64,000 bases of DNA from contig DATEFB010000012.1 of assembly GCA_035280845.1 (NCBI GenBank), positions 9,093 through 73,092 of the forward strand, read 5' to 3'. Below, piece by piece: positions 1 through 64,000 of this stretch. How positions within the stretch are numbered: position 1 is the stretch's first letter; every line of letters begins with the position of its first letter. The position numbers and the translations under genes were made by a program. This stretch comes from Candidatus Saccharimonadales bacterium (lineage in GTDB: Bacteria; Patescibacteriota; Saccharimonadia; Saccharimonadales; EFPC-124). The notes under the pieces were generated by a model that worked only from the letters and a program-made list of their open reading frames with translations, was not told the origin of the DNA and searched no databases.

Positions 1-288
1 TCTGAGACGGAAGGTGATTCTGCCCTTTGTAAGATCGTAAGGGGTTAACTCAACTTCCACCTTGTCCCCTGGCACTAGGCGGATAAAGTGCTTGCGCATT
101 TTACCGGCAACGTGTCCGAGGATGATATGACCATTTTCGAGTTCGATATTAAACTTAGCACCCGGGAGTGATTCCACTACCCGGCCAGTCAGTTTAATCA
201 CCTCTTTGCTAGCGACAGGCGTCTGCGGATTAGCGCGACGACGGTTCCCAGCATTTGGCTTGTTATCTCTCTTTCTAATGGCCATAAG
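1..288 (-). CDS. infA: translation initiation factor IF-1, 3' end beyond window edge, N-terminal ~25 aa basic extension
   Basis: rev-comp translation [90 protein letters not shown]... has the IF-1 S1-like core (GKMR..IR..GD.V.VE..PYDL.KGRI); no stop before position 1. Confidence 0.8.
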
Positions 289-300
289 CTACAAGAGATG

Positions 301-329
301 ATTATACAGAGGTTTCACTCTGTTGTAAA
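301..329 (-). promoter_or_regulatory. sigma70-type promoter upstream of infA: -35 TTTACA, 17 bp spacer, -10 TATAAT (read on minus strand)
   Basis: plus-strand attata at 301-306 and tgtaaa at 324-329 with exact 17 bp spacing, about 12 nt upstream of the infA ATG. Confidence 0.55.
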
Positions 330-432
330 GCACTATCTGCAAGAATACTGCGCGTTGCGCAGAACGATACTTTTACTTTAGCACGATCAGCGTAGCAGTC
401 AAGATTGATCACCACAGCGCCTGCGCAGGACT

Positions 433-816
433 CTACGGACGCTGCTCGTCCAGATCAATGGCCTGCTGGACGTAATACCGCATTTTCGTTTCATCGAACT
501 CAGCGGGGCTTGAGAGCCTGATATTCAGAGTTTTATTGCCCACACCTTCAAGCATGCCATACTTGTCCTGGAATAATTTTCCCTCGCTGAAGGCAAAGGT
601 TATGCCGTGTTGCGAAGGGCTGATTACCAGCACGATACGTTTTAACCTGTAGACAGGCGTACCATAATAATTTTCGGTACCGCCGCGCATCTCTTCTTTA
701 AGCTGCGGGAAGTCTGATTTGATGAATGTCCGGAATGCCTCTACGAGTGGGCGGTATTCGGGACGGACTTTGGTTCGTATGAACTCTTCGACTTGTTTTT
801 GTATTGAGCTGCTCAT
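433..816 (-). CDS. hypothetical protein, DUF1801 (YdhG)-like small protein
   Basis: 127 aa ORF; pattern ...YGTPVY..IVLVISPSQHGITFAFSEGKLFQDKYGMLEGVGNKTLNIRL resembles DUF1801 family; sits between secY and infA where adk/map are usually found. Confidence 0.55.
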   Translation of the reverse strand: MSSSIQKQVEEFIRTKVRPEYRPLVEAFRTFIKSDFPQLKEEMRGGTENYYGTPVYRLKRIVLVISPSQHGITFAFSEGKLFQDKYGMLEGVGNKTLNIRLSSPAEFDETKMRYYVQQAIDLDEQRP

Positions 817-834
817 AACAGCTATTGTATCAGT

Positions 835-2259
835 CTAATAATCTTGGTCATAGGTGACCATGAGCGCGCGCGAGTTGATCTGACGCAGCGTCTCGAGCGT
901 CACCGACACGACAATGAGCAGTCCAGTACCACCGATGGCGAGGTTCTGGATTCCGGTAACACCGAACTTGGCAAATATGAATTCCGTGACAAATGGCAGG
1001 ACCGCAATGATACCCAGGGCAACCGAGCCAAACAGTGTCAGGCGTGTAACAGTGCGGCGCAGGTACTTTTCGGTTTGCTGACCAGGGCGAATGTTAGCGA
1101 TGAAACCGCCCTGCTTCTGCAGGTTCTCGGCAATCTCGGTCGAGTTAAAGACGATGCTCGTGTAAAAGTAAGTAAACGCCACAACCAGCACAAAATAGGC
1201 TGCAGGGTAAATAATGGTCGAGATGTCACCTTGTGCGAACAGTTGCGCGTTCGGCGTTTGGAACCAGACTGAAAGGTTCTGGCCAACTTCAGCCCAATAC
1301 GGGTCAGCGACACCCTTAAGCACTTGGCCGACAAAGGCAGGCAGTGCAAGGAACGCGACCGCGAAGATCACAGGAATCACGCCAGCGGTAATAAGCTTCA
1401 CGGGCAGGATGCTCGTGACACCACCGTATGCACGGTTGCCCTGCACGCGCTTTGCGTAGTTAATAGTTATAACGCGCTGCGCCTCGTTAATCTTAACAAT
1501 GATGTACAGGACTATCAGTCCACCCACTATTAAGCCCAGCGACACCCAGAATGCAAAGGCATTCACCGGCAGCGTGAACCAGTTAAAGACATGGAGTTTA
1601 TCCGCTTCAGTACCGATACTCGTGAGCGATGTGACAAGCGTACCCATGGTTTGCGGCAACTGGCTAATAATACCCGCGAAAATAAGCAGCGACATGCCGT
1701 TCCCTACGCCTTGCTCGGTCATAAGCTCACCAAGCCACATAAGAAGCATGGCGCCAGCAGTCATGGCACCCACCATAATGACCCATTGCAGAACAGTCGT
1801 AGAGGCGGTTATATCGACGCCAGTATTGCCAGCCAATACGCTCTGCCGCAGGATAAAGATAAACGCAATCGATTGCATAACTGCAAGAGGCAGCGTAATA
1901 ATACGCGTCCATTGCTGGATCTTGCGCCGCCCTACCTCTCCGTCCTTATGGAGCTCCTCGAGTTTAGGGATGGCTTTTGTAAGAAGCTGCGTGATAACAG
2001 ATGCAGTAATGTATGGCGAAAGACCAACCAACACAATGGAAAGGTTGGCGAGCGCTCCACCGGAAAGAATATTTATAAACCCGCCGAAGTCACTTTGTGA
2101 AAGCAGGTTGTTCAACACTTCTTTCAGCTGAGTTGGCTCTGCGAGCGGTACGGGCACATGCGCCAAAAAGCGGTAAACGATAATAATGCCAATAACAATA
2201 AGCAGGCGTTTCTGCATGTCTCGGCTTTTCAGGGATTTCAGGATATTTTTCCAGTTCAT
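835..2259 (-). CDS. secY: preprotein translocase subunit SecY
   Basis: 474 aa, 10 TM segments, conserved SecY motifs (GGALANLSI..., GIMPFIYAS-like ITASVITQLL, GTLVTS). Confidence 0.95.
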   Translation of the reverse strand: MNWKNILKSLKSRDMQKRLLIVIGIIIVYRFLAHVPVPLAEPTQLKEVLNNLLSQSDFGGFINILSGGALANLSIVLVGLSPYITASVITQLLTKAIPKLEELHKDGEVGRRKIQQWTRIITLPLAVMQSIAFIFILRQSVLAGNTGVDITASTTVLQWVIMVGAMTAGAMLLMWLGELMTEQGVGNGMSLLIFAGIISQLPQTMGTLVTSLTSIGTEADKLHVFNWFTLPVNAFAFWVSLGLIVGGLIVLYIIVKINEAQRVITINYAKRVQGNRAYGGVTSILPVKLITAGVIPVIFAVAFLALPAFVGQVLKGVADPYWAEVGQNLSVWFQTPNAQLFAQGDISTIIYPAAYFVLVVAFTYFYTSIVFNSTEIAENLQKQGGFIANIRPGQQTEKYLRRTVTRLTLFGSVALGIIAVLPFVTEFIFAKFGVTGIQNLAIGGTGLLIVVSVTLETLRQINSRALMVTYDQDY

Positions 2260-2357
2260 GTCGGTATTCGCTTTCGCCTTAGTACTTATTTAAGATATCA
2301 CACTTTTGGCACTGTGGGGGTAGGTTTTGCCAATTGTTAGCGCGATCCTGGGCGTGG

Positions 2358-3158
2358 CTATTTCGCTGCCAGATTTACTGCCCGCATAAAGCCACGCGTG
2401 GCAGATGCGTAGCCTTCGGGATTATCGATGTCGGGAAAATGGTCAGCACCCGGGATCTCGGCAACGGTTACTTCCGGATGTGCTTGCAGCGTCGGCAAAT
2501 ACGCCGCGCGCTCAAACTCGCCGTGAACATACCACTTTACGCCCTGGAACCCTAAAAACTGGTGCAACGACCCGCCGGCACGTGCCCGCGCAACGCTCTC
2601 CACTGCAGACGTATGGTACGCAAGCCTCTCTGACTCGGTAAATGCAGCGACATGGTGGCCATATTTTCTGAGGCCAGCATTTTGGCTGCCCACAAGCCGT
2701 GCTACGTGCACATCATAGCCATTGCCGTACACAAACTCGTCTTTTGGCATATCAGCAACCAGACCCGTTAAATAGCGGTCGCTCATCTCGAAACTTGCGG
2801 CAACGCCAGCAATACCGACCACAGCATCAGGGCGTCGGAAGCCTTGTTCGGTTGCGTCGTCGCCCCCTCGGCTATGCCCAATGAGCGCGTACTGACCCAG
2901 CCCATGCCTGGCGGCCAGCGCGTCAATAACATGCAGTCTGCGCTCCATATTGCCACTGACTTCATGGGGCAACGTCAGGGTAATAATGCGGTGCTCGTCC
3001 GCCAAGCGTTCGGCAATAGGATCAAAATCTTCCTTCGAGCAACCCCAGCCGTGAACGCTTATTGCAGCCACGCCGCCTGGCCGCCCTATGTCAGAAAATG
3101 GAATGGACACCCGCCCTTCTGGTGTGCGCAACTCGAACTGATCAGTATGTCGCCTCAT
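2358..3158 (-). CDS. alpha/beta-fold hydrolase
   Basis: 266 aa; nucleophile elbow IGHSRGG (G-x-S-x-G), C-terminal ADHFPD histidine; inserted between secY and rplO. Confidence 0.75.
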   Translation of the reverse strand: MRRHTDQFELRTPEGRVSIPFSDIGRPGGVAAISVHGWGCSKEDFDPIAERLADEHRIITLTLPHEVSGNMERRLHVIDALAARHGLGQYALIGHSRGGDDATEQGFRRPDAVVGIAGVAASFEMSDRYLTGLVADMPKDEFVYGNGYDVHVARLVGSQNAGLRKYGHHVAAFTESERLAYHTSAVESVARARAGGSLHQFLGFQGVKWYVHGEFERAAYLPTLQAHPEVTVAEIPGADHFPDIDNPEGYASATRGFMRAVNLAAK

Positions 3159-3176
3159 AATCTGATATTTTACACC

Positions 3177-3206
3177 AAAAAAGCCACGATCACTCGTGGC
3201 TTTTTT
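3177..3206. terminator. A6-stem-loop-T6 hairpin (GCCACGA tcac TCGTGGC) directly after rplO
   Basis: perfect 7 bp stem flanked by AAAAAA and TTTTTT; on minus strand it lies 15-20 nt after the rplO stop and about 20 nt before the hydrolase ATG. Confidence 0.6.
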
Positions 3207-3223
3207 GGTGGCGGGAGGAATCC

Positions 3224-3715
3224 CTACTTTTCTTCTTTAGCGTCCTGCTTTTTAGCACGTGTGCTTGCAGGCAGGTTTGGCACTGGTGTCTTTTCGAATG
3301 TACCGCCAGCTTTGGCGATAGCTTCCTGAGCACCCTTGCTTGCAGCTTGGACCTTAACGTCAACTTTGCCCGTTACTTCACCGCGAAGAATAATCTTAAC
3401 AGTGTGGTAAGGAGTAGAGACGAGGCCAGCGTCAGCCATCGCTTTGTTGTCGGCAGCTTTGCCGGCCAATTCGTTCAGCATGTCGGTGTAGACGACCTGC
3501 GCTGGAACGTGTAGGCTCTTGAAACCACGGTGCTTAGGAATGCGCTGCATCAGCGAGCCCTGACCACCCATAAAGGTAGCACGGAGCTTCTTGCCGGTAC
3601 GAGAGTTCTGACCCTTAGTACCGCGACCGGCAGTCTTGCCGCCACCGGCAGCAATACCGCGACCGACGCGCTTCTTGTCTTTGTGGCCTTCGGCCTGTAA
3701 TTCGTGGACTTTCAT
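3224..3715 (-). CDS. rplO: 50S ribosomal protein L15
   Basis: 163 aa, glycine/lysine-rich N-terminus typical of uL15 (RVGRGIAAGGGKTAGRGTKGQ); position after rpsE. Confidence 0.93.
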   Translation of the reverse strand: MKVHELQAEGHKDKKRVGRGIAAGGGKTAGRGTKGQNSRTGKKLRATFMGGQGSLMQRIPKHRGFKSLHVPAQVVYTDMLNELAGKAADNKAMADAGLVSTPYHTVKIILRGEVTGKVDVKVQAASKGAQEAIAKAGGTFEKTPVPNLPASTRAKKQDAKEEK

Positions 3716-4314
3716 TACTTAGCCTCCTTGACTACTGCAGCTTTTGCAGGAGCTTTCTTGGCTACTTTTTGCACCCACTGGTCCTGAGGTACGAGCTTCT
3801 TCAGCGCATCCAAGGTTGCGTAGGCGTTGTTCACTTTGTTTGTTGAACCAAGAGCCTTGCTTAGCAGGTTGGTCACACCCGTCAGACCGATGATTGAGCG
3901 CACAGCACCACCAGCGATAACGCCGGTACCAGGAGCTGCGGGCTTCAGTAGCACTTTAGCGCCGCCGATTTTAGATTCAACATCGTGAGGGATAGTTGCG
4001 TTTACAACTGGAATTGTAACCAGGTTCTTTTTGGCTTGGTCAACGGCTTTGCTGACTGCAGACTGAACGTCCATAGCCTTTGCAACGCCCACACCAACGC
4101 GCTGCTTGCCGTCGCCAACAGCTACAAGAGCCTTGAAACGGAAGCGGCGTCCACCTTTTACCACACGGGCAACGCGGTCGATGCCAATGACATATTCCTG
4201 GAAGATCTTCTCTTCTTTTGGCTGCTGGTTGCGATCGTTAGGACGACGGCCTTGGCCTGGGCGGCCACCAGCGCGGTTCTTTGGGTCAATACTTACTGCT
4301 GCTTGTTGTGCCAT
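3715..4314 (-). CDS. rpsE: 30S ribosomal protein S5 (with N- and C-terminal extensions)
   Basis: 199 aa; core [20 protein letters not shown]...GVIAGGAVR typical of uS5. Confidence 0.93.
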
Positions 4315-4316
4315 AA

Positions 4317-4673
4317 TTAGAACTCCAATCCACCTTGGCGGGCAGCATCTGCCAACGCCTTAAGGCGGCCATGATATTTGCGGCCGTTGCGGTCAAACAC
4401 AACAGCGGTAATTTTGGCCTTCTTTGCTTTTTTAGCAATGTCGGCACCAATCCAGGCGGCTTTTTCGCTCAGACTACCCTTTACATCCTTGGCGGTTGCA
4501 GTAGTGCTGCTGGCGAGTGTTTTACCGTTTTCATCGTTAATGATCTGGGCGTGAATGTGCTGGTTGCTCACATACACGCTGAGGCGTGGACGGGCTTCGG
4601 TGCCTACAACAACAGCGCGGACGCGGTTCTTGCGGAGCAAGCGGTTAGCGAGTTTTTTCATTACCATAGACAT
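4317..4673 (-). CDS. rplR: 50S ribosomal protein L18
   Basis: ORF 4317..4721 trimmed to ATG at 4671-4673 (MSMVMKKLANRLLRKNRVRA...) to avoid overlap with rplF; uL18 core present. Confidence 0.88.
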   Translation of the reverse strand: MSMVMKKLANRLLRKNRVRAVVVGTEARPRLSVYVSNQHIHAQIINDENGKTLASSTTATAKDVKGSLSEKAAWIGADIAKKAKKAKITAVVFDRNGRKYHGRLKALADAARQGGLEF

Positions 4674-4674
4674 C

Positions 4675-5211
4675 TTATTTAGCTCCCGTCTTACCGGCTT
4701 TACGCAGGATGACTTCGTCAACGTACTTAATACCCTTGCCCTTGTAAGGCTCTGGCTTCTTAAGTGCGCGGATTTCAGCGGCTACCTGGCCGACTTTTTG
4801 CTTGTCAATGCCAGCAACTGTAATGAGGTTCTTCTCAACGGTCAGCTGGATGCCTTCTGGGGCGGTGTATTTAACAGGGTGCGAGAAACCAAGCGCCATG
4901 TCGAGCGTCTGACCGCTGCCGCTTACGCGGAAACCGACACCGTTCAGCTCGAGCTTCTTCTCGAAGCCCTTCGTGACGCCAGTTACCATGTTGCTCAGTA
5001 ATGCGCGCATCAGGCCGTGGCCTGCGCGAGCCATTGCTTCATCGTTTTCACGGCTTACAATAACCTCTTTGTCGGTTACGTCAACCTTTACAAATGGAAG
5101 CGTAAATTGAGTGAGTGTGCCCTTTGGACCGGCGACCGTAATATTGTGGTCGTCGACCGTGATTGTCACACCGCTCGGGATTGGAATCGGTAGTTTTCCG
5201 ATACGACTCAT
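4675..5211 (-). CDS. rplF: 50S ribosomal protein L6
   Basis: 178 aa MSRIGKLPIPIPSGV... canonical uL6 start and two-domain pattern. Confidence 0.93.
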   Translation of the reverse strand: MSRIGKLPIPIPSGVTITVDDHNITVAGPKGTLTQFTLPFVKVDVTDKEVIVSRENDEAMARAGHGLMRALLSNMVTGVTKGFEKKLELNGVGFRVSGSGQTLDMALGFSHPVKYTAPEGIQLTVEKNLITVAGIDKQKVGQVAAEIRALKKPEPYKGKGIKYVDEVILRKAGKTGAK

Positions 5212-5222
5212 TATGTTACTCC

Positions 5223-5624
5223 TTAGTAAACCTTACAAAGCACTTCGCCACCAAGGCGGGCTTTCTTAGCTTGGGTACCGGTCATGACACCTTGGCTGGT
5301 CGAAACCAGTACAATGCCGCGACCGCTCTTAATGCGTGGGATCTCGGTGGCTTTTGCGTATACGCGCTGGCCAGGTTTGCTCACGCGCTGGATTTCTGTG
5401 ATTGTGGCTTTCTCGCCTGGCTCGTTGATTGTAATCACGATTGTGCCACGAGGAGAGCCTTCCACCATTTTGACTGCCGACAAGTAACCAGCTTTTTTAA
5501 GCTGTTCGGCAACGGTCAGTTTGATCTTGCTTGCAGGAACCGTAACTTCTGTTTTGTTAACAGCCATTGCGTTACGGATGCGGGTCAGCAAGTCTGCGAT
5601 TGGGTCTGTAGATTGCATGCTCAT
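5223..5624 (-). CDS. rpsH: 30S ribosomal protein S8
   Basis: 133 aa, MSMQSTDPIADLLTRIRNA... canonical uS8 N-terminus. Confidence 0.93.
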   Translation of the reverse strand: MSMQSTDPIADLLTRIRNAMAVNKTEVTVPASKIKLTVAEQLKKAGYLSAVKMVEGSPRGTIVITINEPGEKATITEIQRVSKPGQRVYAKATEIPRIKSGRGIVLVSTSQGVMTGTQAKKARLGGEVLCKVY

Positions 5625-5634
5625 GATGGTTCTC

Positions 5635-5904
5635 CTACCAGCTGGCCTTTGTTACGCCAGGGACTTCACCTTTGCTGGCTTTTTCGCGGAATGTGATACG
5701 GTCGAGGCCGAAACGGCGCATGTAAGCGCGTGGGCGGCCACCAACCAACGAACGGTTCTTCTGACGGGTTGGGCTACTGTTGCGTGGCAAAAGTGCCAGG
5801 CCTTCGTAGTCGCCTGCTGCCTTGAGTTCGGCGCGCTTAGTGGCAAACTTGGCAATCATGCGAAGCCGTTTTAGGTCACGGGCGATGATAGATTTCTTAG
5901 CCAT
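5635..5904 (-). CDS. rpsN: 30S ribosomal protein S14 (long type)
   Basis: [13 protein letters not shown]... [18 protein letters not shown]; ORF trimmed to ATG at 5902-5904 next to the rplE stop. Confidence 0.9.
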
Positions 5905-5905
5905 C

Positions 5906-6496
5906 TTAGCGGTTCTCCTTCTCAAATGGCATGCCGAATGCGGTCAAAAGAGCGCGGGCATGTGCTGGTTCGTCAGCTTTAATTACAAAGTTCACCTGCA
6001 AACCATGCAGTGTGGTTGTGTCTTCAAAACCAAGTTCTGGGAAGATCGACTGGTCGGTCAGGCCCAGGCTGTAGTTGCCAGCTTTGTCGAAAGCCTTAGC
6101 ACTTACACCGTGGAAGTCGCGCATACGTGGCAGTACGGCCTGTACCAAGCGGTCCAGGAATTCGTACATGCGGGCGTCACGCAATGTAACGCTCACGCCA
6201 ATGCGGTTCATGCCGCGGCGGATTTTAAAGGTTGCAATAGATTTCTTAGCCATGCGGTCAACTGGCTGTTGGCCAGTGATCTTGCGCAGCGTACTTACTA
6301 CAACCTCGTGATAATGCTTGTCATCCTTGTTCTTACCAAGGCCTACGTTCAGCACGATTTTCTCGAGCTTCGGCACCTGGTGAACATTACTAAGACCTAA
6401 GTCTTTCTGGAGACGTGGCACCAGCTCAGTATTGTACAGAGCCTTGAGGCGAGCAGTATCAGCAGTCGCGCGACTTGCTTGCGTCTTCGTTACCAT
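5906..6496 (-). CDS. rplE: 50S ribosomal protein L5
   Basis: 196 aa; uL5 motifs ([22 protein letters not shown]). Confidence 0.92.
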
Positions 6497-6813
6497 TACT
6501 TAATCTCCTTGTTGGCAGCCTGGCGTGCAACACGCACTTTGGCGCCATCTTTCTTTACTTCGTAGCCTACGCGGGTTGTTTTAGCGGCGTCACTTGGGTT
6601 AACCAAGGCAACTTTACTTGCGTCGATCGCTACGTGAATGTCTTTCGTGCCACCCTGAGGGTTAATAGCGTTCGGTTTGACATTGCGCTTGCGCTCGCCA
6701 ATACCTTCAAGCTTTACTGCACCTTTGGCAGGAAGGACACTTAACACTTTTGCAGTCTTACCCTTGTGGGCGCCTGCAATAACTTTCACTACGTCGCCAG
6801 TTTTGATCTTCAT
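6496..6813 (-). CDS. rplX: 50S ribosomal protein L24
   Basis: 105 aa MKIKTGDVVKVIAGAHKGKTAKVL... KOW motif. Confidence 0.92.
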   Translation of the reverse strand: MKIKTGDVVKVIAGAHKGKTAKVLSVLPAKGAVKLEGIGERKRNVKPNAINPQGGTKDIHVAIDASKVALVNPSDAAKTTRVGYEVKKDGAKVRVARQAANKEIK

Positions 6814-6814
6814 A

Positions 6815-7183
6815 CTAGAGTACCTCCGGTGCGAGGCTAATGATCTTCATGTAGCCTTTGTCGCGCAGCTCACGTGGCACTGGGCCGAATACGCGGGTTG
6901 CTTTAGGGTTCTTGTCATCGCCAATAACTACAGCGGCGTTTTCGTCGAACTTAATGGTCGAGCCGTCTTTGCGCTTAATGGTCGCAGTGGTGCGAACAAT
7001 AACCGCCTTAACGACGCTCTTGCGCTTGACTGCGCCAGCTGGGTTAGCGTCCTTAACGCTTGCGACAATGATGTCGCCAACGTGGGCGTAACGGCGGCCA
7101 GTGCCACCAAGCACACGGATACACAGAAGTTCTTTGGCGCCGCTGTTGTCAGCGACCTTGAGGCGTGATTCTTGTTGGATCAT
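6815..7183 (-). CDS. rplN: 50S ribosomal protein L14
   Basis: 122 aa [27 protein letters not shown]... canonical uL14. Confidence 0.95.
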
Positions 7184-7186
7184 GAC

Positions 7187-7456
7187 TTATGCCTCTTCCT
7201 TCAACTCTTCTGCTGCGTGACCGGTTTCAACGATTTTGCTCAGGGTCCAGCTTTTGCGGCGGCTGATCGGGCGGGTTTCGCTGATCTCAACCTTGTCACC
7301 AACGTGAGCTTCGTTCTTCTCGTCGTGTACGGCGTACTTTTTGGTAACGCTGTAGCGCTTGTCATATTTAGGGTGAGTAACGCTGCGGACGGTAGAAACA
7401 GTAATAGTCTTGTCTTGAACGTCGGATGTTACGACGCCAACCATTTTACGTGCCAT
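7187..7456 (-). CDS. rpsQ: 30S ribosomal protein S17
   Basis: 89 aa; ...GVVTSDVQDKTITV...HDE.N.A..GD.V.I.E.RP.S. Confidence 0.92.
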   Translation of the reverse strand: MARKMVGVVTSDVQDKTITVSTVRSVTHPKYDKRYSVTKKYAVHDEKNEAHVGDKVEISETRPISRRKSWTLSKIVETGHAAEELKEEA

Positions 7457-7457
7457 A

Positions 7458-7700
7458 CTATTTGTCCTCTTCTTTCTTCTCGGCGGGCTTGCGTGCGGCT
7501 TCGCCCATAAGTGTCAGCGTCTTGGCAATTTCCCTGCGGGTCTTGCGGATAACGTGAGCGCTTGGAAGCTCTTGTGCTGCGTGCGCGCGGTGCTGTTCGA
7601 CCAATTGTTGCTTTAGTTCAGCTAATTTACTTGTTAATGCTGGTCCGTCAAGTTTGCGGAGCTCTTCGACGACGTTCTGCTTTTGCTTCTTGTCAGCCAT
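7458..7700 (-). CDS. rpmC: 50S ribosomal protein L29
   Basis: 80 aa; position between rplP and rpsQ; coiled basic protein LRKLDGPALTSKLAELKQQL. Confidence 0.85.
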   Translation of the reverse strand: MADKKQKQNVVEELRKLDGPALTSKLAELKQQLVEQHRAHAAQELPSAHVIRKTRREIAKTLTLMGEAARKPAEKKEEDK

Positions 7701-7702
7701 GA

Positions 7703-8116
7703 TTATGCTTCCTCTCGCTTGATGAACTTAGTCTTTACTGGCAGCTTGTGGCTGGCGAGACGCATGGCTTCACGGGCAATTTCTTCGCTCACACCCTTCA
7801 TCTCGAACATTACTGTGCCAGCTTTTACCTTGGCTGCGAAGTAATCTGGTGCGCCTTTGCCACCACCCATCTTTACATCCTGTGGCTTTTTGGTAACTGG
7901 AGTGTGCGGGAAGATGCGGATCCAGATTTTACCACCACGCTTGATGTAACGGGTCATAGCCTGACGGGCAGATTCGATTTGGCGGCTGGTAATGCGCTCG
8001 TTGCCCTGAGACTGAAGCGCAAAGTCGCCGAATGCAATGTAGTGGCCGGCAGTGGCGATACCTACGTTCTTGCCGATGCGTACCTTGCGGAACTTGGTCT
8101 TCTTAGGAAGTAACAT
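7703..8116 (-). CDS. rplP: 50S ribosomal protein L16
   Basis: 137 aa [19 protein letters not shown]... canonical uL16. Confidence 0.95.
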
Positions 8117-8117
8117 C

Positions 8118-8753
8118 TTAGGCTACCTCCCCTTTATAGATCCAGACCTTAATACCAACAGTACCGGCACCAGGAATCTGGCAGGTAGCAAGATGGTAGT
8201 CAATGTCGGCGCGCAGGGTATGCAGAGGTACTGAACCCTGAATTTCTTTTTCGCGGCGTGACATTTCAGCGCCACCAAGGCGGCCAGACACCTCGATGCG
8301 GATGCCTTTGGCACCAGCATTTATGGTGTTTTGTGCACCCATCTTTACAGCACGGCGCCAGTTGATACGGCGCTCGAGCTGGCGACCGATGTTCTCGGCA
8401 ACAAGCTTAGCGGCCAGTTCTGGACGGCGTACTTCTTCGATGTTAAGGCGGACAGGCTTCTGGATGATCTTTTCGATCTCTGCCTTCAGCGCTTGTGCAC
8501 CGGATCCACCGCGGCCAATGACCACACCGGCTTTCGCAGTGTGAACAGTAACAGTCACCAGGTTAGGTGCGCGTTCGATGTCGATTTTCTGGATAGTCGC
8601 GCGGGTAGCGAACATTTTCTCGATGAGACCACGGACCTTCAAGTCCTGGGCCAGCATCTCGGCATATTCGTGCTTACCAGCTGCGAACCATTTGCTGCGC
8701 CAGTCTTTGTTGACCTGAAGGCGCATGCTAATGGGGTTTACTTTTTGACCCAT
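8118..8753 (-). CDS. rpsC: 30S ribosomal protein S3
   Basis: 211 aa [12 protein letters not shown]... KH domain, canonical uS3. Confidence 0.95.
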
Positions 8754-9166
8754 TACTTAGTCTCCTTCTTTGCAGCAGCCGGCTTAGCGGCTGGTTTTTC
8801 GCTTACTTTCTTAGGCTTAATCTCACCACTGACTTCGACCAAAATGTGGCTGGATTTCTTCTGGTATGGCAAGGCACGGCCCATGGCAGCTGGGTTAAAG
8901 CGCTTCAGGCGTGGCCCGGCAGTAACTTGCAGTTGTGTGATTTGCAGGGTGCTTTCAACCAAACCGTGGTTGTTGACGGCGTTGGCCTTGGCGGCAGCGA
9001 TTAACTTGGTAACAGGTTTGGCGGCGCGCTTAGGAGTGAATTCCAGGATAGTCAAGGCGTCAGCTACGCTGCGGCCACGTACCAGACCGGCAACCAGGCC
9101 AATCTTACGTGGGCTTTGGCGTACACCCTTTGCCGATGCTCGGACAATAGTTTGTAATTCAGCCAT
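8753..9166 (-). CDS. rplV: 50S ribosomal protein L22
   Basis: 137 aa; ...ARASAKGVRQSPRKIGLVAGLVRGRSVADALTILEF... uL22 with Lys/Ala-rich tail. Confidence 0.9.
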   Translation of the reverse strand: MAELQTIVRASAKGVRQSPRKIGLVAGLVRGRSVADALTILEFTPKRAAKPVTKLIAAAKANAVNNHGLVESTLQITQLQVTAGPRLKRFNPAAMGRALPYQKKSSHILVEVSGEIKPKKVSEKPAAKPAAAKKETK

Positions 9167-9432
9167 TACTTTTTATCCTTCTTCGCGTGACCGCGGAACT
9201 TACGTGTTGGGCTAAACTCGCCGAGTTTGTGGCCAACCATGTTTTCAGATACGAATACTGGCACGTGGACGCGGCCGTTGTGTACGGCAAACGAACGGCC
9301 AACCATGTCTGGAGTAATGGTGCTGGCGCGTGCCCAGGTTTTAATGACCGTACGGTCATCGTTGCCTAGGGCAGCAACTTTCTTAGCTAGTTTAGGGTCA
9401 ATAAATGGGCCTTTTTTCAGTGAACGACTCAT
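9166..9432 (-). CDS. rpsS: 30S ribosomal protein S19
   Basis: 88 aa [15 protein letters not shown]...[11 protein letters not shown]...[11 protein letters not shown] canonical uS19. Confidence 0.95.
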
Positions 9433-9435
9433 GGC

Positions 9436-10269
9436 TTATTTCCTCTTCGCCTCGTGACGAGAACGCACGATGTACTTAGTTGTATCCTGACGGCGACGTG
9501 TCTTGTAGCCAAGAGCAGGCTTGCCCCAAGGGGTCTTCGGGTTGCGGCCTGGACCGGTCTTACCTTCACCACCACCCATTGGGTGGTCGCTTGGGTTCAT
9601 GGCTTTACCATGAACGCTTGGGCGCCAACCCATGTTACGGCGGCGGCCGGCAGTACCGAGCTTAACATTCTGGTGTTGTTCGTTGCCGACAACGCCCAGG
9701 GTCGCCATGCACTCAACGCGCACTTTACGGACTTCACCTGATGGCAAACGGACCTGAGCGTAGTCGCCTTCTTTGGCGACGAGCTGAGCCTTAGTGCCGG
9801 CTGAGCGGACAATCTGACCGCCCTTACCAGGTTGAAGTTCGATGTTGTACACGAAAGTACCGGTTGGAATTGCAGAAAGGGGCATGCGGTTGCCGGTCTC
9901 GACAGGAGCCTCGACACCACTTTGGATTTGCTGGCCAACCTGCATGTCACCACTTGCAATAACATAGTGGTACAGGTTGTTCTGGTCTTTAACGCGGGCA
10001 ATACGGGCCGAACGGTTCGGGTCGTATTCGATTGCCTCGATGGTCGCAACAGTACCAGGTGCCAGACGGTGGTTCACCAGACGGTAGAACCGCTTTGCGC
10101 CACCACCACGGTGACGGGTGGTAATGCGGCCCATGTTGTTACGGCCGGAATTTTGCTTGCGGACTTTAAGCAGACTCTTTACACCGCGCTTGGCGGTGAC
10201 CATCTGCAAGTCCTGCGTCGTCATGTTACGACGGCCGTTACTTGTAGGTTTATATGCTTTAATAGCCAT
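9436..10269 (-). CDS. rplB: 50S ribosomal protein L2
   Basis: 277 aa MAIKAYKPTSNGRR... canonical uL2 with conserved His-containing C-terminal region. Confidence 0.95.
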   Translation of the reverse strand: MAIKAYKPTSNGRRNMTTQDLQMVTAKRGVKSLLKVRKQNSGRNNMGRITTRHRGGGAKRFYRLVNHRLAPGTVATIEAIEYDPNRSARIARVKDQNNLYHYVIASGDMQVGQQIQSGVEAPVETGNRMPLSAIPTGTFVYNIELQPGKGGQIVRSAGTKAQLVAKEGDYAQVRLPSGEVRKVRVECMATLGVVGNEQHQNVKLGTAGRRRNMGWRPSVHGKAMNPSDHPMGGGEGKTGPGRNPKTPWGKPALGYKTRRRQDTTKYIVRSRHEAKRK

Positions 10270-10577
10270 TATTTCTTCTCCTCGCCTTCGACAGCAGCGA
10301 ATACTGGAATGCTGTTGCCTTCAGCTAAACGAACGTAGGCCTTTTTAACGTTACGGCGCTTGCCGATGACTGGTGCGCCACCCTTGCGGTAGCTCTTCTT
10401 CACTTTGCCTTTGGCGAGCGTAACGTTCACAGTCACGACTTTAACGTCGAACTGCTTGGCAACTGCATCTGCGATCTGCTGTTTAGTGGCAGTGGTTGGA
10501 ACATCAAAGATGTAAATACCGTTCTGCGACTGCTGGTAGCTTTTTTCGCTCATGCGTGAAATTACTTTAAGATCCAT
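10269..10577 (-). CDS. rplW: 50S ribosomal protein L23
   Basis: ORF 10269..10595 trimmed to MDLKVI... (ATG 10575-10577) to avoid overlap with rplD. Confidence 0.88.
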   Translation of the reverse strand: MDLKVISRMSEKSYQQSQNGIYIFDVPTTATKQQIADAVAKQFDVKVVTVNVTLAKGKVKKSYRKGGAPVIGKRRNVKKAYVRLAEGNSIPVFAAVEGEEKK

Positions 10578-10579
10578 GA

Positions 10580-11194
10580 TTATGCTCCCAACCATGACTC
10601 AATGGCAGCAACAGCTGGTTTGGTCATCATTAGTTTGTCTGCATTCAGGATAGTAAACACATTGAGGTATGTAGCCTGGACCAACTGGACGTTCTGCAAG
10701 TTGTTAGTGCTGCGGGTCAGTTCAGGAGTCTTGGTGTCCACAACGATAACGATGCGTTTGCCTTCGATCTTCTGAGTCTCGAGCCACTTAACCATGTCCG
10801 CGGTCTTGCCACTGGCTTTGATGTCATCAATAACGACGACTTCTTTAGCCTGGTTGGCAAGCGTCAATGCCTGGCGCAGCGCAACGCGCTTAGCCTTGAG
10901 TGGCATTTGCTTAGAGTAGTTCTCTTCGCCGGTAGGACCAAAAGCGATACCACCTTTGCGCCAGATTGGGTTGCGTGAGCTACCAAAACGGGCACGGCCG
11001 GTACCTTTTTGCTTCCAAGGCTTCTTACCACCACCGCTTACTTCGCCGCGCTTAAGAGTGCGGGCGTAGTTGCCGCGACCGTTAGCCAGGTAGGCCTCGT
11101 AGGCCAGCTTAAGTAGCTGGTGGTTAGGGATTGCAACGTCGAACACGCTTGTTGGCAATGCCGAAGTTGCAGCTTTTGTAGTAGTTGTAGCCAT
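10580..11194 (-). CDS. rplD: 50S ribosomal protein L4
   Basis: 204 aa; uL4 pattern (GGGKKPWKQKGTGRAR). Confidence 0.93.
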   Translation of the reverse strand: MATTTTKAATSALPTSVFDVAIPNHQLLKLAYEAYLANGRGNYARTLKRGEVSGGGKKPWKQKGTGRARFGSSRNPIWRKGGIAFGPTGEENYSKQMPLKAKRVALRQALTLANQAKEVVVIDDIKASGKTADMVKWLETQKIEGKRIVIVVDTKTPELTRSTNNLQNVQLVQATYLNVFTILNADKLMMTKPAVAAIESWLGA

Positions 11195-11808
11195 TAGTTG
11201 CTACCTCCGATCATTACCAAGCCGCGGCGTGGACCAGGCACAGCACCTTTGAGGCCGATAAGACCGCGTTCGACATCTACTAAAGCGACTGCCAAATTCT
11301 TGACAGTCACCTGTTCGGCGCCCATGCGGCCAGCCATGCGCTTACCTTTAAACACTTTTTGCGGGTACATCGAACCAATTGAACCTGGACGACGGCTATA
11401 GTGGCCGGCGCCGTGGCTGCGTGGCCCGGCGTTAAAGTTGTGCCGCTTGATGTTGCCGGCAAAACCCTTACCCTTGCTTGTGCCAGTAACGCTGACGTGG
11501 TCGCCCACTTCAAACATTGTGACATCTAATGTTGTGCCAACTGCCATGTCTTCGCTCAGCTCTTCAACACGCACCTCGCGGAGGTGCTTTGGTGTTGCTT
11601 TGCTGGCTGCAACGTGGCCTTTGGTGGCATTGCTCAGGTTCTTACCCTCTCCAAACCCAATTTGCACTGCGCTGTAGCCGTCGGATTCGACAGACTTCAC
11701 CTGAGTGACAGTGCAAGGGCCAGCTTGGATAAGTGTTACAGGAATAGTAACACCATCCTCCTGGAGGAGCTGGGTCATACCTAATTTGGTACCTAGTAGC
11801 GCTTTCAT
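11194..11808 (-). CDS. rplC: 50S ribosomal protein L3
   Basis: 204 aa MKALLGTKLGMTQLL... canonical uL3. Confidence 0.95.
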   Translation of the reverse strand: MKALLGTKLGMTQLLQEDGVTIPVTLIQAGPCTVTQVKSVESDGYSAVQIGFGEGKNLSNATKGHVAASKATPKHLREVRVEELSEDMAVGTTLDVTMFEVGDHVSVTGTSKGKGFAGNIKRHNFNAGPRSHGAGHYSRRPGSIGSMYPQKVFKGKRMAGRMGAEQVTVKNLAVALVDVERGLIGLKGAVPGPRRGLVMIGGSN

Positions 11809-11929
11809 AGTGCTCCCAATTGCATGAAAAAACTTGGTATTCTGCGGTTTCCCTGATTAGCCGAGTGGCTGGGACCTGCAAACGTACCAAGATTTTTCGT
11901 TTAAATCTTGATAGAAAGTTACGCTTGGT

Positions 11930-11958
11930 ATTGTACCAGAGGCGGCTATCTGCGTCAA
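11930..11958 (-). promoter_or_regulatory. sigma70-type promoter for rplC operon: -35 TTGACG, 17 bp, -10 TACAAT; ~115 nt leader
   Basis: plus-strand attgta 11930-11935 and cgtcaa 11953-11958 with 17 bp spacer. Confidence 0.6.
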
Positions 11959-12008
11959 CACCTTACATAGACAAATTTTATAGATGCCGGAATTTGTGTT
12001 GTAGTACG

Positions 12009-12797
12009 CTACTTTAGGCTTGCGCTGAGTTCAGCAAAATCGCGGGCGATCGCCTGGTCATGGGTGACCGCAAGCGCACGCACCGTCTCGCTCAGCGATC
12101 GGAGGGTGGTTACGTGGGCTTCTACTTCTTTTTGTTTTGCTGCAAACCCTGGAATATCTTTTTTCGTGAACAAATCCGGCAATGTGGCGAGTGTTACTTG
12201 AGTAGCCTCTACAGCAGCAATGACTTGTTGGTGAACGGAGGTGACTTCCTGACTTGGCAGCGATACTTCTTTTAGCTTCGTCGCCATAACAGCCCAAGCG
12301 TCGGCAAGTGCTTTTTGCTGCGCGGCATTTGGTCCGGTAACGGTAGTCGCTGATTGCAATATGGCAGACACTTGCTGCTGGTATGCCATGAATGCGCGGG
12401 CGGCACCAGCTGTCTTTTTAAGTTCGATAAGGCGATCGATGTGATCGGCTCGCACTTGGGAATCTGCGGCAGAGGTAAGGGTGACGCCGAACAGCTGCGG
12501 TAGTACGGGCGCCTTGCCGACCTGCGCATCGATGAGCGTTTGCAACTTCGCCAAGGTTTCAATGCTTTTTGCGGTATCGGCCTGCTGGGCTAACGCCTTA
12601 AACTCATCACCAAGCGTCTTTAGCTCACTCCTGGACTGCGTGATGTACGCAGCCTTCTGCTCATTATATTTAGTGGTCGCCTCCGCGGCGTTATACCACC
12701 AGCCACCGGCACAGGCAACACCAACAAACAGTGCAATGCCAAGGGCTATAAACAGGGGTTTTCGTGAGCGACGGCCAACTGTTTTGAGTTGCATCAT
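12009..12797 (-). CDS. hypothetical membrane-anchored protein (single N-terminal TM, long helical ectodomain)
   Basis: 262 aa; KPLFIALGIALFVGVACAGGWW hydrophobic segment then Ala/Gln-rich helical repeats; 4 nt overlap with upstream protease gene. Confidence 0.6.
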   Translation of the reverse strand: MMQLKTVGRRSRKPLFIALGIALFVGVACAGGWWYNAAEATTKYNEQKAAYITQSRSELKTLGDEFKALAQQADTAKSIETLAKLQTLIDAQVGKAPVLPQLFGVTLTSAADSQVRADHIDRLIELKKTAGAARAFMAYQQQVSAILQSATTVTGPNAAQQKALADAWAVMATKLKEVSLPSQEVTSVHQQVIAAVEATQVTLATLPDLFTKKDIPGFAAKQKEVEAHVTTLRSLSETVRALAVTHDQAIARDFAELSASLK

Positions 12798-13525
12798 ATG
12801 CCAAGTGTACTCGAGGTTATTTCTTTATCTAATGGCCACGGGTTAAACTTGCAGCCACCTAAACTGATTGATTGCTGTTGCATAACAGCTGCCGCCTGGC
12901 CAGCGCCACTGCACGAACCATGGTCATGGCCTAACCAGTGACCAGTCTCGTGGTTCACGACCATATGTCGGTAATTACGCAAATCGCCGCCCGCGTCGTT
13001 CCATGGCTGCGTTGCACCCATCCAGCGGTCCTGGTTAATAATGACATACCGTCCAACGCGGCAGCTATACTGTGCGTCGCATGGCGATCCGAATGTCGGG
13101 ACTTGGTCGGCAGCCGAGAGCACCAGAGTAAACTGGCCACCACTCGCCACCTCTTTAAAGACGACTCCCAGTCGTGACCACCCTTTTTCGTCGGCATAAG
13201 TAGCCGCTGCTTGCGATTTAAATGTAGCCAGGTCGGCAGTTATGGCGCCGCGTGTCGCTACGTCGTAGGTTACCGTGCGTGTGGCCGGCTTGCGTACCGT
13301 AATAGTAGGAATGACAATTGGCGATTGGGGCGGTGTGACATTGGGCGTTGGATAGTTCTTAAGAATACCGCTTAGTTCGTTTGCGGAGCTCACCGGACAG
13401 TACAGGCTCGCCTCGTTACATTCCAGCGGTGCCGGTTTGGTACCTTCTTCTGCCAAAACAGTTGGTGTAGCAAGCACCAGGGCGACTCCAATAACGGCAA
13501 GTAGAGGCAACAGTATCCGGCGCAT
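12794..13525 (-). CDS. secreted zincin-like metallopeptidase (HExxH..H; resembles actinobacterial DUF3152-type)
   Basis: 243 aa; signal peptide MRRILLPLLAVIGVALVLATPTVLA; motif VVNHETGHWLGHDHGSC. Confidence 0.6.
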   Translation of the reverse strand: MRRILLPLLAVIGVALVLATPTVLAEEGTKPAPLECNEASLYCPVSSANELSGILKNYPTPNVTPPQSPIVIPTITVRKPATRTVTYDVATRGAITADLATFKSQAAATYADEKGWSRLGVVFKEVASGGQFTLVLSAADQVPTFGSPCDAQYSCRVGRYVIINQDRWMGATQPWNDAGGDLRNYRHMVVNHETGHWLGHDHGSCSGAGQAAAVMQQQSISLGGCKFNPWPLDKEITSSTLGI

Positions 13526-13797
13526 TACACCACTATTCCGGCGGGGATGTAGAACGTTATGATGGTTATAATTATAAGCAGGGCATATTCGATCTTGCGG
13601 TCAATCTGAAAATGGTCATGAGTCGCGAACAGTAGCCCGATCATGAGGCCAAGCGGCAAGCCGTACACAGTAAAATCGCCCAGCTGGATAGGCTGTGGGA
13701 ACTTAACCCAAAATGATGCCAGCACAATATATAAGACTATCTTCAAAAAATAGGTGCTGTCTCGTTCGGTCGCTTGTTTCTGTTTGGTTTTTGCCAT
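13525..13797 (-). CDS. small hypothetical membrane protein (2-3 TM)
   Basis: 90 aa, first gene of a three-gene minus-strand operon with the protease. Confidence 0.5.
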   Translation of the reverse strand: MAKTKQKQATERDSTYFLKIVLYIVLASFWVKFPQPIQLGDFTVYGLPLGLMIGLLFATHDHFQIDRKIEYALLIIITIITFYIPAGIVV

Positions 13798-13851
13798 AGT
13801 ACTTTTGTTATTTTACCCTACCACCGTGGGGGAGGCAAACACACATCATGG

Positions 13852-13863
13852 GCAAAATTTTGC
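13852..13863. repeat. perfect 12 bp palindrome GCAAAATTTTGC overlapping the -35 of the plus-strand promoter
   Basis: self-complementary sequence in the divergent intergenic region 13798-13926. Confidence 0.7.
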
Positions 13864-13889
13864 AAGGCAAAAAATTATCAGTATATAAT
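13860..13889 (+). promoter_or_regulatory. consensus sigma70 promoter: -35 TTGCAA, 17 bp, -10 TATAAT
   Basis: ttgcaa 13860-13865, tataat 13884-13889; followed by GGAGG (13916-13920) and ATG at 13927. Confidence 0.65.
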
Positions 13890-13926
13890 GAAGCACTCTC
13901 TTACAAGAGATGGCAGGAGGCCCCAG

Positions 13927-14340
13927 ATGGTCATGGCGGAGGTGTACAGCATGACCAAGGTCGCGGCTTGGGACGAGCTTGTCCGAAGCGACCTGGTGAT
14001 CCATGGCGGTAACCTTCAAATCAAGACGACGTATGCCTACGTGCGTCGCAGCGAATTCGGCGGCATCAGGCCACCCGCAATCCATGCGGGCGTGCGTGTG
14101 CTGGCGGGCCCTGCGCCCTATGAAGCGGCACAAGGCATTCGTAAAGGCATGCGCCCTGGCGAACAGGTAGTACTGGTACGGTTCAGAGCCGTCAAACGCG
14201 GCTGGACTCTCCCCGTACTGCAAAGTGCTTTCTCGCTCGGCTTGGTGCCAGACGAGGAGCGCGATCCTCTACGACTTTCGTGTGTATGCATCCCCCACTA
14301 CCGACTTGGCATGCTTTTGTATGAGCGGCTCGCCGCCTGA
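13927..14340 (+). CDS. hypothetical protein (138 aa), high GC
   Basis: in-frame part of ORF 13774..14340 starting at ATG 13927 with SD GGAGG 6 nt upstream and a consensus promoter; convergent with sigma factor gene. Confidence 0.5.
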   Translation: MVMAEVYSMTKVAAWDELVRSDLVIHGGNLQIKTTYAYVRRSEFGGIRPPAIHAGVRVLAGPAPYEAAQGIRKGMRPGEQVVLVRFRAVKRGWTLPVLQSAFSLGLVPDEERDPLRLSCVCIPHYRLGMLLYERLAA

Positions 14341-14436
14341 AGAGCATGAGCGTGTGCGGACCTGGCGGGCCGGTGCACGCGCGGGGCCTTCTGCCCCGCA
14401 ACCAGAGTCCGTGCTGCTTGCGGCCCCTGGTTGCGG

Positions 14437-16632
14437 TTACCGCTTATTAAGTCTGGCCGATATTGTTCCAGAGAAATCACCAGCCGGACTGCTACTTAAC
14501 GCAGTTCCCGAAATGATAAAGCTGCCGCCGGTTGCCTCGTGTGCCACATGCTCTCCAGCGTCTTCCAGCACTTGGACGTCAATGTCTTTGCGCGCCTGGT
14601 AGCCGCAATAATCACCAACCGCGCCATACACATGCAACGAAGCCTGGTTGCGAGCCTGTGCTGCCGCATAATGACCGGCGTCGCCCATGACTTCCAAGCG
14701 CGCCATCTTGTTTGCCTTTGCTGCGGCATAGTTACCAACCGAACCGTTTACCTTCACAAGAGCCAATCCACCGATCTTGTACCCTGCATAATCGCCAAGG
14801 TTGCCATGGATCACCAGCTCACCGTGCTCCAACCCGGCACCCATATAGCCCAATTTGCCTTGGAGGCTTTCGGGGATTGTCAGTTCGACAAAGGTGTTGT
14901 CGTTCATGCGCTCGGCCAGCAGCCTTGAGAAAAGTTGGCCAACGCGGTCGAGGCTTATGTCGCCCATCCGCTCCTGCAAGTGCGTCACGAAATTCTCTAC
15001 CTCTGCATTCCAGAAGCCGGCAATATGGCGTACCGTCAGTGCCTCGCCCATCTGGGACTGCAAGGCTTCGACAAGCACCTTGGGGTATTCGGAAGCATGT
15101 CCAGCCTCGACGAATGACTGCTGGAAGCTGTATGCACCGGTTGTATAGAGGATATCTTTAAAACGAGCGGCGGTGGCCTCATATTCAATCAAAACCTGTT
15201 CGGGAGTTATACGGACGGGCTCATCCCAGGCCTCACCCGGATATGCCTGCCAACGGGCACGCGGCTCAGCGAGGCCACTGGCTGGCGGCTCATAACCGAG
15301 CGGCGCATCCCTGCCCAAGCGAATGGCTCTCGCACCTAATACGCGCTCAGTTTTTAGTACGGGAAAAGTCCTGGTGTGTACAGGCGCTTCGACCGATACG
15401 TCCAGGTTAAGGAATGGCTCGAGGTTACGGCTACGTGCGGGGTGCCGCAGCTTATCGAGCGTCTTTGTAAGGATCTGACGGACACGCTCCCGCGTTATGC
15501 CATATACCATTCCAACTTCATCGAGCGTGCGCTCAACGCCATCGGTAAGACCGAAGCGAAGGCGGATTACACCAGCTTCACGCTCGCTTAATGTCCCCAG
15601 GGCTTCAGCAATAACATCAACGCGCATGCGCTCCATAACAATATCCTCAATCGAAGCCGTATCTGTATCGGCGACAACTTCTTCCAAAGCGAGCGCGCTT
15701 ACCTCACCATCCACCTCGATCTCTTCGTCGGCAGCACCAAAACTTACCAGATGATCAATAAAAATCGGATCACGGTATTTGTCCCACTCCTGGAAATTAG
15801 CCAGCTCCTCAGGGGTGCGACCAGCGTCGTTGTCGGGATCGTACATGGCCGACTGCATTTCTTCGACGCGGTTTATAGGAATATACAGGCCTGGCTTCTC
15901 GTACGCCTTAACATGCTTGGCCAGTGCGCCACGCAGGCCATTTATAGCATATGAACGGAACCGCACCGGCTTACCGATGTTGTCGCCCCGCGTATGGACC
16001 ATGCCGGGTTTAAAATTGCGCACAGCCTTAACAATTGCTTCGTTTACCACCTGTACGCGCTCGTCGTAGTCGGCATAGGGCGAGCGAAGACGCGTCATAT
16101 CACCAGGCGCCCATGAGTAGTCCGATCCCTGGATGTGCATTTTGGTCGAGCGCGGTTGCTTGCGTGGCTTAACACCAGCATCGTCGGTTTCATCGGGAAC
16201 CCGGCCCATGCCCGGCCGTATGTTCATAGACAGTCGGGCAAGGTACGTGGCGTTACGCAAATTACATTCGATGAGGACACGTTCGGCTTCGCGGCCGGCG
16301 TCGAATCGGGCACGAAGTGCGTCAAGCTGCTGAAGGTCACGCTTGAGCGGTCGCTTTGCCACTTCGACCTTCTTCTCAAGTTCTTCAAGAAGTGCCGCTG
16401 CCGCCAGCCCATCCTGAATAACAGCAGCGAGCTCGTGCTCCTGTTCAGCAGTCAGATACGTTGTACGGCTGCCCGTATGTTCGGCAAGCCTGTCGCCCAT
16501 GACTTGTAGGTAGTGTTCGCTGGGTGATCCTTTCTCGTAAAGAGTCCACTTAACTGCCGTCTCGTCGGCTTCGTCGGAAGCGGTGCGCATTATAGGATCC
16601 CAGGGATCAAAGTCCTGTGTTTCGTACGACAT
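14437..16632 (-). CDS. RNA polymerase sigma factor, sigma-70 family (RpoD-like) with ~325 aa C-terminal extension containing GXGXG-type beta-helix repeats
   Basis: 731 aa; region 1.2/2.1 (LTAEQEHELAAVIQDG, LIECNLRNATYLARL), region 2.3-2.4 (FRSYAINGLRGAL), region 4.2 (LSEREAGVIRLRFGLTDGVERTLDEVGMVYGITRERVRQILTKTLDKLRHP) ending near aa 405; then ~20-residue repeats GNLGDYAGYKIGG / GSVGNYAAAKANKM / GDAGHYAAAQARNQ / GAVGDYCGYQARKD. Confidence 0.8.
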   Translation of the reverse strand: MSYETQDFDPWDPIMRTASDEADETAVKWTLYEKGSPSEHYLQVMGDRLAEHTGSRTTYLTAEQEHELAAVIQDGLAAAALLEELEKKVEVAKRPLKRDLQQLDALRARFDAGREAERVLIECNLRNATYLARLSMNIRPGMGRVPDETDDAGVKPRKQPRSTKMHIQGSDYSWAPGDMTRLRSPYADYDERVQVVNEAIVKAVRNFKPGMVHTRGDNIGKPVRFRSYAINGLRGALAKHVKAYEKPGLYIPINRVEEMQSAMYDPDNDAGRTPEELANFQEWDKYRDPIFIDHLVSFGAADEEIEVDGEVSALALEEVVADTDTASIEDIVMERMRVDVIAEALGTLSEREAGVIRLRFGLTDGVERTLDEVGMVYGITRERVRQILTKTLDKLRHPARSRNLEPFLNLDVSVEAPVHTRTFPVLKTERVLGARAIRLGRDAPLGYEPPASGLAEPRARWQAYPGEAWDEPVRITPEQVLIEYEATAARFKDILYTTGAYSFQQSFVEAGHASEYPKVLVEALQSQMGEALTVRHIAGFWNAEVENFVTHLQERMGDISLDRVGQLFSRLLAERMNDNTFVELTIPESLQGKLGYMGAGLEHGELVIHGNLGDYAGYKIGGLALVKVNGSVGNYAAAKANKMARLEVMGDAGHYAAAQARNQASLHVYGAVGDYCGYQARKDIDVQVLEDAGEHVAHEATGGSFIISGTALSSSPAGDFSGTISARLNKR
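14503..14850 (-). repeat. intragenic ~60 nt periodic DNA repeats encoding the GXGXG beta-helix units of the sigma factor tail
   Basis: recurring gc.gc.g.ataat.acc...cc elements (gtagccgcaataatcacc / gctgccgcataatgacc / gctgcggcatagttacc / accctgcataatcgcc). Confidence 0.5.
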
Positions 16633-16664
16633 GTAGATTCATATTTTATCACATATAGTTGCAT

Positions 16665-16700
16665 ACAAAACAAAAGAGATGCGTAAACATCTCTTTTGTT
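16665..16700 (-). terminator. rho-independent terminator after rpsJ (stem CAAAAGAGATG / CATCTCTTTTG, T-run on minus strand)
   Basis: 11 bp stem, 6 nt loop at 16671-16698 with AAAA upstream on plus strand. Confidence 0.65.
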
Positions 16701-16719
16701 GGAACACTTGGCTCTGCTG

Positions 16720-17043
16720 CTACATGCGGATTTCTGCGTCGCAACCAGCTGGCAGGCTGAGGTTTTGCAGAGAATCAATAGTCTTAGGAGTTGGGTTGGT
16801 GATGTCGATGAGGCGTTTGTGGACGCGCATCTCGAAGTGCTCACCACCTTTTTTGTATACGTGCGGGCTCTTTACCACAGTGTATGTGCTGCGGCGAGTC
16901 GGCAGGGGCACTGGACCGGCGATTGTTGCGCCAGTACGAAGGGCTGTGTCGATAATTTGTTTTGCAGACTGGTCGATGACCTTGTGGTCATAGGCCTTCA
17001 GGCGGATACGGATCCGCTGTTTTTGCTCGGTTGGCGTTGCCAT
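16720..17043 (-). CDS. rpsJ: 30S ribosomal protein S10
   Basis: 107 aa; [72 protein letters not shown] canonical uS10. Confidence 0.95.
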
Positions 17044-17143
17044 GAGTAAAACTCCTCTTGTTGTGCGCCGTAACCTCTGCTCGATTCATGGCCTTGCAGG
17101 CTCATGTCTGGCCGAGTTCTCGGTGCGATTTATGTATAAACAA

Positions 17144-17172
17144 ACTATAGCATATGTTCTTTAGATAGGCAA
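17144..17172 (-). promoter_or_regulatory. sigma70-type promoter for rpsJ: -35 TTGCCT, 17 bp, -10 TATAGT; SD AGGAG 8 nt before ATG
   Basis: plus-strand actata 17144-17149 and aggcaa 17167-17172. Confidence 0.6.
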
Positions 17173-17232
17173 CGAAGGACACTGGCGTGCTGACGGCCGG
17201 GGTGTCCGGTCAATCAGCACGCCGCACGCGAG

Positions 17233-17517
17233 TCAGCCCACGTCGTAGTCCCCTCTAGAGGCGCTAGCCGTGAAGCACGCCCATCCCGCAGCTGTGAACA
17301 CAATGCCGCCCGAATCAGCTTGCTTGCGCACCACAGCACCGCCATCGGGCAGGTCGGCCACCAGAATGGCCTCACCGCCAGACTCCGGGCTTGTCGTGTT
17401 GGTCCAGGTGAGTGACGCGAGGTCAATGTCGGGCGCTTCCGCCAAGTCGGCGTAGATGTGCAGACCCCTGTCCTGTTCCATGGCTCTCCATCCAACGTGC
17501 ACGGCGGTGTGCCGCAT
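17233..17517 (-). CDS. questionable small ORF (94 aa) in a ~65% GC patch between tuf terminator and rpsJ promoter; possibly gene remnant
   Basis: ORF only; no convincing SD; compositional outlier. Confidence 0.2.
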   Translation of the reverse strand: MRHTAVHVGWRAMEQDRGLHIYADLAEAPDIDLASLTWTNTTSPESGGEAILVADLPDGGAVVRKQADSGGIVFTAAGWACFTASASRGDYDVG

Positions 17518-17561
17518 ATTCGTTATAGTACATTTTGAGCCGGTCTACAATTCCCAGCCAC

Positions 17562-17592
17562 AAAAAAGAACCGCATTGCTGCGGTTCTTTTT
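17562..17592 (-). terminator. rho-independent terminator after tuf (AGAACCGCA ttgc TGCGGTTCT, A5/T4 flanks, bidirectional shape)
   Basis: perfect 9 bp stem 18 nt downstream of tuf stop. Confidence 0.7.
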
Positions 17593-17609
17593 ATGCTTGG
17601 TGGCTAAGA

Positions 17610-18797
<1,188 letters not shown>

Positions 18798-18869
18798 TAT
18801 TTCTCCTACAATTATTTCTTAATATCGCATGGGACGTGGCAATAGCACCGTCACATGACGTATGAGCAA

Positions 18870-18898
18870 ATTATACAGAGAGCCCCCTCTTATGTAAA
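18870..18898 (-). promoter_or_regulatory. sigma70-type promoter for tuf: -35 TTTACA, 17 bp, -10 TATAAT; SD AGGAG
   Basis: plus-strand attata 18870-18875 and tgtaaa 18893-18898. Confidence 0.6.
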
Positions 18899-18909
18899 GA
18901 GCTGATTCT

Positions 18910-19548
18910 CTAGTTTTTGGCAGCAAGGCGCAGAGTGCGGCTAAGAGTGTGCCGCTGGTCATTCCGAATAAAGCTGCGACTCTCGAGCGCACGCAGCACA
19001 AAACGGCCGCGCGCCAGACGCGCAGGCTTATCGCTGCCCATTTCGGCACGGTCGACATCGAGGGCAATATAGGGTGCGGCGGCCTCGCCCATCATATAGT
19101 AGCTACTGCGGACAAGTGCTTTGTCAGAAACCTCCTCGCGGCGGTTCTCCAGGAACGAATTGACGCGGTTTAGCAAGTACTCCTTCTGAGGGTCGCTCAA
19201 GGCCGAATGCTCGCTGGCCACAACAAAAGCCGTCACATCACATGCCAGCTGCATTTTACGCATAAGAATAAAATCATTGTCGTTTTCGTACGCCTGGCCG
19301 TCGTCGTCGAACTCGGCCGGACCACCAGCGTCTACCAGGATGCCGTCAACGTCGTATTCGTGGCGCTCTGCCCAGACATCGAGGTATTTCTGGCGATTGA
19401 AGGTGGGGCTTGTGGCGTTGTCGAGGATACCTGCAACGGTCATGCGAATGCTGCTTTGCGTGGCCGCGCTGTTGCGAAGCATCCTGAAAAAATCGTCGAG
19501 TGAGCGTTCGTACGGAGTCTTCTCTGGTGATTGCGCAGTCTCGGCCAT
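18910..19548 (-). CDS. hypothetical protein (212 aa) inserted between fusA and tuf
   Basis: ORF, translationally coupled to upstream 101 aa ORF (2 nt gap); no recognisable domain. Confidence 0.5.
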   Translation of the reverse strand: MAETAQSPEKTPYERSLDDFFRMLRNSAATQSSIRMTVAGILDNATSPTFNRQKYLDVWAERHEYDVDGILVDAGGPAEFDDDGQAYENDNDFILMRKMQLACDVTAFVVASEHSALSDPQKEYLLNRVNSFLENRREEVSDKALVRSSYYMMGEAAAPYIALDVDRAEMGSDKPARLARGRFVLRALESRSFIRNDQRHTLSRTLRLAAKN

Positions 19549-19549
19549 A

Positions 19550-19855
19550 CTAGTTCATGTCACGGGCAGCGAACATCAGGGCGGCTCGGGAAACGTTTTC
19601 CTGGCGGCGCATAGCCACCATCAGTTCTTCTACCGCGAAGCCGTCTACGGTGTCGTTAATGGTGTCAGGCACCTGGTGGTGTTCAGGGGTAGGACGCAGG
19701 CCGGTCTGAGGCTCGGTGTCGAATGCCACCAAGGCCAGAGGGCCAAGTGTACTCAGAGCCGTCAGCTCGGCACCTTCACGGTCAGTCAAAAAGGGCGATG
19801 GTCCGCCTTCGTACTGTTCTTCGTGTGGCCGGTGTTGGAGCGCAAGCTCTGTCAT
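19550..19855 (-). CDS. hypothetical protein (101 aa)
   Basis: ORF immediately after fusA terminator; possible TTGCCA/TATTTT or TTGACA promoter elements upstream. Confidence 0.4.
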   Translation of the reverse strand: MTELALQHRPHEEQYEGGPSPFLTDREGAELTALSTLGPLALVAFDTEPQTGLRPTPEHHQVPDTINDTVDGFAVEELMVAMRRQENVSRAALMFAARDMN

Positions 19856-19892
19856 GTCCTAAAAATACACCCATGTCAACAGTATGGCAATA

Positions 19893-19921
19893 CCAAAAAG
19901 CGCCCGACTTGGGCGCTTTGT
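19893..19921 (-). terminator. rho-independent terminator after fusA (AGCGCCC gactt GGGCGCT + T-run)
   Basis: 7 bp GC stem 16 nt after fusA stop. Confidence 0.65.
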
Positions 19922-19936
19922 TGGAAAGGGTTAGCC

Positions 19937-22018
19937 TTACGCTGCTTTTTTGGCAATAATGCCTTCGGCAACGTTGTTTGGCACTTCTTCGTATTGTGCC
20001 AGCTCCATGCTGGAGCTTGCGCGGCCCTGGGTGGCGCTGCGCAGTTCGGTCGTGTAACCAAACATCTCACCAAGTGGGACTATAGCGGTGATTTCTTTCA
20101 CGCCGCCAGATAAGTCTTCCATTGATTCAATGCGGCCACGCTTAGAGTTCAGGCCACCAATGACATCGCCCATGAAGTCTTCAGGAGTCACAACTACGAC
20201 TTTCATAACAGGCTCAAGCAGCACTGGGCTTGCTTTCTTCACACCTTCGCGGGCAGCGAGGGCACCAGCCATCTTGAAGGCCATTTCGTTGGAGTCAACT
20301 TCGTGGTAGCTACCGTCGTACAGGGTCGCCTTTACGTCGATCACTGGGAAGCCGGCAATAACACCGCCCTTCAGCGTTTCTTCAATACCGTTTTTAACAG
20401 GGGTCCGGTATTCGTTTGGAACAACACCGCCCTTAATTTCGTCGACAAATTCAAAGCCCTTGCCAGGTTCGTTTGGCTCAAGCTTAACGTAGACATGACC
20501 GTACTGGCCACGGCCACCGGACTGCTTGATGTACTTGCCTTCGCTCTCGATCGTCTTCTTGATCGCTTCGCGGTAGGCAACCTGTGGCTGGCCGATGTTG
20601 GCTTCAACCTTGAATTCGCGCTTCATGCGGTCAACGATAATCTCCAGGTGGAGCTCGCCCATACCACTAATAATGGTCTGGCCGGTTTCTTCGTCGGTGT
20701 GCACGCGGAAGGTTGGGTCTTCTTCGGCAAGACGCTGCAGGGCAATTGCCATCTTCTCTTGGTCGGCCTTGGTCTTAGGCTCGATTGCGATACTGACTGG
20801 AGGTTCTGGGAAGTCAATGCTTTCAAGGATGATTGGGCTTGTGGGGTCGCTCAGGGTCGTACCTGTAGTAGTGCCCTTTAGGCCCACGATGGCAGCGATG
20901 TCACCAGCACCAATTTCGGTGATATCTTCGCGCTTGTCGGCGTGCATACGCAGCAGACGGCCGACGCGTTCCTTGTCGCCAGTAGTAGCGTTCAGGATGT
21001 AGCTACCAGCGGTCAGCTTACCGCTGTAGACACGAACGAAGATCAGCTTACCGACAAATGGGTCAGTTGCAACCTTGAATGCCAAGGCAGCCATTGGCTG
21101 GTCGTCGGCAGGTTTGCGCTCAACCTGGTCGCCGCTCTTAGGGTGGATGCCCCAAATGGCAGGGATGTCAGTTGGGCTTGGCAGGTAGTCAACAACGAGG
21201 TCGAGGACTTTTTCTACAATCACACCGCGGCCATCGCCACCGGTCACAATGTAGAACTCACCAGTCAGGACTGATTTGCGGATTGCAGCTTTCAGTTCGT
21301 CTTCGGTGATCGACTCTTCGCCGCTCTCGAGGTATTTCTCAAACAGTGCGTCGTCGGCTTCGACAGCAGCTTCAACCAGCAAGGTGCGGGCGTTCTTGGC
21401 TTTTTCGAGCATGTCGGCAGGCACTTCGCCTTCAACCAGTTCGTGGTCGGCAAATTCCTTGTAGGTGTAGGCCTTCATGCTTACCAAGTCAACGACACCG
21501 TTGATCTCTTGCTCGAAACCGATCGGCAAGTGAATAGGCAGCGCGCGGCGGCTCAGGCGGTTGTGGATTGATTCCAAAGACTTGTAGAAGTCACCGCCGG
21601 TTGAGTTGATCTTGTTAATAAAACAAATGCGAGGCGTACCGTACTTGTTGGCCTGGCGCCATACGGTTTCGGTCTGGGCCTCTACGCCCATCTTGCCGTC
21701 GAACACCACAACGGCGCCGTCGAGTACGCGCAAAGAGCGCTCCACTTCAGCGGTGAAGTCAATGTGGCCCGGGGTGTCGATAATGTTGATCTTGTGTTCT
21801 TTCCAGAAACACGTCACAGCGGCGCTGGTAATGGTGATACCGCGCTCGCGCTCTTGCTCCATCCAGTCAGTGGTGGTTTCACCTTCGTGGACGGCGCCAA
21901 TCTTGTGGCTCAGACCTGTGCGGTACAGAATACCTTCGGTCGTGGTGGTTTTACCGGCGTCAATGTGCGCGATAATACCAATGTTGCGAAACTTCGCGAG
22001 TGGAATGGATGCTGCCAT
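19937..22018 (-). CDS. fusA: elongation factor G
   Basis: 693 aa; [24 protein letters not shown] motifs and full five-domain EF-G length. Confidence 0.97.
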
Positions 22019-22019
22019 A

Positions 22020-22403
22020 TTATCCTCGTTCGTTAATTTGTTGTAATGCTTCTAGCGGTTGCGCAGCAGATTCTTCTTCGGCACGGTGCCGGTTCTGGGC
22101 CTGCACGCGCAGGCTTTCCAGTGCAAAAGCAGCGGCTGCGGCTGCGGTGTGCAGAAACTCCTCATTTGGCTCGCCTACTTCGAAAGAGACTGAAGCCCGG
22201 CTTATGCCGTCTGGAAACTCCGGCGCCTCGCCGTCTTCGGCAGGCAAACGGTCCAGAACGGCATTACCATGCACCATGTATCCAGCGGCTTCACCGCCGT
22301 AAATACGGCTCGGCGCACTGTCGATGCGTGCACTTTGGGTGGCGGGGAACCCGTCAATGGTTGTCTTTTCAGAGTAAGACCGGCCCAAGGTCTCGCCAGG
22401 CAT
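22020..22403 (-). CDS. hypothetical protein (127 aa) filling the rpsG-fusA gap
   Basis: ORF starts 1 codon after rpsG stop and its stop overlaps the fusA SD; otherwise a 388 bp unexplained gap. Confidence 0.4.
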
Positions 22404-22406
22404 AGG

Positions 22407-22886
22407 TTATGTCCGGGCAAAGTGCGCGAATGCGCGGTTAGCTTCGGCCATGCGGTGAGTGTCTTCCTTCTTCTTGTATGCGGCACCGGTCTGGTTGATA
22501 GCGTCAACCATTTCAGCAGCCAAACGGTCAGCCATTGGCATACCCTTGCGGGCGCGAGCGGCTTGGATGAACCACATGAAGGCAAGGTGCTGCTGACGGT
22601 GGCCAGTCACAGGGAATGGAATCTGGTAGTTAGCACCACCGACACGGCGGCTCTTTACTTCCAGGCTCGGGTAAATGTTCTTGATTGCTTTCTCAAAAAC
22701 TGCGCTTGGGTCTTCAGCTTTCAGCTTTTTAGCAGCGATTTCCATAGCGTCGTACACGGCGCGTTCAGCAACTTGCTTCTTGCCGTCGAGCATGGTCTTG
22801 TTAATCAGGCGCTGCACCAGCACGCTGTTGTATTTGCGGTCTGGGCTCAGCTTACGAATGAGAGACTTGGTAGTTTTGCGTGGCAT
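22407..22886 (-). CDS. rpsG: 30S ribosomal protein S7
   Basis: 159 aa [30 protein letters not shown]... canonical uS7. Confidence 0.95.
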   Translation of the reverse strand: MPRKTTKSLIRKLSPDRKYNSVLVQRLINKTMLDGKKQVAERAVYDAMEIAAKKLKAEDPSAVFEKAIKNIYPSLEVKSRRVGGANYQIPFPVTGHRQQHLAFMWFIQAARARKGMPMADRLAAEMVDAINQTGAAYKKKEDTHRMAEANRAFAHFART

Positions 22887-23299
22887 TATTTAGTCTCCTT
22901 CTTGGTACCGTATTTGCTACGGGCGTTCTTGCGGTCCTTAACACCCTGAAGGTCGAGGGTACCGCGAACAATGTGGTAACGCACACCTGGAAGGTCTGGC
23001 ACGCGGCCACCACGGATCAGAACCACTGCGTGCTCTTGCAGGTTGTGGCCTTCGCCGCCGATGTATGCCCAGACTTCGTAGCCGTTGTTCAGGCGAACAC
23101 GTGCAACTTTGCGGAGGGCAGAGTTAGGTTTACGTGGAGTACGGGTCGTTACCTTAATACAAACACCGCGCTTAAGCGGAGCGTTTGCGTCGTAGTAGCG
23201 GCCCTTAAGAGCGTTATGAATACGGCCCAATGCGACCGATTTGCTCTTTTTTGCAGCCGTTTTACGGGGCTTGCGGACTAGCTGGTTAATAGTTGGCAC
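22886..23299 (-). CDS. rpsL: 30S ribosomal protein S12 (GTG start)
   Basis: 137 aa (M)[12 protein letters not shown]... canonical uS12; start codon is GTG at 23297-23299, no in-frame ATG. Confidence 0.95.
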
Positions 23300-23526
23300 T
23301 GTAGTGCTTTCTCCTTGGTTAAAGGTTGGCCAGACGTGGTAAGCGCCCAGTTACTTCTTTCTTACTTATAAGACAAACGTGTCAGCGTACACACCTTTAA
23401 AAACTGCTCACATTCATCAAAGTGAAACTCGTTTTTTAGTGTAACAGATTATCACCAATGTTTCAACTGATGCGAGGTGAGGTGCTGCCATGTGGCCGCA
23501 CCTCACCTCTCCCCGTGCCAGGCCCC

Positions 23527-24053
23527 TTAGGGCTTGACGTCACCGCCAGGCGGCGCATCGAATCGCGGATCGTCGGGCTTGCCGGGCATGCCCGAACCGT
23601 CGGCCGGCTTCTGCGGGCCTCCGGCGCCGAACAGGTTGAAGAAGGCCATCGGGTCCTGCGTCAGAGCCAGTTCGGCCAACTTGTGCTTGGCGTCGTAGAG
23701 GCTCTGCAATCCGTCGGCCAGCGCCGTGTAGGCCGCCTGCCGCTTCTGCTGGGCAGTGATCCGCGTCGCAAGGAGCTGCCGGCGAGGTGCCGAAACCCCT
23801 TGGTCGGCCAGCTCGGCCTGCAACAGGGCAGTCTCAGCCGCCGCCACCTCGGCCTCAGCCCGAGCCACGGAGATCCGAGTCTCGATCTCCTGCAGCTCCA
23901 GTGCGGCCTGGATCTTGGTGGCCTTGCTCTGCTGGGCGCCCTGCTCGGCCAGACCGGACATCGCGCCCTGCATCTGGCTCATCATGGCCGCCAGCTCCGG
24001 GGGCAGATCGCCCTCGGAGAATGGGAACATGCCGCCGAAGGGCGGGCCCTCGT
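23527..24053 (-). CDS. hypothetical coiled-coil protein, ~68% GC
   Basis: ORF 23527..24207 trimmed to TTG at ~24051 preceded by AAGGAG; Ala/Gln/Glu-rich helical core, Gly/Pro-rich tail. Confidence 0.45.
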
Positions 24054-24200
24054 CTTCTGCCAACTCACTCACTCCTTCGTGTGTGTAACGGGTGTCCTTA
24101 TTTCTACCACACATCTGAAACGAAATCCATACACTTCCATCAGTTTGACCATGACGCACATCCGTATTACAGTATGTATACCACGAGAAAAGGGGTAAAG

Positions 24201-24503
24201 ATGTCACTGGCTATCGCCGACCTTCGGGAAGGCAACCGTATTGCTGTGCGGTGTGCGCATGGGAACATCCTCGCGGTCGTACAGGTCAGCCGCGCGCCCA
24301 GCCGTTTGCGGCCAAGCATGAGGGTGACGGGCACTGCCTTGTTGCCATCGGGCTCCAGCGGCGAACAGGTCTTCAACAGCCTCAAGCTGCTGGGCATGCC
24401 ATGGGGTGTGTCGTGGCGGACCATGAGCCACTTCCGAGGGGCCTCAACCACACCGCCACCAGCCAAGTGCGGGTGCGATTTCTTCCTTCCGACGCCCCTG
24501 TAA
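24201..24503 (+). CDS. hypothetical protein (100 aa), divergent partner in GC-rich cassette
   Basis: ATG 24201 with SD AAGGGG 5 nt upstream and AT-rich promoter-like region (TTGACC 24145-24150, TACAGT 24168-24173); same frame as ORF 23787..24503. Confidence 0.4.
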   Translation: MSLAIADLREGNRIAVRCAHGNILAVVQVSRAPSRLRPSMRVTGTALLPSGSSGEQVFNSLKLLGMPWGVSWRTMSHFRGASTTPPPAKCGCDFFLPTPL

Positions 24504-24570
24504 TTCGGGGCTGTGGTGAGCGTAGTGCGCCGGCCAGTCTGGCGCACTACGCACTCAATCTTGCATAAAC

Positions 24571-24603
24571 CAAAAACACCCGCGAACGTGCGGGTGTTTT
24601 TTG
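24571..24603 (-). terminator. rho-independent terminator after rpoC (ACACCCGC gaacgt GCGGGTGT, A/T flanks)
   Basis: perfect 8 bp stem 15 nt after the rpoC stop. Confidence 0.7.
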
Positions 24604-24617
24604 GGACTTAAGAAGGT

Positions 24618-27600
24618 TTAGACTTCTTCGTCGAACTGTTCTTCGGTTGGAACACCGGTACCGACAGGAATCTTGCGACCAATGATCACATTTTCCTTCA
24701 GACCGTACAGGCTGTCTACGCGGCCACTTGTAGCAGCGTTGATCAACACGCGGGTTGTGTCCTGGAACGAAGCGGCTGACAGGAAGCTGTCGCTCCAGAT
24801 CGAGACCTTGGTAATACCAAGCAACAGCTGAGTGAAGGCAGCAGGAGACTTGCCCTCTTTTACAAGCTGCTTGTTGGTTTCAACCACAGCGGCCTTCGAT
24901 ACAATGTCGCCAGTTACGAACAGGCTGTCACCTGGCTCTTCAATCTGAACGCGACTAAACATCTGGCGAACAATGATCTCCAGGTGCTTGTCAGCGATGT
25001 TCTGACCCTGTGCGGCGTAAATGCGCAGTACTTCGTTGATGATGTAGCGCTGAGTAGCCTCTACACCCTTCAGGCGCATTAGGTCGTGCAGGTTGATCGA
25101 ACCAGAAGTCAGGCGGTCACCAGCTTCAACGTGGTCGTTGCTGCTTACGGTGAGCTGCTTGAAGCCAGGAATTTCGTAGCGGGCAGGAGTCTGGTTGATG
25201 AGGTTCAGGACAATGTGCGTCTTTGTAACCTCGATCACGCCGTCAAACGGAGCAGTCAGCGGACGGCTATCGTCTTTGTCGGCAGCCAGCACGTCGCCAG
25301 CCAGCACTTCGGTACCAGTCTTGACCTGGGCTTTGCGGCCGTCAAGCTCGAGCTTCTCTGTGCGGCCCTTGTCTGGGGTGATTTGCACGATGTAGTTGTC
25401 GCCGTCTTCCCAAACTTCGGCAGTACCAGCGATTTCACTGAGGAATGCCTGACCTTTTGGTGAACGGGCTTCGAACAACTCGTCGACACGCGGCAGACCC
25501 TGGGTAATGTCTTCACCAGCCACACCAGAAGCATGGAAGGTGTTCAAGGTCAGCTGGGTGCCAGGCTCACCAACAGACTGGGCGGCAATAACGCCGACAG
25601 GCTGGTGAACAGCAATCAACTTGTTCGTTGCCATGTCGATACCATAGCTCTTTGGCGTAATGCCGCGGAGGCTGGTACAGCTCAGGACACTCATAATCCT
25701 GACGTCGGCAACAGCAGTGTCTGCTTCAACGGCGTCAGCGATTGGGCGGGTGATCAGCTCACCCTTCTTAACGTGTCCCTTCACGTCTGCGGCAGCATAG
25801 CGGCCATACAGGCGGTCGCTGAACGGAATCATGGTCTCATCAGATTCAGCGCGGTAGATTGCGAAGCCATTGTCTTCGGCGTCGTCGTCAACCGTAAAGA
25901 CGTCCTGGCTCACGTCTACCAGACGGCGTGTCAGGTAACCGGAGTCGGCGGTCTTAAGGGCGGTGTCAATCAGACCTTTACGTGTACCACGAGTGGCAAC
26001 GAAGGCTTCAAGCGGGCTTAGACCCTTCTTGTAGCTGGAACGGATTGGCAGCTCAATTTCTTTACCAGTTGCGTCCACCATGATACCAATCATTGCGGTC
26101 GCAAGCTTGACGTTACTCAGGTCACCACGGGCACCGGAGTCAACCATCACGGCAACGCTGGTGTCTTCTTTGACCAAACGGGTTTGCAGCAGTTCAAGCA
26201 CTTTCTTGTCGACTGCGCGCCAGTTGGCAACGGTCAGGCTGTAGCGTTCTTCGTCGGTAATCAGACCTTGTTCGTACTGCTCACTAATCTTGGCGGCGCG
26301 TTCGTCACCTTCTTTAATGATGCCGTCGATCTCTTTTACTTCGAAGTAGTCAGTCATACCGGTCGAGACAGCACCCAAGGTTGCGTATTCCAAAGCCAGG
26401 TCCTTGACCTCGTCGGCAATGTGGGCAGTAATCTCGGAGCCATAGCCTTCGAAAATGCGTGCCAATACTTTGGCGAGCTTCTTCTTGCCCATGACTTCTT
26501 CGACATAGTTGAAGTCTTCTGGCAGGATTTCGTTAAAGTACACACGGCCCAGGGTAGTTTCGCGGGTTTCACCCTTTACAGGGACACGAATTGGAGTCTG
26601 CAGCATAATGCTACCACCTTCGTAAGCGAAGATAGCTTCGTTCACGCTGGCAAAGTTCTTAGGGGTAGCAACCTGTGCGCTTGGCTTAGGGTAGGTCAGG
26701 TAGTAACAACCAAGCACGATGTCCTGGCTGATGTTCAGGATTGGTGAACCGTCGGCTGGCTTCAGCAGGTTGTTGGTAGCGCTCATGAGCTCGCGAGCTT
26801 CTTTTTGAGCGTCGTCACTCAATGGAAGGTGCACGGCCATCTGGTCACCATCGAAGTCGGCGTTGAAACCTTTACAGACCAATGGGTGCAGCTGGATAGC
26901 CTTACCCTCGATCAGTTTTGGCTGGAAGGCCTGGATCGACAAACGGTGAAGTGATGGTGCGCGGTTCAGCAGTACGTACTTCTCTTTAATTACTTCGTCC
27001 AGAGCGTCCCATACAAGACTGTCGCCGCTCTCGATGAGGCGGGTTGCGCTCTTGATGTTGTGGGCGTGCTCGTTAGCCAGCAATTCCGCAATAACGAATG
27101 GCTTGAACAGTTCGAGGGCCATCAGTTTTGGCAGACCACACTGGTGGATCTTCAGGTCAGGACCGGCAACAATGACCGAACGGCCAGAGTAGTCAACGCG
27201 CTTACCAAGAAGGTTCTGGCGGAAACGGCCCTGCTTACCCTTCAGCATGTCGCTGAGGGACTTAAGACGACGACGGCCACCAGTTGCAGAGACGGCTCGG
27301 CCACTGCGGGTAGCGCTGTTGTCGATCAGGGCGTCAACAGCTTCCTGAAGCATGCGCATTTCGTTGCGGCGAATGACTTCTGGGGCGTTCAGTTCGATCA
27401 GCTTCTTAAGGCGGTTGTTGCGGTTAATGACCCGGCGGTACAAGTCGTTCAGGTCAGATGTGGCAAAACGGCCACCGGTCAGCTGCACCATCGGACGAAG
27501 GTCCGGAGGAATAACTGGCAAAACGGTCAGACACATGCTGGTCGGCTTAATGCCGGCACGCTGCATGCCTTCGAGTACCTTAAGGCGCTTCAGCACTTTC

Positions 27601-28414
27601 TTCTTGCGCTGGCCCTTGGCGGCTTCGGCTTCTTCGGTCAGTTCCTTGACCAAAACGTCGAGGTCGATTTCGGCAAGCATCTCGTGCAGAGCAGAACCAC
27701 CCATGCCTACAGCAACAATTTCGCGGTAGTCTTCTGGCAGGTTGCGGTAGTCGGTTTCGCTCATCAGGGCGCCCTTTTGCAGGCTTTCCAGTTGGGTCTT
27801 CTTAAGCAGGTAGCCTTCGGTCAGCTCGTCGAGTTCTTTGCTCTGAGCTACTGCCAACGCCTTAACGTCAGCGTTTTCAGCCTCGCCTTCTTTCTCGAAG
27901 CGGCTCTTGATTGCGAGCTTTGCGGCCTCAAATTCAGCTTCGCTGTCGGCAGCGAATTGGTCGCGCTTTTCAACGTTCACGTTCTTAATGAGGTAGCTGG
28001 CAAAGTAAGCGACGCGCTCAATGTTGCGCACGGTCAGGCCGAGCAGCAAGCCCATTGCGCTTGGAGTACCGCGCATGAACCAAATGTGAGCGACAGGAGT
28101 AGCCAAACCAATGTGGCCCATGCGTTCGCGGCGCACAATGCTCTTGGTTACCAGCTCGCCGTTTTTGTCGACGGCGGCTTCGCGGGAGCGAACACCCTTG
28201 TATTTGGCGTCGTGAGGGTTAATGTCCTTCACTGGCCCAAAGATGCGTTCGCAGAACAAACCGTCGCGTTCTGGTTTTTGGGTGCGGTAGTTGATTGTCT
28301 CTGGCTTTAGGACTTCGCCGTGTGACCATTCTTGAATGTCATCCGCAGAAGCAACAGCCAGGCGCACTGCGTCAAAGTCGGCAATGCTGGTCGTAATATG
28401 GCTTAAACGACTCA

Positions 28415-28415
<1 letters not shown>
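24618..28415 (-). CDS. rpoC: DNA-directed RNA polymerase subunit beta'
   Basis: 1265 aa; [12 protein letters not shown] catalytic motif, zinc-binding and trigger-loop regions. Confidence 0.97.
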
Positions 28416-31813
<3,398 letters not shown>

Positions 31814-32055
31814 CCAAAAATGCCCCTATCGTATTAGTTATTAGTGGCGCCCCGAAGATCCACTAGGGTAGGTCCTGTAAAAAGCCGCTGGCCAAGACGA
31901 CTCACAGGTAGAACTTACCTACCTTACACTACTTCTTACTTTCCATTCTGGGGGAGTTTTCCACTATTGTCAAGAAGTTAGGCTTATTTTCATTGTAGAA
32001 TTCTCAATAACGCCGAGGCACTGCCAATACTGTCACCGGGAGCTGGCCGGTTCAT

Positions 32056-32685
32056 CTAAGCTTTCTCGATAATACCGTCTACAATACCGTATTCAGCCGC
32101 CTCTTTGGCGTTCATCCAAAAGTCGCGCTCCATGTCGTTGCGGATCTTGTCGCGCTTCTGGCCCGTATATTTGGTCATAAGGTCAACAAGCAGCTCTTTG
32201 GTGCGAATACCTTCCTTCAGGCTAATCTCCATATCGGTCATAACGCCCTGGGTGCCACCATGTGGCTGGTGAATCATTACGCGACTGTTCGGCAGCATGA
32301 ACCGCTTCCCCTTCGCACCAGCCGCCAGTAGTACGGCGCCCATGCTGGCCTGCATGCCAATACCAATGGTTTGTACATCTGGCTTAATAAAGTTCATTGT
32401 ATCAATAATCGCCAGGCCGTCGTAAACCACGCCGCCAGGGCTGTTAATGTACAGGCTGATATCTTTTTTAGGGTCTTCGTAGGCAAGATGCAGCAGCTGC
32501 GCCACAACAAGGTTAGCCGTGTGCTCGTTGACGTCCTCGCCTAAGAAGACGATGCGTTCATTAAGCAGGCGGCTAAAAATGTCAAAAGCGCGCTCGCCCA
32601 TTGGGTTGCGTTCAATCACGGTTGGAACAAGATAGTTTTTTGGCTGCTGTGTCATATATACCCTTCTCTCAGTTGCTTGTTTCAT
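32056..32685 (-). CDS. clpP: ATP-dependent Clp protease proteolytic subunit
   Basis: 209 aa; Ser-His-Asp triad context ([22 protein letters not shown]). Confidence 0.95.
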
Positions 32686-32740
32686 TGTAATAAAATTAGC
32701 ACTCTAGCGTCAAGAGTGCTAATTTTCTCAGAACAACAGT

Positions 32741-34030
32741 TTATTTCTTGCTGTTGATGTCGACAAGGCGGTCAACGGTTTTTTCGGTCAGCATGCGGTT
32801 TGCAATATCACGACGGGTTTCAGGCGTGTCCAATTGCTTGGCCACGTCAGGGGCGTTCCCGTAGCGCTGCAGCATTTCCTGCAGGCGAACATCAAGTTCT
32901 TCGCGGCTGACTTCAATACCCTCAGCCTTGCTCAGTTCAGCAAGTGCCAAGCCAACTTGTACGCGGCGCTCGGCCTGCGGGCGAAGCTCTTTAGTGTGCC
33001 ATTCTTCTTTGGTCAGCTTTTCCTGTTCCAGGTACTGGTCAAGGGTAATGCCGCGGTACATAAGATTCTGAATAAAATCGCGCTCAATGCTGGCGATCTG
33101 GTCGTCAACCAGTACATCGGGGGCAGGAACATGGCTTCCCTTCACTAGCTGTTCAACCAGCATGTCTTTCATTTTGTCGACAGCTTCGCGCTCTTTTTGT
33201 TCGGTCAGCTCGCGAGTGACGTCGGCTTTCAGCTCAGCCAGTGTCTTGAATGGGCCGGCCTTGGCCGCGAATTCATCATTCAGGTCCGGCTTCTGGACGC
33301 CTTTAACCGACTTAACGGTCACCTTAAAGGTAACTTTTGCGCCAGCCAGTGGTTTGTGGTGGTAGTCCTTGGGGAATGTAAGCGGCAGATCGAACACGTC
33401 GCCAGTCTTTTTGCCAACAAGGCCTTCTTCGAAGCCAGGAATAAAGGTTCCCGAACCAAGCGTCAGCGGGTAATCTGTGCCGCTTGCGCCCGGGACTTCT
33501 TTGCCGTCCTTGTCGGTACCTTCAAAGTCCATAACAACCTCGTCGCCGTCTTGGGCTGCACGGTCAACGTCTTCTTTGGTGGCCATGCTGACTTGCAGGC
33601 GTTCGATAACTTCATCAATCTCGGTGTCACCAATCTTAACGGCGTCCTTGGTAGCTTTCAGTTTTGTGTAATCGCCAAGCGTAATAGCCGGGATAACTTC
33701 CACCTCGGCTGTGTATTCCAGTGACTCGCCGGGAACGTACGAAACGACGTCTACTTTCGGACGGTCAAGTGGTACGATTTTTTCAGCATCAAAAACATCG
33801 ACAGCAGTCGTGTTTACTGCGTCTTCCAGGACTTCCTGGCTTAGGTGGTTGGGGTCGATCTGCTTGGCTGCAACCTGCACAGGCACTTTGCCCGGGCGGA
33901 AGCCGGCGGCCTTAACGTTTTTTGCCAGACGGGCAATCGTTTTTTGTTGGATAGGTGCGAGGTCGGCCGCGGTCAGCGTGACAGTCATGTGCACCTGGGT
34001 GTCGGATGGTTTCTTAATCACATGTTTCAT
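32741..34030 (-). CDS. tig: trigger factor
   Basis: ORF 32741..34117 trimmed to MKHVIKKP... (ATG 34028-34030); ribosome-binding N-domain, FKBP-like PPIase middle, C-terminal arm; -10-like TATACT 7 nt upstream (leaderless candidate). Confidence 0.85.
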   Translation of the reverse strand: MKHVIKKPSDTQVHMTVTLTAADLAPIQQKTIARLAKNVKAAGFRPGKVPVQVAAKQIDPNHLSQEVLEDAVNTTAVDVFDAEKIVPLDRPKVDVVSYVPGESLEYTAEVEVIPAITLGDYTKLKATKDAVKIGDTEIDEVIERLQVSMATKEDVDRAAQDGDEVVMDFEGTDKDGKEVPGASGTDYPLTLGSGTFIPGFEEGLVGKKTGDVFDLPLTFPKDYHHKPLAGAKVTFKVTVKSVKGVQKPDLNDEFAAKAGPFKTLAELKADVTRELTEQKEREAVDKMKDMLVEQLVKGSHVPAPDVLVDDQIASIERDFIQNLMYRGITLDQYLEQEKLTKEEWHTKELRPQAERRVQVGLALAELSKAEGIEVSREELDVRLQEMLQRYGNAPDVAKQLDTPETRRDIANRMLTEKTVDRLVDINSKK

Positions 34031-34163
34031 ATCTGATAGTATACCGTGGTTCAGATTTGTTTGCGAGCGTAAGCACAATTCAAAAAGCGAGGAGCCGGGA
34101 ACGTGTGCGCAGTGCACACGTTCCCGACAACTCGCTTACAGTGCCCGGGGGCACGAATGCCGG

Positions 34164-34589
34164 TCAGTTCCGCGGCGCGAAGCCCCGGAAGATGTCGGCG
34201 ATCAGCCAGGAGTTGTTGCTGCCGTGGTGGAGCACGAAGCCCCGACCGATGCCGAACAGCACCACCCCGAGAATGGTCCAGCCGACGCTCCACACCCAGG
34301 CGTAGCCCGAGCCGATGGCCCAGGACAGCGCCCCGATGGGGATCGCGGCAGCCAGTGCCAGGCGCGGGAAGTACCCGCCGAGAGCGGCGCCCACCAGGTA
34401 GCCGAAGCTGACGATGGCGAGGCCGAACAGCGCCACACAGGCGCCGACGCCCATACCCCAGGCCGCACTTCCGCTCGCAACGCCCACGATGGGGCCAGCG
34501 AACAGCGCGACCGGCAGGGCGATGACCCAGCCAAACGTGCGTACGCCCGAGCCGTGAAGGTCACGGCTGCGGCGGTATCCGTAGGACAT
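34164..34589 (-). CDS. hypothetical small membrane protein (4 TM), ~68% GC
   Basis: 141 aa, Gly/Ala-rich hydrophobic helices. Confidence 0.5.
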   Translation of the reverse strand: MSYGYRRSRDLHGSGVRTFGWVIALPVALFAGPIVGVASGSAAWGMGVGACVALFGLAIVSFGYLVGAALGGYFPRLALAAAIPIGALSWAIGSGYAWVWSVGWTILGVVLFGIGRGFVLHHGSNNSWLIADIFRGFAPRN

Positions 34590-34598
34590 GTCTGCCTC

Positions 34599-35330
34599 CT
34601 AAAGAGCGGTGGTTGCGCCGGCGCGGTGCTCCGCCTCGGCGAAGATTTCGGCGAGCGGGATGCCCAGCTCCAGGGCGATCATGATGACCAGCCTGGAGGC
34701 GGTGCCGATACCCCGGTCGGGGTCCCGGACCTCGACCGGCTTGTCGGCGTCCTCGGACGGCGTGAGCTGCGTGGCCAGTTCGGCCAGCAGCCGCGCGACG
34801 TGCGGCGACTGCGGCTCCTGCGCGGCGGCGTACACCGTCAGCGCGGAGTGCGCCTCCTGCAGGATCCGGGTAGCCCGGTCCTTCAGCGGCCGGTCGTGTG
34901 CCTTCGCCTCGCGCGCCTTAGCGGCACGCTCTTTGCGAAGGTTCCACTCAGCGACACCGACGACACTCACGAACTCGCAGTTCTCCTCCTTGGCACCGAA
35001 CGCCGAGAAGTGGTAGAGCCGCATGTTGAGGGTCGGCTGCGGCAGCTCGCCGTCCACCACTTCGGAGGACGGGCACACTGCCACGAGGTACCCACCCCAG
35101 TGGAACTCGGCGGCCATCTGCGCGTGAGCGGCGACGACGGTCAGGTCGGGACGCAACGCCTCCACCTCTTCGCGGAGGAGCTGCACGAATGCCTCTCCTG
35201 CCCCGTTGTTGGCGGCGTCGTTGGTCATCCCATGCCAGTCCGCCATGACGGCGACCGACTTGGGCTCACCACCCGTGGCGACCGCAGCAAAACGAGCAGC
35301 GGCGGCACGGTACTTACTGGCGTCGAACAT
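34599..35330 (-). CDS. hypothetical protein with C-terminal HTH-like segment, high GC
   Basis: 243 aa; C-terminus RGIGTASRLVIMIALELGIPLAEIF resembles a helix-turn-helix. Confidence 0.45.
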   Translation of the reverse strand: MFDASKYRAAAARFAAVATGGEPKSVAVMADWHGMTNDAANNGAGEAFVQLLREEVEALRPDLTVVAAHAQMAAEFHWGGYLVAVCPSSEVVDGELPQPTLNMRLYHFSAFGAKEENCEFVSVVGVAEWNLRKERAAKAREAKAHDRPLKDRATRILQEAHSALTVYAAAQEPQSPHVARLLAELATQLTPSEDADKPVEVRDPDRGIGTASRLVIMIALELGIPLAEIFAEAEHRAGATTAL

Positions 35331-35393
35331 CTAGACCTCCGTGGTCAGACAACGAATAAACCAATGATATTATACAACAAAAGTAAAAATATA

Positions 35394-36716
35394 CTAGACT
35401 ATATCGTCATCTTGGTGACGATAGTCCTTAATGGTGCTGACAGCACGGCTGAACGATAGCTTGTGTTCTTTTTCCTGAGCGACATCCTTAAGAGTGTATG
35501 TTTCTTCATCGAGCTCTTTCTGTCCAACAAACAACAGGAATGGGACGCCTTTTTTAATCGCCGTCTTAATCTGTTTGTCGATTTTGCGCCCAGTAATATC
35601 CAGTTCAGTATTCACCCCTTGGTTGCGAAGGCGGTCGGCAAGCTTTTGCGCGCCTTTTAGCGCATCGCCGAGCACTACAATGTACACTTCGGTGTTGGTG
35701 CGCAAGCCCGGAATGAGCTTGTGCGTCTCCAAAAAATCTGCAAATGTAACGTCGCCAATGGCAAATCCGGCAGTCGGCACCGGCTCTACACCGAACAGGC
35801 CAACCAAACCATCATAGCGGCCGCCGCCAAATAGTGAACGGGCGTTCATGGGGTTAGTGTCAAACACCTCGAACACGATGTCAGTGTAATAATCGAGGCC
35901 CCGCATAAGGCCAATGTCAAAGGTGACGCTTTTTACGCCATGTTCGCGGAGCAACGTGAACAGCATCTGCACTTCGCGGATCGCGGTCGATTCCAGTATT
36001 TGCTTTGGCAGGTCACCCATGCTTTTAGCAGCAAACAGCGTGCCAATCTTCTTAAGACCTTCCTGTACTTTAGGGCGGTCAAAGATCTCGGAAGCCTGGT
36101 CTATAAATTCGGCAGGCGAAACCTTATCTTTACGGTCAAACAGCTTCATCATGAGTTGCGACTGCACAACATCGAGCTCTAAATATTCGGCCATCATAAA
36201 GTTCACCAGGCTGCGGCTGTTGATTTTAATGGTGTACATTTTATCGGTGGCGCCAAACTGCTTCATGATCTGGTCGGCCATGGTAATAAGCTCGACTTCG
36301 GCATCTATGGTTTGCACGCCAAAAATATCGACGTTCAGTTGCCAGAACTCGCGCAACCGGCCGCGTTGTGGACGCTGGTAGCGCATAAAGTTCGCCACCG
36401 AATACCAGCGCACGGGGTACGGCAGTTCCTGCCGACGACCAGCGACCAACCGGCTGACGCTTGGCGTCATCTCTGGACGGATCATTACCTGGCGGTTACC
36501 GCGGTCAACAAATAAATAACTTTCGTCGTTCACCAGCTCCTGGCCACTTTTTGCGGCGTATAACTCGAGAGGTTCGAGCATTGGCGTCATATATTCTTCG
36601 TACCCGTAACGCTCCGCCATTTTGCGCCATACGCTGAAAATGTGGTTTTGCACGCGCATATCTTCCGGATAGAAGTCGCGTGAGCCTTTATACGGTTGTG
36701 TTGTGAGCATTGCCAT
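35394..36716 (-). CDS. hisS: histidine--tRNA ligase
   Basis: 440 aa; class II motifs (RDFYPEDM, FRYERPQ-like MRYQRPQRGRLREFWQ, GGGRYDGL) and anticodon-binding domain. Confidence 0.93.
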   Translation of the reverse strand: MAMLTTQPYKGSRDFYPEDMRVQNHIFSVWRKMAERYGYEEYMTPMLEPLELYAAKSGQELVNDESYLFVDRGNRQVMIRPEMTPSVSRLVAGRRQELPYPVRWYSVANFMRYQRPQRGRLREFWQLNVDIFGVQTIDAEVELITMADQIMKQFGATDKMYTIKINSRSLVNFMMAEYLELDVVQSQLMMKLFDRKDKVSPAEFIDQASEIFDRPKVQEGLKKIGTLFAAKSMGDLPKQILESTAIREVQMLFTLLREHGVKSVTFDIGLMRGLDYYTDIVFEVFDTNPMNARSLFGGGRYDGLVGLFGVEPVPTAGFAIGDVTFADFLETHKLIPGLRTNTEVYIVVLGDALKGAQKLADRLRNQGVNTELDITGRKIDKQIKTAIKKGVPFLLFVGQKELDEETYTLKDVAQEKEHKLSFSRAVSTIKDYRHQDDDIV

Positions 36717-36734
36717 AAGAATTATCCTGCTTAG

Positions 36735-36743
36735 ATTGTATCA
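36735..36743 (-). promoter_or_regulatory. extended -10 promoter (TGaTACAAT) for hisS
   Basis: plus-strand attgtatca at 36735-36743; ~20 nt upstream of hisS ATG, directly after a terminator hairpin. Confidence 0.4.
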
Positions 36744-36750
36744 GATATAT

Positions 36751-36771
36751 AAAAAGCCGGGGCAAACCGGC
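36751..36771 (-). terminator. terminator hairpin (GCCGG ggcaaa CCGGC + T5 on minus strand) after the 265 aa hypothetical gene
   Basis: GC stem with A5 on plus strand = T-run on minus. Confidence 0.45.
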
Positions 36772-36892
36772 GAGCTGATACGTTGAGGTACGCAAAACTA
36801 ACCGATGTGCGCCGGCAAGATATGCTGATGATGCAGGTTTGCGTACTTCATACCGTGGTAAAGCGTACCACGGGCGCGCCGAGGATGCAATT

Positions 36893-37690
36893 TCAGGTCA
36901 GCCGGTCCATGCTGACGACGTGCAGTGCCTGCTCGTGGGTTGGGATCATCTGGCTGCCGATGCGGGAATCCAATCGTTCGTGAAGCTGCTGGCGCGTCGT
37001 TTCGTCTATCCCACATTCCGCCAGCGTCAGGCCAGCCTGGTACAAACCAGTCAGTAACTTACCGTCACGCTCAACGTCCAGATAGCCGCCACCAAACGCG
37101 TTCTTGCGCAGAGACTTAAATTGAATACCTCTTACATAATCGGCGATTTCGTCTGGGCCAACCAGTAGCCTATCCATGACCACCAGCGGTGGTGCGGCGC
37201 GTTCGTCGTTCAGGTCCAGTCGCGAACTGCTGTGCCCTGGGTCGAGCAACATGTGGCCAAGGTGAATGCGTGCCTGCCGTGGGTCATCGGGAAGTTGCGC
37301 AAACGGCACATCCATGGCAAATCTTACACCGAATTCACGGTCGACAGTCATGCCGAGTGGACCATCGATCATGCCGCCGGTGGCACCATGCACAGTAACT
37401 GCCAAGGCTGTCACGCCAGTTTGGGCACGAGTCACAACATCATCCATGTATGCCATTCGTGCTTGCCTCTCTTGCCTGCCCGCGCCCACGCCATGGGTTA
37501 CATACATAGCGAGCCTCAGCGCGTCTCCAGGAGTCAGGTCGCCGCGATCAAACAAATCGGCTACGTGTTTTTTTCGTTCATCCAATGCCAGGTACGGGTC
37601 TTCCTGGCTTGGCCTCAGGGCATCGATGTCGGAAATATGACGATCCAAAATACGTTCACTGTAACCCAGCTCTTCTTTCACTGCAGTCAT
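36893..37690 (-). CDS. hypothetical protein (265 aa)
   Basis: ORF only; ~58% GC; no recognisable motif. Confidence 0.45.
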   Translation of the reverse strand: MTAVKEELGYSERILDRHISDIDALRPSQEDPYLALDERKKHVADLFDRGDLTPGDALRLAMYVTHGVGAGRQERQARMAYMDDVVTRAQTGVTALAVTVHGATGGMIDGPLGMTVDREFGVRFAMDVPFAQLPDDPRQARIHLGHMLLDPGHSSSRLDLNDERAAPPLVVMDRLLVGPDEIADYVRGIQFKSLRKNAFGGGYLDVERDGKLLTGLYQAGLTLAECGIDETTRQQLHERLDSRIGSQMIPTHEQALHVVSMDRLT

Positions 37691-37776
37691 GCGGCAACTC
37701 CTCTAATATAGAACCCAATTGTAGTTTGAGTTAACCACAAACACAATACGTGTGTAGGTCGAAAAATCGGTTGACT

Positions 37777-38481
37777 TTACCGCTGTTTGCCTGCTGCGGC
37801 TTCGTCGAGCAACCAGACAACCGCACCGCCAGCTTCGTCAACCATAGTAGCGGCCCTGGCCACAGGAAGCGTCGAGCCTTTCGCCAATGCATCAGCCACG
37901 GTAGTCGCCTTGCCCGTCCCCGCGACTAGGATTAGGCAGACGCCGGCTTTCTTGAGCGCCTCAAAAGTGAGCGTTATGCGCTGCGCCGGCGGTTTAGGCG
38001 AATCGTGCACCGCGCACACCAGCCGGACATCAGGCACTCCGTGTCCCGGGAAAAGCGAGAGGGTGTGGCCATCCTCGCCCATGCCAAGCCATACCACATC
38101 AAAACGGGCAATTTGGAATACGGCTTGTTCGTAGGCATCGGCTGCAGCGTCCGGCCCAAGCTCGACAGGCGGTACCAGGCGGTTTTCGTCGGCAATCCCA
38201 AGTGCGTCAAGGAAACCCTGTATTTGCCCCCAGTTAGAATCTGGGTGCGTAAGCGGCACGCAGCGTTCATCACCCATAAGGACAGTAACCTTGCTCCAGT
38301 CGAGCGCGTTTGCGTATGTTTTAGCGAGTATGTCGTAGGCTGCCATTGGCGAAGTTCCGCCAGCCAGCACCCATGTGGCTTCGCCGCGGGACCGCACAGC
38401 GTCGCCCAAGGCTTCGGCAGTGCGCCGGGCAGCCTCTTCGGCCACCAGGTGAGGTGAGGCAACAATCGTTGTATGTATCAT
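37777..38481 (-). CDS. pgl: 6-phosphogluconolactonase
   Basis: 234 aa; VLAGGTSP, DERCVP, GMGEDGHTLSLFPGH motifs of the Pgl/NagB family; no zwf nearby. Confidence 0.82.
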   Translation of the reverse strand: MIHTTIVASPHLVAEEAARRTAEALGDAVRSRGEATWVLAGGTSPMAAYDILAKTYANALDWSKVTVLMGDERCVPLTHPDSNWGQIQGFLDALGIADENRLVPPVELGPDAAADAYEQAVFQIARFDVVWLGMGEDGHTLSLFPGHGVPDVRLVCAVHDSPKPPAQRITLTFEALKKAGVCLILVAGTGKATTVADALAKGSTLPVARAATMVDEAGGAVVWLLDEAAAGKQR

Positions 38482-38534
38482 GTCTTAACAGTATCAATAG
38501 GGATGAAACATAAAAAGCGCCAAAAGGCGGATCT

Positions 38535-38564
38535 GTGGACCCCGGGTGTCACGCCGGGGTCCAC
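38535..38564 (-). terminator. 11 bp inverted repeat GTGGACCCCGG...CCGGGGTCCAC after the TIR-like gene
   Basis: perfect 11 bp arms, 8 nt loop, followed on minus strand by T-rich tract. Confidence 0.5.
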
Positions 38565-38573
38565 AATTGGCCG

Positions 38574-39011
38574 TTACGACTGCGGAAAAGGCGGTCTGGA
38601 GACCCGGTGGGGCTCGGGCTGGCCAAGGCCTGCGCGCACAATACGCTCCAGCCAAGCCAGGTCGGCAGCCTCGTCCTGCCCGTAGATCTCGCCCATCATG
38701 ATGCCGGCGAGCAGAGCTGCTGACGTACAGGGCTCCACCTTGACGGGCAGAAGCTTTTCGCGGCCACCGAGGAATCGGATTTCCGCGTAGCCCAGCCCGA
38801 GGTCACGCATTGAAGCTTCGCTCAGAAGCACCAGCGAGAACTCGGTGTCGAGCATGCCACGGCCGAATGCCGCATAGATGCTGCCGCCCGGCACGTAGTC
38901 TGACACGACAACCTCGAAGCCCTTGTCCGCGAGCCGGGCTGCGATCCACGTGGCCATAGCTACATCATTGCCGCGCGCCAGGTGGATGATGCCAACCTTA
39001 CGCTTTGTCAT
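38574..39011 (-). CDS. TIR-like domain protein (standalone, 145 aa), ~65% GC
   Basis: flavodoxin-like pattern matching TIR secondary structure: VGIIHLARGND (betaA), AMATWIAARLADKGFEVVV (alphaA), SDYVPGGSIYAAFGRGMLDTEFSLVLLSEASM, LLPVKVEP. Confidence 0.45.
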   Translation of the reverse strand: MTKRKVGIIHLARGNDVAMATWIAARLADKGFEVVVSDYVPGGSIYAAFGRGMLDTEFSLVLLSEASMRDLGLGYAEIRFLGGREKLLPVKVEPCTSAALLAGIMMGEIYGQDEAADLAWLERIVRAGLGQPEPHRVSRPPFPQS

Positions 39012-39150
39012 GCTAATCCTCTCAGTAAACGGCGTGGCAAAATTATATAATCTTTCAAGATTTTATACAAAAACATTCTTCGTTATTTGCGCCTATTGTC
39101 TTCCCATGTTTTAATTTGTTAGTTCGCCGACCACAACGCAGGAGGTACCA

Positions 39151-39861
39151 TTGCAACGACAATGCGCAACCTTGAACGTACTCGCCGACGCCTACCTGGG
39201 CTATGGCAGCTACGACTCAGCACCGGAGCTTCTGGTGCCGGGCGCACGCACACCGCATCTGGTACGGCTCATCAACGGCCTAGGGGCCGACATTGTGGGC
39301 CTGCAGGAGGCCGAGCCGACTCTGGTGGCCGCGCTCAGCATGGCCGGCGATTGGCAGGTCTTCTGGTCACAGAAGCAAAACAACAAACCGGACGGCTGTC
39401 TGACTCTGGTGCGGCGAGGCATTACCGCCATGGGCTTCACCACCCACGGCTATGCCGATGGCACCGGACACATCCTGCAAATGGTGACTGTCGAGGGTGT
39501 CGTCTTTGCCAACACGCACATCAAGTGGGCCCCGGCAGACAGCCCGGACCACGTTGGCGTAGGACAGACAAGGGCAATGCTCGACCACCTGGGGTCTACA
39601 CGCCCAGCGGTCATCTTCGCAGATTGCAACGACCGCCCAGGTGGACCGGTTCGGGCGCTAGTGCAGGCCGCAGGCTTCACCAACGTCAGTGGCGATGACC
39701 CGACAGCACTCATCGGGGAGGAGCGGGCGCCGATCGACTTGCTCGCCTACCGTGGGGTTCGCGCCACGCGAATCGACCTGCAGTTCAAGCCCGACGACAT
39801 CCCCTCGACCGAATGCCCATCGGACCACATTCCGGTGATGGCGACCATCGAGACCGAGTAA
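39151..39861 (+). CDS. endonuclease/exonuclease/phosphatase (EEP) family protein, TTG start, high GC
   Basis: 236 aa; LNVL...DIVGLQE...SDHIPV motifs of EEP fold; SD GGAGG 5 nt before TTG 39151. Confidence 0.7.
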   Translation: MQRQCATLNVLADAYLGYGSYDSAPELLVPGARTPHLVRLINGLGADIVGLQEAEPTLVAALSMAGDWQVFWSQKQNNKPDGCLTLVRRGITAMGFTTHGYADGTGHILQMVTVEGVVFANTHIKWAPADSPDHVGVGQTRAMLDHLGSTRPAVIFADCNDRPGGPVRALVQAAGFTNVSGDDPTALIGEERAPIDLLAYRGVRATRIDLQFKPDDIPSTECPSDHIPVMATIETE

Positions 39862-39964
39862 CACCGGCGGCGAGGGATAGGCATCGATGACCTATCCCTC
39901 TGCGGCTCCTGAACGGAGCCGCTTTTCAAATGAACGAATCTTGTATCTCCGCGCCGCGACAGCC

Positions 39965-40426
39965 TTATACCAGTCGCGCCAGCCGATCCATCATAGCCAC
40001 AACCGAGTCTTCATTCATTCCAGACTCCATCATAGCCTGACGTTCCTCGACAGATTGAAAGATCATCTGATCGGTCAATCTCGTCTTGCCACCAGAGAGT
40101 TCCTCGAAGGTCACCGTGTGGAGCATCACGCTCGGCACCGCCTCGAAAGCCCACGTGCCCACAAGCAACTCGCCTTTTACAACTTTGTGGTAGACGCCAC
40201 GAAACAAATACTCATCGCCGCCAACCGTATTAATAAAGCGCCATTGACCCCCTTCGCGCACGTCCATTACCTCAACGTTTAGCGGGCTACTTGGATCGAT
40301 CCACCACTTGGGGATTAATGTGGGATCTGTATATGCTGCAAACACTCTGCTCGCTGGCGCATCAAAAATATAGGTAGAGAGCATGACAAGAGAATCTGGC
40401 TCAGCAGTAAATGTATGGTGTGACAT
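39965..40426 (-). CDS. SRPBCC superfamily protein (AHSA1/Aha1-like)
   Basis: 153 aa; FDAPASRVFAAYTDPTLIPKWW...GGQWRF pattern typical of activator-of-Hsp90-ATPase-like SRPBCC proteins. Confidence 0.65.
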   Translation of the reverse strand: MSHHTFTAEPDSLVMLSTYIFDAPASRVFAAYTDPTLIPKWWIDPSSPLNVEVMDVREGGQWRFINTVGGDEYLFRGVYHKVVKGELLVGTWAFEAVPSVMLHTVTFEELSGGKTRLTDQMIFQSVEERQAMMESGMNEDSVVAMMDRLARLV

Positions 40427-40440
40427 TAAAATATATTCCT

Positions 40441-41061
40441 TTAGTTAGGCTTGTATGTAAGAAGCAGGAGGCCGTTGTTGAGTGCCCGAGTTTCGACTAA
40501 TCCCAGCGTCTTCTGATCTAGCCCTTCATTAAAAAGCCGCTTGCCTTCACCGAGAATAATCGGGTGAAGCTGCAGCCGATATTCATCGACAAGATCATTC
40601 TGAATAAGCGTTTGCACCAATTGAGCGCTGCCATTCACTAGAATAGGGCCGCCGGCTGATTGTTTGAGCTTTTTGAGCCCTGCGACAACGTCGTGCTTAA
40701 TCTGGGTTGTATTATTCCAGATCAAATCTTCATCTGTAAGCGTAGACGAAACGACATACTTCTTCATACTGTTTATTTGATCAGAGAACGCTCCCATATT
40801 AGCCGTGGGCCAAAATTCGGCAAACGCTTGGTACGTAACTCGCCCTAAAAGCAGCGCATCCGCAGCCAACAGCTCATCAACTTTGTACTGACCAGCTTCT
40901 TCATTCATGAAGGGCAGGTTCCAGCCACCGCGGGGGATTTCCTTGCTACCACCTGGGTCTTGCATAACACCGTCAAGGGTAATAAATTCGGATACAATAA
41001 TCTTTCGCATAGAGACCACTGTAGCGTACAACGGACGCCCCGTCTTGAATGAAAACGACAT
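40441..41061 (-). CDS. dihydrofolate reductase family protein (RibD C-terminal domain type)
   Basis: 206 aa; MRKIIVSEFITLDGVMQDPGG...GSAQLVQTL...DEYRLQLHPIILGEGKRLF. Confidence 0.75.
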   Translation of the reverse strand: MSFSFKTGRPLYATVVSMRKIIVSEFITLDGVMQDPGGSKEIPRGGWNLPFMNEEAGQYKVDELLAADALLLGRVTYQAFAEFWPTANMGAFSDQINSMKKYVVSSTLTDEDLIWNNTTQIKHDVVAGLKKLKQSAGGPILVNGSAQLVQTLIQNDLVDEYRLQLHPIILGEGKRLFNEGLDQKTLGLVETRALNNGLLLLTYKPN

Positions 41062-41807
41062 TACTGTTTGGAGTTTTTGGCCTGAATTTGGGCCGGCGTA
41101 AGCCCAAGAAAGTGTTTCAACGATCGGTTAAGGTGCGACTGGTCAGCATAGCCTGCCTCTATCGCCACAGTATCAATTGACATGCCCTTCGCCAAAAGGT
41201 TGGCGGCATAATGCGCCTGCTCTATGCGCTTTAGGGTACGCTTGGGTAGTCCAACGGTCTGCAGAAAATGACGCTGCACCGTGCGCTGAGTGCCCTCTAG
41301 GGATTCCCCTTTTAGCGTATTCTCTACGACCGAATCATGGACCAGTAGCCCCTCTCTCACTAACCGAGCCACAAACGACTCGGCATTATTAAAGGTCGGA
41401 AAGTGCCAGAGTTCTCCGTTGAGCCGAAACGTTGCGGGTGTTACCGATGGGAGCTCCCGGTCCCTCAGGTCATACAATTCGTGAGGAGGGAAATAAGGCA
41501 TATAGACGCCGGGCTTGAACACAATACCAACAAACTCAGCGTTGGCAGGACAGGTCATTTCTGTCGCTTTTGTTTCTGGCCCACGGAGAGTAAGTGTTGT
41601 TTTGCCATCAATCCTCGACACGACCAGTTCCCAATAACTGTTTGCTACCGAGGTAAAGATACTCTCGTGCAAGCTGCGGGCCCGCCATACTTTTTGGATA
41701 TATGGCGAATCCGACGGCCTCTCTTCAAGAGTAAACTGCTGAGCCACTATTGACGCCCCTTCGACATAGCGCGATTGTATCAAAACCGGCGCGCCAATGC
41801 GACCCAA
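41061..41807 (-). CDS. AraC family transcriptional regulator
   Basis: 248 aa; C-terminal double HTH (QRHFLQTVGLPKRTLKRIEQAHYAANLL...AIEAGYADQSHLNRSLKHFLGLTPAQ). Confidence 0.8.
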   Translation of the reverse strand: MGRIGAPVLIQSRYVEGASIVAQQFTLEERPSDSPYIQKVWRARSLHESIFTSVANSYWELVVSRIDGKTTLTLRGPETKATEMTCPANAEFVGIVFKPGVYMPYFPPHELYDLRDRELPSVTPATFRLNGELWHFPTFNNAESFVARLVREGLLVHDSVVENTLKGESLEGTQRTVQRHFLQTVGLPKRTLKRIEQAHYAANLLAKGMSIDTVAIEAGYADQSHLNRSLKHFLGLTPAQIQAKNSKQ

Positions 41808-41834
41808 GGCTAAAAAGGCAGAAGCAACAACAAA

Positions 41835-41868
41835 GTAAAAGACCTCAGGCGTAACTGAGGTCTTTTAC
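41835..41868 (-). terminator. terminator hairpin (AAAAGACCTCAG gcgtaa CTGAGGTCTTTT) immediately 3' of tRNA-Leu
   Basis: 12 bp perfect stem followed by T-rich tract on minus strand. Confidence 0.6.
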
Positions 41869-41869
41869 T

Positions 41870-41953
41870 TGGTGCGCGAGAGAGGACTTGAACCTCCACG
41901 CCCGAAGGCACATGCTCCTAAGGCATGCGTGTCTACCATTCCACCACTCGCGC
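41870..41953 (-). tRNA. tRNA-Leu (anticodon UAG), 84 nt with long variable arm and encoded CCA
   Basis: rev-comp GCGCGAGTGGTGGAATGGTAGACACGCATGCCTTAGGAGCATGTGCCTTCGGGCGTGGAGGTTCAAGTCCTCTCTCGCGCACCA; 7 bp acceptor stem, anticodon stem CATGC/GCATG with loop CTTAGGA (TAG, G37), T-loop TTCAAGT; closely parallels E. coli tRNA-Leu architecture. Confidence 0.9.
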
Positions 41954-41973
41954 AGAATGTGGGTGCAGGTGCG

Positions 41974-42002
41974 ATTATATCGAAAATGACAGATGTTGTA
42001 CA
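41974..42002 (-). promoter_or_regulatory. promoter for tRNA-Leu: -35 TGTACA, 17 bp, -10 TATAAT
   Basis: plus-strand attata 41974-41979 and tgtaca 41997-42002; ~20 nt upstream of tRNA 5' end. Confidence 0.5.
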
Positions 42003-42042
42003 TGGGGTGGGCCCGAGACCTCGCGGCCTCGGGCAGCACCAT

Positions 42043-42801
42043 TCAGTTGTGGACGCCGTTCAGTAGCACAGCACCTTGTTCGGCCGTGTATCCGGCGTGG
42101 GCCAGCGCGGCTCGGGCGTTAGCGTAGTCGCGCGATTCGGGATCACGGCCCGCGAGCTTCTTCTTGAGGCACGCGGCAATGTCTTCATCGCCAATATGTG
42201 CCTGTGTCCTGGACTCGAATCCCGCGCCAGTGTGCTGCGCCAGGTCCTCGATCGGGATATTACAGACCTCTTTATGGCCGTCGGCCACAAGGGGCACCAC
42301 AATACAGAAGAGGTGCGTGACCAGATCGATCCGCGGCGGCCCTGTGGTACGGGCGCCAAACCACAGTCCGTGCTGCAGCAGCCGTGCGTATCCGTGGCAC
42401 AGGAACGGCTCGTCGTCGAGAGTCCGCAGGAGCCGCCGACCCTCACGCAGAGCAGTGAGGATGGCTGGATTACCGGCCCCGAACACCACCTCGACCGCTA
42501 TTGCCAGCTTCTGGCTGGTGGGCACTTCGCCGATGTTGCAGAGTTCGTTGACTCTCTTGTACGCCGTTTGCTTGAGACGGTGGTGGTCGGCCGGGTGCTG
42601 CTGGTTGAGCCCGTACAGTTCACCACGACGCGCGCGAAGGCGTGTAATCGTGTCGTCTATCTCCTCCATCTCGGTGCGGTATGCAAGGCCAATGGCTGCC
42701 GAGGCACTTACCTCGGCGGCGGCTGCAGCTACAGTCTCGTCCAACAGGGCGAGCGCAGAAGCGCGTTCGGCACGAATTGCCTCCATAGCTCGTCTGGGCA
42801 T
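42043..42801 (-). CDS. hypothetical protein (252 aa), ~66% GC
   Basis: minus-strand ORF with SD AGGGGAGA 4 nt before ATG; overlapping plus-strand ORFs judged GC-driven artefacts. Confidence 0.5.
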   Translation of the reverse strand: MPRRAMEAIRAERASALALLDETVAAAAAEVSASAAIGLAYRTEMEEIDDTITRLRARRGELYGLNQQHPADHHRLKQTAYKRVNELCNIGEVPTSQKLAIAVEVVFGAGNPAILTALREGRRLLRTLDDEPFLCHGYARLLQHGLWFGARTTGPPRIDLVTHLFCIVVPLVADGHKEVCNIPIEDLAQHTGAGFESRTQAHIGDEDIAACLKKKLAGRDPESRDYANARAALAHAGYTAEQGAVLLNGVHN

Positions 42802-42859
42802 AGTCTCCCCTAACTGTTTGGCACTAAAACAAGAGTAAAATAAATAACCAAAAAGTCAA

Positions 42860-45415
42860 CTACATAGTGAACCAGGCCGAGCCATTGTTATATACCTGTA
42901 CCGAGCCCCATGCGGTATTGATAGTCCGCGAGCCCGCGCCGTCGATAGTCTGACCGCTTGTTCCCTGAATGGTAATGTTACTGGCGCCGGCGTTCCCTGT
43001 TTGGTCCTTAATGATGTACGTTTGGTTCGTATTGCCAGCCGCAGCCAAAGGTAACGTTACGACACGTGGCGCGGTCAGTGTTGTGTAAGCAATAAGGTAG
43101 TCACTGGCGACGGCAATGTAGTTAATGTCGGCGACACCCCGGCGGTTAATAGCCATACCTCCGCCGAGGCTTAGAGTAGCAGTAGGCGCAGCCGTACCAA
43201 TGCCAACATTGCCGCCGGTAAACCATGTGTTGCCACTCGGCGCCACTTTTGCCACGCTCGCGCTCGGTGCAGGCACTGTGCCCGCAGTAGAAGCACCACC
43301 GGTATCGGTAAAGCTGTTTGTGGTAGCGGTGTAGTACACGTTCTCGCCGCCCGGACTAGTGCCGCGATATATCCTGTACGATCCAGCACCGGCAACGGCC
43401 GTCCAGCTTAAGTTGACCGAACCACTGGGGCCAGTAACGACAGCGTTTACTTCTGAGCCGGCCACAGACGTGCCGCCAGCACCATCGAGCGAGATAACCT
43501 GGTAATAATATGTGCCGCTCGCTAGCGTTCCACCGCTCCCAACAGGAGTTGCCGAAAGCCCGCCAGGTGGCGACATACGAATGTTGATAGTGCCGCCATT
43601 AACCGTTAAAGCTTGGTCGGGGCTAGCCGTTAAAATGCCCACGCGGTTGCTTTGGTTGTCGACGTTAAAAATGGTGGTGCTTGCGGCGTTTTGCACTTGC
43701 AATACATTCGATGCGTTGTTGACTGGCTTTACAAGGACGTTCGAAGTCAGCATGGCGTTTGCAAACACGTAGTTACTGCCCTGGCTGTAGCGCAACGTAC
43801 CAATAATAGTTCCGGTAAACGGTGTAACAGTTGCCGAAAGGTTGGCCTCGATCTGGATTGGCGTCAGTACGTTACTGCCATATACAACGCCGACGGTAAT
43901 CGGGTTGTTAACGCCTGAGCCAAAAACGGTGTTGCCTGCGTGCATGCGAACTGTAACCTCTTGGGCATTTGCCAGTGCCAACGCTGTTCCACCGGTGTTG
44001 TTAGCCTGAATGTCCAAAACAATGTCTTTATTCACGCCACTGTTAATTTGTCCGATTGCCACAACCGGGTCACAGCTTGTGGTTACGCCAATAACTTCAA
44101 AAGCCTGCACGTTGGCGTACACGTTGCTACATGCGTTATCAATAACCAGACCGCCGAACGGCACGCCTACACCCGTACAGCTATCGACAAACAGGCTCGT
44201 GTAATGGATCTGGTTACTCTGGTTTAAATGCACGCCCGTCTTACAGCCAATGGCATACACAAAATTCACCACGCAGTCGCTCCCGGCATTGTGGTAAATG
44301 CCGCGGTAACCACCTTTTATAAACACGCCGCCAATTTCGAAGTGATACCCAAGGAGCGCCAGTCCATCTTGCCCTCGCAGCAGCCCGGTCGACTCAATTG
44401 CGGTACCCACATGCCACAGCCGCACATCGCCTAAGTAAATATGCGCCTGCTGGTTCGAGGTAATGCCAGCCTGGATGCCTGCGCCATGCAGACATTCAAC
44501 AAGAATCCGACGCACTACGGCATAGGGCTGCACCACCACGCACGGAGCAAAGCGGTCGGCCAATGCATTCACAATAATACCCAAGCCGTCAAAGATAACG
44601 CCAGACGGAATGGAAACCTGGGACGTGACAATATAAATCGCCTGTGTCGGGCCGGCTGGCAACGTAACAACACCATTACCCATGCCCATTGGCTGGTTTG
44701 GGTTGGTCATGTAGCCAGCAATAAATTGCAGCCCGGTTGCGGCGGCGTTGACGGCGTTCTGCAGTGCGGCCGTGTTGTCGCTGCCGTACACCATAACGCC
44801 GTTGCCGGAGTTGGTTGTAATGCCGGCTGTCGACGCAAGCGTTACCTGAGTGGCCGACTGCACAGATTGAATGGTTGTGATTGTACCCGCGCTCCCGCTG
44901 GTATATACAATGGCTATTTTGCCAACATCCGCCGAACTAAACGTACCGGCGCTTGTGGTAACAGTAGAACTTCCCGATGCCGCCACAACGCTGTTTACGC
45001 GTTTGCCGTCGCCAAGGGCGCCGTAATCGCGGGCGTTAATCTCGACATCACCCTTACTGACCAATGCCGATGTATCAACGGTAGGGTTGCCCCACTTCAC
45101 ACCCGCCGCCTGCGCACTGTCTGCCACAAGTGCCTGCCCGTCTGTGCCGACACCAAGGCGCTGTACGTTCGAGGCACCAGCCGCGACAAACAAATCGCCC
45201 TTGGCAGTTGCCGCAGTTTTATCGATTTTAGAGGCGAGCGCACCCTCGAGGCCATTCACCTTACTCTGGGCAATATTGGCCGCAGCAGAAATATGAGCAT
45301 CTGCAACAATTCCTGAGCGCAACGATCCATCTGACTTATGGACTTGTGCTAAGAAATCGTTGAGGACTTGTCCCCAAATACCATCATCGCCACCAGGACT
45401 TGGAAGCCGCGACAT
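42860..45415 (-). CDS. large beta-helix protein: pectate-lyase-superfamily (tailspike/depolymerase-like) domain + FN3-like + tail-fibre-like C-terminal domain
   Basis: 851 aa; NARDYGALGDGKRVNS (Pectate_lyase_3-type start), Gly/Thr/Ser/Asn-rich beta-helix body, SVNLSWTAVAGAGSYRIYRGTSPGG (FN3-like), C-terminal GGNVGIGTAAPTATLSLGGG motif seen in phage tail-fibre domains; no obvious signal peptide. Confidence 0.65.
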   Translation of the reverse strand: MSRLPSPGGDDGIWGQVLNDFLAQVHKSDGSLRSGIVADAHISAAANIAQSKVNGLEGALASKIDKTAATAKGDLFVAAGASNVQRLGVGTDGQALVADSAQAAGVKWGNPTVDTSALVSKGDVEINARDYGALGDGKRVNSVVAASGSSTVTTSAGTFSSADVGKIAIVYTSGSAGTITTIQSVQSATQVTLASTAGITTNSGNGVMVYGSDNTAALQNAVNAAATGLQFIAGYMTNPNQPMGMGNGVVTLPAGPTQAIYIVTSQVSIPSGVIFDGLGIIVNALADRFAPCVVVQPYAVVRRILVECLHGAGIQAGITSNQQAHIYLGDVRLWHVGTAIESTGLLRGQDGLALLGYHFEIGGVFIKGGYRGIYHNAGSDCVVNFVYAIGCKTGVHLNQSNQIHYTSLFVDSCTGVGVPFGGLVIDNACSNVYANVQAFEVIGVTTSCDPVVAIGQINSGVNKDIVLDIQANNTGGTALALANAQEVTVRMHAGNTVFGSGVNNPITVGVVYGSNVLTPIQIEANLSATVTPFTGTIIGTLRYSQGSNYVFANAMLTSNVLVKPVNNASNVLQVQNAASTTIFNVDNQSNRVGILTASPDQALTVNGGTINIRMSPPGGLSATPVGSGGTLASGTYYYQVISLDGAGGTSVAGSEVNAVVTGPSGSVNLSWTAVAGAGSYRIYRGTSPGGENVYYTATTNSFTDTGGASTAGTVPAPSASVAKVAPSGNTWFTGGNVGIGTAAPTATLSLGGGMAINRRGVADINYIAVASDYLIAYTTLTAPRVVTLPLAAAGNTNQTYIIKDQTGNAGASNITIQGTSGQTIDGAGSRTINTAWGSVQVYNNGSAWFTM

Positions 45416-45569
45416 GAATTACTCTTCTACCCCCGCTTACATCATAAGCTTTTTACTCGACTAATGGTAGGCGAAGCTCCCTCGCATGTCAATCTTATAA
45501 TAAGTGCAAAATCTGTAACGGAGTGTGTCGGAGTGACCATGACTGGCCACCCCGACACACCCTTGAGCC

Positions 45570-47177
45570 TTACGAGCGGGCATGCCGCCCTCGGCTTCGT
45601 ACCCTCTTGGTTTGTGGTTTCGGTTCCTGGACTTGTGACTGTTTCTCCGTCACCGGCCCAGTTACCGCACGCAGCGTTACCGCCACGTACACCAGACCGG
45701 TGAGGAGGTTGGGCAGGAAGTCCCACAGACTCCAGGCTGCCATGTAGTACGCCGACCCGCCGACCCAGATGAGACCGGTGCCGAAGCCCCAGCCCCCAAT
45801 GAGTGTGCGGGAGTACTTGATCCGGCGACTCGTGGAACCCTTCTTTGAGCCCGTTGCGCTCCATCCTAGCCGCTTGTCCCGCAAGATGTCCATGAGCGCG
45901 AACGCGTGTGCCCATCCGTAGACGAGCTTCACCGCCCACGCGTCGATCCCATAGCGACACCTGTGCCATGCGGGGAAAATCACCATGTTATAGATCAACG
46001 ATGGCAAGATCCACAGATAGTTTTCGAGCAGCACCTGATCGGGGAATACCAGCAGCAACACGATCGGGATCGTCGGACCCACAATCGTGAAGATGGCGGT
46101 GTGCAGGTAGTAACAGAACCCCGATAGATAGCAGCACCTCGTGCGGAAGCTCATCTTGGCAGCCCAGAACTTGCGGCTACCCAGAAGGGACATCGACCCC
46201 ATGCACCACCGATATTGTTGCTGGATAAATTTCACCAGCATATCAGGGCACTCTCCCGTTGCCAGGTTGATGGGGAGGTAGAACAATCCCCAGCCTGTCT
46301 TCGAGAGGTAACGCAGGTCGAATCCCGTGTGAACGTCCTCGGAGTGGCCGATCAACGTCGGACCGCCGCCGTTCTCCTCTAGCGCTTCGCGCCGGTAGAT
46401 GGCATTGGTGCCAACGCAGATCGCTCCGTCGAGCTGATTGCGTGACTGCTGAATGAAGCGGTAGAACAGTTCCTGTACTGCTCCCGCCCCGCTTTGGAGC
46501 CAGTTCTGAACGTCCCTTCGGACGTGGAAGTACTGCGGAGACTGAATGATACCGAGCCGGGGGTCTCCCTCCAGGTACGGCAGCATCTCCGTCAGATAAT
46601 CCTCCCGCGGGCAGAAGTCCGCGTCGAACACTAGCAGGTACTTGCCGGGGCGTTCCTTCTTTCGGCTGATTAAGAACCCGAACTTCAGGTTCCCCGCCTT
46701 CTTGAACCACCCACGGATGTTCTTCCCCCCGTAAATCGGCACTGGGGGCCGTGTGTGATACTCGAAGTTGGCACCAGCACGCCGGAATTCGGCCACCAGT
46801 TCGGCGGCCTCCGGCGACTGTCCGTCATCCAGCACGTAGGCAGTGATCTCCCCGCCGAGAAGCGTGTAGGCCTTCATCATCATGGCAACATAGTGCCACG
46901 TATTCCGAAGGGTCCTGGTCGGCTCACCGGCGATCGGCAGCATGACGTCAATCGGGGGAAGTCCTTCAACAATGGCCTTGGCAAGCCACGCAGCCACCTT
47001 TACCCGGTGAGCGGCAACATCGAAGCTGGAAGCTCCGAAATTGACGGCCAACGAGATGAAGTAGTACGCAACCGTGAAGACCAAGAACAACGAGTACGCC
47101 GACACCAGCCATGGATTGAGCAAAAGGAACTTGCCCTGGCTAATGATCAGACACGTAAAGCTGACGAGCGACACCAC
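45570..47177 (-). CDS. processive family-2 glycosyltransferase (cellulose-synthase-like), multi-TM, GTG start
   Basis: 535 aa; DVMLPIAGEP, LVFDADF (DxD), GHSEDVHTG (TED-like), QQQYRWCMG (QxxRW) motifs plus 6-8 TM helices. Confidence 0.8.
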   Translation of the reverse strand: MVSLVSFTCLIISQGKFLLLNPWLVSAYSLFLVFTVAYYFISLAVNFGASSFDVAAHRVKVAAWLAKAIVEGLPPIDVMLPIAGEPTRTLRNTWHYVAMMMKAYTLLGGEITAYVLDDGQSPEAAELVAEFRRAGANFEYHTRPPVPIYGGKNIRGWFKKAGNLKFGFLISRKKERPGKYLLVFDADFCPREDYLTEMLPYLEGDPRLGIIQSPQYFHVRRDVQNWLQSGAGAVQELFYRFIQQSRNQLDGAICVGTNAIYRREALEENGGGPTLIGHSEDVHTGFDLRYLSKTGWGLFYLPINLATGECPDMLVKFIQQQYRWCMGSMSLLGSRKFWAAKMSFRTRCCYLSGFCYYLHTAIFTIVGPTIPIVLLLVFPDQVLLENYLWILPSLIYNMVIFPAWHRCRYGIDAWAVKLVYGWAHAFALMDILRDKRLGWSATGSKKGSTSRRIKYSRTLIGGWGFGTGLIWVGGSAYYMAAWSLWDFLPNLLTGLVYVAVTLRAVTGPVTEKQSQVQEPKPQTKRVRSRGRHARS

Positions 47178-47459
47178 TGTAACTACCAGAGGACGCCGCT
47201 TGACATAGCTGTATTTCTCGCGGTCCGTCGGAGGACTCGGCAGGTTTCCCTGCAGTTCTGCGTCGGGTGGGGGTGGACGAGGGCTGGACCCCCTACCGGT
47301 CGCGACTTTCGTGACGAACCCCCTTCCTTCTCAGAACCAAAACCACTTAGGTACGAGTCAGGGCGCCTCTTTCGAAGCGCCCTAGACCGTAGACCATTTT
47401 ACAGTATTTTTGTCAAAAAAGTAAGTAGCTAGTGCATTTCTAACCAATAAAGACAGCCC

Positions 47460-48002
47460 TCATTTGGACTGTCTTTGACGGTAGAATGCCAGCGCCGCAT
47501 CTCCGTAATATCTATTGTCCACCACAACAACTCCATTAACGGTCGGCGCTGAGCCTCTACCTGGGTATGATAATACCATAAGCCCGTTTGGGTTTAAATG
47601 ACGAATTAACAACGAAACTGTGGATAACTGCAGATCCTGGTACGGTGGGTCTGCAAGGATAAGATCGAAGGTAGCGTCAGGGTTTTGTTCGCTCCACATG
47701 CGGCAGTTTGCTTTTACAAGCTGCACTCTGTCTTCGACCCCAAGTGACTCAATATTTTTCTGGATAACCTTCTGCGCAATTCGGTCGCGCTCAAGGGCAA
47801 GGCTGTTTTTTGCACCCCTGCTTACTGCTTCGAAGCTGACCGCTCCACTGCCCGCGAACGGGTCGAGCACGGTCTTGCCCTCGGCATCAATCATATTAAA
47901 TAGAGCGCCACGCATACGTTCGCCCATAGGATGGGTCGCGTCGGAGCCGGGCGAATCCAGAAACCTGCCCCCGAACTCACCCGCGATCACCCGGATGCGC
48001 AT
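47460..48002 (-). CDS. rsmD: 16S rRNA (guanine966-N2)-methyltransferase RsmD
   Basis: 180 aa; LDPFAGSGAVSFEAVSRGA SAM motif and LILADPPY motif. Confidence 0.85.
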   Translation of the reverse strand: MRIRVIAGEFGGRFLDSPGSDATHPMGERMRGALFNMIDAEGKTVLDPFAGSGAVSFEAVSRGAKNSLALERDRIAQKVIQKNIESLGVEDRVQLVKANCRMWSEQNPDATFDLILADPPYQDLQLSTVSLLIRHLNPNGLMVLSYPGRGSAPTVNGVVVVDNRYYGDAALAFYRQRQSK

Positions 48003-48815
48003 TTACTTGCCCTCAGCCCGCTGCAGTGCTTCGTACCAGGCAAGGGCGATTGTTTTTACAATGATCGGCGCCAGTTGCTCGCGTGTTTCGCGGGCCAGCT
48101 GCCGGGTCCAGCCTTTATGGCTAAAGCGGTCATACATTTTAAGCTCGTAAATCTCGCGAGCAGCCTCCTGGAATACCTGCACCGTGCCCACTTTAAGCAC
48201 CCGGCGGCATTCTGCCTTGGTTGGGTATCCACGCTTTAGACGCAAAGGAGCAATAATGGTTGCGACGCCAAATTCGTAGAGCCCGTGGGTTGTCATAACG
48301 CCTTTTGCGCCCCACATTTCCCAGTTTTTGGCCAATACTTTAGACGGCTTGTCGCCTTCACCCTTAATTATGAGCTTGTCTTTAATGCTTGTGCGGGTCT
48401 CGAGGCCTTCACCCCTCAGTTCTTCCAGGCGCTCTGCAAGCGGAAAATGGTGCGCCGGTGTTAGACCGTCGGTAATTGCATGCGCCTGCCAGGCTGCCTC
48501 GAACGCAGCTTTTTCGCGTTCACCTTTTTTAAGGGCGGCGGTCAGGTTTTTACTGTGACGTTCAATCATGCGTAGCAATTCGGTGTCTCGCTCGTCCATT
48601 GGGTCATAATAATGCCATGGTTCGTCGCGGGCAGGCGACTTGCTTTTAATGCCGTCGGGCCCGTTTTTGCCCTCGAACTGCAGGATTTCTTTATTGGTCG
48701 GAAAATAAGTGCCTGGCGCCACAGATTCGAGCGCCTTGCGTGCCACACGGTCAAGCTTCTGGTGCGCGCCAATAATGCGGCCAGAATGTTTACGGAGGGT
48801 TGTTCCTGAGTACAT
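48003..48815 (-). CDS. zinc-dependent phospholipase C family protein (cytoplasmic, no signal peptide)
   Basis: 270 aa; EPWHYYDP and HAITDGLTPAHH motifs parallel the Zn-ligand blocks (HFYDP, H..D..QP.H) of Bacillus PC-PLC family. Confidence 0.5.
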   Translation of the reverse strand: MYSGTTLRKHSGRIIGAHQKLDRVARKALESVAPGTYFPTNKEILQFEGKNGPDGIKSKSPARDEPWHYYDPMDERDTELLRMIERHSKNLTAALKKGEREKAAFEAAWQAHAITDGLTPAHHFPLAERLEELRGEGLETRTSIKDKLIIKGEGDKPSKVLAKNWEMWGAKGVMTTHGLYEFGVATIIAPLRLKRGYPTKAECRRVLKVGTVQVFQEAAREIYELKMYDRFSHKGWTRQLARETREQLAPIIVKTIALAWYEALQRAEGK

Positions 48816-48816
48816 G

Positions 48817-50886
48817 TTAGTTTAACTTTGTGAGTCGCCGATAACGGTCGACATGTTCGTGCAATCTCTTATATTGTAACAAATTAACCTGGGTATCCAC
48901 CAGCCAGGCCGCTGCATCTCGGGCGCGTTTTAGCAGCTTTGTATCGGCGAGGTTGGCAAATGACAGATTCAGGGCGCCATGCTGTGCCCGGCCGTAAATC
49001 TCGCCCGGGCCGCGAAGCTTAAGGTCGACTTCGGCCAGGTAAAAGCCGTCTGTAGACTGTTCGAGCTCACGCAAACGCTGGCTGACTGATTGTACAGTGG
49101 TCGGCACGACGTAGCAATAGCTTTGCTCACTCCCCCGGCCCACTCGGCCTCGCAGCTGATGCAGCTGGGCCAGACCAAACCGTTCGGCGCCCTCGATCAG
49201 CATAACTGTGGCGTTTGGAACGTCTACGCCCACCTCAATGACAGTCGTGCTAATTAAGACGTCGAGCTCTTTATTCTTAAACAACCGCATCACCAACTCT
49301 TTTTCGTCGGCCTTCATTTGCCCGTGCAACAGCCCGAGGCGTCGATGCTTAAACACGCTTTTTGTCAGGCGGGCATGCTCGGCTTCGACACTTTTTAATT
49401 CGACGTTTGCGCCGCCATCGGCAACAAGCGGACACACCACATACGCCTGGCGTCCGGCTTTAATTTCTTTGTCGATGTGTTCGTATACCGAATGCCGGGC
49501 CAGCGGCGAAACAACTTTTGTGGTGATTGGCTGGCGGCCCTTTGGTAATTCGTTCAGAATCGAGACTTCAAGCTCGCCATACACCGTTAATTGCAGGCTG
49601 CGGGGAATTGGCGTGGCAGTCATGCTAAGCAAGTGGGGCATGTGGTCGCCATGTTTTAACAGCTCGGCCCGCTGGGCGACGCCAAACCGGTGCTGCTCGT
49701 CGATTACCACAAGTCCAAGCTTATGAAACGCGCTGTCTTTTTGGATGAGTGCGTGCGTACCCACTACAACATCCACATCGCCAGAAGCAATATGCAGCTT
49801 CAGGTTCTCTTTTGCCTTTGGCTTGGTAGACCCAACAAGAAGCGCCACCCGCACGCCCATCGGCTCCAGCAAATCGGCCAATCCCTTGGCATGTTGCGTT
49901 GCCAGAATCTCAGTCGGCGCCATGAAGGCGGTCTGCAAGCCCCCACGGGCCGCCATAAACGCCGCCATTGCCGCGACAAGCGTCTTGCCCGAGCCAACAT
50001 CGCCCTGCAACAGGCGATTCATCGGCTCACCTTTTTCCATATCTTGCAGAATCTCCCAGGCGGCCTTGCGCTGAGCGCCGGTCATAGTAAAAGGCAACGC
50101 ACCCGTAAAGGCCTTGGCGACCTCTGGCAAAAATGGCACCTTCCAGCCTTTCAGCGAAGCCACGTCCTTTTTATTGAGCACGCTGGCGAGCATGAGCGTA
50201 AAAATCTCTTCAAACGAAATGCGCGCCTTGGCAGCTTCCAGGTCTTTTGCCTCTTCGGGAAAATGGATTGATTGGAGGGTCTGGTGTATATCTAGCAGAT
50301 TCTCTCGCTTTATAAGGTCGGATGGCAGCGTTTCGGGCAACATCTTCATAAGCGGCACAAGCTCTAGCATAACCTTGCGCAGCTGATGGGACTTTAGTCC
50401 GGCGGTCTCGCGGTAAATCGGGACAATGCGCGCCGTGCTGACGCTCATGGATTTTACCTGCTCACTGGCCGGGTTCTGGAGCACGTAGCGGTTACGCTGC
50501 AAATCGTACGTGCCCGAAAAATAATACTCCTCGCCCTTGCTTAGTTGGGCCGCACGGTACGACTGGTTAAACCACACAGCGCGCGTTTTGGCGGAGCCGT
50601 CGGCAATAACTGCCTCGGTTATGTGCAGGCCACGGCGAATGTGCCGCCCGGCTACCGACTCAACCATACCTTTTACCGTCACTTTTCCGGGTTTGAGCTG
50701 GGCGATCGGGACTACCTGCGAAAAGTCATCGTACTTGCGCGGAAAGAAATACAGCAAATCCTCGACGGTTTCGACGCCGAGGCTGTACAACTTGTCGGCC
50801 AGAACGTTGCCGACTCCTTTGATTGTAGTGACAGGTTGTTTAAGCATACGGGTTAGCGCGGCAGGACGAACAGCTCGCGCATGCAA
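48817..50886 (-). CDS. recG: ATP-dependent DNA helicase RecG
   Basis: 689 aa; wedge domain, Walker A GDVGSGKT, DEQHRFGV (DExH), helicase motifs. Confidence 0.92.
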   Translation of the reverse strand: MHARAVRPAALTRMLKQPVTTIKGVGNVLADKLYSLGVETVEDLLYFFPRKYDDFSQVVPIAQLKPGKVTVKGMVESVAGRHIRRGLHITEAVIADGSAKTRAVWFNQSYRAAQLSKGEEYYFSGTYDLQRNRYVLQNPASEQVKSMSVSTARIVPIYRETAGLKSHQLRKVMLELVPLMKMLPETLPSDLIKRENLLDIHQTLQSIHFPEEAKDLEAAKARISFEEIFTLMLASVLNKKDVASLKGWKVPFLPEVAKAFTGALPFTMTGAQRKAAWEILQDMEKGEPMNRLLQGDVGSGKTLVAAMAAFMAARGGLQTAFMAPTEILATQHAKGLADLLEPMGVRVALLVGSTKPKAKENLKLHIASGDVDVVVGTHALIQKDSAFHKLGLVVIDEQHRFGVAQRAELLKHGDHMPHLLSMTATPIPRSLQLTVYGELEVSILNELPKGRQPITTKVVSPLARHSVYEHIDKEIKAGRQAYVVCPLVADGGANVELKSVEAEHARLTKSVFKHRRLGLLHGQMKADEKELVMRLFKNKELDVLISTTVIEVGVDVPNATVMLIEGAERFGLAQLHQLRGRVGRGSEQSYCYVVPTTVQSVSQRLRELEQSTDGFYLAEVDLKLRGPGEIYGRAQHGALNLSFANLADTKLLKRARDAAAWLVDTQVNLLQYKRLHEHVDRYRRLTKLN

Positions 50887-51446
50887 TCTACGAACATCCA
50901 GGCGTCGCTATATGTAATAGGGCGCGACGAGCCGTCCTTAAATAGTGTATCGCCTGCTGCGTTTTCGCCATAATTGACTTGTGTGGCATCAATCTGTCCA
51001 TTGGGATGCGCCGCAACGCCCATGAGCTGCCTGAATGTCACGTTCCTGTACTTATACTGAAGCCCAAGCGCGACATACCGAACGGGCGGATCGTCTTTGT
51101 CGTATTGTTCAACAGAGGATACAACGTATATTCTTTCGGCCTCGGGCGGCACTACAAACGTAAAACCGTAGAACAGGCTGAACTTTCCTTCGTAGTCATC
51201 ATCCCAGTCAATTGGCACGGGCTGGCCCATGCGCTCGCCCGGTGGAATGTACAGATCGTCCAAAGCCATGACTTTTAGCATTTCTGCGGCATTGGCAGTG
51301 TCGGTGCGCAATCCGAACTCAACATATCTGTCGGTCTCGGCTTTTGCGAGCAGGTCTTCGGCCAAGCCCGTCACCCAGCCATGCGCAGCCCTCCTTTGTT
51401 CGATTGACGTAATGGATTCGCGCATGTCGAGGCTGAATTCTGGCAT
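50853..51446 (-). CDS. hypothetical protein (197 aa)
   Basis: ORF overlapping recG 3' end by 34 nt (true start may be the internal Met); no recognisable domain. Confidence 0.4.
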   Translation of the reverse strand: MPEFSLDMRESITSIEQRRAAHGWVTGLAEDLLAKAETDRYVEFGLRTDTANAAEMLKVMALDDLYIPPGERMGQPVPIDWDDDYEGKFSLFYGFTFVVPPEAERIYVVSSVEQYDKDDPPVRYVALGLQYKYRNVTFRQLMGVAAHPNGQIDATQVNYGENAAGDTLFKDGSSRPITYSDAWMFVDCMRELFVLPR

Positions 51447-51447
51447 G

Positions 51448-52638
51448 CTAGGTGATTTTCACAAACTTTCTTTTGCCTACTTGCAGTAGGTCACCTGGCT
51501 TTACTGTCACTTTTTGAGCCTCAATTTTCTGCTGGTTCAGCTTCACTCCACCCTGTTCGAGCAATCTACGGGCCTCAGAGTTACTGGCAGCAAGCCCGGC
51601 TTTTACGAGCAGGTCTACGGTATCGTGCTCGCCAGGCGTAACCGTAACTGCAGGAGCGGCATCGCTGGCATTCCCCGAAAACAGTTGTTCGGTGGCCTCT
51701 TTTGCCTTGCGGGCTTCTTCCTCGCCGTGGACCAATCGTGTTACTTCATACGCTAGCAGCTTTTGCGCCGCGCGCTTGGAAGGGTCGGCTTTAAATTCAG
51801 CAAGCACTGCTTCAACTTTTTCGCGGCTCAGGAGGGTATAGACCTTAAGGTATGTCTCGACACCACCGTCATCGGCATTCAGCCAGAACTGGTAAAACTG
51901 GAATGGCGATGTTTTTTCCGGGTTCAGCCACACGGCGCCGTCTTCGGTCTTGCCAAACTTTTTGCCAGTGGCGGTGTTCATAATGAGTGGTCCAGTCCAA
52001 ACATGCGATTCCTGGCCTTCAAGCTTGCGGATCAGCTCGACACCAGAGATGCTGTTTCCCCACTGGTCAGCTCCGGCCAGCTGTAGCGTCACGCCTTTTT
52101 CGCGGAAAAGGTGCAAGAAGTCATAGCCTTGAATAAGTGAGTAGCTGAATTCGGCGTAGCTAATGCCCTTGCCACCCTTGCCAATGCGTGACTGTACAAA
52201 TTCGCGGTCAAGCAACTGCGTCATAGAGAAGTGCTTGCCGACATCGCGTAAAAAGTCCAGGTAACCAATGCCCTTGAACCATTCGTAATTATCAACGAAA
52301 TCAAAGTCCTGGCCGGCGAACACTCGTTTGTATTCTGCAGCAATGCCAGCTTTGTTCTTTTCTATTTCTTCGAGAGGCTTTAAATCACGCTCTTCAGCTT
52401 TGCCGTCGGGGTCGCCAATCATACCTGTAGCGCCACCCACCAGCAAAACTGCTTTGTGGCCGTGGTCAATAAAATGACGGGCCATCATGGCCATGGCAAG
52501 GTTGCCGACGGTCATGCTGTCGGCACTCGGGTCAACGCCCCAGTAAAAAGTGATTGGTTCGCCGTCGAGGCGGCTTAGGTCTTTGAGGGTGGTTTGGTTT
52601 ACGAACCCACGCCACTTTAGTTCTTCAGATAGTTTCAT
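51448..52638 (-). CDS. tyrS: tyrosine--tRNA ligase
   Basis: 396 aa; class I Rossmann fold, KFGKT (KMSKS variant), C-terminal S4 domain. Confidence 0.92.
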   Translation of the reverse strand: MKLSEELKWRGFVNQTTLKDLSRLDGEPITFYWGVDPSADSMTVGNLAMAMMARHFIDHGHKAVLLVGGATGMIGDPDGKAEERDLKPLEEIEKNKAGIAAEYKRVFAGQDFDFVDNYEWFKGIGYLDFLRDVGKHFSMTQLLDREFVQSRIGKGGKGISYAEFSYSLIQGYDFLHLFREKGVTLQLAGADQWGNSISGVELIRKLEGQESHVWTGPLIMNTATGKKFGKTEDGAVWLNPEKTSPFQFYQFWLNADDGGVETYLKVYTLLSREKVEAVLAEFKADPSKRAAQKLLAYEVTRLVHGEEEARKAKEATEQLFSGNASDAAPAVTVTPGEHDTVDLLVKAGLAASNSEARRLLEQGGVKLNQQKIEAQKVTVKPGDLLQVGKRKFVKIT

Positions 52639-52783
52639 GTCAGCTCCGGATTAAAAATTACAGCTTGGTTTCAGCTGGCACGTATATAGATAATCGGTAT
52701 GGCGATGCGCAATATGCATATTTTTCACATCTGGAATGATCTTGAACTTATTGTAGCATACCAACTTGCGTCGCGCCGGAGGG

Positions 52784-52792
52784 TGGTATAAT
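52784..52792 (+). promoter_or_regulatory. extended -10 promoter (TGgTATAAT) for PBP1A gene
   Basis: tggtataat at 52784-52792, 42 nt upstream of ATG 52835. Confidence 0.45.
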
Positions 52793-52834
52793 GAGAGAGA
52801 TTTTTATTAGGTTTATGGAGCTAATACATACCAT

Positions 52835-55525
52835 ATGGTAAAGAAACCAAACCGTCGTTCGAAAACGATGAGCCTTTATGCAAACCTTGCAGCTCGTCGC
52901 AAGTCGAAGATTGACGCCAAAGCCCGCCGTAAAGCGGAATACCTTGCCACATTGCCAAAACACCCCTTAAAGCGTCTAGCCTACCGCCTGCACCCTAAGC
53001 GCGTCGCAAAGTTCTGGTTCAGCAAGCAAGGCGCCATTACCTTTGCAAAACTCATGGGCGTCGGCCTCATTATAATTGCGATCTTTATTGCTGCCCTCTT
53101 TGCCTATTACCGTCGCGAGCTCGACGCAATTCGCCCAGAAGAGCTTGCCAAGCGCGTCCAGACTACTGTTTCAAAGTATGTGGACCGCAATGGTGTCCTA
53201 TTGTGGGACGACAAGGGTGACGATGCGTACAAGCTTGTCATTCAATCTGGCGAGATTAATAACGTCATGAAACAGGCCACGGTAGCCGTTGAAGACCGCG
53301 ACTTCTACACCCATGGTGGCATTAGTGTTACCGGCCTGATACGCGCCGGCCTCAACAACGCCGCCGGCAGCGGCAACGTGCAAGGCGCGTCCACCCTCAC
53401 GCAGCAGCTTATTAAACAGGTGTTCTTTGCAAACGAAGCCGCCGCAAACCGCTTAGACATATCGCGAAAGGTCAAAGAAATCATCTTGGCAATCGAGGTT
53501 GAGCGGATGTACAACAAGGACCAGATCCTTACGCTGTACTTAAACGAGTCGCCCTATGGTGGGCGCCGCAATGGCGTTGAATCAGCCTCGCTGACATACT
53601 TTGGCAAGCACGCCAAGGATCTGTCACTGCCCGAGGCTGCACTGCTCGCCGCTATTCCGCAGAACCCAACCTACTACAACCCGTACAATACCGATGGCAA
53701 CAAAGACCTGATTGAGCGCCAGCACAAAGTCCTTAACGACATGCGCGAACAGGGCTACATTAACAAGGACCAGGCCGACGAAGCTAAAAAGGTGCCAATC
53801 CTCGACACCATTAAACCAGAGCTTACTGCTACCGAAGACATTAAAGCCCCGCACTTTGTCCTTGAAGTACGCAGCCAGCTCGAAAAAGAATTCGGGACCA
53901 AGCTGGTACGTGATGGCGGATTGACCATTAAGACCACCCTCGACTCACGCATCCAACAAAAGGCCGAAGAATCAGTTACCAAAAACTACCGCTTTGCAAC
54001 CGCCATCGGCGCAACCAACATGGCCGTGACAGCCGTAGATGTACCGACCGGCCAGGTACTGGCAATGGTGGGCAGCTACGACTACAACAACAAGCAATTC
54101 GGTGAAGTAAATGCGGCTACGGCGCTGTTAAACCCAGGGTCCAGCATTAAGCCGTTCATCTACGCAAACCTCTTTAAGCCAAAAGAGGGGCTGAACTACG
54201 GTGCAGGCACCATCCTCTCCGACGAAAACATCGACAAACAGTATGGCAGCCAGCTCCGCAACTACGATGGCAAGTTTATGGGCAACATTGCTATTCGCCA
54301 GGGCCTGGGTAACTCCCGCAACCCGCCAGCTGTAAAGGCAGCTATCGCAGGCGGCTTGAACAACGCGATTAAAACCACTCAAGAAGTTGGTAACCGCAGC
54401 TACTGTGTTGGCGTTGACTACGGGCTCTCGGCTGCCATTGGTAGCTGTGCGGTCCGCCAGGTAGAGCACGTCAACTCATATGCTACCCTTGCCCGCCAGG
54501 GTAATTACGAACCCGAATCATACATCCTTGAGGTTAAGAACGCCCAAGGCCAGGTAATTAAACAGTGGAAGTCCGAATCTAAAAGGGTCCTCGACCCACA
54601 GATCACCTACATGCTGAGCGATGTCCTGACCGACCCAGCAGCCCGCTCATCAGTATTCGGCCCCAACCCTCCAGGGTTTAACGTTCCAGGCGTAAAGACT
54701 GCCACCAAGACCGGTACGACCGACGATGGTGCAGGCCACGCAAAAGACAGCTGGATGATGAGCTACACACCGCGCATGGCGCTCGGTATCTGGACTGGCC
54801 GCAATGACCCCAAGGCGTTAACGAGCCTTTCGAGCACCGGTAACGCCAACGTGATCATGGACGTGCAAAAATTTGCCCACCAGGAAGTCTTTGCTAAAGA
54901 CGGCTCCTGGAAAGCTGGCGATTGGTTCCAACAGCCTGCCGGTATCCAAAAACTTACTGTCGCGGGCAAGACAGACATATTCCCATCGTGGTACGTCAAG
55001 CCGACCACATCGGAACAAGACATGGTGTTCGACCAACTATCTAAGCGCAAAGCAACGCAATGTACCCCTGCCCGCGCCAAGGTCACACTGAAGGTCCAAA
55101 GCTTCCAGGACCCAGTGACAAAAGTCACCACCACAACGGCACCCGACGGCTACGACACCAAGAACGATGATGACCGCCATAACTGTAGCGACGTCAAACC
55201 GTTCGTTACCGTAAGCGCTACCCAAAGTGGCAGCGGCGCCAACAAGGTACTTAAAATCTCGGCAAACGTTACCCAAGGGTCGTTCCCGCTCAGTTCGATA
55301 GACATTGCCGTTGATGGCCAGGTCGTATCCAGCCAGGCAGTTGGCGGGGCCGGTACGTACACGTACGACTACCCAATCCCTGCCGGCAAGACGTCTGCCA
55401 ATGTATCGGCTACAGTCGTTGACCAAGGCTTCTACGACGGCTCGGACAGCACCAACAAGACTATTACGTCAACAGGAGGCGGCAACAACAACTTCGCGAT
55501 TGTGAAGCCCCCACGGCGCGACTAG
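52835..55525 (+). CDS. class A penicillin-binding protein (transglycosylase/transpeptidase) with ~150 aa C-terminal extension
   Basis: 896 aa; N-terminal TM, GT51 motifs (EDRDFYTHGGIS, GASTLTQQL), transpeptidase SxxK (SSIKPF), SxN, KTG(T) motifs; Thr/Ser/Gly-rich tail. Confidence 0.92.
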   Translation: MVKKPNRRSKTMSLYANLAARRKSKIDAKARRKAEYLATLPKHPLKRLAYRLHPKRVAKFWFSKQGAITFAKLMGVGLIIIAIFIAALFAYYRRELDAIRPEELAKRVQTTVSKYVDRNGVLLWDDKGDDAYKLVIQSGEINNVMKQATVAVEDRDFYTHGGISVTGLIRAGLNNAAGSGNVQGASTLTQQLIKQVFFANEAAANRLDISRKVKEIILAIEVERMYNKDQILTLYLNESPYGGRRNGVESASLTYFGKHAKDLSLPEAALLAAIPQNPTYYNPYNTDGNKDLIERQHKVLNDMREQGYINKDQADEAKKVPILDTIKPELTATEDIKAPHFVLEVRSQLEKEFGTKLVRDGGLTIKTTLDSRIQQKAEESVTKNYRFATAIGATNMAVTAVDVPTGQVLAMVGSYDYNNKQFGEVNAATALLNPGSSIKPFIYANLFKPKEGLNYGAGTILSDENIDKQYGSQLRNYDGKFMGNIAIRQGLGNSRNPPAVKAAIAGGLNNAIKTTQEVGNRSYCVGVDYGLSAAIGSCAVRQVEHVNSYATLARQGNYEPESYILEVKNAQGQVIKQWKSESKRVLDPQITYMLSDVLTDPAARSSVFGPNPPGFNVPGVKTATKTGTTDDGAGHAKDSWMMSYTPRMALGIWTGRNDPKALTSLSSTGNANVIMDVQKFAHQEVFAKDGSWKAGDWFQQPAGIQKLTVAGKTDIFPSWYVKPTTSEQDMVFDQLSKRKATQCTPARAKVTLKVQSFQDPVTKVTTTTAPDGYDTKNDDDRHNCSDVKPFVTVSATQSGSGANKVLKISANVTQGSFPLSSIDIAVDGQVVSSQAVGGAGTYTYDYPIPAGKTSANVSATVVDQGFYDGSDSTNKTITSTGGGNNNFAIVKPPRRD

Positions 55526-55530
55526 CGCAC

Positions 55531-55567
55531 AAAAAAATCCCCGGCATTTGTACCGGGGATTTTTTTA
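55531..55567. terminator. bidirectional rho-independent terminator (A7 ATCCCCGG catttgta CCGGGGAT T6) between convergent PBP1A and yacL-like genes
   Basis: perfect 8 bp stem with A-run and T-run flanks. Confidence 0.75.
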
Positions 55568-56431
55568 CAGGCTGCGGTCCTCGCTGGGACTCGCGCGCCT
55601 GCGGCGACGCTGTGTGTTGCGAGGCTTGGGCTGTTGCTGTGGCTGCTCGTGAACAGGCTCCGGAGCTTTAGGGTGCTCAGGCTTGGCATGGGCAGCATGG
55701 TACACCGCCTGAGGCTTGCGCTCGCGGTCGTGCGCAATGTGTTCGCCGCGCAGTGTTGCGAACATCATCTTGCCTGCCTGCGTCTGAAGCATACGGCTAA
55801 ACTCAACATGGACTTTCTGGCCAATCTTATTGCCGGCTTTTTCGACGACTACCATTGTGCCATCTTCGAGATATCCGACGCCTTGCGTACGGTCCTGGCC
55901 AACCTGGGTGATTTTAATTTCAGACTTCTCGCCCGGCAAATGCATGCCACGAAGCGCCTGGGCAAGTTCGTTCACGTTGAGCACGCGCACGCCCTCGATC
56001 TCTGCGACCTTATTCAGGTTAAAATCAGTAGTGTAGAGCATGGCACCCGTGCGCTTGGCAAGGGCAACAAGCTTGTCGTCCACTTCTTTAATGCCGCGAG
56101 CCATGCCCGGCTTGATAATAACTTCGGTCTGGCGCATATCCTGCAGGTGTCGTACCACGTCGAGGCCAAAACGGGCGCGTTCGCGCTTGAAGCTGTCACC
56201 TTGGTCGGCAAGCAGCTGAAGTTCGGCCACCACGAATTGCGGGACAATAATGCGTTGCGGCACAAAGCCGGACTGCACAATGTCTACCAAACGGCCGTCA
56301 ATGAGGCCTGATGTGTCTATGACCATCTGGTTCTTAAGCTTGCCGCGTGTGTTGTTTGCAAACCACACAACATATGCCAGCGCGGCGGAGTTAACTGCTG
56401 TTAGCCCCGCTGTTATGATTTCTAATCCCAT
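55565..56431 (-). CDS. PIN/TRAM domain membrane protein (YacL-like)
   Basis: 288 aa; N-terminal TM helices, PIN-like core (VIDTSGLIDGRLVD), C-terminal TRAM-like beta region, Arg-rich tail; conserved radA-proximal position as in Firmicutes yacL. Confidence 0.7.
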   Translation of the reverse strand: MGLEIITAGLTAVNSAALAYVVWFANNTRGKLKNQMVIDTSGLIDGRLVDIVQSGFVPQRIIVPQFVVAELQLLADQGDSFKRERARFGLDVVRHLQDMRQTEVIIKPGMARGIKEVDDKLVALAKRTGAMLYTTDFNLNKVAEIEGVRVLNVNELAQALRGMHLPGEKSEIKITQVGQDRTQGVGYLEDGTMVVVEKAGNKIGQKVHVEFSRMLQTQAGKMMFATLRGEHIAHDRERKPQAVYHAAHAKPEHPKAPEPVHEQPQQQPKPRNTQRRRRRASPSEDRSL

Positions 56432-56445
56432 AGTGGATTTCTCCT

Positions 56446-57798
56446 TTATGACTTCTTTAAAAAGGTTGTCAGCGCGTCACGCATGCTGCTGACAGGTTTA
56501 ATAAAAGCATTCTTTTTATTGCTATTCGGGCCGATAGCGTACGTGAAACCCAATTTTTTAGCCTCAGCAATGCGCTTGTCGGACTGTATGGCTGTGCGGA
56601 CTTCTCCGCTCAAACCAACTTCGCCAAAGACAACTGCGCCGGGGTCGAGGGCAAACTCTGTTGCTGCCGATGCTATGGCCATGCATACGGCAAGATCTGC
56701 TGCCGGATCCTGCAACTTCATGCCGCCTACCACGTTAATGTAGATATCGCTATCAGATAAGTTCAGTTTGGTGCGCCGTTCCAACACGGCGACCAGTACG
56801 TTGAGGCGGTTGAGGTCAAAACCCGAGGCTGTGCGCTTAGGATACCCGAAGTTAGTCTTATTAACAAGTGCCTGGATTTCCACAAGCAGCGGCCGGTTGC
56901 CTTCGAGCGTCGCCATCACGACCGACCCATCGCTACTCTGACGCTCTTCCAGCAATGCCGCAGACGGGTTGAGGACGGGCACAAGGCCAGCGTCATTCAT
57001 CTCGAAGATGGCCGCCTCGTTGGTTGAGCCATAGCGGTTCTTGACGGCACGCAACACCTTAAAACCGCCATAACGGTCACCCTCTAGGTTTAGCACTACG
57101 TCAACCATGTGCTCGAGCACTTTTGGCCCGGCAATACTCCCCTCTTTTGTGACGTGGCCAACCAGCACCAAGGCGGTATTGCTGGATTTAGCGGCACGTG
57201 TAATCAAATTAGAAGAATTGGTGATCTGTCCCACCGAGCCAGGCGCCGAGCTCAGCGCCTCCATAGCCAGCGTCTGAATGGAGTCAACAATCACCAACCT
57301 GAACTTGCCCTCCTTAATAGTAGCCGCAATATCGTCGGCCGAAGTCGATGACACAAGGTGCAGGTTCTCGTGGCTTGCGCCCAAGCGGGTTGCGCGCACT
57401 TTAACCTGGCCAGTCGATTCCTCGCCGCTCACGTATAAGACCGGCTGGTCTTTGGCGACCAGATACGCAAGCTGCATGAGCAGTGTTGACTTGCCGATGC
57501 CCGGCTGCCCCGCAATTAACACCACGCTGGCTGGCACAATGCCGCCGCCCAGCACCATGTCGACGTCGGGCATACCTGTACCAATGCGGCCGGCCTGGTC
57601 ACTCGCAGCAACGTCGGCTATTGCCTCTGTTTTGAGCGCCTTCCCGTGGCTGCTCGCAACAACGCTTGCGCCCGATACCTCGACGGCCTGCTCCACCAGA
57701 CTGTTCCAACTGCCACAGCTGTCGCACCGCCCGGCCCACTTGGAACGGACAGCACCACATTGCTGGCAAACAAATTGTATTGTCGGTTTTTTCACCAT
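56446..57798 (-). CDS. radA: DNA repair protein RadA (Sms)
   Basis: 450 aa; C4 zinc finger CQQCGAVRSKWAGRCDSCGSW, Walker A GQPGIGKST, KNRYG, Lon-protease-like C-terminal domain. Confidence 0.93.
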   Translation of the reverse strand: MVKKPTIQFVCQQCGAVRSKWAGRCDSCGSWNSLVEQAVEVSGASVVASSHGKALKTEAIADVAASDQAGRIGTGMPDVDMVLGGGIVPASVVLIAGQPGIGKSTLLMQLAYLVAKDQPVLYVSGEESTGQVKVRATRLGASHENLHLVSSTSADDIAATIKEGKFRLVIVDSIQTLAMEALSSAPGSVGQITNSSNLITRAAKSSNTALVLVGHVTKEGSIAGPKVLEHMVDVVLNLEGDRYGGFKVLRAVKNRYGSTNEAAIFEMNDAGLVPVLNPSAALLEERQSSDGSVVMATLEGNRPLLVEIQALVNKTNFGYPKRTASGFDLNRLNVLVAVLERRTKLNLSDSDIYINVVGGMKLQDPAADLAVCMAIASAATEFALDPGAVVFGEVGLSGEVRTAIQSDKRIAEAKKLGFTYAIGPNSNKKNAFIKPVSSMRDALTTFLKKS

Positions 57799-57887
57799 GT
57801 ATTTATTCTATTATAATATAGTTTGACTATTACAATTTACGTTGCAGAATAGTATAATCTACATACCTCGTACCGAAGGGAAGAGTA

Positions 57888-58388
57888 ATGGACAGGCTTA
57901 TGGCGCGCGCAATCCAGCGAGCGGCGCTTGCCGGCATCGCCGACGCCTTTCTGAACATGTACTACATGAGTGATCTCTGGGCAGGATACCTGAGCGGCGG
58001 CCACCAGGAAGATTATGAGGTCGAGAAAAGCGCGAGAGCGACGTGGACGATCCACGTCAGCCACTTTGGCGGCGGGAGGATCCACCTCTCGTGGTCAATC
58101 CGCTTCAAAGATACGTCGCTCGGCGGCGTACACCTCATGGCAAATGAGGACAACCTCATCGGCCTCGCCTGGAACCGTGGTGAATACCTGTTCGAGGGCA
58201 ATGACATGAGCCTGGCATACCTGCAGTTCGACATCGAAGCCGACGACGAGCCGCTCGAAGAAGACCTCTTCGTCCAGGTGTTCGCGGCGCTTCAGCTCGA
58301 ACTGTACCGCTACCTGCGGCGGCACCGCATGCCAATGCACTCGCCCAGCAGCAAGTTGCTCGCGCCCATCCGTCCGCGGCACACCTAG
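57888..58388 (+). CDS. hypothetical protein (166 aa)
   Basis: ORF with perfect -10 TATAAT (57853-57858) upstream; followed by hairpin 58389-58420. Confidence 0.45.
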   Translation: MDRLMARAIQRAALAGIADAFLNMYYMSDLWAGYLSGGHQEDYEVEKSARATWTIHVSHFGGGRIHLSWSIRFKDTSLGGVHLMANEDNLIGLAWNRGEYLFEGNDMSLAYLQFDIEADDEPLEEDLFVQVFAALQLELYRYLRRHRMPMHSPSSKLLAPIRPRHT

Positions 58389-58502
58389 CCCCACCCTGCG
58401 AACCCTGCAGCCAGTGGGGCTTTCGCATTCTTAGCCATAAAGGAAAACCGCCCGGGCAAAAGCCGCGGGCGGAAGTCCTTACTCATAATGCAGATGGAAC
58501 GG

Positions 58503-58901
58503 TCAGGCCACGAGCGCCGCCGGGACGCGGTTGTCCAGGAGAGCAGCGATCTGCTCGGTCTGCGGGCCGTAACCGTCCTCCAGCTCCTCGTCCCAGATCA
58601 TGGGGCCGTTGCTGAAGGGGACGAAGACCCCACCGATGCGGACGATCTCGTGGATGGTGGCCAGCCGGTCGAGCAGCTCGTACGAGCCGCTGAAGACCTT
58701 CTTGGCGCGCTCGCCGGCGTACTGGCCCACCGACACGAAGGTCAGGGTACCGGCCCGCAGGCGCTGCGTCAACTCGGGGTCGACGCCCTCGTACGTGCCG
58801 TACAGCTCGTAGTACGCCCACCGCTCCATGGCCGCCTCGTAGGCGTCCTGGGTCAGAACGGGCGTAACGCCACTGTTGGCGTCGCTACGGTACAACGTTG
58901 C
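58503..58901 (-). CDS. hypothetical small acidic protein (133 aa), ~66% GC
   Basis: ORF 58503..59003 trimmed to ATG 58899-58901 preceded by AGGAG 6 nt upstream; followed by terminator hairpin 58448-58472. Confidence 0.5.
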   Translation of the reverse strand, partial: ATLYRSDANSGVTPVLTQDAYEAAMERWAYYELYGTYEGVDPELTQRLRAGTLTFVSVGQYAGERAKKVFSGSYELLDRLATIHEIVRIGGVFVPFSNGPMIWDEELEDGYGPQTEQIAALLDNRVPAALVA

Positions 58902-59095
58902 CATTTCGAGCTCCTCATTCCACTGTTCCACCCAGACTGGGTGGGATTCGGGTGCGGACCTCGGCGTTTCCATCATGCAGAATCGCCAAGAGTATACGGC
59001 CACGTAAGCCGCATGCTTTTGGCGATTCTATTTTGTAAGGACTCTACCTTAAGTAGATGATAATATTTTACAATAAATATACAAATAAGTCAATA

Positions 59096-60079
59096 CTACT
59101 GCGTGCTGACAGGTGTGTACTGGCTATCCAGGCTCTTGTTAAGGTCTTGCTGCAGCGCAACCTCATTCTTAACCTTGGCCACAATATCGTTATACTGGGC
59201 TACCATGGACTGGGTGGCTCGCGCAATCCGGTTGTATTCCTGGGCCTTGGCATTAAAACCAGGAACCTCTTTATTGTACTCGGCAACATTGGTGGTGCGC
59301 AGCGAATCCAACCGCTGTTTTTCGGCGTCAATCTCGGCGTCGCGGCGCTTTAGGTCGGTCGTATTGGCGTCGATCTGCGGCTTTAGGGTGTCGAGTTGCT
59401 GCTGGTAAGCGTCGATGCGGGCCTTGGACGCATCAAACTCAGCATTATAAGCCCGCTGGAGTGCAATCACCTTCGCGCGCCCCTGGGTAAAGTACTGCTT
59501 GTAATACTCCTCAAGGTCGGCAGGTAGCGTCTGGTATTCGGTTGCCAGAATAGAGTGCAGTTCGTTTGCCAGCTCACCCGGCTCTGTCTTCTCGTAGATT
59601 GCCAGCAAATCCTGCAGTTTTTTGTCGTTCTTTAGGTTGTCGGCCTCGCGGCGGACCATTGCATCTACCTTTTGGCGCGTGTCAGAATCCAGCCGCTCAT
59701 ACGCAGCATGCAGCATTTCGTGCACGGCCGTGACCTGCAGGACCCCCGCCAGGCGTTGGTCGGTTACGTTAAACAGATAGATTTTTTGCGAGGCATAACA
59801 GCCAAGCACTCGTCCGTGTTCGGGGGTGGTTTCGCAGTTAAAGTTAAACGCTTCACGGTCCTGGATTTTAGGGTCAGAGACATAAAACAGCTCACGGGCA
59901 CGCTGGGTCATATCGGTTTCATCAGAAATACGCGCGATTTCCGCGGGAGCGGTGTAGTTGCGCAGGCGCCACCAATCAATTATTTCCTGGCGGTTGTCAA
60001 CAACCCACCAGCCGCCAAAAATCAGTACAAGCAACAGCAGAACATTCGTGAGCCCCAACGTGAATCTTCGCTGGTTCAT
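59096..60079 (-). CDS. membrane-anchored putative zinc metallopeptidase (HEMLH) with long coiled-coil C-terminus
   Basis: 327 aa; N-terminal TM LGLTNVLLLLVLIFGGWWVV, motif TAVHEMLHAAYE, Gln/Asp/Ala-rich coiled coil; 4 nt after clpC stop. Confidence 0.55.
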   Translation of the reverse strand: MNQRRFTLGLTNVLLLLVLIFGGWWVVDNRQEIIDWWRLRNYTAPAEIARISDETDMTQRARELFYVSDPKIQDREAFNFNCETTPEHGRVLGCYASQKIYLFNVTDQRLAGVLQVTAVHEMLHAAYERLDSDTRQKVDAMVRREADNLKNDKKLQDLLAIYEKTEPGELANELHSILATEYQTLPADLEEYYKQYFTQGRAKVIALQRAYNAEFDASKARIDAYQQQLDTLKPQIDANTTDLKRRDAEIDAEKQRLDSLRTTNVAEYNKEVPGFNAKAQEYNRIARATQSMVAQYNDIVAKVKNEVALQQDLNKSLDSQYTPVSTQ

Positions 60080-60082
60080 GTA

Positions 60083-62572
60083 CTACTCCGGCTTAAGGCT
60101 AAATGCCAGTTCGCCCTTCTTGGTTGTGACTTCAATGACATCTCCTCTATTGTAACGCTCGGCAAGAAGCCCGGCAGCAATTTCGTCTTCGATTGTGTCT
60201 TGAATAACGCGGCGAAGCGGACGAACGCCATTCTGCGCATCGTAGCCCTTCTCGAGAAGTGCGTTCTTGGCAGCAGCACTCACACGCACTGCGACATGCT
60301 GTCGGCCTACGCGGTTGCTTAGTTTGCTCAGCTCAATATCAAGGATCGTCTTAACATCCTGCCTGGTTAGCGCCTTGAACACGACAATCTTATCCAGGCG
60401 GTTAATGAGCTCTGGGCGCATCATCCGTTTTAAGTCGGCCATGGCGGCGTCGCGGTTTTGCTCGTGTACGGCCTCCAGCTGGTCAATGTCAGCCTTGGTG
60501 ACGGCCCGGAAACCAAGGTTGGCTTCACGCTGCATTTTCTCGGCGCCAAGGTTGCTGGTTAGAATGACGATTGTGTTCGTAAAATCTACCCGGCGGCCTT
60601 TTGCATCTGTTAAAATGCCGTCTTCCAGAATCTGCAGCAGAATGTTAAAGACTTCGGGGTGAGCTTTTTCAATCTCATCGAACAGCACCAGGCTGTATGG
60701 TTGGCGGCGAATCTTGTCGGTCAGCTGCCCGGCGTCGTCGTACCCTACATAGCCTGCGGGCGCGCCAACCAGACGGCTGGTAGCGTGGCGTTCAGCAAAT
60801 TCGGACATGTCAATTTTTATGAGCGCATCGTCGGTACCAAACAGCTCGCGGGCCAATACGCGGGCGAGCTCGGTCTTACCAACGCCGGTTGGTCCCATAA
60901 ACAGGAACGAGCCGATTGGACGCTTGCCATCGTGGATACCGCTTCGGTTGCGTCGGATTGAACGCGCAACGGCCTCAACCGCATCGCTCTGGCCAACGAC
61001 GTGTTTTGCCAGGTGCGATTCCATGTTCAGCAGGTATTTCGCCTCTGATTTAATGACTTTTTCTACAGGAACACCGGTCATCATGGCAATGGTGCGGGCA
61101 ACGTCTTCCATGGTCAGGTTAAGTTTTTGTTTGCTCTGGGTTTTCGTGCGGAAGTCGCTTAAGCGGGCGTTGATCTGGCTCATGCGAGTCTTGTAGTGGG
61201 CGGCACGCTCGTAGTCTTCAGCTTCCACCGCCTGCTCCATGCGCTCCGTCACTTGCTTCAGTTCGCGGCTTAGCTTGCGGGCTTCGATTGGCGCCTTGCC
61301 TCGGTCCACCTTTACCTGGGCGGCGGTTTCGTCGAGCACGTCAATTGCCTTGTCGGGCATAAAACGGTCGCTAATGTAGCGCTTGGCGAGCTCGGCGATT
61401 TCGTCTAGAACGTCATCGCTTACCTCGACGCTGTGGTGCTGCTCATAGTGGTGCTTCAGGCCTTTTAGGATGGCCTGCGTTTCTTTTACGGTTGGCTCAG
61501 GCACAATGACCGTCTGGAAACGGCGTTCCAGGGCGGCGTCTTTTTCGATGTGCTTGCGGTATTCGTCGAGCGTGGTCGCACCGATCATCCGCAGGCTGCC
61601 GCGCGCAAGTGCAGGCTTTAGCATATTAGCGGCATCAATCGCGCCCTCGGCAGCGCCTGCGCCAACTAGCAGGTGCAACTCGTCAATAAATACGATCAGA
61701 TTCTTGTCACTGGTAATTTCTTCGACAAGCTTCTTGAGGCGTTCTTCAAACTCGCCACGGTATTTTGTACCAGCAATCATACCGGCCAGGTCGAGTGTAT
61801 ACACGCGCTTATCAAGCAGATGGTCGGGCACTTCCTCGGCAATAATGCGTTGGGCCAGGCCTTCTACAATAGCTGTTTTACCAACACCCGGCTCGCCCAA
61901 AAGCACGGGGTTATTTTTGGTGCGGCGGCCAAGAATTGTAATAATGCGCTTAATCTGGGTGTCCCGGCCGACCACCGGGTCGAGCTCGCCAGCGCGGGCC
62001 TTCTCGGTAATATCGGTGCCAAAATAATCCAGCGCGGTTTGGCGGCGTTTTTGTGGGCGCTTGCCAGCAGATGCGCCGGTGCTTGCGCTGTCGTAGTCGT
62101 ATTGGCCCTGGCCTTGGCGGCCAAGGTATTGCTCAAGCTCGGCGGTCAGACCGTCGACATCGACGTTCATATCGCGCAAAAGCACCGTGGCACGTGCGTT
62201 CTTCTGTGTGAGCATGCCATACAGAATATGTTCGGTACCACAATAATCCTGATTAAATTCCTGGGCGATGTCCCAGCTGAGTTTCAGGGTAAGTTTGGCC
62301 GTCTCGCTCAGACCTTTTGCGCCGGTACTTACCACAAGCGCACGTGGGGTCAGATTGAGGGCAAGCCGGGCTCGATCGAGAGTTACGCCACTACCGGCCA
62401 ACAGCTTTGCGCCGACCGAAACGTCCTGGCTTAACACTCCGAGCAATATATGTTCTGTCCCGATGTATGCCGAGCCGAGGCTGCGGGCGATGCTGTCAGC
62501 ATGCTGCAGGCTGGACCGGGCATTGTCGGTCAAATGGTTCACAAAATCGTATAAATCGCCTGTAGGCATCAT
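60083..62572 (-). CDS. clpC: ATP-dependent Clp protease ATP-binding subunit ClpC-type (class III Hsp100)
   Basis: 829 aa; two Clp_N repeats, two AAA+ modules ([16 protein letters not shown]), middle UVR-like linker. Confidence 0.88.
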
Positions 62573-62719
62573 CTATATTCTACCTTCCAAGTATCAAGTG
62601 TGTACATTCAGTATAAAAAACTTAGCACTCGCACGTCAAGAGTGCTAATAATATTTGCTAAAAATTAGTAATTATTATAAAGTATATACGCCCATTATAC
62701 CGTTCCGAGAGGAGTGGGC

Positions 62720-63205
62720 ATGCAACCCGACGAGTATCCGCTGGCAAGCGACCGCAAGTTGGAACTTGCGCGTCGGCTCGGGATCGAGATCACCGAGGGC
62801 ATGACGCCCCGTGAACTCAATATCCTCATCAGCAATGCTCCGGCCACCGACAAGCAGCGCGAGTTCGCCCAGATCCTCGGCGCTCCCCTGCCCGAGTCGG
62901 CCACCTTCAGCCAGGCATCGCGCCTGCTGGACGTCCTCGTCCCGCTGAAGTGCCAGATCTCCCTGTCGACATCCGGCTGGGAGGTCGGCGACGTGCTGGC
63001 CTGGCGCGGTGATTACTTCCGGATCGTCAAGATCCTGACGAAGTTCGACTACCGCATGTACATGAAGCCGGTCGACCTGGAGCCCGGCGGTGGCGGCGAC
63101 CCCGTAAGGGTCATCAACCGCAAGGCGCCTCAGGTCCAACACTACCCGATCACCCTGGAGGGCGACGCCCACAAGGTGGATCTGGAGACATGGAGGCCTC
63201 ACTGA
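62720..63205 (+). CDS. hypothetical protein (161 aa), ~65% GC
   Basis: ATG 62720 preceded by GAGGAG 5 nt upstream; same frame as ORF 62714..63205. Confidence 0.45.
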   Translation: MQPDEYPLASDRKLELARRLGIEITEGMTPRELNILISNAPATDKQREFAQILGAPLPESATFSQASRLLDVLVPLKCQISLSTSGWEVGDVLAWRGDYFRIVKILTKFDYRMYMKPVDLEPGGGGDPVRVINRKAPQVQHYPITLEGDAHKVDLETWRPH

Positions 63206-63278
63206 TGTGCTGGGCCAGTGCTGAGACAGGCAGCGCTCACGCTTAGCGTGCAAGCGGGTTCAATGCCCGCCTGGCCCA

Positions 63279-63323
63279 CAAAAAATGCCCTGGCTCATTT
63301 TCGAGCCAGGGCATCCTTCTTTT
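63279..63323. terminator. bidirectional terminator (ATGCCCTGGCTC attttc GAGCCAGGGCAT with A5/T-rich flanks) between convergent hypothetical gene and nusA
   Basis: perfect 12 bp stem. Confidence 0.7.
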
Positions 63324-63333
63324 AAAGAGTCCC

Positions 63334-64000
63334 CTACTTTTCTTCGGTCTTCTCTTCTTTGCCATCAGTTGTTTCTTCGATTGCTGCCAACAGCGAGTCT
63401 TCAACGTTCTTACGGCCACCACGTGCGCCGCCCTTCGCGTCGGTAGGCTTACTGACAGCGCCACCGGCCTGGCCAGCTTCAATGTCAAGTTCGAAGCCAG
63501 TGAGGCGTGATGCTAGGCGGACGTTCTGGCCACCGCGGCCAATCGCGATACTTAGCTGCTCTGGGTCAACCTGCACTTTAGCGTGCTTATTAACAGTGTC
63601 CAGCGTAATCTTCTGCACTTCAGCAGGGCTCAACGCGTTTGTAATAAAACCGATTGGGTCGTCACTAAAGGTGATGATGTCGATCTTCTCGCTATCACCA
63701 ATCTCGTTCATAACAGCCTGTACGCGGGTACCGTGGCCACCAACAAAGGTGCCCACTGGGTCAACGCCTGGCACAGTGCTGTGCACGGCAATTTTGGTGC
63801 GCTTGCCAGCTTCGCGGGCAATAGCCTTGATTTCTACGGCGCCGCTGTCCATCTCTGGGACTTCCTGGCGGAACAGGTATTCAATAAAGGCTTCGTTGGC
63901 GCGGCTCAAAATAAGCTGTGGACCGCGGTTGCCGCGCTCTACATCTTTTAAGTACACTTTTACGCGGCTGCCAATACCGTAGTATTCACCTTGGATTTGT
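63334..64000 (-). CDS. nusA: transcription termination/antitermination factor NusA, C-terminal part (5' end beyond window)
   Basis: S1 and KH domain sequence (...VDPVGTFVGGHGTRVQAVMNEIGDSEKIDII..., ...IAIGRGGQNVRLASRLTGFELDI) with Lys/Glu-rich tail; reading frame stays open to position 64000. Confidence 0.85.
   Translation of the reverse strand, partial: QIQGEYYGIGSRVKVYLKDVERGNRGPQLILSRANEAFIEYLFRQEVPEMDSGAVEIKAIAREAGKRTKIAVHSTVPGVDPVGTFVGGHGTRVQAVMNEIGDSEKIDIITFSDDPIGFITNALSPAEVQKITLDTVNKHAKVQVDPEQLSIAIGRGGQNVRLASRLTGFELDIEAGQAGGAVSKPTDAKGGARGGRKNVEDSLLAAIEETTDGKEEKTEEK

Follow-up and report, generated by a model that had tools for sequence, protein, structure and literature searches.

Gene content and setting of the locus

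The DNA analyzed here (the window) is a 64,000 nt stretch of chromosomal sequence from a metagenome-assembled genome of a soil Candidatus Saccharimonadales bacterium (TM7, Saccharibacteria). The locus contains the following features.

41870-41953, minus strand: tRNA-Leu(tag), from the tRNA call; it bounds the locus and is an ancestral neighbour on the downstream side
42043-42801, minus strand: 252 aa open reading frame, from the gene call
42860-45415, minus strand: whole gene of an 851 aa tailspike-like beta-helix protein, from the gene call, homologues, an AlphaFold model and Foldseek
45416-45569, minus strand: 154 bp intergenic spacer between the GT2 and beta-helix genes, with no terminator-like site and one promoter-like match
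45570-47177, minus strand: 535 aa processive family-2 glycosyltransferase (GT2), with a BcsA-like catalytic core, transmembrane (TM) segments on either side and no PilZ domain

The open reading frames, sequence motifs, tRNA-Leu and missing signal peptide described in an initial annotation, made from the sequence alone, are all present where it had placed them. A homologue search with the 851 aa protein returns about 59 proteins at E < 1e-66, and an exhaustive profile search returns 97 clusters (50% identity) at E <= 1e-30, so that the genes are real and not chance open reading frames; the start codon of the protein is fixed by an M-x-RLP N-terminus that is conserved in the homologues.

The neighbours of the window copy include rsmD, recG, tyrS, a PBP gene, the tRNA-Leu and an AraC-family gene, and gene calling finds neither phage genes nor an integrase in the 10 kb that flank the GT2 and beta-helix genes (the cassette) on each side. 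The search for surrounding phage structural genes, which the initial annotation had proposed, therefore returned housekeeping neighbours instead, and the 851 aa gene, surrounded by recG, rsmD, tyrS and the PBP gene, does not fit the pure prophage remnant that the annotation had allowed for. The 154 bp spacer contains no terminator-like site and a single promoter-like match (TTGACA-17-TACCAT, 45492-45464). Promoter-consensus matches in this region are not more numerous than the shuffled expectation, so that the GT2 and 851 aa genes may or may not form an operon; the promoter-like site between them counts against taking co-transcription for granted.

A processive GT2 of actinobacterial affinity

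The 535 aa protein matches PF13632 (E = 1.6e-15), PF00535 and PF13641 in Pfam, and it aligns with residues 136-440 of BcsA (4HG6). Its catalytic motifs occupy one span.

46206-46835, minus strand: GT2 catalytic motif span, from motif positions each aligned to the BcsA equivalent

In particular, the span contains DDG (residues 115-119), KAGN (160-165), a DxD within VFDADF (183-188, with DAD at 185-187), GTNAIYRR (256-263), a "TED-like" SED (279-285, with SED itself at 279-281) and QQQYRW (319-324). The catalytic D, DxD, (T/S)ED and QxxRW are all in register with 4HG6, and the protein's earlier description as a processive BcsA-type synthase withstands this alignment with its motifs intact. Hydropathy likewise agrees with the multi-TM topology proposed before, showing about 7-8 hydrophobic segments around the catalytic domain, with peaks at 2-45, 61-79, 348-432 and 484-509, and thus TM helices before and after the GT domain; we infer that these helices form a translocation channel. 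Assignment as BcsA proper was rejected: a Pfam search finds no PilZ domain, the scores against TIGR03030 CelA (E = 5e-34, 117 bits, cut-off 699) and PRK11498 (70 bits, cut-off 992) fall far below and below their cut-offs, respectively, and the alignment ends at about BcsA residue 440.

The named GT2 matches outside the lineage are all from Actinomycetota, with 49-54% identity (a tree was also made), an affinity that the initial annotation did not foresee. In a Streptomyces locus (L027), the GT2 orthologue overlaps, and is translationally coupled to, a GH26 gene with a lipoprotein-type signal, and the operon also holds two UDP-glucose/GDP-mannose dehydrogenases; no dehydrogenase lies beside the Saccharimonadales cassette at the five loci compared (window, L003, L005, L021 and L022). 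As a separate observation, the GT2 weakly matches two PHROG families without known function.

Modules of the 851 aa protein

The full-length 851 aa protein has no significant match in Pfam, PHROGs or NCBIfam, so the family search suggested in the initial annotation gave no Pfam assignment. Profile, structural and translated searches divide it into the following modules.

45311-45415, minus strand: "RLP head" (residues 1-35, MSRLPSPGGDDGIWGQVLNDFL...), hhalign 99.6%
45065-45310, minus strand: helix and fibre-repeat linker (residues 36-117), from PHROG and tblastn matches and the model
43757-45064, minus strand: right-handed parallel beta-helix core (residues 118-553), from AlphaFold, Foldseek and conserved columns
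44783-45001, minus strand: insertion domain of about 73 residues (~139-211), from hhalign; it splits the PF12708-type start
43295-43561, minus strand: FN3-like beta-sandwich (residues ~619-707), from a match to PDB 3mpc and models
42863-43216, minus strand: C-terminal tip, comprising GGNVGIGTAAPTATL (734-748) and then a beta domain of about 95 residues (757-851), from Foldseek and tblastn

The two motifs singled out by the initial annotation fall in the core (NARDYGALGDGKR, residues 127-139) and in the tip (GGNVGIGTAAPTATL, residues 734-748).

In every case, the RLP head begins the chain and there is no signal peptide. The head recurs in other beta-helix proteins from several phyla; it also tops the PF12708 neighbour proteins at two further loci (L017/L018), and its residues 1-34 are 56% identical to a collagen-repeat protein of Streptomyces phage BRock. 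Saccharimonadales have several RLP-headed beta-helix proteins, built in several architectures, with about 46 distinct family members in Saccharimonadales-type contigs. The 851 aa protein has no N-terminal hydrophobic stretch, its maximum Kyte-Doolittle 19-mer being 0.08 in the first ~40 residues, which bears out the absence of a signal peptide. Further, no RLP-headed relative carries a signal peptide or membrane anchor; ordinary N-terminal signals are present on the neighbouring GH39 and GH18 and on the Streptomyces GH26. The absence is family-wide, which had not been anticipated, and it is hard to square with a simple BcsZ-like role.

The linker varies in length among homologues and forms a helix at residues 40-63 in the AlphaFold model. 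It matches four PHROG families (phrog_33513, phrog_3030, phrog_32934 and phrog_23837) and, by tblastn, actinophage minor tail proteins and the distal subunits of Vibrio phage long tail fibres.

The long beta-helix proposed from the sequence is recovered in the AlphaFold monomer model as a confident core (residues 125-553, pLDDT mostly above 90). By Foldseek, this fold is similar to solved tailspikes, namely CBA120 TSP2 (6w4q, E = 1e-5), LKA1 gp49 (4ru4, 1.3e-4) and the Sf6 tailspike (2vbk, 3e-4), and it also matches GH87, GH28, lyases, the epimerase AlgE6 (5lw3) and the non-enzymatic adhesin PfbA; these matches, of modest significance (1e-5 to 1e-3), are spread over hydrolases, lyases, epimerases and an adhesin. 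Against BFVD, the core has 139 matches at E <= 1e-3, including viral "pectin lyase-like" proteins, and none of the characterised GH or PL families matches the 851 aa protein at family level. Polar residues of the core that are invariant or nearly so include D130, D163, H335, E341, R347, K367, H375, D380, N401, D411, Q485 and N495; the invariant D380 and D411 and the near-invariant E341 fall on successive parts of the helix.

The PF12708-type start of the core reads DYGALGDG, followed by the ~73-residue insert and then ...YGSDNTAALQNAVNAA. Alignment by hhalign with RLP-headed PF12708 proteins (99.6%) brings the DYGAxGDG...DDTxAIQxAI signature into register with the insert between its halves, and because this domain interrupts the signature, the Pfam PF12708 model misses the protein, with no match at E <= 10 to either the whole protein or the core alone. 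The pectate-lyase-superfamily start claimed earlier is thus real, but it is split and has no Pfam match. The 851 aa protein shares its start, first rungs and RLP head with these "Pect-lyase_RHGA_epim" proteins; it differs from them in its insert, in escaping the Pfam model and in that the two profiles cease to align past residue ~295. In addition, phrog_32881 ("pectin lyase activity") matches residues 122-234 (E = 8e-11), and the insertion domain has weak profile matches to a phage distal tail protein and a decoration protein.

The FN3-like unit named in the initial annotation has weak sequence support (PDB 3mpc, "Fn3-like protein", E = 0.004, residues 656-709) and is modelled as a beta-sandwich with a pLDDT of 78-89 in the C-terminal model; it is restricted to the nine closest ("type a") homologues. 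The tip domain, as modelled, resembles phage baseplate and tailspike-docking domains, its Foldseek matches being a Klebsiella phage KP1 baseplate protein (E = 8e-5), the N-terminal domains of CBA120 TSP4, the crAss001 tail muzzle and the T4 baseplate. By tblastn, residues 769-851 are 34% identical to an IMG/VR contig (L025), and the tip matches the "T7 tail fiber protein" of a Thermocrinis virus. Across the family, three C-terminal types (a, b and c) are exchanged behind the conserved N-terminal head.

Phage relatives of the beta-helix core

Three phage contigs encode, in their tail modules, proteins (P0055, P0216 and P0049) that share 37-42% identity with the core; the remaining genes of these contigs find matches only or mainly in actinophages, and the loci have 65-67% GC, compared to 48-55% for the Saccharimonadales loci. 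P0055 is encoded in a 128 kb IMG/VR genome, with a tail lysin on one side and baseplate W/J on the other, and the baseplate J there has matches in Arthrobacter, Gordonia and Brevibacterium phages only; P0216 follows a tail protein matching only Streptomyces and Thermobifida phages; P0049 adjoins an endolysin/holin cassette. These three relatives are encoded inside phage modules, whereas the window copy is not. Phage origin was verified for these three only, which lack the RLP head, most other such relatives being metagenomic proteins, and the core has no match in 50,697 deposited phage genomes. Cellular and phage clades have 39 invariant columns in common, and a crude NJ tree interleaves the RLP groups with phage-type members. 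Phage ancestry or kinship of the core is real. We infer that both the soil Saccharimonadales and the phage contigs have their hosts in Actinomycetota, the host phylum of the Saccharibacteria in culture; the named matches of the 851 aa protein include none from a cultured oral Saccharibacterium. The actinophage-like nature of the phage relatives was not foreseen in the initial annotation.

Conservation of the GT2 and beta-helix pair

Relatives keep the pair, which was a test that the initial annotation had proposed. In all five type-a lineages (window, L003, L005, L021 and L022), the gene immediately upstream, in the same orientation, is a GT2 orthologue, and these pairs occupy two unrelated flanking contexts; across the lineages, the beta-helix gene is intact with 63-86% identity. 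At both type-c loci (L019 and L006), the gene order is reversed, and the gene immediately downstream belongs to a much more distant GT2 lineage. Synthase and candidate glycanase are therefore adjacent at 7/7 type-a and type-c loci and additionally at L011, where a different RLP-headed PF12708 protein is followed by a 46%-identical GT2. Type-b members have no adjoining GT2, and the family members without one neighbour GH1, GH39, GH18 or another RLP-headed beta-helix protein. No PilZ, BcsB or other accessory genes accompany the cassette.

Comparison with known systems

Phage tailspike depolymerases (CBA120 TSP2, gp49 of Pseudomonas phage LKA1 and the tailspike of Shigella phage Sf6) have, like the 851 aa protein, a right-handed beta-helix body placed between an N-terminal adaptor and a C-terminal module, without a signal peptide. 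In contrast to them, the window copy is chromosomal, amid housekeeping genes and paired with a GT2; its N-terminus is the RLP head and not a recognised virion-binding domain; and its sequence identity to any solved tailspike is about 10-14% by Foldseek.

BcsA/BcsZ and the Streptomyces GT2/GH26 pair resemble the cassette in that a BcsA-type GT2 adjoins a putative glycan-cleaving protein. Partner hydrolases and lyases such as BcsZ, AlgL, PelA and PgaB are usually assigned a role in trimming, releasing or remodelling the polymer of their own system. However, while the partners in BcsA/BcsZ and GT2/GH26 are small secreted GHs, the partner in the cassette is large, multi-domain and tailspike-like, and lacks the signal peptide or anchor of an exported glycanase; compared to BcsA/BcsZ, the cassette also lacks PilZ, BcsB and accessory genes, and its CelA equivalog score is far under the cut-off.

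The MAT fibres of Bdellovibrio bacteriovorus are a multi-member, phage-fibre-like family with an invariant N-terminal domain and exchangeable tips, one member of which binds prey surface glycans; the proteins carry a signal peptide followed by a beta-rich domain of ~130 aa, and many end in an S74 chaperone-protease (PMC10769870). Their likeness to the RLP family is one of design only, consisting of a constant head, swappable tips and a bearer that lives on other bacteria. By domain layout, membership in the MAT-type fibre adhesins was rejected: the 851 aa protein has no signal peptide, no ~130 aa N-terminal domain and no S74, its head is the ~35 aa RLP module, and it has a catalytic-looking beta-helix in place of beta-prism fibres; moreover, no GT2 partner is described for MAT.

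Interpretation of the cassette

The initial annotation had offered a surface-polysaccharide module and a captured phage receptor-binding protein as alternatives, and elements of both are supported at once, the former by the pairing and the synthase motifs and the latter by the tailspike fold and the phage-module relatives. The preferred reading, with a probability of about 0.5, is that the cassette consists of a synthase and a candidate tailspike-type glycanase, a surface-glycan pair drawn from the gene pools of the host phylum and of host phages. The membrane-embedded GT2 would polymerise a nucleotide-sugar at the cytoplasmic face and extrude the glycan, probably beta-linked, through its own TM channel, and the beta-helix gene would occupy the place where the orthologous actinobacterial synthase has its secreted GH26. 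The RLP head is a putative docking or export module; D380, D411, E341, H335, K367 and others would line a putative glycan-binding or glycan-cleaving groove; the FN3-like unit may serve as a spacer, and the phage-baseplate-like tip would be swappable. Like tailspikes, the protein may assemble into a homotrimer. The candidate activity is to bind and cut the glycan class made by this GT2 family, and, by analogy, the beta-helix on an epibiont could trim the polymer that the cell itself makes, free it or remodel it. It may also engage an equivalent glycan on the actinobacterial host surface, for which it would be well placed, because Actinomycetota make the same synthase family and the closest placed relatives of the core lie in actinophage-like tail modules. 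Since a cytoplasmic beta-helix could not meet the extruded polymer, an export or release route must be assumed.

Several observations count against the pair reading. Swapping of the tip among three types fits receptor-binding proteins better than housekeeping exopolysaccharide hydrolases, and the type-b members without a GT2, the modest Foldseek E-values and the absent signal peptide weaken it further. A tentative but serious alternative is that the system is directed at the host only, with a domesticated actinophage-type receptor-binding protein or depolymerase acting from the epibiont on host wall or capsular glycan, its RLP head docking it, its tips setting host range, and the GT2 product serving as an anchor or matrix or being unrelated. 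Phage virion relatives exist for every module, including those of the core in the three verified actinophage-like tail modules (37-42% identity), and the interleaved NJ tree and the multiple RLP-headed copies and architectures in Saccharimonadales point the same way, as does a constant head with three C-terminal types, which mirrors the prey-recognition MAT fibres (PMC10769870). Surface polysaccharide of the host is also implicated in both epibiont and phage interaction, host cell-wall polysaccharide genes responding to Saccharibacteria infection and governing phage susceptibility (PMC13622651). However, this alternative leaves unexplained why two GT2 lineages adjoin the family in both gene orders and why the GT2 is actinobacterial-like; the 851 aa protein lacks the signal peptide that MAT fibres have, the actinobacterial hosts of these soil lineages are presumptive, and the named matches include no cultured oral Saccharibacterium. 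It is somewhat doubtful that both components form a host-interface device, put together from genes of the hosts and of their phages, in which an actinobacterial-type synthase is joined by RLP-headed tailspikes without signal peptides that descend from, or exchange with, actinophage tail proteins and are displayed to recognise or cut the surface glycan that the host's orthologous synthase makes. If true, RLP tailspikes would determine host range in CPR episymbiosis, and their head would point to a way of docking or exporting phage-type fibres that has so far not been described for bacteria.

It is unlikely that the beta-helix modifies the nascent GT2 product as an epimerase or chain-length-control lyase, as AlgG/AlgE do on alginate. 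The A-module of the mannuronan C5-epimerase AlgE6 (5lw3, target-normalised TM-score 0.46) and several lyases are among the Foldseek matches, PF12708 is named for rhamnogalacturonase/epimerase-type proteins, and the two dehydrogenases of the Streptomyces operon hint at a uronic-acid polymer; but the top structural and sequence relatives are phage-module tailspikes, which degrade or bind and do not epimerise, no dehydrogenase accompanies the Saccharimonadales cassette, and the same export problem applies. That problem extends to a very improbable role against actinophages, in which the epibiont would strip or mimic the phage's glycan receptor and so shield the host-epibiont pair. The core is common to actinophage tail proteins, the GT2 could make a host-like glycan, and host cell-wall polysaccharide genes are tied to phage susceptibility in Saccharibacteria hosts (PMC13622651; PMC11087802), yet the proposal is purely inferential, as the sequence does not set a decoy apart from the other readings. 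Least probable, and already largely refuted, is a prophage remnant or island cargo at the tRNA-Leu without a cellular role. A tailspike-like protein without a signal peptide, as in virion proteins, a nearby tRNA and the weak PHROG matches of the GT2 would fit it; against it stand the intact gene retained with its GT2 in two chromosomal contexts, the ~46 RLP-headed members in Saccharimonadales-type contigs and the flanks described below. Overall, the cassette gives a testable lead on the means by which these tiny parasites make, cut or recognise the sugars of cell surfaces.

The 252 aa gene and the tRNA-Leu flank

The 252 aa gene, with 62.5% GC compared to 54% for the window, had been counted as part of the block, from which the present comparison removes it. 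Its product finds only itself among 5.8 billion proteins and has no match in Pfam, PHROG, NCBIfam, PDB or phage searches, and the gene is absent from syntenic relatives; it is a strain-specific orphan outside the conserved module. It fills a variable slot between the beta-helix gene and the tRNA-Leu, which is taken up in L003 by a 333 aa gene on the opposite strand and in both L021 and L005 by one of 89 aa.

The block does abut the tRNA-Leu as first described, but the position carries no sign of an island. A tRNA-associated island or prophage was rejected, there being no integrase, mobility or phage genes among those called within 10 kb on either side and no att-like direct repeats at the tRNA, where only short, probably chance repeats occur. 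The tRNA is ancestral, the same tRNA-Leu lying downstream of the orthologue in both L003 and L021, and in the window it is followed by a terminator-like hairpin with a 16 bp stem.

Conservation of the synthase/beta-helix cassette

The cassette consists of a GT2 synthase gene and the gene of a tailspike-like beta-helix protein. The initial annotation also named a further ORF downstream and an abutting tRNA gene; all of these features lie exactly where it placed them, with the three ORFs on the minus strand:

41870-41953: tRNA-Leu(tag)
42043-42801, minus strand: 252 aa ORF
42860-45415, minus strand: 851 aa beta-helix protein
45570-47177, minus strand: GT2, 535 aa

The window sequence was also assembled independently from a second sample, according to an exact-sequence look-up.

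The proposed GT2/beta-helix pair is conserved in relatives, where members of the 851 aa family are classed as types a, b and c by their C-terminal modules. In particular, the GT2 gene is directly upstream in 5 of 5 type-a lineages examined (the window and the loci L003, L005, L021 and L022) and directly downstream in both type-c loci (L006 and L019). The type-a GT2 orthologues share 50-65% identity and lie on the same strand; three of the five have an rsmD...tRNA-Leu context, and the other two have NUDIX and PGI genes downstream, in a setting unrelated to the first. The type-c GT2s are of the same Pfam type, only 36% identical, and form the outgroup to all other GT2s in a neighbor-joining (NJ) tree (BLOSUM distances and midpoint rooting, as in all trees here); thus, two GT2 lineages take part in the pairing, which is found in both gene orders. 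Further, in the relative's locus L011, a different protein (1026 aa, canonical PF12708) with the same N-terminal RLP head (residues 1-35 of the 851 aa protein) precedes a 46%-identical GT2. Type-b members have no adjacent GT2; they neighbor either a GH18 or a GH1 together with a GH39 and a second RLP-headed PF12708 protein.

In the relatives' loci L017 (3231-8109) and L018 (3226-8004), a divergently oriented GH1 is flanked by a canonical PF12708 protein (~484 aa) and a type-b member, both RLP-headed, and in L017 a signal-bearing GH39-PKD-malectin protein is encoded downstream; these loci look like small glycan-utilization clusters around RLP-headed proteins.

The genes called up to 10 kb on either side are PBP, tyrS, recG, rsmD, the cassette, an AraC-family regulator, RibD_C, AHSA1, Exo_endo_phos, TIR_2, 6-phosphogluconolactonase, hisS and trigger factor, and no phage or mobility genes were found among those within 10 kb each side of the cassette. 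A prophage remnant was rejected on the grounds of this absence and of the conserved chromosomal synteny. The tRNA-Leu gene was discarded as an integration site because it is an ancestral neighbor and att repeats were not found. The 252 aa ORF, an orphan, does not belong to a three-gene block, as the contents of its slot between the beta-helix gene and tRNA-Leu differ in L003, L005 and L021, with no homologue; a homologue, family, structure and phage match of its product were all sought and none was found. Its GC content is 62.5%, compared to 54% for the window, and long overlapping ORFs run antisense to it (42076-42813 and 42164-42838).

The synthase and its actinobacterial relatives

The GT2 matches PF13632, PF00535 and PF13641, and its best NCBIfam model is CelA TIGR03030 (E = 5e-34), where it scores 117 bits against a cut-off of 699 bits. 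Its residues 70-382 align with residues 136-440 of BcsA 4HG6 (phmmer against PDB, E = 3e-24), with the DDG, KAGN, DxD, (S)ED and QxxRW motifs in register; hydrophobic segments lie on either side of the catalytic domain, and a PilZ domain is absent. The motifs and flanking segments, the absent PilZ domain and the score below the CelA cut-off together identify, at the sequence level, a predicted processive BcsA-type synthase that is not a bona fide BcsA.

The nearest relatives of the GT2 are ~11 Saccharimonadales-type orthologues, followed by more than 100 full-length matches at 49-54% identity, in which every organism-named match is from Actinomycetota (Streptomyces, Actinoplanes, Streptacidiphilus, Kitasatospora, Actinospica, Spirillospora, Sphaerisporangium, Phytohabitans, Plantactinospora and Streptosporangiales). 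Identity among the type-a GT2s of divergent Saccharimonadales is at this same level. A search of deposited phages with the GT2 gave distant matches to cyanophage, Salmonella and Listeria entries alone, and none to an actinophage. In one type-a lineage (L021, 3218-3931), the gene directly upstream of the GT2 is divergently oriented and encodes a PIG-L family (GlcNAc-type) deacetylase, and this single-locus neighbor is a hint that the polymer could contain N-acetylated sugars.

An orthologous GT2 locus is found in Streptomyces sp. NBC_01262 (CP108462.1; L027, 8034-18100), with the gene order PMT_2, GT2, GH26, PMT_2, PMT_2 and UDP-glucose/GDP-mannose dehydrogenase, plus a small GT2, adjoining a whiB-like gene and guaB-like genes. 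GT2 and GH26 overlap at the stop of the former and the start of the latter, the GH26 bears a lipoprotein-type signal, and a beta-helix homologue is not present in this locus. A literature search found no description of the Streptomyces GT2/GH26 locus, which is apparently an uncharacterized actinobacterial glycan locus.

Modules and predicted fold of the beta-helix protein

The full 851 aa protein has no significant family match in Pfam, PHROGs or NCBIfam; its separate parts return only noise from Pfam at E ≤ 10 (NosD at E = 0.41, two FN3-like domains at E ~ 0.07), and all matches of the family alignment profile to PDB sequences have E > 0.1. The Pfam miss is explained by an hhalign comparison to RLP-headed PF12708 proteins (99.6%), which reveals the canonical start, DYGAKGDG followed by TDDTAAIQAAI, split between these two halves by an inserted domain of ~73 residues. 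A beta-helix family outside Pfam with a split PF12708 signature is unusual, and no description of it in Saccharibacteria or Patescibacteria was found in the literature.

The family has ~59 homologues, full or partial, whose taxon labels, where given, are Saccharimonadales or Patescibacteria. Its alignment has four modules: an invariant N-terminal RLP head (M-x-RLPxPGxDxxxWGxxLNxFL), a variable fibre-repeat linker, a conserved core (residues 118-546), and one among three mutually unrelated C-terminal modules. The type-a module (FN3 plus tip, ~305 aa) is confined to the nine closest relatives, including the window, while types b and c have modules of ~200 and ~120 aa.

AlphaFold (monomer) models the core as a beta-helix (125-553) with pLDDT mostly above 90. 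The best Foldseek matches of the core in the PDB are the tailspike depolymerases CBA120 TSP2, LKA1 gp49 and Sf6, then GH87 and GH28; BFVD yields 139 viral matches at E ≤ 1e-3, with 'pectin lyase-like' proteins on top, and residues 122-234 are hit by phrog_32881 ('pectin lyase activity'; E = 8e-11). In the linker, residues 51-136 have matches in minor tail proteins of actinophages and long-tail-fibre subunits of Vibrio phages, and the C-terminal half, modelled alone, best matches a Klebsiella phage baseplate protein, CBA120 TSP4 docking domains, the crAss001 muzzle and the T4 baseplate. The beta-helix has conserved polar residues (D380, D411, E341, H335, K367, N401, Q485 and N495), which, together with the predicted fold, are as expected for a glycan-binding or glycan-cleaving tailspike.

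Phage relatives of the core

Three homologues of the core, P0055, P0216 and P0049, are found in phage contigs (IMGVR_UViG_3300035704_000002, IMGVR_UViG_3300044684_000224 and ERZ27257121 k141_989226), and the window core is 37-42% identical to them over ~430 residues. On a 128 kb IMG/VR contig, P0055 is flanked by a tail lysin and by baseplate W/J-like proteins, with a tape-measure protein encoded upstream; the baseplate J of this contig has matches in 88 known phages, which without exception infect Arthrobacter, Gordonia or Brevibacterium. A 93 kb IMG/VR contig encodes P0216, which comes after a protein of tape-measure size (1553 aa) and a tail protein of 750 aa, the latter matching only Streptomyces (32) and Thermobifida (1) phages. 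P0049 has giant proteins before it and a helicase, endolysin and holin after it; the helicase matches are mostly actinophage (12 of 17 records). Hosts were assigned to these phages from GC content and hallmark-gene matches, the phage loci having 65-67% GC versus 48-55% across all Saccharimonadales loci.

A tblastn search of 50,697 deposited phage genomes gave no match to the core, so that its phage relatives are known from metagenomic contigs only. IMG/VR scans with family alignments returned only the already known P0055 contig and one C-terminal-domain match, in which residues 769-851 align with a small ORF. An exhaustive profile search produced 97 clusters at 50% identity (E ≤ 1e-30), varied in composition and mostly lacking the RLP head, with phage encoding established for three non-RLP members only. 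In a crude NJ tree, RLP-headed and non-RLP groups are interleaved, which suggests repeated module exchange in the beta-helix family.

On two of the phage contigs, phrog_24476 ('phosphodiesterase') is common to a 1768 aa protein (L023, 1-5997) and the 750 aa tail protein (L028, 5735-7987), both of them large and upstream of the beta-helix homologue; this points to a tail-tip enzyme module shared by these actinophage-like phages.

The RLP head

No signal peptide or hydrophobic N-terminus was found in the 851 aa protein, and the absence is family-wide; normal signals are present on the nearby GH39 and GH18 and the Streptomyces GH26 proteins. A miscalled start hiding a signal peptide was rejected, since a stop codon directly precedes the ORF and homologues keep M-x-RLP at residue 1. 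Such a conserved N-terminal head without a signal peptide is unusual and stands as the obvious candidate module for docking or export. It matches no Pfam domain and occurs on at least nine other beta-helix proteins, from Saccharimonadales, Rhizobiaceae, Chloroflexi and Limisphaerales; a profile scan of genome contigs gave, among the matches listed, mostly N-terminal-head matches and one full relative.

At loci L007-L016, PF12708 beta-helix proteins of Saccharimonadales and of one MAG each from Rhizobiaceae and Limisphaerales begin with the ~35-residue head, and a repeat-rich protein of a Chloroflexi MAG has it too; in some RLP-headed proteins, pieces of BppL_N, End_N_terminal or CBM5/12 are additionally present. 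A collagen-repeat protein of Streptomyces phage BRock (gp186; L031, 5791-6738) likewise bears the head. Its annotated CDS overlaps a tRNA-Lys gene (5845-5918); since the RLP-like head begins only at 6001, translation probably starts ~70 codons after the annotated start. The gene is situated in a tRNA-rich region, outside the tail module.

Interpretation

A synthase/glycanase pair would be the simplest account of the GT2/beta-helix linkage, with the beta-helix protein taking the place that a secreted GH26 holds in the actinobacterial locus. Actinomycetota are the hosts of cultured Saccharibacteria (e.g. PMC6166536, PMC7441243, PMC13622651), and, together with the actinobacterial synthase family and a beta-helix shared with actinophage tails, this indicates that the glycan class recognized by the beta-helix is plausibly also displayed by the host phylum (the soil hosts being putative here). 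Moreover, a preprint (PMC13622651) describes that Saccharibacteria infection induces cell-wall polysaccharide genes in the host, and that the same genes confer lytic phage susceptibility, making a shared phage/epibiont glycan target credible. The pair's linkage, the origins of its genes and this credible target favor a tailspike-type glycanase whose substrate would be a glycan of the GT2 class, on the cell itself and possibly on the host, with a probability of about one half.

A purely host-directed adhesin or depolymerase comes second to the glycanase and is rather unlikely; its design would be analogous to that of the Bdellovibrio MAT fibres (PMC10769870). The missing signal peptide is the main weakness of every extracellular model. 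The initial interpretation, an exopolysaccharide synthase/depolymerase module or a captured phage receptor-binding protein, is partly supported: the conserved pair is retained, and the 252 aa gene is dropped from the block. Synthase-glycanase pairs and phage-like fibres or spikes used by bacteria are known kinds, of which the cassette is a variant of both; the dual affinity of its two genes, to the host phylum and to the host's phage, is unusual.

Type IV pili are the main known player in host binding so far, and a passage in PMC11623550 describes host identification and binding by Saccharibacteria and other Patescibacteria as largely unknown. The cassette is a concrete, clonable candidate for both, combining a beta-helix family outside Pfam, kinship to actinophage tail proteins, and a genetic tie to a synthase whose nearest relatives outside the lineage belong to the host phylum. 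Should the proposed link be true, one surface glycan would be targeted by both phages and epibionts of Actinomycetota, the epibionts would have acquired genes from the host phylum and from that phylum's phages, and the RLP head, which is shared by beta-helix proteins of several phyla, would stand out as an uncharacterized N-terminal module replacing the signal peptide. If the protein only trims the cell's own exopolysaccharide, the cassette would represent a non-orthologous replacement of GH26 by a tailspike-type glycanase, and would also define an uncharacterized actinobacterial GT2/GH26/PMT_2 glycan locus.

Additional features of the window

Five genes (38574-41807) separate the 3′ side of tRNA-Leu from the 6-phosphogluconolactonase gene: TIR_2 (145 aa), Exo_endo_phos (236 aa), AHSA1 (153 aa), RibD_C (206 aa) and AraC-family (248 aa). 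In the syntenic relative L003, tRNA-Leu directly adjoins the 6-phosphogluconolactonase gene. The region has the look of an insertion, or of a variable segment, at the tRNA; it has no att-like repeats and the same GC content as the window average. A strong terminator-like hairpin with a 16 bp stem (41833-41870, minus strand) lies directly 3′ of tRNA-Leu. Further, a 270 aa protein without a Pfam match is encoded between recG and rsmD (48003-48815), and genes of 270 aa, with no recorded Pfam match, are at the same position in L003 and L021; judged by position and length, the protein may be a conserved unknown in the lineage.
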